Below, piece after piece: positions 1 through 64,000 of a DNA stretch of 64,000 bases. Position 1 is the first letter of the stretch, and every line of letters starts with the position of its first letter. Under the pieces are notes generated by a model. It ran no database searches. It saw nothing but the letters and a program-made list of their open reading frames with translations, and was not told where the DNA came from. This DNA is from Saccostrea cucullata (Eukaryota), in assembly GCF_032062105.1 (NCBI RefSeq), contig NW_026938498.1, positions 620,001 through 684,000 on the forward strand. Reading direction: 5' to 3'. The position numbers were made by a program, and so were the translations under genes.

Positions 1-79
1 CCCAACTTCGTTTGGGGAACATAATTAAGGTAAATTACCGAGTGTCACGAAATGCGGGGTGATTCGAAATACCCTAAAC

Positions 80-3000
80 GACTGAATATGAATTCAGTCT
101 TTTATCATGTTTGTCGCCAGTTTTGAATTTTTACCACTTTGTACTGCAAACTAGCAAAGTTTTGGCTGCAGTAACAACTCATGTTTTCTTGGGGGGGGGG
201 GGGAGGGGGATAGTACCCTCCTCCGAATAATTTTGCCAATATTTATCGTGGAGGGTCCTATATCGATGGGGTACCTAAATCGGTGGCATCTCCTTTTGAG
301 CTGATGATTTTTAATGGGAGATCTGACTTCATCAATATATGAATCTTACGTAACACAGTAGTTAAAAGTATGTAATGTAAAATGAAAAATATGCTTAGGA
401 ATGACGGTGTTTTGTTAACTCAAAAACACATTAAATTTATGAAACGTAATAAATTTACATGTAGATTGAAATTACCAATTATTTTTGAATTTGTTGAGAG
501 TATGCAATCAAATGCCTGTTTGTATTCTTATATTTTCTCAACTGATGACAAAACAAGTTGCTAAGACACTAAGAAAAATACGTACGTTTATATTGAAAAT
601 ATATGATTTTAGTTAGTGAGTCCTCTATGATTTTCCCCTCGCTTATTTCATTATTACATGTTTCATATGTGTTTTTCTTTTCCTTTTCATACTTGTACCT
701 CTGACCTGAATTTATATGTTGTTAATATATTCTTCATTGTCCCCATGTACCTGAAATGGTTTGAGTGAATAAAATGATCTTAAACTTGAACGGGGCCAGG
801 TACCTTAAACAAAATATCAAATATATTTTGATTTAAAATATGTTATTATTTGATTTAATTTCCTATTCAATATTGTACTTGTTAGGAAAAATTTTGTAAC
901 TGTTAATAACCATTAATAGCTACTACATGTATAATGCCCAAAATAAAAAAAAAAACATCTGATGACCTTTTATTTTTTTTTTACTTTCTATGGAATTCTT
1001 GGTAGTTGATAATGTAGGTTGTCCCCCCTCCCCCACACTGAAATTGCTTCCTCTGGGCCTGTTATTTGTTTATTCAAGCTAAGTTGTTGTTTCTTTCTTA
1101 CATTCAAATATTTTAAAATAAGTTTTTTCTCTTTCATAGTGTAATAATGCTCCACAGCAACTTCCCATGTGAAGAAAAAAATGATCATACATGACTTCTT
1201 TCCATATTGACATACCTGTCACTTTTTACCCAATAGTACAAAAGAGTTCCAACAAGGGGAGATAACAATTTAACTCCAGCAAATTGGTAACAAGGGGCTA
1301 AAATAAGCAAAAGAAAGTTATATGAAGTATTCAAATCAGTTATTCCTCTTCTAAAAAATAAATTAGATTAAGAATCTTCTTTTTTTATTTAAATATCATA
1401 GAAATAATCCAAAAATATGGTAAAAGTCTGTTATTTAAAATATGTGAAATTGTAGCAAAATATGGTATTTCAAAGTTAATTTACAACATGTAGATATTAT
1501 TTCCCAAGCTCAATATTTTAATACAGAGTAGACCTTAGATCATTCTTAAAGTAACAATTAATTTAATTTAATTTCAACCTTGGTCTTGAGAGAAATGAGC
1601 ATCTAAAAATGGCTAAAAAATCATACTCATTTATTTAGGATCTATAAATAGATGTGTAAAAAATAAAATATTTATTTGAATTAAGGTAGAACCTATGTCG
1701 GAGAAGTCTTTGTCACAAGATTTTCAAACTTTTCATAATGATAAATTAGCACTTGCTTATCAATCAGTTAAAAGCACATGCCATGTTTCCTTGCTATTAA
1801 ATGTAGTGCAGCCAGTTAAACATGGAATGATAAATACATATTGCGACTTCACAATTTCAGTCATTTTAGGGGTACTTGTCATGCAAAGAAGACAACAAAA
1901 TCCGAGAATTGTTTCTTTAAACATCGTTGTTTCTATTGTTTATAAATTGAACAGTATTAAACAATATTTCCCGAGAATAAATTCTTTTTTATTCAATTGA
2001 CATAAAAGATAAGTCCAAATTTTCAAAACTATAGGCAAATGAACTCTATTTATTTTCAGTCAATTTTCCACCCTACATTTGTAAATATATATCAGAAATC
2101 TTTGTCACAATGTTTTCAATCTTTAACATGATAAAGAACATACCCAAATGATTACAAAAAGTGATTAAAATATATACCTTTCCCCTCTAACTAATGAGAA
2201 ATAGGTTAATTACCGATACTAATATTCTTGACTTTTTTGCACTTACACGGATTTTATTATTAAATGACTGTGCAGGGCTACTTTCAGCTTTAAAATGTTT
2301 ATGAAAAATTGTACTTTTAACTTAAAAGATCATATTTAATAGAGAAATTGTAATAAAACTCCAAGAATATGAATAAGTAACAAATAATTATGAAAAGGAA
2401 TGCACATCATTTCATGATAGATATCACAAAATGTACACACAATCTACAACACATACATCTTTGACTTAGACACATTTCATCAAGATATTACACCATTTAG
2501 TTGGCAGACTGACGATTTTTTAAAAAAGATTTTTGCATTCCTTCAAAATAGTTACAGACCATTTACATTATTACAGTTTGTTGTATACATGGCAATTTCA
2601 TCACACAATATAGTCTTGGATTTGTCAACTTAATTAAGGTCAAGATCTATTAAATGAAAGGTGCCTACAGGTTTCTCTAATTCAAGAAATATATTGTCAT
2701 TAAGCATTATATTAAAAAAAATATATATATCAAATATTATGAAGATTATTTCGGCATGATTTTAAATTGAATTCTGTGAATTTCAAAATGCAGTATTTTC
2801 TACCATTTCTATACTGAAGCTGTAAAGTACGGGAAATGACATGGAATTAATTATGACGTCATAATGGATCTAGCACAGACTAAACACATTCACTAGTTAT
2901 GATGTCATACGACATAGGTTCTACGTTAAGTTTTTCCTCATTAATTGTGTTAATTGGACCATGACTTTGAAAATAAAACAAAATTTGAAAGTAAACTGAT

Positions 3001-3241
3001 GACAAAAGGTAACTTTTTGACTTGATCAATTTGTATACATTTTCCATTAAATTTTGTGTGATTTTCGACAAATATGCAAATGAGCTGTTACTAAAAATAG
3101 ATGCAGGGTTCGACATTTTTTGGTGGATATTCTGACTTCTACCTTTATGTAGAAAATTTTAAGCCACTTAAAATTCCCAAGTTGCAACCTTCCATTTGGA
3201 CGATTTTTTGAATTTTGCATGGTTTTCTCGCGGACTGGCTC
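80..3241 (+). mobile_element. Non-autonomous TTAA-targeting DNA transposon (Kolobok-like), copy 1; left part outside the window or disrupted
   Basis: Colinear and highly similar to ~36820-38749. Ends in TIR ...tgcatggttttctcgcggactggctc followed by TTAA (3242-3245). Purine-purine termini plus TTAA fit Kolobok better than piggyBac (CCY termini). Confidence 0.8.
1685..2925. mobile_element. Second Kolobok-like MITE nested in copy 1
   Basis: TIRs ggtagaacctatgtcg / cgacataggttctacg (15/16 match), TTAA at 1681-1684 and 2926-2929. The empty site gaaTTAAgttttt is present in the sister copy at 38454-38457. Confidence 0.9.
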
Positions 3242-3746
3242 TTAAATGCATTCCATTTCATGAAGCTCTCATTTTCATTTATTAATCTAATTTGATGCAA
3301 GGAGTTGCATTTACTTTCAACACTGTTCAAATTTCTAGAATAGAAAAAAAATTGTGCAAAGGTTCGTCAATCAAGAGAAAAAAAACACCTATTATGTTTG
3401 TTTTAAATAAATGCATAAATTCAATGTGAATTGTTTTGATTAATTTCATTCTTTATTTGAAAAAAAAAATGTAAGTTTCAAGACAGAATATTTTCATTTG
3501 CTGATGTCTTTCCTTATATAACAATGTTAATAAAATTGAAATTCAATTTTCACTGACATGCAGTTGGTCACTGGATCAGACTTTTTTGAGTATGAAAAGC
3601 AAACTGTACCACCCATTTGGAAAGTACCGATTGTGACGTCACATGACGTCGTAGATACGTTATGTTACATTTCCAAAGCAAAGTCTAAATAATGTCTATA
3701 TATCTTTGTAACACGACTAAAAAAGTCAAATATAAAAATAACAAAT

Positions 3747-3885
3747 AAAATATCATTTTTAGTGTTTCATTGGGGTATGATAAAGTCGGTACGTGATCAA
3801 ATCTACTATAACGCCCTTCATTATAGAATTTGATCACGTGACCGACTTCATGTGAAACTCAATGAAACTTAAAAAATGATTTTTT
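3747..3885. repeat. Long imperfect palindrome (hairpin), probably part of a non-autonomous DNA element (Crypton-like?)
   Basis: Arms atcatttttagtgtttcattgggg..aagtcggtacgtgatcaaat and atttgatcacgtgaccgactt..ctcaatgaaacttaaaaaatgat are reverse complements. Confidence 0.65.
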
Positions 3886-3947
3886 TTCATTTCTTAAAAA
3901 AAAATTGATTTATCAATGAGAACAAATAAAAAAAAGATTGGGATTAA

Positions 3948-4722
3948 AGTGGAAAGCGTAAAATATATAATTTTTTTTGGATAGGGTAGGGTAAGTGTTA
4001 TTTACTAAAAATAGTTTATAATATATTTATCATTGATCCATCAACTGCTATCGCAAGTTCATTTTTTATGGAAAGCAGAGAATGATTATTAAATTTCTAC
4101 CTACTTAAAATTCTAAAAAAGAGTATTATGATTTTAATAAAAATATAAAATATATATGTTAGACATGAATAATAATTGAAGTTTTACGCGGAAAACTATG
4201 ATTACTTTTCAGAAAAATAGCATTTTTGTATTGAATCGTTTGAATTGCTGTAATAATCAAAACTTTTGGAAAAGTTCCCGTCAAATGTAAATAATTAAAT
4301 ATATTTATTTTATTGGAAAGACAGCTAGGAGAGAAAAGAGTATTGTATAAAATATATAGGTAATACATGCATAATTAAAGTTTAACGCGGAAATCTGTTA
4401 TAACTTTTCAAAAGAATTGCATTGTTGTTTCGAATTGCATGTATTGCTCTTAAAATTAAAATAATTAAAAAATAAAATAGAATAAAAAATACCCGTAGAA
4501 TGTAATTTTTTTTTTTAATTGGAAAGACAGCTTGAGCTAGGAGAGAGAAGAGTATTGTATAATAAAATTCAAATGTAAGCGATAATCTATCCGTCAATCG
4601 ATCGTGACTGCTAAAAGAAGCTATCCTATTTTTGATAACTTTAATAAGGAGAGACATCATAGGGACTAATTGCCCGTGTGTTACGTAAGATGAAGGGAAG
4701 ACGGATCTCATATGCTACTACT
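3948..4722. mobile_element. Degenerate TTAA-flanked MITE containing a diverged ~200-bp tandem dimer (4180-4565)
   Basis: ttaa|agtggaaagcgta ... tatgctactact|ttaa. Internal duplication of acgcggaaa...ttggaaagacagct...aagagtattgtataa. Confidence 0.4.
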
Positions 4723-5007
4723 TTAAATATAACTTTGATAATAAAGGATCTAAGAGAATCGACGAATATTAAAATGGGTTTTATCTATGTACATGTTTCT
4801 TGCCTCATCAATAGTTTTCATCGACCTATATATGTATGCAAACATTTATTAAATCATTGAAAATATAACAGCTGTTTCTTCACCTTAGATGATTTAAGCA
4901 TCAGATGTGAGATTTTGTTAAGTTTTCAAAACAAAGAAAAATATTTTTGGAAAGTAAAGGATACATATTCTACAATACCATTGCCTACAAGAATATTTTT
5001 ACTTATG

Positions 5008-5921
5008 GCACTTTGAAAAAATTAAGCACTTTGAAAAAAAATTTCAAAGTGCGTTAAAATTGGGACAAAATCAACGCACTTTGAAAGTTTTTTTTCTCAA
5101 CATGCGTTAAATTTGCGACACACTCAACGCACTTTGAAAATTTTTTTCAAAGTGCGTTATGAGCGTACATAAACATTTTTTTTACATTGGGACATTTAAT
5201 GCACTTTGAAAAAATATGCATAAAACAAACATTTCTAGACTTACAGATTTTAGTAATTGAGAGAACAAATTTGTAATAATTATATCTTTCGGAAAACTTT
5301 ATAATTTGCATGTACTCATTCAACCTCATTGACAACAAGGAGAAGACGAGTAGGAGGTCGCTCAGCCCAACTCTTTTTTTCCTATACATTGTACATAGCC
5401 GTCGGTAGCAAATTGAAAATGGACCCCCCCCCCAAGATAAGCCCCAATTTTCAATGCCTACATTATATATATTCTTGCAAAACATTTGAGTGACTAACAC
5501 CCCCCCCGTACAGATGCCTATGCTTCACCCAAATATATGTATTTGCATAACTGGTATGACGTTGAAAAATTTCAATAAATTTTAGTTTACATAAAATGCA
5601 TGCAAACTGGAAAAAAATAAGTACAGTAAAACATTTAAGAGAGAAATAATTTTCAAAATATGGAAAAAAATCAAAATCGCTCACTTTTACATTCTGAAGT
5701 GACCTCATCAACGAAGAGTTATCAAACAGGTCCAATTATTTATCATACCTAAGATTTGTAAGAATATTGACCAAGCATTTTTTCACAGTGCGTTAATATG
5801 GACGATATTAACGCACTTTGAAAAGATATTTTATTATTTCAAAGTGCGTGGATTTGGTCCCAAATTTAACGCACTTTGATTTTTTTTCAAAGCGCGTAAT
5901 TTTCCAAAGTGCGTTGTAACA
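5008..5921. mobile_element. MITE with long modular terminal inverted repeats
   Basis: Left block (aagtgcgttaaaattgggacaaaatcaacgcactttgaa) is the reverse complement of the right block (ttcaaagtgcgtggatttggtcccaaatttaacgcacttt). Many aacgcactttgaa / ttcaaagtgcgtt modules; right end ...gcgttgtaaca. Confidence 0.75.
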
Positions 5922-8392
5922 TGACATACTTTAAAATCTAATAAAAAAAAGTTTAAAGTGTTCAAGGACACCGCTATGTAGAGCATCCTCTAACGAAGAA
6001 CATATATATGTGGATCTATAAATCAAGGCAACATTTGATATCGATTCCGTTTCGTTCAAGGACAAACGACGCAGGAATAAATTTAAGTAACGTCTACGAT
6101 ATATATGATGCAAGTGTATAAAATTAATAATCAGTCGTGATACATGTATTTACAAAGTACATGTACATTAAATTAATATTTTCTGTACTAATTCATTGTT
6201 TTTGTTGTTAATAAACCCAATGGAATATGAGGAAATTCTAAAATTAAAAAAAGATTCAGCATTAAGATTCTTCAAAATAAACGTCGAATAATTCAATGTA
6301 TTTCAACTGCACTGTACAGTGTATTTGTTCAACTAATTACCATTTATTTTTATCCCATCCCTTATCATGTACAAGTATTATTCAAACTCATTTGTTCTGT
6401 AAAACAAACTAAAGTGGCAAAATATACTTTTAGTAGTTTGGCTTGAAAGTTAATATTTTATTGAGAAGTGTAGTTTACAATTAATAGCTTCCATTGCGCA
6501 TGCGCGCTTTTCACATGGGTAAACGATTCATTTGTTAGGGATAATCAAAGTCCTAGGAGAAATGATGACAAACATATAACCCAGACCTCCATACCATTTA
6601 CAATAATGTAACGATCGAGATCAATATTGACGGATACAATTCCAACACAAACTTTCAGATCTAATTACAATTTTCTGGAATGCTTAGTAGGTCGTTTTAA
6701 AGTTATTTACACAAGTATGGTGCTCTAAAGATCAATCAATATTTCTTTAAAATATTCTGAAAAAAATCTGAGCAAAAAAGCAAAGAATGAGAAATTGCTG
6801 AAATTTCATTACATGTAAGAATAATATTAAAATATGCAGAGGATACTTCATATTGTATTGAATACGGTTTCAATCGAACGTCATATGAATAACAATGTCA
6901 TATTCTGACTTAAATGTCAGGATGTGAGATTTAATTGATACTATTTAATCTCCATGTGACAATATCTATTAAGGTAATGTCCACTTTTTGGTCTTTAAAT
7001 TAGTGCGTGTATGGTTTTTAATAATAAATTATTCTAACTTCATACTAGAAGAGTCATATTGTATTTACCAGTTGAACTTTTCTACAATGTTTAGCAAAAG
7101 AAAAAAAAAAGAAAAAAACCATTAGCATCTTCATCGGAATGATCCTCATGTGAATTGCAAGATATGTGAAATGCATTATTAAGAATGTTATTTTACAGAG
7201 TCGTCAAAAAGTAATATAAAGTGAAAGATATCATCAAGAATATAGATTCTTATGTCATTGATATCGTGTTCATTACAAAGGAAATTTAATGCTGTGTATT
7301 TTATCTCATTAATCATGACATAAACGGTGTTACAGGATGCTATTACTATTAAAAATGGGGATCTACATTAAATTGCTTATCATTGGAAAACAATTCGCAA
7401 TTTGGATCAATGTAAATATCCTAGGATGAAACATCACTTTATACTCATTCTTTTAACCGGAAATTGAAGCGCATCTTAGGCAGAAACTAACAAGCAATCA
7501 AAGCTGGACGTTATAAGCAAGCAAGAAAGAAATGTAATACTTATTTTCCACGAAAGGGTTAATTGAACATCATTAATTTCATTCAAACGTCTATGACGTT
7601 TGAATATTGTTCGTTAATGATCGGTTATACCCTTGGCTTAAACATAGGGTTTCCTAAGCAATTGATGGATTGATTTTGATTTTTCTATTGTAGATCTAGA
7701 CTTTGAGTAAGGTAGTGAAAGGCCTTAATGCATCTTCAAAAACTATGTTTCGCTCTTAAACTCTGACGTTAATGAGGCAGGCATCAATTTCTATGACAGT
7801 AATAAGAGAAGTATGCATGCTATAGAGAATAAGATCATTTACAAAATTTCCTCAATTTGTTTGATTCGCGGGTATCAAATGTTCAAGAAGAGTGGGCGAA
7901 AATTGAGTGTCCAGTAACAAAAATTATATTATATACAGATATAAATCATACAGATTTGCATTATTTGCTGTTTAGTCAAAACCTTTGATAAGATGATAAG
8001 CAGTAATTTTTACTAACATTTTGTTTAATCATGGTGGTTATATATTGCTCTTTTCCCATTAATTTCCCGTCAAATAATTGAAAAGGTTTTTGGTGAATTA
8101 ACTTTAGAAGGTCTATTGTTCAAAGATTGGAAAAACATGCGAAAGAATGGTGTCTAGATATAAAGTTCATCAAGTTCACTGTCTGTAAATCATTTTCAAA
8201 TGATTTTCAAAATGGCGCCTCTCAAATAAAACTTTCTATTTCTAGTTCTGATTCTATTTATAGTGTTATGATTTCATTTCGATTACTCGTGGTAAGAAAG
8301 ACTGGAATTCTTTCACGTAGCTTAACGCGTCTACAAATGTGGTCCTATGAAGCAGATTTATTTTTAAAAATGAGATGAAGAAAACACTTGCA

Positions 8393-8978
8393 GTAGCCTT
8401 TAACTCGACATTTGATAATTCAAAGGCGCTTTATAATTTAACAAGTTATTTTTATTCATATCTGTGACCTTAAATAAAAGACACCACAGAGTCTGCCACA
8501 CCTGTTTCATATTTTGATATTTTATTGAGTATAGACGCCAAAGACACATTCATACTCATATTTCGACGTATTACTGACCAAAGAGGACAAAGGCCAACGA
8601 ATAATGTGATTTTTTGACTTCATCATCAACTTTCCTTATGTATCTCAGCTATCAACTGCATATGGTGTTGACATAGCCCAACTTATTCGCTACTCGAGAG
8701 CATGCTCTGAGCATGATCATTTCTTAAACCAAGGCAGGCTACTCATACATAAGTTGATGTTACAGGGATTTCAATAAGGTTGTTTAAAAACAGTATTTCC
8801 TAAATTGCATGGTCCTTGTGATGACATTTTCAGCAAATACATGTACATGTATAATTATCCTATCCCTGGGTCGTCTTTAGGCTAACCTGTTCCTTACCCT
8901 TTGTTAGATTTTTTTTGTTTATTTACTGATTTTGACCTCAGAATTTTCCGTCTATCTTATCAATACATTGAGGCTTAC
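8393..8978 (+). mobile_element. Penelope-like retroelement, degenerate RT 3' fragment
   Basis: Frameshifted translation gives IKDTTESATPVSYFDILL ... AYGVDIAQLIRYSRACSEHDHFLNQGRLLIHKLMLQGF, a PLE RT thumb-like region. Shares its 3' UTR with other copies. Confidence 0.75.
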
Positions 8979-9652
8979 AAAACAAGAGGATTATAACAAG
9001 TTGTACAATTATCTATAACAGCTGCATTTTTTAACAGTTAAATTGCTACAATTTATTACATTTTAAACAGTGAAATGATTAAATTCTTTTATTGAATGTA
9101 AGTAATATCTCAAGTTGTCAGATTGTGAAATGATATCAAAAAGTATTCAGTCAACGTATATATTGTAATAGAATATCAGATGTGCAGTAAGAAGCATGGA
9201 TTTCCTTCCCTTCACCATAAATTGTTAAATATACTTCCCGTCCTAAGACAGAGGGAGTAAATAATCATCCCAAAATCTGAGACTAAACAAACAACAATCT
9301 CCAAATATTATTTAATTTTGGTTGTAACGCGTCATTTGATTGAATAAAAAATTTACTAAATAATCTAACTTGTATCATCAGGTTTGCCTACGTCAATGAC
9401 TAACGTCAGAAATGTATCTATCCGCTTGACGTTACGTTTAAAATATGAACAATTTGAAGGTGTTTTTTAAGGGAGAAATTGTCATATTTATATACACAAT
9501 GATTGAAAATTAATTTCTGAATGTATTAAATAGCAACCCAAGTAATACACTGTACTGTTATAACCTGGGTTGGAGCAGTTTACTTTTTTTTTTATATACA
9601 AACCGCTTCGCGTATTGCTATTTAATTCATTTCTAAAATATTGAAATTCATT

Positions 9653-9792
9653 TAAGGAATGTTTTCTAAGATTTGTGTGAGTTATTGGTGTGTAAATCAC
9701 ACAGACTTGTCACGTAGGCATATTTCATGAAGCGCGCAAGTCTTGTGTGATTACATTCCAATAACTCACACAAAACTAAGAAACATTCCTTA
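9653..9792. repeat. Long imperfect palindrome
   Basis: taaggaatgttttctaagatttgtgtgagttattgg..aatcacacagacttg / caagtcttgtgtgatt..ccaataactcacacaaaactaagaaacattcctta. Confidence 0.75.
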
Positions 9793-10564
9793 TATTTACA
9801 TTTTATATGTTTGAAAGCATATACTCATTATTTGAATTTCTCGCCGCCCTATATCTTTGCATTTTTACTATCGTCGCTGTAGCCTCATTGTAACGTCATG
9901 TAAGCGCAAGTTTCTCTGTGTATATTTCTACGCGTGAGTATACACGAAAAGGTCTTCAAATCATTTTCACAGTTGACTTCGAAAACCACAGCAAATGTAA
10001 ATATGTTACAATGTTTGCATTGCAACACGGAGTTAAGAAAAAAACACAGGAAAAGATAAAATCAACAAAAATGAAAAAAAAATCTATATCTTCATTATTT
10101 TGTACTTGATCAATTCCATTTTAGAGACAGGATATTTTTATTCTTTCCCTCGTGAAAATACAAAAAGAAAACTATCCCAATAGTATAATAAATTCCATAT
10201 TCAACTACAAAATATTGAATATTCTTTATATATTGTTCTCTAAAATTAGATCAGAAGTAATTTGATCTTATGATTTTCAAATATTAAAGATGCTTTTATA
10301 GTTCACCCAATGATGGCACATTTGACGTAAGAATTTCTTCGCCCATAAAAAAAAATCATATTCCCTAAGGTCATATGTACTCGTACTTTAATGCTATGAA
10401 TATTATATCAAATACTAGGATTATCATTCGATCGGATTAATTGACCATTTCCATATATGACTCTACTTTTTAAAAATCATTGCAATGTGTATCACGAAAA
10501 TTCTTCATTCAACTCTAAAAATTCATAATTATATGACACATACAGAGAAAAGTCTTTCTTTGAA

Positions 10565-11268
10565 TTGATTGATTTTATTTGGTTTAATGTCCCTCTCAAG
10601 AGTTTTCATTCATATGGAGACCCCATCACTTGTTGGTGGAGAATTGCAAGTTTTGTCTTATACCGTATAGCGGGTTATTTTAGCGGGGTGTTAATTTTGG
10701 CTTAATTGGCGTTTTATTTTTAGATGTTGCTAAAATTTCAATCGCACCTTTAAATATTCTATATATCTGTCTTGCAAGTTGTGTGTCATCTATTGATATT
10801 TAGCGATGCGTTTGAAACCCGAAATAATAACTGATGAAATAAAGCGATATTACGCCAAAATTATAACTAAATTCATACCTTTAAGAGAGGCAAAACGCCA
10901 AATTTTACACCCGCCAAAAATATAGTCCCTGCTAGTTTTCTAACACAATTTACCTTTCGGCAATTTGAGCAGTGAGAAAAATATGGTCTTTTAAATCTCT
11001 TTTAAATATATGACATATGCAAATATACAGAATACCTACTGCGACATGGGACCGTTAACATGTTAATAAAGAATATAGAAATTTTACATTTATAATTTAT
11101 GGTGCAATAGGTAAAAGAAAGTTTTGCCACGTCTTGGCCACACAGAGGTATTGTACGAAGCGAACCCGGGACATAAGGATATATACGCCTTTCTCCACAT
11201 CCCACAGTGGATTGGAACCCAGGACGTAAGGATACACGCCTTTCTTTGCCCTAACCACTGCGCCAATT
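10565..11268 (-). mobile_element. Fragmented tRNA-derived SINE (tail 10565-10660, head ~11130-11268), interrupted by a TACCGTA-starting DNA-transposon fragment (~10661-10945)
   Basis: Tail gattgattttatttggtttaatgtccctctcaagag matches the SINE at 56832. Reverse complement of the head has A box TGGCGCAGTGG and B-box-like GGTTCCAATCC. Part of the insert recurs inverted at ~50962-50986. Confidence 0.6.
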
Positions 11269-11454
11269 TACGATATATAAACAATTAGACGAAGTATTCT
11301 CGTTTGGGAATCATTTATGATATCTCTACAAAAACGTAGACTTTTATTGTCATTTTGTACAGATTCCGTTGTGATTTTCAGGTTTTTTTTTTCTAAACAG
11401 GAAAATATAAGAATAACATGAGTTTCCGAAAGAACTACGAGCAGACATCGGATA

Positions 11455-11815
11455 AAAGAGAGGTTAAACATTTGACCGTGTGTGTCTACGTGTAAAGCTG
11501 GAAGTGTTTTTACAAGTACGCGTAACTAATATCGTGTTTTGTTAAACAATATGTATGTGTATACCAGTACGTGTAACACGTCATTACGTGTAACACGTCA
11601 TTTCAGCATGTCATTTTATAATGATTCTATGATTAAAGATCAACATTGCAACTAACATCGCCTGGCATATAAATATTCTATAATTTGAGAAGCTAAACGC
11701 TCTTACTTTCGTGTACGTCTGAATTTACAGGTTATGAACTTGTAGAATTACGCGTCATGCAAAATTAATGACGTAAATCGCAGTAAATTATGATGGGATT
11801 TCTCTAGCTACATCT
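11455..11815 (-). mobile_element. Degenerate copy of the TAGAGAGG-terminal MITE, inverted relative to 14464-14900
   Basis: Starts agagaggttaaacatttgaccgtg. Internal aacttgtagaattacgcg..atgcaaaattaatgacgtaaatcgcag is the reverse complement of ~14522-14568. Confidence 0.7.
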
Positions 11816-14463
11816 ATATGAGTCAATATGACATCATTATGAGAAGAGAAATAACTAAAAAGTAACTATAACGGAAAAGAACAAAAAAAAATATTACTTT
11901 AAATTCGATTTCAAGGGAAAAAGTGTTCTATTTTATTTAAATCGTAAAGTCGGTCCCTAAGAAATGAACGTGAGAAATGTGAGAAGGCAAATCTAATAAA
12001 CTCACTGTAATTCGAAATTTTATGCTTGGGGATTGGCATACAAGAGATCTTAAATGTACAGTCTATACAAGGTAATCTATAGATTCACTCTATAGTGCAT
12101 ATAGATTTGTCTGTTCTGTGAAATAGACATAAACAAATACGATGCATAAGCATCAATTAAATTCTAAAGTGCAGTCATTGATTTACATCATGTAACGTTA
12201 CATTTTGAATTTTTGGCAAAATTTCTTTTTTGAGAACCTTTAGTAGGTTAAAAGTCTGTGAGATAAGTTGTCAATTATTGCTCTTCTCTCTCGACAGAAG
12301 AAATACATGTCTCGGATAGGATTCTTGCTTGAGAGATTTTTGTAATCCCAGTCACCGATGCCTTGTTTGTCTCTTTCTCCCATTCATGACCGTTGCTCTA
12401 GAAATCATTAACAGCAACGCCATTAGAAACTGTGCGATATATTGTACTGCTCAAATTACTTTTCCAAAGTTATTTAATAGGTTTTTCTTTTTTCGAGACC
12501 CGAAATGTTATCCTTCCTCTGTCATTGAATATGTGTTATTAAAATAAATAATGTATCTTCGTATGATAGATCTAACAGGGTATTCATTCATCAAACCTCA
12601 GGGGCATACTGTATTACTAAGCTGTTAAATGATTAGATATTTCTGAAAATACATGAATTTCCAGATATAGCATGCTCGAAAAAGCGCGGTTTCTTGACTA
12701 TTTTCGTTAAGGGCTCTAGAATTTGGTTATTAATGTAAAATCTCACACCATTTTTGATAGATATCGTATTTAAAGAAAGAAAACCAAATATCTGATTCCT
12801 TACAATGGGAGCAGATTTTCTCCAGAATGCAAGATTAATTAGACGGGATCGTGTGTTTGTTTGCAAAACTGATAGACAGATATCTCATTCCATGAATCTT
12901 AATAATAGCAGTATTGGGCAATAAGTAATTTATAAGATTAACATATTTATGCATATCATGGTTACCAAATATAATTAGTCTAGAAATTAATTTCAGACAT
13001 ATGGCATCTAAAGTAAGAATAGAAAATCATCGGGGAGGGGAACGTAATCAACTCTGAGAATACATTCAATTTTCTCTGATATAGGCTTGCTGAAGATAAA
13101 AGCAGGAATTAAAACAGGCGCAGATACTATTGAATAACTCTTTTATCTACCCAAAACTTAGACGGTTTTTATATCAAACTCTTTATGAGATGATGATCAA
13201 TAAAAATAAATATCATGGATAATGAAATTGGTAGAACTGAAAAACCTTGTATCTTTGTTAATAATGGAGACATAATCAAATGACGATAGAGGTGAATTTG
13301 ATCGAAAATGAAACGTGTTTGGTTGTGCATGTGATAAATGCTATGTATTGCATTTACACATTTTCCATAGTCTACAGAAATGTGGATTGGTTCATTATGC
13401 AACTTACTAAAACCTTTAGCGAAAAACATCTAATGAAATCCAGGATAAAGAAAATATAACCTGAAGAATCTTGTCTCCAAAATATCTGTATCACATCTCC
13501 ACTGACCTTGACATATTCTCTAAGTTTTCTCCCAGAGATTAATGGCATCGATACGACTGAATCAGAAACTTTATGGTCGAGAGTCTGCCTTTTAATTATT
13601 TCTTCTTTCAAAAAGCTTAAACAAGAATAAAAAGCACAGGATGTTGTATAACACAAGTTACTTTATATCAAATTAGTGATCGGCACTTAGAACAAAATAG
13701 TTTTTCACTCTCTTGGTGTTGAATGAGCTTTCAATTGTGTAATAAAATGAGCAGATTAAAATAATGATAACTGTTAAGAAATCTCTCACGTGGTTTCTTT
13801 ACTCTTTTTGAACATCTTTATTGTATTTCTTGATAAATTTCAAGGAACATGTACTTTAAGTTTAGCAAAATGTTACAATTTTGACTTTTCCTATAATTAT
13901 TCTGCTTTGGAGCCTTGTAGTAATTATTTCATGAATCAATGAATACCGTTTTAATTATATTTTATATTATATTACAAGCATACATGTTACAACGAATCCG
14001 AGAAGTATTTTTGAAGTCCAATATTACGATTGCGTTTTAGGAAAACTAATTGAAAACTGTTCGTTATCGCCATATATTTCTTTAGCTTTAATTGCACATC
14101 CTCCACAGCTGGTCCCTCTTTAAATAGCTAAAAGAACCTATGAATAAGGTGAACCTTTGCAATTTATTTCCTTACTTACTTTGAGAATATTGTGATTTTA
14201 AGGTTATCTGCTTTTCAAGCACACACAATCACTCTTGAAATTATAACTTAAGTAAAAACCCTTCAAATTAAAGCTTGAAATAAAAACTATTTGATTCAGG
14301 CAGCAATTTTCATTCTGTGCATCGCATCTCAAAATGTTCAAGGTTTCTTGGAGATAAGAAACGATCTGTTAAAAGTTATCAACTTACCATTTCAAAAATG
14401 CATGTTAAGAAAACCCTAAGGCTTACTTTTTAAATCTAACTTTATATTCCAATGTATAGATAA

Positions 14464-14900
14464 TATAGAGGTTAAGCAGATGACCGTGTACGTCTACGTG
14501 TACGTGTAGCTAGGGAAATCCCTGCGATTTACGTCATCAGTTTTGCATACCGCGTAATTCTACAAGTTGTACACAACGTGTAGATTTGCAAGTACACGTA
14601 TATGAGAACTTGTAGTTTCTAAAGCACAAACTACAGAATATATATTTTTCAGCCGTTGTTTGGTATGAAGTTGAGAGTTTATTACGTACATCCAATGCAT
14701 CTTTTTTATTTCAAGTCATAGATTTATTTGATACAAATGGATTATAAAGTGCCTTGTTGAAATAACGTTTTACACGTACCGGTACACGTGCAGTTTGTTA
14801 AAGAGAAAACTACGATAGTTACATGTACGCGTACACGTAAAATCACTTCTAGGTGTACACGTACAAGTGGACGTACACGGTGAAATGCTTAACCTCTCTA
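14464..14900 (+). mobile_element. MITE with ~30-bp TIRs (possibly hAT-like)
   Basis: tatagaggttaagcagatgaccgtgtacgtc / gacgtacacggtgaaatgcttaacctctcta, rich in acgtgtac/gtacacgt modules. No clear TSD. Confidence 0.75.
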
Positions 14901-17900
14901 ACATTAAATAAGAATAAAATTCTGTTGTTCATATTTTCGATGGAAGAACTATATATAAGCTTCGATTTAATCAAAATTACATTATTGTTCTCCTGTACAA
15001 TAATGATTGTATATTGGATTGTATATAGAAGTCAGATTATTGACTGGCAAAAAAGCGGAACCAATATAAAATGGTCACTGTTTTTTTTTTTTTTTGGTTT
15101 TTTTAAATTTATTCCAGAAAGTAAAGAATGTAGGAGAATTCACACGAAGGTAATCAATAACCATTATGTTATAATCAGTCAATCAGACACTTCTAAAAGA
15201 CATACTACATCGATTGTTTCTTGTGCAAATATTTCCTTTCTTTAAATCTAAAGCTACAACCATCAGCTCCATCACTCGAGACCGCATGTTGGTTTCCTTT
15301 TGGAAATAAGCGAACGTTTTTCAATCAGAAGACAAAACAACATCTCAAATCATTCAAATTCAAATTATCCGAAACATTTTCCACACAAATCCATTTAGGG
15401 ATAAAGGATAATCCTTTGAACTTATACTTGCCTCATGAAATTCAAGGATTGTCACTTTCTTCCGAAATCTGTGCAATAAGCTAATTTTCGTACATCGAAG
15501 TGAACAAAAAAAGAGATTTACATACATGTATTTTGTTTGCTTTGCAAAGTACATGTTCCTTTAAGTTACATTTCAATACAACAGAATATAATAACACGTT
15601 TACTTGTATCTTGTTTGAAAAAGGATGAAGCTAAAAAGGATATATGTAATTAATAAACAATTGGGTATGAGCATCCATTTGTGAAGTTTCAAGACTTATT
15701 TGTCAACCATGCTTCAGTACATTAAACCAAATAGAATTTTTATACTAATGAAATTAAAACATTTTCTAATATACTCAGATTGAAAATTAATTATTATAAG
15801 TATAGAATATCTAGGCGAGTATTCAAGTATTGTTCCAGTAAAGTTTTTGAAGCAATATCGTATTATATGTTTTTATAAATACTGTATAGTATAAAATTTT
15901 TGCATTTCAGTGAGAATCAAGTGCAATCTAGGGTTGTTTAGTGCAAACAATGCATTGCTTTTATATTCTAATAAAGTCAATGATGTTCCCCAATATCATT
16001 ACAAATTGTTCATGTATGGAGTATTGACATATTTATTTGGTGCTATTTGAGGTTATAATCTTTTATGCCCGGTATTAGTATCATCTTAAAATTTTTATAT
16101 GTCCTTTGAAAATACACAGAAGAAAGGCATTACGAAAAAAAACCTTAAAAGAAAGAAACGAGACCTTAGGGCATAAAAACGTCTAGTAGAGCAATAGCTC
16201 TGGTTCCAAATACTCATAAAAAATATCGACTAAAACCACGAGCCTAGGTTTTTTTTTCCTTGCGAATGTTTTTTTTTATTTTAAAAAACATAATCATGTT
16301 TTGATCTTTTATTTGTTGATCATGTTTTATTTCTATTGAAAAGGAAAAATTTCTTTAGAAATGGCAATTATGTGAGTGAGAAGAAATCAATGAGTTTTCT
16401 AAAACCTAGAGAATATTCAAAGATGTTTGCTGTTGAAACCATAATTAGATTTGCGAACACATCAGGTTGGAATGACTTCAGCTTCTACATCCAAAACTAT
16501 TCCTCGCTTTTTCTTTTAGTTTTTGTCTATTTTGGGATATCTTCAATAACTTCTAATGTCAAGCATTTCTATATGTGACCTAGCTTTGAGGTTGAGATCT
16601 TCTCCAATTAGTCATTTGGTCTTTTTGGTCTTAATGGCAGAACGGCGATTAAAGAGTTGTACGCGGTCTCCCGCTCTCCCAGCATGTACCATTTTTGACA
16701 AACCTTACAGCTGATTATATGTAAGTATTTGTCAGTTTGACTGAATAGATTTCCTTATATTCAATAGTGTGGTCTGTAACTGGGATATTAAAACTGTCTA
16801 TGTCAGAACTGTGCTTACATAGCATAGAAAGCATCTTCTGTCAGAACCAGTTTTTTAAAACTCCCATTAGGTAATGGGTTTTCCAATTTAGTTCTCACAA
16901 TCATATTTTCTAAGTTCTATTGGCGCCTAGAGGCAACCAATAAAGGTTCCTTAAAGACCTCTGTAATTATTTTCTAAGAATAAAATCTTGCACAGTCCAT
17001 CGTTAAAATTGTTAAGAACGGGATGTATGCTTTACTTTTGAACCATGCTGCTCTTGCCTTTCTCCTTGTTTCGAGAAATGACGGGATAATTCGTAGACAA
17101 TTCATGCAGAACAATACACTTAAAAAAACGTCCATTTGCATTTGACTTAAAATTCGTTTGTCGGGCTCTGCCATCTTATCAACAGCGATTTGTACAGTAT
17201 GGGCTTAGTAGCCTCTATTACATAAATGGAACATGAAAAGGTTGCTTTACTTTCTTTTGGATACAACACATTCTACTAGTCATTGTGTATTTGTTTGTAA
17301 AATATTTTTTGTTTGTAAAAAATGTCGACCTCTCTTTGTATTTGGATGTTTTCTTTTTTCTTCTTTAATCAAAAAATCTTTTTGATCTGTTTCGTTGTTT
17401 TTCTTTTTTTATGTTTTGTATTTGTATTTTATTTATATATTATATTTTGTTTCAAAAATGCAAATCAAGAACAAATTTTAGTTCTGTAAATGGATCTCTG
17501 TACTAGCTTAAGGAAAGTTTGCATGTTTTGTTAGACTAAAATATCAAAATGGGACAAAATGTCGGGAAAATACACATGTTTTTAGAAAGAACTTCTTTAT
17601 TTTCATTCCTTAATACATTATTGATACATTTATACATTTATACATATATAATGAATCACTTAAAATAATCCAATAACTCCTTATAACAACCACATTAGCA
17701 TTTCTTGTAGACATTTTTAGAACATTGCATACCCATCTTACCAATACACACAAAACAACTTAGAACCAAAAAGTTAATAATTTTTTTATTTTCTTTCCAA
17801 ATACTAGTACCTTAATATTGACAAAGTAACTCATCAAATGAAATTCATCATGATGTAAGTACTATGTAGTATGCGTTTAATTATTTCCAGACGCTCGTTT

Positions 17901-20900
17901 CCCAATTGAAATAATTCCTTCAATATTTTCAATGGTTCACTATGGATTTTATTGACGGCAGACTAACATCGATTCAAGCTTTAGGTCAACTAAACCGCGT
18001 TTGATTGTTATATTCTCAACGCATCTTAGATTTTGCGGTCTGCTCTTACAAGCAAGAGAAGGACCAAGAAAAACATTAATTTGTTGGAATTGAACCCTTT
18101 TATTCTTCGGTATACCACTTTCACGTGGATAAATACAGGATATTAACTAGAGGAGAATATACTTAACGTAAGTCACCTCTCATATCTATTTGGACTCTTT
18201 TAAAATGGTGTTGCCTCAGTATGTACTGAATTATATTATATGAGTTCAGTTATAGAAATGCAATTTCGATAACACATATCTTTTTCTGATTTTATTTAAT
18301 CAAGATATTAACTTATTATTTTAAGTATTTTGTTTTCGTAAGATTTCATACTTCTACATGTACTTTCAGAAAATATTACATGGTAATATTATTTTATCTC
18401 TGTAAATAATAAGAACAGATTTATTTCAATCAATGAAAACAGATGATGCGCTAGCTTACAAAGTTTAAGCAATATTTCAACCATGCTATCACAGAATGAG
18501 AGAATCGTCAAAACTTCAGATTGTCTATCATAATTTGCATGTTATTCGTAATATTGTGTTTTTTCTGTCTTATTATTAATTTTTTTTTCGAAATCAATTT
18601 TAAGCGTCGGAATTAGATTCTATCTTGTCCTTTAGAAAGCAAAAATATGCTGATTTGTAAATTTCAGAGAGATTGAATACACAGAAATGCGTTGCATATC
18701 GATTTTTGAAAAATGGCTGGCATTAAAACAGTAGGCCCAATTGCACAAGTATAAGCCTAAGAACACACTCGAGAGAAATACGGAATAATCTAAATAAGTT
18801 TATATTTATAATTTCATGCTAGAATAAAAATGTACATGATGTTTTCAACGATTTCTATACAATATTCTTGTTATCTACCTTTGTTTCTGGTTTTGTTTCT
18901 CTTGCATCCATTGTATCAATAATATTTACACAGTTTCGACCAGTCAATTGTGTACAATAGAAGAGTGCATTGTCATTTCAAAAACAAAAGAAACATCTGC
19001 AGCATTGTTCTTTTGTTTTTATTTGATCCATATTTCTGTACCAGATGCTGGAGTATCTGGTCACACATATAGACATTTATAATTAATGACAAGGTATTCT
19101 TGATAAGTTCAAACCTATTCTGACTTTTATGTATCTGTCATGTTTTAAATATTACAAATGGCGTATTGAAGTATTGAAGAATAAAGAAGTATTGATTTAT
19201 TTATCAATAATTGATATTGATATCGGCCCAAAATGTAAATGATATAGTTTTTCTTGGCTTGAATAAGAAAAGAACAGCGTTGAACAATTCAGATTCTTTC
19301 TATGCTGAATTATCCGAACGTGACAATTTCTGAAGGTTGCATAGTTTGTCAGGCAACATTTATGATAAATTTTAAACTTTTATAAATTAGTATTTTATAA
19401 CATCAATGACCCTTTTTATTCCTATTCTTCCTTTTATAGCAAAGCGCTCATTCACAAGAAAGATATGTCTGTATTTGTATCCAGTTTAAGCTCAGTTTAT
19501 TCATCCCAATTCAAAAGAGTGGTACACGGGGTATATTTATCTAAATTTTGATATCAAAACATATATATATATATATATAATGTAAATATCATACACTCGT
19601 AAATTGATAGTTCAAGCGGAAATATACATACATTGCCGATACTTGCATATTAAGGCTTTGACGCAAGTTGTAGTTTTATTATATGAAACCTGTATTTATA
19701 AGGTAATCATGCTAGAGTAAGACATGTTAAATTGAAAATAAATAGGAATGAATTATAAATACACTACCACTAATGAAGGAAAATTTGCTGGTTCCGTGCT
19801 TTGTCTTGGGTGAAAATGAATAAAGATTATGTGACGATTTCAGACACTATATAAAGAGAGAAGCAATATGCTGGAATTTTGAGAAAGATTTTACATAAAC
19901 TCAAGCTCTTTTGGTAATTAAATGGAATAAGAGTATTCAAAGAAAGACACAATTCGTATAATATTAAAGGTAAGCAAGAGCTCTTAGGTTGGTTTCTTCC
20001 TATACACTTTATTTTACAATATTTATATTATATTTAGATAATTTCTTTTTATTGTTCACTAGATACATGGTATTTAAATTATTACTGTTAAAAAAACAAT
20101 GAAATTTAACATCAGTTAAAGCATTTGGGGGCATTATATTGATCGTATGTTGTTTTACACCTCGTTTGAGAATTTTGAGAATTAACTGACGTAATTCGTG
20201 TAAAAAATGCGTATATAAATGCTTGTCAAGAGTAGGGGAACGTGTCATTTATCTCCCATACCACTTTTTAAAAGTTGTAATAGGAAATGTAAAAAAATCT
20301 TCATTACACAGCGCCATTGTTAATCTCCCATAAGAGGTTTTGATCTAACTCGAGATTGTGGTTTTTCACAGAAAAACATTGACTATCATTAGGGTTGCCC
20401 AACTCATATATCTACACTCGCTCCATTACTTCAATCTTAATTGCACAGTGTTCCCTTTAGTTAACGTCTTGATTATACGAATATTTTGACTATACAGATA
20501 TTCATTCTGTTTCCTCGTCTTTTTCGTGATAATTTTCCACTTTTTTTTTTCATAGTTCAAACTGTGTCCTAGATTTTTAGGCAAGCATGTACATTGGTCT
20601 TAATACGATAAACATTTGAACAACAGCATAGAAAGTTATCGTAAATGCACAATATATGCTCTGTAAGATCCATTGGGCTGAATGTCATGAAAGTTGTAAA
20701 ACAATTTAGGTGAAACATTGATTCACTTTCTGTATAATGATGTGAAAATACAATCTGAAGCGTACAAGGTTTATAGATAATTGGTGAATTCGAAAATGAA
20801 GTTTGGATGCTAATCTTCTGGACTGGCATCACTTCCCGTTAATTAGATAGTTCTTGAAGTTGGAAATTCTCACACTCACTCTGTAATTTTTATTCCGGTA

Positions 20901-21437
20901 GATAGCACTAATTCCCACCCTAAAGATTTCTTGTGTTTTATCTCTATAAAAAATATTACGTTAAACTAAGTTAACCTCCTTTTTAGCCTTTAAGACTGAA
21001 AGTCTTGTCATTGGCATATTTTGAGGATTTTTTAAAAGTGGCATTTAATCCATCTTAGACCATATTGTTCTTTTATAACAATTGGTTTTGTCAACCAAAT
21101 TCAAAATCCATGCATGTGAATATTACAAAGTTCCTTCAAACACCTAAACATTTTTTTTTTAGAATTCTATTGCTGTACTTTGATATTTGCATTCTGTAAG
21201 GTACGTTTTTGAAAATTTAATTTCCCTTAAATATAAGTTAAAGCATTTCGGGGCATTAGATTGATTGTACGTTGTTTTACACCTCGTTTGAGAATTTTTC
21301 ACTCATATAGAGACGTCCACATGGACCAGTGGAGGTTTTGATTTGAAAGTCCTTTACTCAATACCATTGAAAAGTGAGGTACATGTATCGGGTAAATGGG
21401 AAAAAAAATCCGAAAAAAGACATTATGTAGATAATGG

Positions 21438-21830
21438 CTTAACATGAGTATGACTTAATGATAGACTGTATTTGCTGACAAGGTATTATAGTATATCATT
21501 AAGTGTCTTCATTACAAATGCGTCCCCCTCTTTGTTTTGCTTATTGATATTTTTTCTCTGAGATTTTACATCAGTGACTTAATGATAGACTGTATTTGCT
21601 GACAATTAAGGTATTATAGTATATCATTAAGTGTCTTCATTACAAATGCGTCCCCCTCTTTGTTTTGCTTATTGATATTTTTTCTCCGAGACTTAACATC
21701 AGTGACTTAATGATAGACTGTATTTGCTGACAATTAAGGTATTATAGTATATCATTAAGTGTCTTCATTACAAACGCGTCCCCCTCTTTGTTTTGCTTAT
21801 TAGTTATTGATATTTTTTCTCTCTGAGACT
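21438..21830. repeat. Minisatellite, three copies of a 124-128-bp unit
   Basis: tgacttaatgatagactgtatttgctgaca starts at 21451, 21575 and 21703; units nearly identical. Confidence 0.95.
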
Positions 21831-22903
21831 ATTTGCTCTGCCGCTAAATTTATCTTTCTGACACATTCTGAAGAGTCTATCACATAATACAATGCAGTCT
21901 ACATGAGCAGCAAAACACCCTGAATATAAATCGGATTTTTTTTTGTTTTTTTTTTGTTTTTTGTTTTACATACCTGCAATCTGTATATGCTGTCGTCAGG
22001 TAGTTATTAATTATTAATTTAAATGTCAACTCCATTTATTCAAAACTCTTACTGTAATATAAAGGAGTGAAAATGTGTTTCGGATATGTCTTATTTTGGG
22101 GTTATTTATTTTCTCAGTTGAATGTGAAAAAAAAATGAAAGTTTGAAAAATTAATTTTATTAGCAGTTATCTACTTAATAGCTGATTTTATTACCGACAG
22201 TGATGGAAATGTATACAATTTTCATTAGTCTATAAGAAAAACTCTCAGGGTCATTCTGGAAGTGGTGTAGCAATTGTTTTCAATCTATAAAATCATAATT
22301 GAATTGTGTCCTTTAATATTCATATTTCATTGTACTCTGATTTCATAGCTACATGTTTATAAGGATACCAATTAAAGAACTAATATAAATTTTCGGTAAT
22401 ATTAAAAATAAAACTTCATACTTTGAAACTCATGGGTTTTGGGGAATTACTATTCAGGGACTTTTTAAAGTTGTTATCTACCTAGCAAACGTTTATGAAA
22501 TAAACTAAATATTTCAATTTCTGTAATAGACTCGACACATTTCCGTCTCACAGTTATTTTACCTTGGGAATATTTTAAGCGGATTTTCTTACCCCAACTA
22601 CAAGTTAGAGATTTTTTTTATTAAACTAGGGAACAAGTCCGTCATAAAACACTTTACGTAGTATCACTATCAAAAGCACATTTTCCATCGGGGCGTTAAT
22701 TTTTCAAAATGTCTATTTTTGCGAACTTTACAAAGATAATATCATTCAAAACTATTTTTGGTGAAAGAAACGTTGTCCATAAAGCCACAATTTCATTACC
22801 AAACTCATATGCGCAAGATTCAAATGCTAGTAAAATATCAACCAAGATACATGTAATTGAACATGCGATTTAAAGAAAATCCTGAATACTTTACATCTTT
22901 TAC

Positions 22904-23875
22904 TGAATGGTATCATAATGAATCTCGGAAAAGTAAACGGTAATTCATTCGATTTTATGCATATACCAAGCAGATCAAAAATGTCATATTGTTATTTAAA
23001 CGAAAAAGAAGGTACAGTTTGGGCTTTATTGTGCGCTAAAAATTTAATGTTCTTAAAAACTTATGAAATTGGCTTTAACAATAATTGAGTAGATGAATAT
23101 GATAAATCTTTAAAGAATATGGCATGAAGGAGGACCATTCTGAAAATATGACGTCACTAATTTGGTATATCTGTATGTTTAAAGCAGAAAAGTCTCAGAA
23201 TGACTCATTTCTGTGCTTATTTTCCTTTAGAAAATAGTGTCTGCCACCGTCGCCCGTTTCAATTTTTGGATATATTATGTAGACTGCTTTGAAAAATCCC
23301 ATATAAATCTCAAAATCTTTGTGGGCGACGGTGGAAGAGTATGTTTTCTGAAAGAAAATTCCACTGAAAATTGGTGTCTTCTGCAACGTTTTAAGAAAAT
23401 ACGGGAAAATGCACAAGTTAATGACGTCAGAATTAGAATTTAGGAGGTCATATGAAAAAAACGATTTGTGTATTCTTACTACATGGAATTCCTATGATTC
23501 AGAAAGAATTAATCTAAATTTCTTATATCACTTTAATATTTTTGAAAAATACAGGACTTAATTTGTATTGAATGGTATCATAATGAATCTCGGAAAAGTA
23601 AACGGTAATTCATTCGATTTTATGCATATACCAAGCAGATCAAAAATGTCATATTGTTATTTAAACGAAAAAGAAGGTACAGTTTGGGCTTTATTGTGCG
23701 CTAAAAATTTAATGTTCTTAAAAACTTATGAAATTGGCTTTAACAATAGTTGAGTAGATGAATATGATTTGTGTATTCTTACTACATGGAATTCCTATGA
23801 TTCAGAAAGAATGAATCTTAATTGCTTATATCACTTTAATATTTTTGAAAAATACAGGACTTAATTTGTATTGAA
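22904..23875. repeat. Complex local duplication A-X-B-A-B
   Basis: A 22904-23103 is near-identical to 23569-23768; B 23463-23572 is near-identical to 23766-23875. Confidence 0.9.
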
Positions 23876-24529
23876 ACTGTACTTTGTTCTTTGTTATCAC
23901 GTAATCTGTTATATTACTGATATGGTGAGAGACTGTGAAAGCATTGGAGATGATATTGAATATGGTTTTGATTAAAACAGTATGCATGAATCACAGAGAA
24001 CAAAAATTCAACTTATATTGTTATTTATAAACAAATTTGTATCAAGTAATCTGTTGTTTAACTGATATGGTGTGAAATTGTGTTTGGAAGCATTTAAGAT
24101 GATATTTAATATGGTTTCAATAAAAGCAATATCCGTAAGAGTATAAAGTAATTGGACATGAATAAACCCTATGCCCTAGATATCTGAGGTGTTACTTTGC
24201 AAAAAGCTTTGACAAGCACTTTTTGTCCTTTTAATGGAATTCCTCTGAGACCGGATGTCGGGTCCGCGAAGAATATCGGGTAATGGTTAATTATTTACAC
24301 TCGATCATAACTTAAGTCTCGTGTGGTTGTAATACACAACATTTCCTGTTGATTCCAGCCTCTAATGACCTTGCAATTTGCAGTCCCAACAACAGAAATA
24401 TTTTTGTTTATGTACAATGGTTACATGTAGGAGTGTCATAAAAATATTACGCGACATTTTCCTGTTTTATTTTTAGGTAATCTATTCTTCAATTAAGACT
24501 TAGAAAAGTTGGTGTAAAAATATTCAACT

Positions 24530-24830
24530 GACAGGTTGTTTGCTGTTTAATTCCCCATTCGAAAAGTTTCTGTGTCATTAAGGGATGTCACCATATAGCA
24601 TTGAAGGTTTTCAACGTTAGACCTATTCCCCGCGTTCTTCATTGGGAGTGAGGGCTCTTAACTTGCTAATCCCTACCATGACATCTCTCTTGAAAGAAAT
24701 AATCTAAAACATCCGTAATTTTCACTTAATATGCTTGGTCTGGTGCCTGGAAAAGGAACAGTCCTTACCTATGTTTTCGTCTTAGGTTTGACGCAACACA
24801 GAAAACAAGGCTCGAACCAGCTACGGCCAC
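24530..24830 (-). mobile_element. Degenerate SINE
   Basis: ttgtttgctgtttaattccccattcgaaaagttt..ggatgtcacca..ttgaaggttt..ttagaccta resembles the SINE tail at 56840-56940; ctcgaacc is a B-box remnant. Confidence 0.5.
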
Positions 24831-24939
24831 CAGTTTACGTACAGTGAGTTCCTTCTCTTAGGTATAAATGACCAGTCAAAATGGGTCTCTTATTTATTCA
24901 TATAAAGCAGAATCAATGCAAAAAAAATCATATGAAGAA

Positions 24940-25622
24940 AAACTTTTCAAGTGACCTTCTTTTTGATATTTAGATTTAGCGACGACGTATATTCAATAAT
25001 GTTATTTTTATCCAGATTCGATTGGATATATCCCATTGCTTAAAATAAAAGATACCACAGAGTCTGACATATATTTGTTTTATATTTGGATATATTTTAC
25101 TAGAGAGAGACTTAGTGGTAACCTAAAAGCAAAACTTATTGATAAATGCCGACTTAAATTTTTCTATCGCCAACTCTCCTACCTCTCGCAGCAATAAACT
25201 CTTATCACCCCCATATGGATTACTTTCTCTGTGTTTATTTGATACTCACGAGCACGCAATACGTACAAACAATTTCTAAAACAAAGTTGATGAAACAAGG
25301 CTGTACAAAGTCTCGTTTAGTCATTAATTCGCAAGTTCTATCATTGATAAAAGGACCTAAATTACAATTTTCCATTTAGTTGAATGCTGACTGACGCTTT
25401 CCGTAGAATTGTAGGACCATTTTTTAAACAATAAATTGTCGACGGATTTTTTTTTAGTCTGTCCGATCATGACAAGGGACACACTGCACGGATCGATGAA
25501 CAGGAGATACTTAATCCTCCATGGCATCTGATCCCAATCTGATGTAATTTTAAGAGGTCCCCGTTTGCTCCGTTCTCGTTTGTTTTGTTTTAAATGGACT
25601 TTTGAGCTTGACTACTGTTCGG
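24940..25622 (+). mobile_element. Penelope-like retroelement fragment (RT YIDD region to 3' end)
   Basis: FRFSDDV (degenerate FRYIDDV), KIKDTTESD, NFSIANSPTS, LIRYSRAR; 3' end aatcctccatggcatctgatccca..ggtcc shared with other copies. Confidence 0.7.
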
Positions 25623-27165
25623 TCTTTCTGTATTTTTGCTGATTTTGTTAAAAGTTATTTCGTTCTTGTTATGTATTTTTAATTTCATTCAATATAGGAT
25701 TCAAATCTTTTTGTCTTTGTGTAATTCCCTTACACTTACTAAATATGCTTATTTCTAAAAATGGAAACCTGTCCTTGGTGGATTTAAATCTAATATTTGT
25801 TTCTAGTCTTTTTGCAGATAAATGAGTTTGTAAACAGTTTTTGTATTGCTTTTACAAATAAGGTGTCGATTAATTTAAATGTCATTTTACAAAGTAATGC
25901 AACCTTTCTAGGTACTCATCAACTCAAAAATGCAATTTATGCAATACTTTTTCAGGATTTGTTTTCAAATATATCTGTAATTGGAATGCAAAAACCATTT
26001 TATCGTAACTGGCTATAACACTGCTCAAACTAGTTTGACTGACCGATGGAAAACTACGTAAAACAAAACCATATCGAAAAAGATATTAAAATATTTTTTC
26101 TTTTCTTCAAAATTTAAAGTGACGATTGACATCTTCATATCTACATGTTAAATTGAGAAATACAATAAAAATCAATTGTAAAGAATTGCCAAAAATTGGT
26201 TGTAGAAACAATTATAGAGAAAGTTAACGGGGCAACTCGTTCAAACTGACATATAACATCAATAAATTATAAAATTAAATGGCCATAAAAGGACTCAAAA
26301 GATATTTTCCTAAGCCCAGATAACCAAACTGCTACGTGAACTTAGATGTTAGATTTGCTTTGTTTATATCTCATATGTTGAATTCTTTTAACTTTTATAA
26401 AAGCTATAATTATTACGTCTGATAACTGCAAACTTTGTAGCAACAAATTGATTAAATTGCTAGTTCCTTATTCTGTTATTCAGAAAAGTTTTTTTACCAA
26501 CTGCATTTAACTGTTATGTTTGGGTTTTATCTTTCGCTACGCCGAAACAGTCAATAATAATTAGCATGTACGAATTGCAATGGCAACTGGAAATGGATAA
26601 TTAGCCAGAAGCATTTAGCAACTACCAATTTCAAATATGCAAGTGATAATATGCAATTGATTTTTAATTAATATTTAATCATTACTGATAAGCAAATTGC
26701 AGTTAGTTATCTGGTGAAACAATCTGAATGAAAGACAAAGGACTGGAAATTAGCAATGGACAATTTTTAACTGACAGGTTGGTGACCGTACAATGTATTG
26801 CTCTTCAAAAGGTATTTACTACAGGATATTTTTTCAAAAGTTGAGCATAATTTATTCCGAAATGTATTTTTAAAGCAACATTGCCTACAGAATTGCTTTT
26901 AAAGGGATCGCTGTTTGAACCTATTTCTGTGATACAAAATTACCTTTTGAAACAGGTGGGTGGCACAGTTTAACAAGAAAAGGAGAATTATTTGTACAGA
27001 ATGGGAATTGTTTCCAAAAGTAGTAGTATTATAATTTGCAATGTAGATTAAATGGAGCATGTGTGTGTTATGTTTACAATAGCACACATATTTCTAAATT
27101 GAAATCTCTTTTTCTCTACAGCTTGAATTCATGCAAATTAAAAAAATAAGTATTGAGGAAATCAG

Positions 27166-28443
27166 GGGGTCGTAACATAAAGGCTACTTAAGTCTAAGAC
27201 CGTGCTTAAGTAGGACTTAAGTACAGTCTAAAACTTAAGACCGTAACTAGAAGCATGCTAAGATTTGTCAATCTTAGCAAAACTTAGGCGGCCGGTAGAG
27301 GTGACTTAAGTATGTCTTAAGTTTCTTGTACATGTATTTCGACTTATTTAATGTTAACTTTCGATGTTAAAGCATTCCTCTTTTCATATTATGCATTAAA
27401 GAAAATAACTATCTGTATTTGACGCTGATTTAAAAATCTTATTTTTTCGTGGGGGGGGGGGGGGGGGGGGGGCTCAGTGATTCCAATATCACTTCCACAG
27501 TAAATACAAGGTTTAATTTTAGGGGTACCTCTAAAAATAGTCGTACCTCGGCTATAGAAATAAATTGAACCAGTAATAAACCATGGATCTGTATGTTCAC
27601 TTTGAAAATATGAGTTGAAATAATTTGTTAACGACAGAAAAGAATGAGTATGATGACTAAAACAGTAATAAAGAAGTATCTTTAAAGTAAAATAAATGAA
27701 TAAAGAAAAGACAGGGTTCACTACAGTTCGAGAGAGAGAGAGAGAGAATTGCTGATAAGTGGAGACATAGAAAAATATCCCGATTTTTTTGTATCCTTGA
27801 ATTAAATTGCAAATTAGTATATCATAAAACTTCCACAGTTTTTGCTTATGACATGCATGGCCTGATACATGTATACATAGCGGGGATTCAAAATGTATTG
27901 ATTTTTTAGAGTTTCAATTTCAAGTGGAAAGGCGGCCGATTATCTTTTCTTGTCTGCGATAATAACAGAGTAAGTGAACATTTGTCAAAACAAAAGAGTT
28001 ACAAAAGGTACACTGAAAACATCTCAGGTGATAAAACAATTGTCGTGAACATTTACAATTAACCACAAATTGCTACTTTCTGACCGTGTGGTATTGATTT
28101 CAAACATTCCGAATAACTTATAACATAATTATTATTTTAATACGAAATCTAATCTAACATACTTAAACCGATAGGTAAGGACATCAACCTTAGTATGTAA
28201 TTAATTAAAACCCTAACTGAATCACTTTTAGCAATATATCTATATTAAATCAAAAACCATAGATTGACTCATATGAAATATTTTTAACATAAGTTTGACT
28301 TAGCTAAGACCTCGCTAAGTTCGCTTTATGATACGGTTTAAGACATACTTAAGTAGTACTTAGACAGGTCCTAAGATTATGCCTAAAACGTACTTACGAC
28401 CCTACTTAAGTCAAAAACTTAGCAAGCTTTATGTTACGAGCCC
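27166..28443. mobile_element. PIF/Harbinger-type MITE
   Basis: 17-bp TIRs ggggtcgtaacataaag / ctttatgttacgagccc (1 mismatch); 3-bp TSD CAG at 27163-27165 and 28444-28446; subterminal cttaag/cttag modules. Confidence 0.85.
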
Positions 28444-31400
28444 CAGCTCTGCTAGCTTGAATAATGACCTTTTCTTCGCATTTTCCTTTACCAGTTGTAT
28501 CGTTGTCGAATGCAAAATATTACTTTCTAGAGATTAAAACTCCGTCAAAACGGTTTCAACAGAATTAAAGCAATTTAAGAGATGTGAAATTTGTCTTTGT
28601 CATCGATGGCCATCATATCATCTTGAAATAGGTAAATAATTAATTATTTGAAAGAAAATACATTTTATTTTTTATTTCCATTAAACAGTTTGATGAAGTC
28701 TTGCGTTTTTAGAGAGTATAGGAAAGAGATCATAAAAAATATCTCTCTTAAATCTATTGGAGTATGAAATGTTTATCAATTTTTTATCCTTACTAATATC
28801 GGTTTTATCGCGTAGTTGTAACTTCATCTACTTTTATTTATTGAGTTCTGCTTAGTATATTATCATGCAATCGTCAATGCTAACTGATGTAAAGAAAAGA
28901 GTCGTGTTATAAGCATTAAACGAATAATAGAAACGGTACAACACCAATAATGGTGTGAATACTGAAATTTCCTATCGGATCCTTTATCTCGGAAGTTTTC
29001 TGCAATGGATTTATTACTATTGATGATTGTTTTGTGGAGTTTTAATCTCGAGAGAGATGGAATAAATGTATTTTATGAATCAATTTGAGTTGTCAATCTC
29101 TACGTGTGTTTTTTAAATGGTTTTCTCTTTTCAGAACTACTGTTAATTAGAACACCAAGGTTAATTGTCAAATGCAATTAGTTGCACCCATGCACAGAAA
29201 GATATTTTTCTTGTTCTGTTTATAAAAAAATGAGTTTAATAATGAATATTTGATTAGTTTACCACCTAAATCATTGAAATATTTAAGTTAGTTTTTAAGT
29301 ATGAAAAAAAGTTAGCTTTTTTAAAGTATGAAAGTCGGATTCAAAAATGAGCTTTCTGCTTGTATGCAGTTGAAACTGCTTTATTGTGTTACATTTTGAT
29401 TTTTTTTCCCAAAAGGTTCAAATTAAACAAATGAATTTTCAGAAAGATGTCTTTTCGATGTTGCAGCATTCATTTTTACGGATGTTGCAGCTTGTATTGT
29501 AAAACACTGAATACTGTTCATGCTAAAAGCCTCATTTCCGTCGTTTAAGGTCACAATGTTTGTATGGCGCATTATTCAGTTGTCAGGCTAAAAAAAAAAT
29601 AGATTATGTTCCAGAGTGTTACCTAACATAGCATTGTTGGGTACTGTTTCACTGAAACTGAGGAAAGTATTATAAGTTTCATCTGTTCTATCTATCCAAA
29701 AGGGTAAAAGAAAAAGGTGGCAGTGTTGGACGTACTTGAAATCAATTCTGAAAAAATACTTTAAGTTCTTGAAACTGTTTTGTGTTTTGAAATTCAGATA
29801 TTATTTCACATTTTAGGCTTTTCTCATCTTTCAAAATAAAATATTAATGTTTACATTTTACGAAATGTAAAAAAAAAAATTCCCGATTTACTTGTATTGA
29901 CATATTGAATCCATTTACATTTTTCCAACAATAATTTATCTTCTCTGGTTTCTGACTTTCACATTTTGACATAACCCTTCCAATGTCTCCTCAGCTAATT
30001 GGAAATTTATCTCAAGGGGTATTAGAAAAACATACACCGAATTATTGAATATATCTTTACATGTGAGCACTATGTAATTTACACGAATGTTTAATGGTTC
30101 GAAAACAAGGACCAAAATAGTGAACATACAAAAGTGCAATCAATCGAAATGGTTTAACCGTAAATATTGTGGATTGTAATTATTATTTATCATTTCATCT
30201 TGGCAGTGTACTTTATGACAAAATCTGCCACAGTCGTTAAATGGTTAGCCTGCGATTCCTTCAAGTGATAGTTGGGTTTTTACCTCTCTTTCAGTTTAAT
30301 GCGTACGTCATGCAGTTTCGACCACTTTTCATTACATGCAATTATTTTCTTTGTTCGGTCACGATATTCCATTTTCATACCGGGAATTTGTATACGAAGT
30401 AGTAAATAGTTCCATTGTTTTGATACTTTCCGTTGATGTAGATTGTGTAAGGTTTCTTGTTATTATGTGTCAACGTCCTATTTCTCATTTTAATCTCTTT
30501 GTTTGACAATAAATATGTATCATGAACATGGATTGTCCTATCAAGTTATTCTCTGTGGAGAGGCGGCTTTCGCCAATCCACCACTTCTCTAAAGAGAATA
30601 CTGTCGAGTATTTCAGACCAAAGAATTATCTGACAGTGATACGTACTTAGTTAACAGCTACTTTTACATACTACAATCTAAGATAAATAATTGTAAATAC
30701 ATTCCTGGTGATCTTTCAAAGTTAATACAATTTTCATACAAATATGGCTGCTTCCTGGTCGTTCGCCTTCATTAACAAAAATTGATCAAAGTAAATTAAT
30801 AACTAATATCTATATGCATGAATCTTTTATGAATTATGGATACCATGAACTCTCTATAAACAATTTGTTCTACCCGAGAGTCGTCAATGGATTAACTTTT
30901 CTCTTTGTAACGCTGTACAGTACAATAATTGGTGGTTCATGCATTAGAAGACTGATACTAGGTATCCTCTGATGAAAAAAAACTTTGCAATCAGTAATAG
31001 AGTACGCTATAGCCATATAAGGAGGTAATAAAATGTATAACACTTTTCATTAACTGAAAAGAGAAAATAAAGTCGTAGGACAATGTTTGTGCAGCAGTTG
31101 TTATATAATATTTTGCTAAGGTCTTGTTTAATTGCATACAAGACTGCTGACGAAGTTCTGTAAAACTGTAAAAAGGACGGAAAGTGATCTTTTTGGCAAT
31201 AATTTATATATTTGAAGGAACATTTCCTTTAGATCTGGGGAACGAAGTTCATTGAACAACTAGACACTATAGAATTTACCAAATTACCAAATTACCAAAT
31301 TAAAAAAACCTTCCAATTAAAAACGTGATGTCCCCATTCTATTTCACTGAATTACAATATATAAAACCCTTTGTGTCTGAATTCTCTATCGACCAGATAC

Positions 31401-31766
31401 TGTCTTATTGGAGATTCATTTGCGTTTTATTGGTACATGTCGGTATAATTACCCAATTCTGCTATGTCACGGCAATCAATATGGACAGCTGTGAATTATA
31501 TGTCAAATAAAAGCATTTAAGGGGGAAAAAAATCAGAATACTTGAACAGTGTAGTACACTCAAAATAGTTAATCATAAAACAAGCTTCAATAAATAAATA
31601 TATTAGTTTAACTTCCAGGAAAGAGAGAAAATACTTATCTAAATGTTATCTCGATCATCTAGCGCCGCACATTCGCTCCTGTACGGTTTAGTGGATTAAA
31701 TAGAATATTATCATGATCTTGAAAGTGCTAGTCTTTTTATTTCTTTAAACACGTCAACCACAAGTG

Positions 31767-32038
31767 TATAAAAAAAGAGTGGATGCACGATGTTTCGCGA
31801 TTGGCAATCGTTGTGCTCCATTCATTATGTATACATGGCCAAATCTAACGGCATCTCTTCGTGTCAAAGTAACTTTGATCTTACAGACCGCTGTAATTCA
31901 TTATGCAGGGGCAGTAGGAGGTCTGGATCAGAGTTCTGTGTAGGGGACTGGGTTCATACCCGAACGAACTTTGACACATATATGTTCATGTGGGGAGATA
32001 TGTTAAGAGTCAAAAATGGATGTCGCTTAATGTTATTG
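31767..32038 (+). promoter_or_regulatory. Candidate TATA box and non-coding first exon of the GPCR
   Basis: TATAAAA at 31767-31773, a GC-richer non-repetitive stretch, and donor TTG|GTAAGC (GT at 32039-32040) about 1 kb upstream of the acceptor at 33049. Inference only. Confidence 0.3.
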
Positions 32039-33017
32039 GTAAGCTTTCTTGGAAACATAAAACGGTTAGCTGTAAAGGAGATTGTAAAAAAGGAAACTTT
32101 ATGGATTTACCACGCTCTCATTACAAAGTTAAGCTTTTGATATAACAGTGATTTTTTGAAAGGCTATTATCAAGAAATCAAACGGATTTTTTGTCTATGA
32201 TCCTCTTCATTCTTTTGAGTATCTTACAATTGAAGACAGCTTCATATCAGTCTTGTGAAAGAGGATCTTCTAGAAGGTTTTATGGGGTTTTATGGCTCGT
32301 GAGAATAAGATTTCGCGTGAGTTGTAGAGAAATAAGACATCCAAAGATGAGTCCATTCATAGGAAAATCTAACACTTCACAACCTAGACTTGATTAAAGC
32401 GTTTTCACTCCGTCGACTCTTGCCAGCTCAAGGTTATGTGAATGCACCATTTCGAGGACAATAACCATTAGCGTAATGATTCAAAATGATGAATGGGCGT
32501 GTTGCAATCCTTCTTGGACCTCCAGTGATCAAATAATTATTTTGCAGGAAGTGTAATTTTGCATGGAAGGCAATTAGCAGTGGGATGGTTATAGCTACCC
32601 TATAACAATTATATTTGTTCTTAAAACAACATTTACTGGAACTTCGCATCATACAATGTACAATGAATTTTAAATATATATAAACTCTTGGAGTGTTGGT
32701 TATGCAGGTTACCACTTTCAGGTTTAAATTGCATGTCATACCATTCTTGAAAGAAAAGTGAATATAAAACTTTATTCAACCGATCTTCAACAGTTCTTTT
32801 TACATTCATTATCGGTGAAAAGAATTAATGATGTCTGGTACCTTTAACATATATAATATTTCAGCATGTACAGTACTACTTACCTCTTATTGATCTCATT
32901 ATGTTGTCTATCGTTAAAAAGTTAATGACCGTCCTTTCATAATATTGAGTTCATTTAAAAGAGCGACAATGTTAATCGCATACCGCATTCTTGAAAACAG
33001 TTGCTTCATCGCAAGTT

Positions 33018-33049
33018 GCTAACAAAATATTTCATTTTTGTTTTTGCAG
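33018..33049 (+). promoter_or_regulatory. Branch point, polypyrimidine tract and splice acceptor of the GPCR coding exon
   Basis: gCTAAC at 33018-33023, then ttcatttttgtttttgCAG ending at 33049. Confidence 0.7.
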
Positions 33050-33123
33050 TTGGAACAGAAAAACAATCTACTAATGGAATGATTGAGAAGTCTCTTCGGT
33101 TTGTATTCTTCTATTAAGAATTG

Positions 33124-34284
33124 ATGTTGGCTGTTTTAAACTTTACCAAAAAGACCGAGCACAATGGACCATTCATCAACATGGACGTAAATGTGTCTCT
33201 AAACAGTGTGTTTGAGAACCAGTCAAAGGATCTACCGGAAGATAATCAGCAGGACACGGTGTTCATCATTCGTCGTTATGCACTTCCTTTGATCTGTTTC
33301 TTAGGAATTCTTGGAAATTCGTTATCAGCAAAAGCGTTTCTTGGACCTGGATTGAAGCACGCTTCATGTAGTTTGTATCTAGCCGTCCGATGCATATCTG
33401 ATAATGGTTTTATATTGACATTATTTACTGCCTGGTTGGACTTTGTTCACGTTCGAGTATTCCATACGGAGGCGATTTGTCAGATCGTTGTGTTTCTTTC
33501 CTATCTCTGTAGTTTTATTTCTGTTTGGTGTGTTGTCTTTGTTACCATTGAGAACTACGTCCGAATTTGCCATCACACTCATGTTAATCGGTTTTGTACC
33601 ATTAAAATTGCCCGATATGCTTTGCTTACATGTTTTCTTTTAGCCCTCCTTCTTTACAACTTTTCTCTTTGGGGGACACAAGTGCAACAGCATGGCGATC
33701 AGAAATATTGTCTTACAAAACGAATATTTATGAAACTGGAGCAGGTTATCACATACATCGACACTGCATTAACCTTAGTCATTCCATTGCTCATTATTCT
33801 TGTTTTAATGCTTCTTATCATAATCAGCTCTGTTGATGCTCATAAGAGACAAATTCGATTGACCTCGACTTCAGCTCAAAACAACAATGAGTCGAGACGA
33901 CGAGTCCTTCCTCATTCAAGAGTTACACGATTGTTGTCATCAGTGTCCATCATGTTTCTAATTTTACACACACCTTTGCACGTGATCAGAATCAAGGTGT
34001 TATTCGAACACGTACTTCGTAAAAATGGAAATGAAACATCTGGAAGTGACATGGACCGCACGCTTCAACACATTTTCGTTACGATGTACTATCTGAATTT
34101 TTCCGTCAATTGTGTGATCTATCTGGTCTGTGGTGAAAATTTTCGAAAAGTATTTCTTGAATCATTTTGTTGGTTCTGTAAATTTCGAAATACAGAACTG
34201 GAAGTGGAGGCAGAAAGATTTTCAAACGTAGGGATGACTTCCTCACTTATTTTGGATAAAGACGAGGAAACAGCCATTCAGTGA
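33124..34284 (+). CDS. Class A (rhodopsin-like) peptide GPCR, CNMamide/FMRFamide-receptor-like, intronless CDS, 386 aa
   Basis: Seven hydrophobic segments; N-terminal glycosylation sequons (NFT, NVS, NQS); TM1 GILGN; TM2 YLAVRCISD; TM3 C...SVWCVVFVTIENY; ECL2 Cys; TM5 DTALTLVIP; TM6 VTRLL..FLILHTP; TM7 YYLNFSVNCVIYLVCGENFR. First ATG at 33124 follows an in-frame TAA (33115-33117); alternative start at 33181. Confidence 0.95.
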   Translation: MLAVLNFTKKTEHNGPFINMDVNVSLNSVFENQSKDLPEDNQQDTVFIIRRYALPLICFLGILGNSLSAKAFLGPGLKHASCSLYLAVRCISDNGFILTLFTAWLDFVHVRVFHTEAICQIVVFLSYLCSFISVWCVVFVTIENYVRICHHTHVNRFCTIKIARYALLTCFLLALLLYNFSLWGTQVQQHGDQKYCLTKRIFMKLEQVITYIDTALTLVIPLLIILVLMLLIIISSVDAHKRQIRLTSTSAQNNNESRRRVLPHSRVTRLLSSVSIMFLILHTPLHVIRIKVLFEHVLRKNGNETSGSDMDRTLQHIFVTMYYLNFSVNCVIYLVCGENFRKVFLESFCWFCKFRNTELEVEAERFSNVGMTSSLILDKDEETAIQ

Positions 34285-34422
34285 AATTGTTGTAATTGAT
34301 AAAATGCTTCTGTGATATTACACCCTATTTCTTTGAATATATTTTCACATACACATGGTAAAATGCATGTATTTATTTCACGTACCTTGTTAAAAGTATT
34401 TATTGTTTATCAAAAATATATT

Positions 34423-34428
34423 AATAAA
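34423..34428 (+). terminator. Putative polyadenylation signal of the GPCR
   Basis: AATAAA ~140 nt after the stop codon, followed by a T-rich tract. Confidence 0.5.
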
Positions 34429-34694
34429 CATATTAACAAATTTCTTTTGATACTTGTTCTGTACTGATATATCAAAGTTAGTAAATTAATTTTCATTGAT
34501 GGGTTATACAATACCGATTAAAAATTGCTTTTTTCTAAGACAAGGCCTGTTGGTAATATTATACAGGCAATCCCATTCGTAAAAAAGAAAAAGAAAGAAA
34601 ATTCATGGTATTGTTGGAATTGCATAATTTCACCTTACAAGTAAACTAAACACTCTCATCATTTTGTTAAACTACCAAGAAATATGAATAATGC

Positions 34695-34990
34695 TTTAAG
34701 TGATCAAAATCAAAATACCATTAAAAGAATGAAAATCTAGAGCAGAACGAACACGGACCGATTCTATATTCAGAGTTTGGGTCAGGACTATGAGGGAGTA
34801 TCCACTTTCGACTTTTCCCACCAGTACTGTGCCCCTTGCTTTTATCGGACAAAAAGGAAAATTTCGTTAGATACTTGATTTATTGTGAAATTATGGTCTA
34901 ACAGTTCTTTGTAGGAAATTATTTTTTGGACTAAATGGATGATATTTGCAAAAATGGTCTTTACATCGGTCAAATGTTTGCGAAATCTTG
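34695..34990 (-). mobile_element. PLE 3'-end fragment in inverted orientation
   Basis: gagcagaacgaacacggacc..tcagagtttgggtcagg..gagggagta is a degenerate reverse complement of the PLE 3' end at 48150-48215. Confidence 0.55.
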
Positions 34991-35019
34991 ACATTAAACG
35001 GGTTTGTTCGTCATTTGCA

Positions 35020-38000
35020 TTTGTTACATTCTGAATGTGAACACAAAAACTCCGGAATCGATATTAAGAGTCAGTCCGCGAGAAAACCATGCAGAACTGT
35101 CCAAATCGAAGGTTGTCATATCTTAATGAAATTTGGTGGGTAGTTAGACTTTGTCATATATTATTAAAAGATGACCAAAAAAATTCCCATCATTCAACAT
35201 GGCAGCCGTAGGCAGCGCCACCTCCTTTTTGCACATTTAAGTGCAAATGCACTTAAAAAATTCAAGAAAAATGGTAAAATTCACATTTGATTTATTTTAC
35301 TCAAAATTAAACTTGCATTTCCATTAAGGTATTTTTAAGTAACATAAGACTATGTTCTTTCAAAATTGACATTTATCATAATCAAATATGCAATATATCA
35401 AAGGGCAGACAACTCTTGAAAATTGGCAAGATGCCAATTTTCAAGAATTGCCAAAAGTATTTCAAATTTAATGCCCCAAATCTTCCAAGACCAATCTTTG
35501 AAATTATTTTTTTTTATTTTATTGTACAAATATAACTCTAAACATTATCTTTGCAAAATATTGAGCTTGGGAAATAATAAATAATTGAGATATGGGGATT
35601 TACAAATTGCCAATTTTCGAAAAAAATTGCTCAAACTCAGACGGGTTACAAAGTCAAATATAGAACTTTAAATTATAAACAATTGTTGTTAGATATTGAA
35701 ACGTGTAACAATTTTCTTTGAAATAATTAAGATTGAAAAATAATTAAAGTAAAAATTAAACTAAATTTTCAGAAACTACCCCTAATATGAGGATTAGCAT
35801 TTTGCCAATTGTTTAGAAATGAAAAAAAGCATAATAAATTGTATTGGCTTACTTGCAATTTTTTCAACAATCATATGAATATTCATGTTCCTTACATTTT
35901 GTAAGTTAGTTTCTTTTTTTTAATAAACAAAAGGGAAATTACAAGTATTTAAATTCAAACAGACTCTATTTCAGTATCATTCATATAAATTTTGAGACTT
36001 GAACATATAAAATTTGAGCCTTCACTAAGTTGTTCGCTTTCTGCCAATTTTAAATTGGTACAATCTTATAAAAATACTGACAGCAGATGTTATACAAAAT
36101 ACTCCATAAAGGAGTTAAAGAAAATGAAAGATGCTGGAGTTTACTCTTATCCCACCTCCCGAATCAAACAATTGTCTTCTTTTTTCGCTTGGCAAATTCT
36201 TTTCAGGTAAGTTTAATTTTAACCCTCCCCCCACCCGAGCCTTTCAAAATCGTTTCTACGTCACTGCTATGACTGCGATTTTCGTGAATAAGAAATTTTA
36301 TGAACACGAATCAATCAACTTGAATTAAATAATGGGGGATTGAATTTATAAAATATATATTGTTTATAAATTTGTGTATTTAAAGTGATTTAATCTAAAA
36401 ATAAAAAATATAATAAGTTTTCCGTTACGTTTTCCGTTCCTCGTTTTAGCAACACCCCTCCAGAACCCTTATCATTTTTCATTATATTATCCATTTCAAT
36501 ATAAGTATGTAAATTGTGGGGAGGTGGATGGGGTTAAACGATTGGGGACTAGATACACTCGTATATTTAATATCCTGACCTTGATCGACTTAGTGTCAGT
36601 CTTATAGTGACATGCCCCCACCCCCAACTGTTTTCAGTGGATACATATAACATTTAAAAAAAAAAAAAACAATTTATCTCTCTCTACAGTGGTATTAAAA
36701 ATACCATTATGGTTATTCAGAAAAAGTATCAAATATTAATTTACAAAGCCTTATACAATCTTATTAATAATGTTTTGAAAATAATTTTGACAAAATTTGA
36801 TAGCCCCCACCCCCCCAATTTGAATGAGTATGATTCCAGTCTTTTATCATGTTTATAGCCGGTTTTAAATATTTACCACTTTGTACTGCAAACTGGCAAA
36901 GTTTTGGCTGCAGTAACGACTCATATTTTCCTTGGGGGGGGGGGGGGGTAGTTCCCTCCCCCGAATAATTTTGCCAATATTTATCGTGGAGGGTCCTATA
37001 TCGGTGGGGCCTAAATTGGTGGCATCTCCTTTTGAGCTGATGATTTTTAATGGGAGATCTGACTTTATCAATATATGAATGTTACGTAACACAGTAGTTT
37101 AAAGTATGTAATGTAAAAAATTAAAAATATTCCTAGGAATGACGGTGTTTGGTTAACTCAAAAACACACTAAATTTATGAAACATAAACAATTTACATGT
37201 AGATTGAAATTACCAATTATTTTTGAATTTGTTGAGAGTATCAAGTTGCTAAGACACTAAGAAAACTACGTACGTTTATATTGAAAATGTATGATTTTAG
37301 TTAGTCAGTCCTCCATGATTTTCCCCTCGCTTATTTCATTATTACATGTTTCATATGTGTTTTTCTTTTTTCTTTTCCTTTTCATATCCTGATTACGCAT
37401 ATCATATACTTGTACATACGACCTGAATTTATATGTTGTAAATATTCTTCATGGTCCTCATGTACCTGAAATGGTTTGAGAGAATAAAATGATCTTGAAC
37501 TTGAACGGGGGCCAGGTGCCTTAAACAAAATATCAGATGTATATTTTGATTAAAAATATTCTGTTATTATTTGATTTAATTTCCTATTCAAAAATTTTGT
37601 AACTGTTAATTACCGTGAAATACTAATATATAATAGATTCCCCGAGGACAGAACCCTATAGAAAACATAGCTACTACATGTATATGCCCCAAATAAAAAA
37701 AAAAAAACATCTGATGACCTTTTATTTTTTTTACCGGTACTTTCTATGGAATTCTTGGTATATAGTTGATAATGTAGGTTGTCCCCCCTCCACCTCACTG
37801 AAATTGCTTCCTATGGGCCTGCTGTTTGTTTATTCAAGCTAAGCTGTTGTTTCTTTCTTACATTCAGATGTCTTAAAATAAGTTTTCCCTCTTTCATAGT
37901 GCAATAATGCTCCACAACAACTCCCTAAGTGAAGAAAAAAAGATCATACATGACTTTCTTCTTTCCATATTGACATACCTGTCACTTTTTTTTACCCAAT

Positions 38001-50070: not shown

Positions 50071-52699
50071 GCGTAGAAGTGCAAAAAATATTACTCGACG
50101 ATCTTTCCTCTACTGATAACTCAATGACCCATGACCCGCTTAAAATTACTGAAACCATCTATAATAAATAATTTATATAATAAAAATAAAAGAAATAAAA
50201 AATCTAAAATTCTTTAATACCTGCAGCATATACATGTAAGTGTATTTAATACATTTTCTTTTATAACATTTTGCCCTGTCTTAAAGAACTTTCCTTTAAG
50301 ATTCATCAAAAACACATCCACTATGCCGGTGTCTACCTACATATGAAAAATAGTGAAAATCTATCCTATAAAATTACAATTTTTTCATCCTGTAATTTTT
50401 TCTTTTTGTGAATTGACGATGCTGCAAAGCATTTACAACGAAAACCCACCTCCATTTCATAAGAGGCTGTTAATATCTTTGTTCCATCAACTTGTTTGTC
50501 AATATTTTGCCTCATATTCTTGCATATTGCTTCAACTAGGTGATATAAGCATCATATGCAGGTTATAATAAAAGGTATTATTGCACCACAAATAATCAAA
50601 GTTAACGACAGAAAGCTGGTCATGTTGTTTATCATAAAATTTTGCAAAGTTTACCATTTCCGTCTTTTTCAGCAAAAATCCAAATATAAAAAAGAATTAC
50701 CAGACTCTGTGGTAGTTTTTTTTTTGGTTCACTGGGATATATCGAGACGACATATTAATGGAAGCCACTATTGATAATTGAAAGTACTTCCTCTATATAT
50801 CTTAAGGTATGATTCTTCTGTGGTTTCTGACTAGATGAAATATTCAATGTATAATTGCTTATATCTTTAATATATTTAAAGGTAAAATTAAAAGATAATA
50901 TTTTTCTTTTCTCATCACAATTGTACAACTTTAAATATATATGGTAAACTGAGTTTGAAATCTAGCAGGGACTATATTTTTGGCGGAATGGTGGCGTATG
51001 AAAATATCTTTTCTGAATCCCAAAATTATTATACAACAATGAATTTAGTTACATGTCTTTTTTTTTTTAATTTTGTATAATTTTTACACAATCAAAGACT
51101 TGAAGAATTTTTAGAATATTAGGTAAAGCAATATTTGAAAAAATTATTTTGCTGTTAAAATGTGCTATTAAGATAAATCTGTATGTAACGTAAATCTTTA
51201 TGATCAACTAAACTAAAATAGAGCAAAAGAATTACTTCTATAAACAATCCAATATTCAGTTTTATATAGGAAATCATTATTTAACAGGATGACAATATAA
51301 ATGTACTTTTCAATCGAAGCTTATAGATAGTTCTTTCATCGCAAATATGAACAACAGAAGTTTATTAACGTTATTTTTTTCTGTCATTGAAATTGTTATT
51401 TACAAATTGCAACAAAAAATTCCGACATCAAAGTTGCAGCTCATATTGCTTTAAAGGGACTAGAATTTAAAAATATATGAGATAAATATGATTTTCTAAA
51501 CAAACTACAATTATGTTAGCTTTTTAAAGCTTCCAATCTATGTATTAATATAAGCCAAAAAATCTGTAGAAAGTGTTTTTACTCTCGTAGAAAACGGTAA
51601 AAACTTTTTTTTAATATCATTTAGTATCTTTGTGGGAAAAAATGCAAAATATTAATGATTAATGGCAAGGTAAGAATATTTACGAGTCCTTTTAATATTA
51701 AAAAGCAGCTACTTATGAAGTCAAACATCATTGGGCCCGTTTTACAAAAGAACTTACCACTAAGATCAAAAAATGTATTTTAAAATTTTGTAAAATGAAT
51801 AATACTGTTTGAAATTGCCAACTTAAAATTATTTTGCCGTTTTTCTTTTATATAAAAAGATAAAAACCATTTTCAAATCATTGTAAAATGGGACTTCAGG
51901 GCAGAATTAATTTTTGGTCTTTCTAAAACCGTCTTCAGGACTAATTTATCGTGGGGAATGGTTAATATATAATGTTGAAAAGTCGTACAATTTGATATTT
52001 TATATTAATCTGATTCTTACGTCTCTGATATTCTTAATTTTACTTATCTCTTTTGAATTAATCTCATATATTTATCTGTATGACATATACACGTGAATAT
52101 CTAAATGAAAAACTATATATAATATCATCATTAAGTTGTTCTTATTTAGGATGACAAAGAAACAAAACTACCTTAATTGCATTTTTCTGTGTAAAACGGT
52201 TATTATCAGTATGAGAATAAGTAAAGTGGGAACAAGGATCTAAGATCATTTACCCTTGATATCAGTGAAGTCAGACATTAAAGGGCTTAGCATCGGAACT
52301 TGATCAAATTCAGTGAGTTTAATGACCCTAGATCATACTGTCAATAATCCCTTTCCCAAATGTCAAGTAATTTTGTCTTTGAATCACGAAGAGTATATTT
52401 TCTTGAAAAGAGTAAGTGATTGAAAAAAATAATAATGAATATTTTCTGGTGGCAAATCTACACTGTATGAATTCGAAACCTAAAAAAGATATTAAAATAC
52501 ATATTGACCTGCAAATACCCTCTAGAAATCGCAATTGATACTTGTTTCTCAAATTCTGAACAGTATTATTGAAACATTTTCATAAAGAAACTGTATGTAC
52601 TAGTACTTATTAAGTATATCCAGAGTTTCCTAGTGCAAATAAATAAATAAAGCTATTACTGAAGCAAGGGTTCTGTACCATAATAAAAAGAATACGTGA

Positions 52700-53050
52700 G
52701 AATTGGGAAAAGGACTGGCAGATGGCTTGTCACCTTCAGAAGTGTGCCACCATTCACATTTCTAGGAAATCCCATCCAGTCAAAGAATCTTTTAACAACT
52801 GCATAACCATAACCTAGATTTCCCAAGTGGCAACTACATTGGAATCAATCACAAATAAGCTCAAGGCCTTGAACCGAGTGAACATGCATATTCTACAAAA
52901 TTGACTATCACTTTGTAAAAGTTCCGGTACATCACTTGCTACATATATACATGTTACCAATGGCAGAACCCCTGGTTCTATGACAAACAAAAATCCCCTG
53001 ATCTTCTCTCTCTCAAACAACAGAAAATATTGCTTCCCTGTTCACAAACG
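52700..53050 (+). mobile_element. Non-LTR retrotransposon (LINE) RT C-terminal remnant
   Basis: NWEKDWQMAC(F)HP-QKCATIHISRK matches the WxxxWxMxF(N/H)xxKC motif that follows LINE RT domains; IFYKI downstream. Frameshifted. Confidence 0.6.
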
Positions 53051-53274
53051 ATCACTGTGTTATAATTGTATATACTTGAAGAAGAAGAACATTTTTATGT
53101 TTACTAACATGCAAGTACATGTTAAGATCCCTATGGATTTGATATGTTGTACCGTTATGAAAAGTAGTTGTGTAGCTAATGCCCTATATTATCTAGATAC
53201 AGAGGACTGTGGTCTAGAAAAATTCTTTAATTGACCTAGTTTGTGATTCGTGTTAGACATTTACTACCATTTTC

Positions 53275-53477
53275 CATTACGTCGCGGGTTCGAATCCCAC
53301 TATGGGACTTGGAGACCGGTCCCGTGTCGCAGTAGGTGCTGGCACCGAAAAGATTCCTCCATTCTCAATGGCCCTGAGTACCGAGGACAAAATTTGTAGC
53401 TCTCCACCAGCAAGTGGTGGCGTCTCCATATAAGTGAAAAATTCTCGAGAGGGACGTTAAACAACATACAATCAATA
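53275..53477 (+). mobile_element. 5'-truncated tRNA-derived SINE
   Basis: ttacgtcgcgggttcgaatcccac (B box) ... gagggacgttaaacaacatacaatcaat, colinear with 55855-56089. Confidence 0.85.
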
Positions 53478-53504
53478 CCTTGTATGTATTCAGTTTAGAG
53501 TCCA

Positions 53505-54281
53505 TACCACACATGAACCCCTGACCCTAGGTCCACACATTGCACAATTTTTGAAAAGGCACACTTGGGTATAAAAAATATTTTGATTGATACCAAGGAG
53601 CAGATTTCAAACAATTCATTTTCAGTATAAACGTAGAACCCCCCCCCCCCCCCCCCCCATGGCATCCCTGACCAAGGGGCCTTGAAATTCACATTTCTGG
53701 AAGAAGAGCCCTTGCACATCATAACTATAGTTAGGTAAGGTAGTTCATCTGCTTTTTACCCAGGGGCAGAGAAAAGGATTTTCAAAGATGTAATGTATTT
53801 TCACTATATAATCATTATAGAGCCCCGCCCTAACACCAGAACCCCTGACCCTGGGGCTATAAAATTGACAATTTTGGTAGAGGCACTCTTGCTCATTATA
53901 ACTATGTACTACTAGTTAGTTTATTTATTACATGTACCTAGGAGCAGAGAAGAAGATTTTCAAAAAAATTAATGCATTTTTACTACATAATCAATACGGT
54001 CCCAGCCCTAAAACCAGAGCTCCTGACCCTGGGACTATAAAATTCACAATTTTGGTAGAGGCACTCTTGCTCATCAAAACTATGTACTTACTAGTTAGTT
54101 TATTTATTACAGGTACCTAGGAGCAGAGAAGAAGATTTTCAAAGATTTAATGCATTTTCACTATAATCTGCTTTAACACCAGAACCCCTGAACCTGGGGA
54201 TAAATAATTCACAAATTTCGGTAGAAGCACTCTTGCTAATCATAACTATATACTTAGTTAGTTTATTTAATACCCAGAAGC

Positions 54282-54315
<34 letters not shown>

Positions 54316-54852
54316 CACTATATTCACTATATAATCAATATAGCCCCGCCCTAACACCAGAACCCCTGACCCTAGGGCCATAAAATTCACAATTTTGGTA
54401 GAGGCACTCTTGCTCATCATATCTATGTACTTACTTGATTTATTTAACATCCAGGAGCAGAGAAGATTTTCAAAGAATTAATGCATTTTCACTATATAAT
54501 CAATATAGCCCCGCCCTAACACCAGAACCCCTGACCCTAGAGCCATAAAATTCACAATTTTGGAAGAGGACTCAATGCTCATTGCATTCATGCCAACTTA
54601 AAATATTCATATTGTACACTTTGTATATTATGAATAAAATATTTCTTACAGTTAGACTGCTTGATGTCCTGAAGTGAAGAAGAAGATTTTTAAAGATTTC
54701 GTTAATTTTAGTGGTTTTGTTCCCATCCCTCAGGCCCTAGGGGGACGGGGACCATAAAATTCAAAATTTTTGTTCCCTTCACCAATAGATGCTGTATACC
54801 AAATTTGGTTGAAAATGTTCAAATGTTAACACACGATGACGGACGAAAACGG

Positions 54853-54888
<36 letters not shown>
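53505..54888 (-). mobile_element. HINE family 2, second copy (one end truncated)
   Basis: Same repeats as 41721-43268; terminal perfect hairpin taggtcacctgagtgactcaggtgaccta. Confidence 0.9.
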
Positions 54889-54889
<1 letters not shown>

Positions 54890-55059
54890 TAAAGCGAGTC
54901 AAGGACTACGATGTGTCTTCGACTGAAATATGTCTGATGTGGACTCACACATCCAGTGTGGAATGACAGGGTTGGTCTTCTAATCATTTTGTTCTTTGTG
55001 TTCCAGCGGTTATGAAACGGAGTATCAGAATACGTACAAAAAATCCTACAACATTCAAA

Positions 55060-56830
55060 ATGGTTGCTGGAGATCGTAAAAGAGAGAAGTCTGAGCTTGA
55101 AGATAGTTCAACGCCCAAAAAGCAAATACTGGACAAGGACCGGGCAGGAAACTAAGAACATTCTATCAGATGGCCTACACCTGATATAAAAAAAATCTCG
55201 TTTCCAACCCACTAAATTCAAATTTCCCTTATCAAGTTTAGGGGGGATCTTTTCAGGGATCTTGGTGCGAGAAATGGAAATGGCTCCACTATAATGTGTC
55301 ATTATATGAAGCACTTTGTTTCTGTTTTATAACAGCTTACAAGGCTGGTATGTTGTCCAATCATAAGAAAGAGAAGGCATTTTTGTCAACGGGATTCCGT
55401 TATTGGAAAAAAGCTACAATGCGCTTCGAGAAGCATGTCAACAGCAAGTGTCACAGAATAGCAGTTGAGAGATCGTTTACACTTCCAAAGGTATTAAAGG
55501 ATGTTGGCGAATCTCTCGGTAAACAACACTCGGAACAAAGATTGTTTCCTAAAAGTACTTGGGAATTTAAAATATCTAGCAAAACAAACTATTCCAATAA
55601 GGGGAATCTGGAGAGCTCTAATTTTCACGAGCTGGTTAAACTGCAAATAGCGAGTGATCTTGTTTTGCAGACATGGATTCACAGAAAAACAGACAAATAT
55701 GTTTCAGTGCAAGTTGAAAACGACGCACTTAAAGTTATGGCTAATCAAGTTCTTATGAAAGTTTTAGAGAATGTCTAATCTCTAACCATAATGTCGCCCG
55801 CGTGGCGCAGTGGTTAGAGTATCTGCTCTGAAGTCGCGAAGTAAGGAGTCAATCCTTACGTCGCGGGATCGAATCCCACTGTGGGACCGGTACTTCGGAT
55901 GAGACCGTATAAACCGTGGTCCCGTGTCGCAGTAGGTGCTGGCACGAAAAATATACCTCCCTGCTCAATGACCCTGAGTGCCGAGTATAGGACAAACTTT
56001 GCAGCTCTCCATCGGCAAGTGGTGGCGTCTCTATATAAGTAAAAAAAATTTCAGGAGGGACGTTAAACAACATACCATCAATCAATCAATCTAACCATAA
56101 TGACTAACCATAATGACTGATGAGACCATTGGCATTTCTAATAGAGAACAGCTCGTTATTTGACTCCGAAACATCGATGACCAGTTTATGCCACAGAAAT
56201 TTTTTGTTGGCTTTTATGAAGTCGACGACATTAAAGCCGATACGACACATACCTTGATCATGTTCAATATTCCTTTTAATAAATCACGAGGTCAAAGTTA
56301 TGTTATGGCTGCCTCAATGACAGGGTCAAAGAATGGAGTTGAAAGACAAATTTTAAAGAAAGAGAGCTGAGCTCTTCATTTGCACTGTTTTGGTCATGTT
56401 CTTCACTTGGCGTGTTCTAGGCTGTTAAATCATTTACAATTATGCATGATGTCCTTGACAAAACAAGTTAAAATAAAAAAGTGATCAAAGAGTCGCCAAG
56501 AAGACAAGCAATTTTTAGAAATTTGAAAAAATTTGAGAATTTCGAAACTTCATCACTGGAATAAAAGTTTTATGTGCAACAAGAGTATAATACTTACTAC
56601 AAAGTATTATTGGGCGTATGGGAGGAATTGATAGAGTATGTAAAAGTTTCAGACATGAGATGCAGAAGAGGCGACCTACATGAACAAATTTGACTTCCTC
56701 TTTGAATGTCTGCTGGGTGAACAGTTACTCCGTCAAGGCGACATTCTTAGCAAAGCCCTTCAGATCAAAACTCTTGTCTGCTGCAAGTCAGAAAATGGCT
56801 CGAAGCACGGTAAAAACTCTGGAATCTCTA
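55060..56830 (+). pseudogene. Decayed hAT transposase (ZMYM1-like: TTF zinc finger, DUF4371 region, DDE core)
   Basis: WCEKWKWLHY..CF.F..AFLSTGFRYWKKA..FEKHVNSKCH (TTF finger); SNFHELV..KYVSVQVEND; TIMTDETIGISNREQL; RGQSYV (second catalytic D lost); HCFGHVLHLAC; LSKALQ. Multiple stops and frameshifts; SINE insertions. Confidence 0.9.
55793..56089 (+). mobile_element. Full-length tRNA-derived SINE with Deu/Nin-like core
   Basis: A box TGGCGCAGTGG; B box GGATCGAATCC; core tcggatgagaccgtataaaccgtggtcc; (ATCA)n tail; 12-13-bp TSD tctaaccataat(g) at 55781 and 56090. Confidence 0.92.
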
Positions 56831-56831
56831 A

Positions 56832-57107
56832 GATTGATTGATTGATTGTATGTTGTTTAACGTCCCTCACGAGAATTTTCACTCATATGGAGACGCTACT
56901 ACTTGCCGGTGAAGAGCTGTAAATTTTTGTCCTTTACTTGTCACTTACATCCATTTAGCAAGGAGGGATCTTTTTCGTGCCAGCACCGCGATACGAGACC
57001 TCATCTGAAGGACGTCGCACAGTGGATTTGAACCCGCGACGTGAGGATCAACTCTTTACTTCTTCACTCTACAGCAGACGCTCTAACCAGAGCGCGGCAC
57101 TGGCGAC
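56832..57107 (-). mobile_element. Near full-length SINE of the same family
   Basis: Reverse complement runs from gtcgcc..tggttagagcgtctgctgtag to a (CAAT)n tail. Confidence 0.88.
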
Positions 57108-57634
57108 TAAAAGTACAACGAAGAAAATGTCTGAATGAAGATACCGGGGAAGGAGTTATTGTTCTTTGCAACATTTTTTAAAGATTGATTAATTGATTAA
57201 ACAAAGAAAATATACATTTTTATTTATAATTCTTGTACTTTAACACAATTACGAGAGATGTCCATAAAGTTCGTGGACAAGCTAAACTTTAAATAAAAGT
57301 TGTTTTATTGATATTTATTATTAGCATTATTTATAATTCTTTACTTAATGTGATAACAGTAAATTACAAAATATAGAATTATATTCAATTTCAAATGTAT
57401 AATATCTTGGCGTAATACGCTATATTTGTTGTAAATATCGTATCTACTCTGTAACTTTATTTATAGATACCGCCATCATGATAATTATTTTGCGGAATAT
57501 CACGCCCGATTCTAATTGTAATTTCTCTGTACTTTGCATTTTTATCGAAATCTGATATTCATAGGAAATAGTTATATTGTATAAATGTCTTACATTATGA
57601 TTGCCATATTTCTTTATTGATTATTTATTGTTAT

Positions 57635-58630
57635 TGTGAAACATATGTTGACAATGGTTATTGCCGGTGACTGCCGTGGTACCAGAGATCTGCCAGGCGT
57701 CCGTAGGGAAGCGCGTGGGTTTCCGGGGGGGGGGGACTCTCCAGAGATCTAAAAACGGGGGATAAGCATTGCCGGTAGACTCGGTGGTTAGATCTTGAGG
57801 TTAGAGGGTGTTTATTTTAATTCTTAGAGTTTTTTTTTAGTGGGAAATTAGTAATTTTTGAAGTAATTCATCAATTTTTCTTATAGTGATTACGGGTTAA
57901 TCTCATATCACTATTACTTACTAGTATTTATCCTAGGACGTTTATATTGGGTTAATCTCGATATCAAACGATTAAATAATTTTGTTACGGTTTCACTGAA
58001 AGTAAGTCAAGTCTTTCCGTGTAAATAATTGATTATCTTTGATAAATCTTAGGAATTCAATCAATTTAAAGTGATAATTCAGTTGCGTTAATAGAAATAT
58101 TCAAGCAGGAATTAAGACTAGGGTTTGATATAGAAGTTTTTGAGCTAAATTTCTTGCTTTAAATAATTTGGTAGATCGTGTAGATTTGTTAAGGGAGAAA
58201 TACTTTGGTTATTCTAAGGTATTTCTAGTATTTAATACTCACTATTCGGGTCATTCTCGTTTAGTGCTCCCCCCCCCCCCTTTATCGTATTAACATACAT
58301 GTAATACGAAGGTTGTGTTAGTTAGTATAGTTTTTCTCTGTGACTTTGGGTGATTCCCGACTTCCAGTGAATTTATTGTAATTGAATATTAATTGCTATA
58401 CATATTAATTTTATTCATTGAATAAAACTGTAAACTTTAGATAAGGCTTATCATTTAACTTCCTCGTAATTTTATTTACGAGTCCAAACACAGGTAATTC
58501 TTGTGTTATTCTAGGAAATCTATATTTACGGGTTATTTTCGCAAATCATCAAAGTACTACATGGGTTACTCCCGTGTAGGTATTTAACAAGTACTTGTGC
58601 GTGAGATACAAGCAACTCAGGTCCGTTACA
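57635..58630 (+). mobile_element. LTR-like segment (TG...CA); left boundary uncertain
   Basis: tgtga...ccgttaca; internal AATAAA at 58421; abuts Gypsy integrase sequence; no partner LTR in the window. Confidence 0.5.
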
Positions 58631-59073
58631 GACCTCAAAGTAATGGAAATATTGAACGTTTCAACCGTACCTTAGCAACCTTGCTAACCATGTATTGTGA
58701 AAAAGAACAGAACAGATGGGACGAATATCTACCCCAAGTAATAATGGCATTACTCAGTTCACAGTAGCACACATTTTACGCCAAATGTTATGGTAATTGG
58801 TTGGAACATCACCATGCCACTTGAAGCTGTTACATACATGTCTCCCAACCAATGAGTCTGACACCCAGAATTACCTAGCTGATCTTCAAGCTAAACTCCA
58901 CTCTGTTCATGAACTTGCTACACAGAACCTGAAAACAAGTGCAGAACATCTGAAACGTTATTACGTCATTAAAGCCAGTAAAAAAGCCCCTTGATATTGG
59001 TCAGCTGGTGTGGCTCTACGAACCCTTACAGAAAAAGGGGATTTGCAAAAAGTTATCTTGTCCATGGAGTGGT

Positions 59074-60191
59074 CAGGGACGTAGCAACAGGGGGGGGCAG
59101 GGGGGGCCTGGCCTCCCCACTTTTATTGCCAACAATACTTTTACTATTGAAAATGTTCATTGAAACCACTTTATTCTAAAGTGAAGTATTATGAAGGAAA
59201 TATAGTATTGTAAGCTTAAACCAGAAGTCTCTGTCGAGACTGAAGCTCTACTGGTTTGAACTTATAGCAAAGGAAGAGAAAAGTACTTAAGCAGCTGGGA
59301 TATGAAACTTTACAACAGCAATAAATAGATGATAAAGTCTCTTTATGTATCTTAGTGTAGTCTACTTGTGTGCCAAGTTATATTGAAATCAGACCAAAAC
59401 TGTAGCCAGTAGCATTTTGAAACAATTTTACAGATATTTCTAAGGCAACAGGTTCATTGAAATCAAAAACCCATATACAGAATTATGTATCTTAGTGTAT
59501 TCTACTTGTGTGCCAAGTTATATTGAAATCAGACCAAAACTGTAGGAGGAGTAGCATTTTGAAACAATTTTACAGAAATTTTTATTTTTAGTAACCACGG
59601 CAACACCGTTCATCGAAATCAAAAACCGATATACAGAATTATGTATCTAAGTGTATTCTACTTGTGTGCCAAGTAATACTGAAATCAGGTTAAAACTGTA
59701 GGAGGAGTAGCATTTTGTGTTCATCGAAATCAAAAACTGATAAACAGAATTATGTACCTTAGTGTAGTCTACTTGTGTGCCAAGTAATACTGAAATCAGA
59801 CCAAAACTGTAGGAGGAGTAGCATTTTGAAAGAATTTCACAAAAATTTCTATTTTTAGTAACCAGCAACATTTTTCAAAAACCGATTTTTAAAATTTGTG
59901 TGTATATTGAAATTCAAAATGGTAGCATTTTGAAAAATTGTTTACAGACAGACGGACAGACAGGCGGACAGACGGAGAGGATCGCTAAGCTCTTCTGGTC
60001 TCTGAGGTAGAGCTAAAAATGTGATATTGAAAGGAATTGGTAGTCGCTACCCCCCCCCCTCCCCCCCACGAAATAGGATTTTCGACTTTGGGCAATTTTC
60101 CTTTTTTTTTTGCTTGTCAACTTTTTCAGGTAAGGAAAAAAAAAATTCTGTGGCTGGCCCCCCCACTTTCAAAATCGATGCTACGTGCCTG
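59074..60191. mobile_element. CAGG-terminal MITE with 5-bp TSD (hAT5-like?)
   Basis: 13-bp TIRs cagggacgtagca / tgctacgtgcctg; GTGGT duplicated at 59069-59073 and 60192-60196. Confidence 0.85.
59244..60018 (-). mobile_element. HINE family 4, second copy, nested in the MITE
   Basis: Same ends (aagctctactggtttg ... gtagagctaa) and repeats as 45488-46080; four units. Confidence 0.88.
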
Positions 60192-60879
60192 GTGGTCCCT
60201 GCATTGTCCTTGAGAAAATTGATGATACCACGTATCGAGTTAAACGGAGTGCTAGAAAAGAAGCAAAATTATATCTCATAGATCGCTTATCGGTTTATGT
60301 TTGGATATGGATTTTTTTGTGTGATATTTAATATTTCTGGAGGGAATGTTTAGTATCCATTGTACCTGTGGGAAAAACTGTGTTCCTCCGCTACCGGGGC
60401 ATTGTGTAATTTCTGTTGGGATATTACAGGGTAGATTTGGGAGCAGATTTTTATTTTTAAAATTTGTGTTTTGATAATGGTGAAGTATATAGGTACTGTG
60501 TAGGGTCGCGCCTTTTTTTGATCACTCAGGGTGTGCTCCTGCGGTTTTTGGTGACCATGAAGAATCCTTGAAGAGGATCTTGGGTCTTTATTTTGTTTTA
60601 TTTTTTCTGTTGATATTTGATCTACGGGATCACTTGGTGTTGCATCTCCTCTGTGGTGGTATTTGCTATCTGCCTAAGGTGTGTTGTGTTGAAAAATGTT
60701 TTACTTTTCCTTGTCCTGCTGGCCATCCCGACAAATAATTTTAATGATAGTAGGGTACATGTAGGGGGTGGATTTTAGAATGTTTTACTAAAATTAAAAA
60801 TGTATCTGCAGACGGCATTGCTGTCGGCTCAGAATATTATACTGAGCCTGACAGATATTATTATTTACCCGTTTTCAGC

Positions 60880-61570
60880 ATGTCATCTGCAGTTTATGCC
60901 TTATGGTTGTGCCCAGATAAATTCAAGTCCAACAGGGATCGAAAGAATCACTTATTTCCTGCCCCCATGAGAGGTTGTGGGTGATTTGTCCATTGTGTCC
61001 AGTGAAAGATGGAAAACGTGAAAAGACTTTGAGAAGAATGGCAGAACTAAAAGTCCATATCCTGGAGGCCCACAAGGGGTTGGGAAGGCTGAAGGACGTA
61101 ACAAATGACTTCTACTCAGAGGCGAATGGATTTTGGTTCTCCTTGCATCCCTCTGATTACAAGAAGATTGTACAACCAAACCCCTAGAGGAGCGAGGCGG
61201 CCATTAGGGAAGAACTGGAAATGGTCTCATGGATGAGGAACAATGGTTTTGAGCAGCAGAAAACTCAGAGAATTCGAGCAGGGTTGGGAGGAGGGAAGAG
61301 GTTCGTCGCTAACACCCGAAGAACACTTAGACCTGATTATGCAGAAGATACAGAGAAAGATCCTTCTCCAGTGGTGAAGAAGCCGAGGGAGTATTCGCCA
61401 ATGAAACCCGAGTTGGATGAAAGGTTCACGATTAAGGCTATAAGCTTAGAAGGGGGGGGTTGCTCCTGAGACTCCTATCAACCCCCTGAGACTCCTATCT
61501 CGTCTACCTCTTCTGAAACCAAGGAATCTGTAGAGAAGCCTCTGGGCTCCACAACATTCCCCCAGCTCTG
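60880..61570 (+). pseudogene. Degenerate tandem C2H2 zinc-finger ORF downstream of the Gypsy integrase
   Basis: MSSAVYA(L)WLCPDKFKSNRDRKNHL..(frameshift)HERLWVICPLCPVKDGKREKTLRRMAELKVHILEAH..EANGFWFSLHPSDY; internal TAG at 61185-61187; preceded by acceptor ttttcAG (60877-60878). Confidence 0.65.
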
Positions 61571-61898
61571 ATCTTCCAGACCTCAAGAACTCGGTTTTCT
61601 GGGAGTATGCCGACCCCGCTGCCTTGAACTTTTAAAAAGTGTTGGAATGCCTCAGAATGTTGTTTTAAAGTAGAAAACAAAGCCTGGAACCAGTTTCCAA
61701 TGCCTTTTGATGTATAAATGTTCTAACATTTCCATCAACTACAATATATTGCCTATAAACAGTAAATATTAAGCTTTTAGTTTTAAGTAATTTGTTATTT
61801 TGTTGATGTTATAGGTGTTACATATTGTTGATCAAATCAATAAAGTTGTTTGCTGTTGTATACTTGTACTGTTAAAATGTTAAGTTAATTATAATAAA

Positions 61899-62042
61899 AC
61901 AATTATAGCCTTTTGATATCGGTCAATACATGTTTTTATATACCTGATGAGAGTACATCGACATCCGACTTCGACCTCGATCGGTCGATATACCTCATCA
62001 GCTCCATAAAAACATGTATTGGCCTCATAGGGCTATAATTGT
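61899..62042. repeat. Long imperfect palindrome
   Basis: acaattatagcc..ggtcaatacatgtttttat..ctgatgag..atcgac / gtcgat..ctcatcag..ataaaaacatgtattggcc..ggctataattgt. Confidence 0.75.
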
Positions 62043-62179
62043 ATATGATTATAAACACACCCACACACAAAAACATTTTATATATATTTTTATGAAATAT
62101 CGATTTTATTCTTTACTATGACGTCACATTCCCCATTGTGACGCCACTCTATTATTATAGTAGATAAAATTTTTGCAAG

Positions 62180-62459
62180 ATGATTGCAACAACAGACATT
62201 TTATTTCATTTCTCCAGATGTAGAGATTTCTCTAAATGGCGGTACAACCAATACGTCGGTAAGGAATGTTTGTGGCTTTAAAAAGTAAGCTAATTTTTTT
62301 TTATTCAGTGAAAATTTGTCAAAATATTCATGCCTTTTCTGTATTTGTTTAATAGGCAATCGCCCGCGACCCCATGGGAGAGTTATAATCGATCCATTAA
62401 ACATCGGAAGCTCTGTAGACCCTCCAAACTGGGTCCACAGAGGCGGAGGAGACCATTAA
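62180..62459 (+). CDS. Putative small spliced peptide gene or terminal exons, copy 1 (exons 62180 or 62218-62258, and 62356-62460)
   Basis: GT-AG phase-1 intron of 97 nt; exon 2 encodes (G)NRPRPHGRVIIDPLNIGSSVDPPNWVHRGGGDH*; frame and splice sites conserved with copy 2. Confidence 0.6.
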
Positions 62460-63040
62460 GGTATGAAACAATAATCAAAATGATCGGTAATATTTGTATT
62501 AGAGAGAGTGAGGGGGGAGGGGAGAGTTGCAATTATTTCATATTAATTAATTATCAAATAAATTTTTAAAACTTTATGTCATTCGAACCTAAGAAGTAAA
62601 TGAACAATCACAAGATATAAAAATTTCCGCTTTTATCGAAAAAGCAGTATTCTTTGTTCTTGAGAGAGGCAGGAAACCCTGTTGATCGGACATACCCGCC
62701 GTGAGCCTTTTGATTATTTTAAGGTTCTTTGGTGTTTCTATTGATTTACGTTTGATTTACACCAATTTTTCTTTAATTCTTTAATATATTGAAAAATGAC
62801 GTGTTTTCTTTATCAATTATAAATACATAATTATGTCTCAAAAGCGTACATAATGTGACGTACATGATCTCAAAAACATTTCTTTCAGTTATTTCACCTA
62901 AGTACGAATTTGACCTAAAGGACCATAAAACTAACGAAAAAAATGTATTCAGTGAGAAATTGTCAAAATTTTCATGCCTTTTCTGCATTTAATAGATACA
63001 CGTCCGCGACTCCATGGAAAACAACTAGACAAAACTGAAG

Positions 63041-63301
63041 ATGATTGCAGCAATAGTTATTTTGTTTCACGTCTCGAGATGGCTTTACTACAACTACATT
63101 GGTAAGAAATGTTTGTAGCTATAAAAGGTAAGGAAAATCATTTTATTCAGTGAGAAATTGTCAAAATATTCATGCCTTTTCTGTATTTGTTTAATAGACA
63201 CAAGATCACGACTCCGGGGACAAGTAATAAACCCAAGTGATCCTGGGAGCTCTGTGGATCCCCCAAACTGGGTCCACAGAGACCCAAGAGGAGACCATTA
63301 A
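63041..63301 (+). CDS. Putative small spliced peptide gene or terminal exons, copy 2 (exons 63041-63101 and 63198-63302)
   Basis: MIAAIVILFHVSRWLYYNYI + (D)TRSRLRGQVINPSDPGSSVDPPNWVHRDPRGDH* (54 aa); 96-nt phase-1 intron; the other two frames of exon 2 are closed. Confidence 0.6.
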
Positions 63302-63779
63302 GGTAAGAAAATAAAAATGATCGGTAATAGAGAGAGAGTGAGGGTGTGTGTATTAATATTAATTACTATAAAATAAAGATTACATTTTATTTATGTTATT
63401 CGATCCTACGACGTAAATGAGCAATCACAAGATATATGAATTTCAAAGTTCCGCTTTTTAATCGAAGAAGCAGAAGTCTTTGTTGTAAAGAAACTGTAAT
63501 TAGCGTGCCATGACAAAGTCATACTTTTTTATGCAATTGATTTTGGATAATTTGGTGATTTTAATGAAAACAGGTCAAGAAAACGATTAGTGACAGTTCT
63601 CATAAAAACGTAAAACAATACAATTAATAGCTATCGCACAAGAATATAAAGCATCATGCATATTACATGCGATACGGTGTTGGTACTATTTCTCTTCTCT
63701 ACTGAATAAATGTTCCAATTCCATATATAAGACGTTTGGTCACCGTCATGGGCTGGTGCACACTGACCTAAAAGGCTAG

Positions 63780-64000
63780 TGTTTACATAGTGTCTATGGG
63801 ATTCTCCAAACAAAAATTTAATACTTATCCTAAATCAGGGAACGGATGTGTTTCTCGTTACATTTTGCTGCCGTGGCTACACCGTCCATTAAATTTAGCA
63901 AAGAAATGGAACTACGTAAACTGAAAGCCACCAGGGCAGGGAACAGAAGTGCTGTTACAAGGAAATTGAGAAATATGATCGGTAGAATTTTTCAGAGAAC
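63780..64000 (+). mobile_element. BEL/Pao-like LTR retrotransposon 5' end (LTR end, PBS, gag start); left boundary unknown
   Basis: ...cgttaCA (63862), then ttt-tgctgccgtggct resembling the tRNA-His PBS TGGTGCCGTGACT; ATG 63906 opens MELRKLKATRAGNRSAVTRKL, resembling BEL/Pao gag N-termini (from recall). Confidence 0.6.

Follow-up and report, generated by a model that had tools for sequence, protein, structure and literature searches.

Two kinds of described gene family come closest to the locus studied here. Ribosome profiling in Drosophila has reportedly revealed lineage-restricted families of small-ORF (micropeptide) genes, and the genes of snake venom PLA2 and of conopeptides are known for 'accelerated' exons next to conserved introns. 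Our locus lies in a window of 64,000 nt from the oyster Saccostrea cucullata (C20635:620001-684000 of a 1.17-Gb assembly), the window being the whole stretch of DNA that was analysed. Near its end, two units form a diverged tandem duplication whose matching blocks align 817-861 nt apart. We propose that both units, arranged in tandem, belong to a low-copy family of very compact two-exon protein-coding genes which is apparently confined to oysters, and we give this reading a probability of roughly 0.8. Judged from the comparison of its copies, the family would belong with genes for small peptides that are restricted to one lineage and evolve through duplication and loss.

The original prediction had described an ~860-bp diverged duplication in which each unit carries a donor, an intron of 97 or 96 nt with a TAG acceptor, a 105-nt exon and a TAA stop, and all of these elements are present in the sequence (Table 1). 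The second donor-like site that it placed 1 nt after the TAA in both units is there, its translations of the two second exons are reproduced, and the coding indels between unit 1 and unit 2, which it took to be in frame, measure 18, 3 and 3 nt in the alignment. The 12-codon block to which it drew attention differs between the units at four codons (gga/ggg, gta/gtg, gac/gat and cct/ccc), every one of them synonymous. The third, truncated copy that it saw between the units could also be placed; this copy abuts the upstream edge of unit 2, at the position where a promoter would be expected.

Table 1. Features of the two tandem units and of the truncated copy between them, in window positions
Feature	Position	Strand	Details
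Unit 1, upstream TGACGTCA, CRE-type palindrome, first of two	62119..62126	+	kept in subfamily A copies unit 1, C9605 and C9159 and in subfamily B copies C20635:819 kb, C15860 and C10827
Unit 1, second CRE-type site	62139..62146	+	TGACGCCA in unit 1, TGACGTCA in the other promoter-bearing intact genes; alignments
Unit 1, TATA-like TATTATTATA	62150..62159	+	21-30 nt upstream of the ATG; read directly; putative role
Unit 1, coding exon 1	62180..62258	+	ATG at 62180; 26 codons + 1 nt, phase 1; A at -3
Unit 1, intron	62259..62355	+	97 nt; donor G/GTAAGG, acceptor TAG
Unit 1, coding exon 2 and stop	62356..62459	+	34 codons including the split codon; TAA 62457-62459; 105-nt exon to 62460
Unit 1, RNA hairpin inside the conserved coding block	62411..62442	+	11-12 bp; -18.9 kcal/mol, z -2.9
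Unit 1, donor-like GTATGA	62461..62466	+	1 nt past the stop; read in sequence; candidate for use
Unit 1, AATAAA	62557..62562	+	~100 nt past the stop; likely polyadenylation signal
Truncated third copy	62943..63030	+	3' half of intron, acceptor 62994-62995, first ~25-35 nt of exon 2
Unit 2, coding exon 1	63041..63101	+	ATG at 63041; 20 codons + 1 nt
Unit 2, intron	63102..63197	+	96 nt; sequence and alignment
Unit 2, coding exon 2 and stop	63198..63301	+	TAA 63299-63301; 105-nt exon to 63302
Unit 2, hairpin	63250..63281	+	-24.5 kcal/mol, z -3.8
Unit 2, donor-like GTAAGA	starts 63303	+	read in sequence
Unit 2, AATAAA	63372..63377	+	sequence and alignment

The two units do not stand alone. Outside the window's pair there are ~13 further loci whose divergence is codon-periodic, and this recurrence means that the units are more than chance; they are genuine members of a small oyster gene family that had not been described before. 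DNA and protein-profile searches of the oyster's own genome bring the family to ~15 loci in two subfamilies, A and B. DNA searches of this genome recovered the 8-9 loci of subfamily A, comprising unit 1, unit 2, a duplicated array downstream and single copies on C9605, C9159, C3340, C2747 and C4912. The downstream array is a segmental duplication of the whole two-unit array 13 kb away (contig positions 695116-696323), in which the unit-1-like copy has an internal deletion and the unit-2-like copy an in-frame TAG. Subfamily B, to which the DNA searches were blind, was recovered only when a protein profile of the four intact exon-2 peptides (alignment A4) was run against the genome in six frames, a search that was repeated with a second alignment (A5). 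Its loci are C20635:819289, C15860:34596, C10827:3219 (identical to C6025:1001), two on C10814 and a fragment on C17181. The reading frame is intact in six of the ~15 loci, namely unit 1, unit 2, C9605, C9159, C20635:819 kb and C15860. More than half of the family loci are broken, which is a point against the main reading; tandem and segmental duplication with frequent gene death would account for how such a family evolves.

Genes of both subfamilies are built on one plan, consisting of two CRE-type sites, a start ATGATTG, a first exon of 61-79 nt, an intron of ~100 nt and a second exon of 105-116 nt with the stop; they also share the donor GGTAAGAAnTGTTTGnGG, the intron end CTTTTCTGCATTT...AG and an AAGGT after the stop. 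In the intact copies, the length of exon 1 is always 1 mod 3: those of A have 79, 61, 73 and 67 nt, and B has 61 nt. In B, the two TGACGTCA sites lie 40-60 nt apart, the ATG is followed by ATTG and has A at -3, and the phase-1 exon 1 encodes a MIATTII-type start and leads into the donor GGTAAGAAGTGTTTGAGG. The B intron of 100-114 nt ends in CTTTTCTGCATTT...CAG, the second coding part takes 116 nt including the stop, and AAGGT comes a few nt later. The TATA-like TATTATTATA is kept in unit 1, C9159 and C3340, and with one change in C9605; the AATAAA is kept in unit 1, unit 2, C9605 and the copy at contig position 695861. Each gene of ~0.4-0.5 kb would therefore comprise a promoter-like block of two TGACGTCA (CRE/ATF-type) sites, joined in subfamily A by a TATA-like box, then an ATG that stands in good context behind a very short leader, a single phase-1 intron of ~100 nt, a stop and, ~100 nt on, an AATAAA. 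For unit 1, a start site close to the ATG may be expected because the TATA-like box begins 30 nt upstream of it, and a single splice would give an mRNA of ~300 nt.

A non-coding interspersed repeat or transposon fragment with accidental open frames might also produce dispersed copies. Indeed, the copies are scattered over at least nine contigs, they are flanked by microsatellites, some adjoin a 166-bp satellite, and many are broken. The original prediction had allowed for a known non-coding repeat; what was found is a low-copy family of ~15 loci, whereas a real repeat, 2 kb upstream of unit 1, yields 2,210 first-look candidates. Homology between dispersed copies covers only ~400-500 bp, beginning ~120 nt upstream of the ATG and ending 100-200 nt beyond the stop; these blocks coincide with a promoter-to-3'UTR unit, and no terminal repeats were seen. 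Together with the strong coding signature, and with promoter motifs and frame integrity that co-vary, this leaves the interspersed-repeat explanation largely refuted, and we give it hardly any credence. The real repeat nearby is a high-copy element of ~145 bp at 60040-60200, which also occurs 0.5 kb upstream of the C9605 copy. Sequence common to the upstream regions of unit 1 and the C9605 copy was considered as a shared exon and proved to be this repeat.

Evolutionary tests show a family that, judged by how its paralogues have diverged, codes for protein, and the proposal of spliced micro-genes for peptides of ~54-60 residues is supported by coding periodicity and low pN/pS among the paralogues. 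In the predicted frame pN/pS is 0.16-0.55 and not near 1, and it is low in this frame only, with 0.42 in a seven-copy A alignment, as against 0.53-0.55 in the antisense frame that has the same wobble positions and 0.87-1.36 in the remaining four frames. Differences at the three codon positions are 0.27/0.18/0.39 among the four intact A copies and 0.126/0.122/0.437 within B, where pN/pS is 0.16-0.29. Between A and B, synonymous sites of exon 2 are saturated (pS 0.54-1.0) and pN is 0.20-0.37. The minimum numbers of changes at codon positions 1, 2 and 3 are 46, 31 and 88 (chi-square p=1.3e-7). Exon-2 pN/pS ranges from 0.16 to 0.70 in pairs other than recent duplicates, and it exceeds 1 only in two recent pairs with broken copies, unit 2 with the copy at 695861 and C3340 with C2747. 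Indels among the six intact copies are all multiples of 3, and those not divisible by 3 are confined to copies that also carry stops.

The conserved sequence just after the stop raises another possibility, namely that the exons are the 5' part of longer transcripts in which the second donor would be spliced to exons further downstream, the small frame would serve as an upstream ORF or leader peptide and the actual product, protein or RNA, would be encoded elsewhere, or that they are cassette exons of a larger gene. A donor-like AAG/GTA[AT]G stands 1 nt past the stop in seven of eight A copies and partly in B; the GGTA[AT]G is kept in seven of the eight A copies read there, and B has GGTT[TA]G. 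In addition, the truncated copy supplies an acceptor between the units, and unit 2 has no promoter of its own. However, the dispersed copies share ~400-500 bp only and hence no common downstream exon, the AATAAA is conserved ~100 nt past the stop, and purifying selection on the peptide across A and B is stronger than is usual in leader ORFs. Moreover, unit 1 exon 1 joined at 62996 would continue into unit 2 exon 2 out of frame, through a 106-nt exon. The original suggestion of duplicated terminal exons of longer genes is likewise unlikely, considering that the dispersed copies share only the 400-500-bp unit and that a promoter-like block directly precedes the conserved ATG. We regard a longer transcript as quite unlikely and prefer compact, self-contained peptide genes; the conserved donor-like site after the stop is left unexplained by the peptide-gene model.

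The state of the upstream block was compared with that of the frame. Both TGACGTCA-type sites are kept in five of the six intact frames (unit 1, C9605, C9159, C20635:819 kb and C15860). These five complete genes occupy window positions 62119-62580, C9605:132.8-133.4 kb, C9159:159.4-159.9 kb, C20635:819.0-819.5 kb and C15860:34.5-35.0 kb. C10827 also keeps its CRE sites, and its sole defect is one extra T in a T-run; apart from this T, the random frameshifts that would speak against coding are absent from the promoter-keeping copies. Among the eight broken loci that were read upstream, the CRE sites are lost or degraded in seven. Loci with lost or degraded sites include unit 2, its sister copy at 695861, C3340, C2747 and C10814; stops, frameshifts or a lost ATG mark the last four, and unit 2 is intact. 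At CpG-context sites, the promoter block shows 0 of 21 differences among the three promoter-bearing A genes, as against 40 % at exonic CpG-context sites. Promoter integrity and frame integrity co-vary across the copies. Unit 1 retains every part of the gene. Where unit 2 and its sister copy should have a promoter, the truncated copy is found instead, and these two sequences, 5-8 % diverged, differ by nine non-synonymous changes and one synonymous change. Such a 9:1 excess is consistent with relaxed constraint following promoter loss; unit 2 is a promoter-less duplicate whose frame is still intact and which is probably drifting.

Within subfamily A, no segment is as conserved as the intron: its mean pairwise divergence is 0.125, as compared with 0.25-0.26 for the exons and 0.40-0.46 for the flanks. 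CpG decay explains the fast exons only in part: at non-CpG sites the intron diverges by 0.11 and third codon positions by 0.34, so the intron is three times more conserved. This conservation is concentrated in the 3' 55 nt, the part also retained in truncated copies, and the introns of A and B have in common only the ~18 nt that follow the donor and the ~20 nt that precede the acceptor. Several accounts of it were tried and rejected. A structured RNA is disfavoured by a consensus fold of only -3.6 kcal/mol with no covariation, and Rfam gave no match within the units. Coding through an internal CAG acceptor fails because all substitutions read from the alignment are non-synonymous, and extension of the exon-2 frame upstream into the intron meets no ATG; the periodicity of the intron (0.11/0.10/0.165) is weak and unconvincing as a coding signal. 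The conservation would most likely stem from the signals needed to splice so small a gene, or else from a regulatory element in the intron. Intron and promoter conserved beyond synonymous sites are nevertheless unexplained by a purely peptide-centred model, which falls short here.

A second non-peptide signal is the hairpin inside the conserved coding block; in unit 1, unit 2 and C9605 its folding energy is -18.9 to -24.5 kcal/mol, with z scores from -2.9 to -4.8. The C9605 stem contains one compensatory change, T-A to C-G, whose 3' side costs an Arg-to-Gly replacement. C9159 forms it only weakly and subfamily B lacks it, and the hairpin was therefore rejected as the main constraint on the GSSVDPPNWVHR block. 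A genome-wide look found no such hairpin beyond this family and no larger hairpin family. A microRNA-type or other hairpin-RNA precursor was also set aside, the hairpin being present in part of subfamily A only and lacking an Rfam match.

It could be argued from both signals that the functional element is RNA or DNA, with the intron as an enhancer or small-RNA source, or the hairpin itself, and that the open frame is a by-product. The low divergence of the intron (0.11-0.13, as against 0.34 at non-CpG third codon positions) and the stable hairpin of three A copies (-19 to -24.5 kcal/mol) with its compensatory, partly non-synonymous change speak for this. On the other side, codon periodicity and a pN/pS far below 1 hold in both subfamilies; the patchy hairpin, the intron interior that is unlike between A and B, and the missing consensus fold, covariation and Rfam match add to the difficulty. 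We consider such an element very improbable as a replacement for the peptide genes, although it could be an added layer instead of a rival. In its layered form, the proposal is of a new class of oyster-restricted, signal-inducible (CRE-driven) micropeptides in which the conserved intron and the A hairpin would govern how the tiny mRNA is spliced, how stable it is or how it is translated, or would give rise to a small RNA; this combination is speculative and rather unlikely.

The predicted product has 54-60 residues. Its N-terminal part of 20-26 residues has an invariant M1, I2, F9 and a Trp (alignment A6); the first nine residues are hydrophobic, of MIATTIILF type (Kyte-Doolittle 1.6-3.3), and a W/Y-rich stretch comes next. 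The original prediction had reserved a hydrophobic N-terminus for copy 2, which is mistaken: it is the rule in the family, and unit 1, with Asp at residue 6, is the exception. Over 19 residues the Kyte-Doolittle window does not exceed 1.24, so the N-terminus is too weak for a classical membrane helix. On inspection of the sequence, there is no n-region charge, and a His lies three residues ahead of the candidate cleavage points; the N-terminus thus does not look like a textbook signal peptide. The tail of 33-37 residues is rich in Pro, Arg, Gly, Asp and His, has nine invariant columns among 39 (alignment A5) and is free of Cys except for one non-conserved Cys in the C9159 copy. Its core runs from a Val/Ile stretch through Pro, Gly-Ser-(Ser/Pro), Asp, a Pro-rich stretch, an aromatic residue and His to a Gly-Asp end; the GSSVDPPNWVHR block of the original prediction is the A version, and B inserts four residues past the aromatic position. 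AlphaFold2, run on the tail alignment, returned a model without secondary structure (pLDDT 61), which hints that the tail is probably extended or disordered. Inspection of the exon-2 alignment A5 found no KR/RR pairs, no Gly-basic amidation signal and no repeated motif, the motif being single-copy. A neuropeptide or prohormone precursor was therefore rejected for want of dibasic cleavage sites and an amidation signal in that alignment.

Our favoured interpretation, which we infer from these sequence features, is a signal-responsive peptide destined for the secretory pathway or for a membrane. Transcription would respond to CREB/ATF-type signalling, the hydrophobic start, acting as an anchor or a short signal peptide, would lead the peptide to insert into the ER membrane or to cross it, and the conserved tail would act as a linear binding motif.

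Searches for relatives treated the exon 1 and exon 2 peptides separately. Word-indexed protein searches were blank, and an exhaustive HMMER profile search, run over 1.84 billion representative proteins, found four weak matches and zero relatives. One match (P0001) comes from a tandem repeat of 23 nt that is translated in three frames and shares no DNA similarity with the units; two (P0003 and P0004) look like translated CRISPR-type repeats; and the fourth (P0002) is a long repetitive protein. Profile searches of Pfam and the PDB were blank, the ESM Atlas gave no usable match, and three short family motifs had no match in the literature searched. That the family is restricted to oysters is an assumption, the DNA searches having covered the window's own genome.

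Genes this small routinely escape annotation, and the present family is a case of coding micro-genes recognised from paralogue evolution alone. With it, the oyster repertoire would gain a peptide family that is uncharacterised and possibly responsive to signals, and its highly conserved intron beside saturated synonymous sites offers a compact system for studying intron constraint in tiny genes. If the peptides prove to be stress or defence factors, they would be relevant to oyster biology and aquaculture.

As in venom and host-defence families, conservation is higher in the intron and 5' flank than in the exons, and the family has grown in tandem and left many dead copies. Unlike those families, it shows no sign of diversifying selection, lacks a cysteine framework and pro-region cleavage sites, and has no clear signal peptide. 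The variable design of an effector, antimicrobial or toxin-like peptide, as first suggested, thus finds no support, since no positive selection was seen and pN/pS is below 1 except in the two recent pairs with broken copies. The micropeptide families offer the second comparison. Where micropeptide ORFs sit in long non-coding RNA, the oyster family differs from them in being multi-copy, in having its own compact promoter and an intron, and in being known from sequence alone. In common with micropeptide families, it has a product of <100 residues, a hydrophobic N-terminal segment and a short conserved motif, and it lay unannotated, detectable through codon-level conservation among its paralogues.

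The tandem micro-gene pair is flanked by two blocks of one satellite, since the same tandem repeat lies both ~2.2 kb upstream of the pair and ~0.6 kb past unit 2, immediately outside the window end. Between the upstream block and unit 1 lies a high-copy interspersed repeat, for which a first look at the genome gave 2,210 candidates, with 85-96 % identity for the 40 that were scored; another copy stands 0.5 kb upstream of the family member on contig C9605. A 166-bp satellite, distinct from the ~150-bp tandem repeat of the window, adjoins three family members, and both subfamilies are represented among them.

Two contigs carrying subfamily B, the type found by profile search, are identical across the ~590 nt that were read and share the additional T of exon 1. 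They are probably one locus assembled twice, as a haplotig, so the number of loci given for the family may be one too high.

Within the pair, the promoter of unit 2 is replaced by a truncated copy of the family. This copy and a second one farther along the same contig are both exon-edge copies, consisting of the 3' half of the intron and the first bases of exon 2.

Features in and around the micro-gene pair and other family members
Feature	Position	Details
Tandem repeat, upstream block	window 59212-59974	spacings ~111-156 bp
Tandem repeat, second block	C20635:684134-685157 (L060:134-1157)	
Interspersed repeat	window 60040-60200	~145 bp
Inverted repeat	window 61921-62024	arms 31 nt, 87 % complementary; loop 42 nt
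Truncated copy	window 62943-63030	
Truncated copy	C20635:695763-695861	
Open frame	window 63909-64000	
166-bp satellite	L043:1886-3105	7.4 copies, 92 % matches
166-bp satellite	L040:4-224	
166-bp satellite	L017:2718-2982	
Subfamily-B contig, L043	C10827:1719-4826	
Subfamily-B contig, L044	C6025:1-2608	

At the end of the window, a Lys- and Arg-rich frame opens from an ATG and continues past the boundary; it resembles the beginning of a gag-type ORF from a retroelement. On the 5' side of unit 1, an inverted repeat is followed ~95 nt downstream by the first CRE-type palindrome of that unit. In Rfam, the inverted repeat gave plant miRNA matches at chance level only (E 0.6-3.6); a foldback or an insertion of MITE type is a possible origin.
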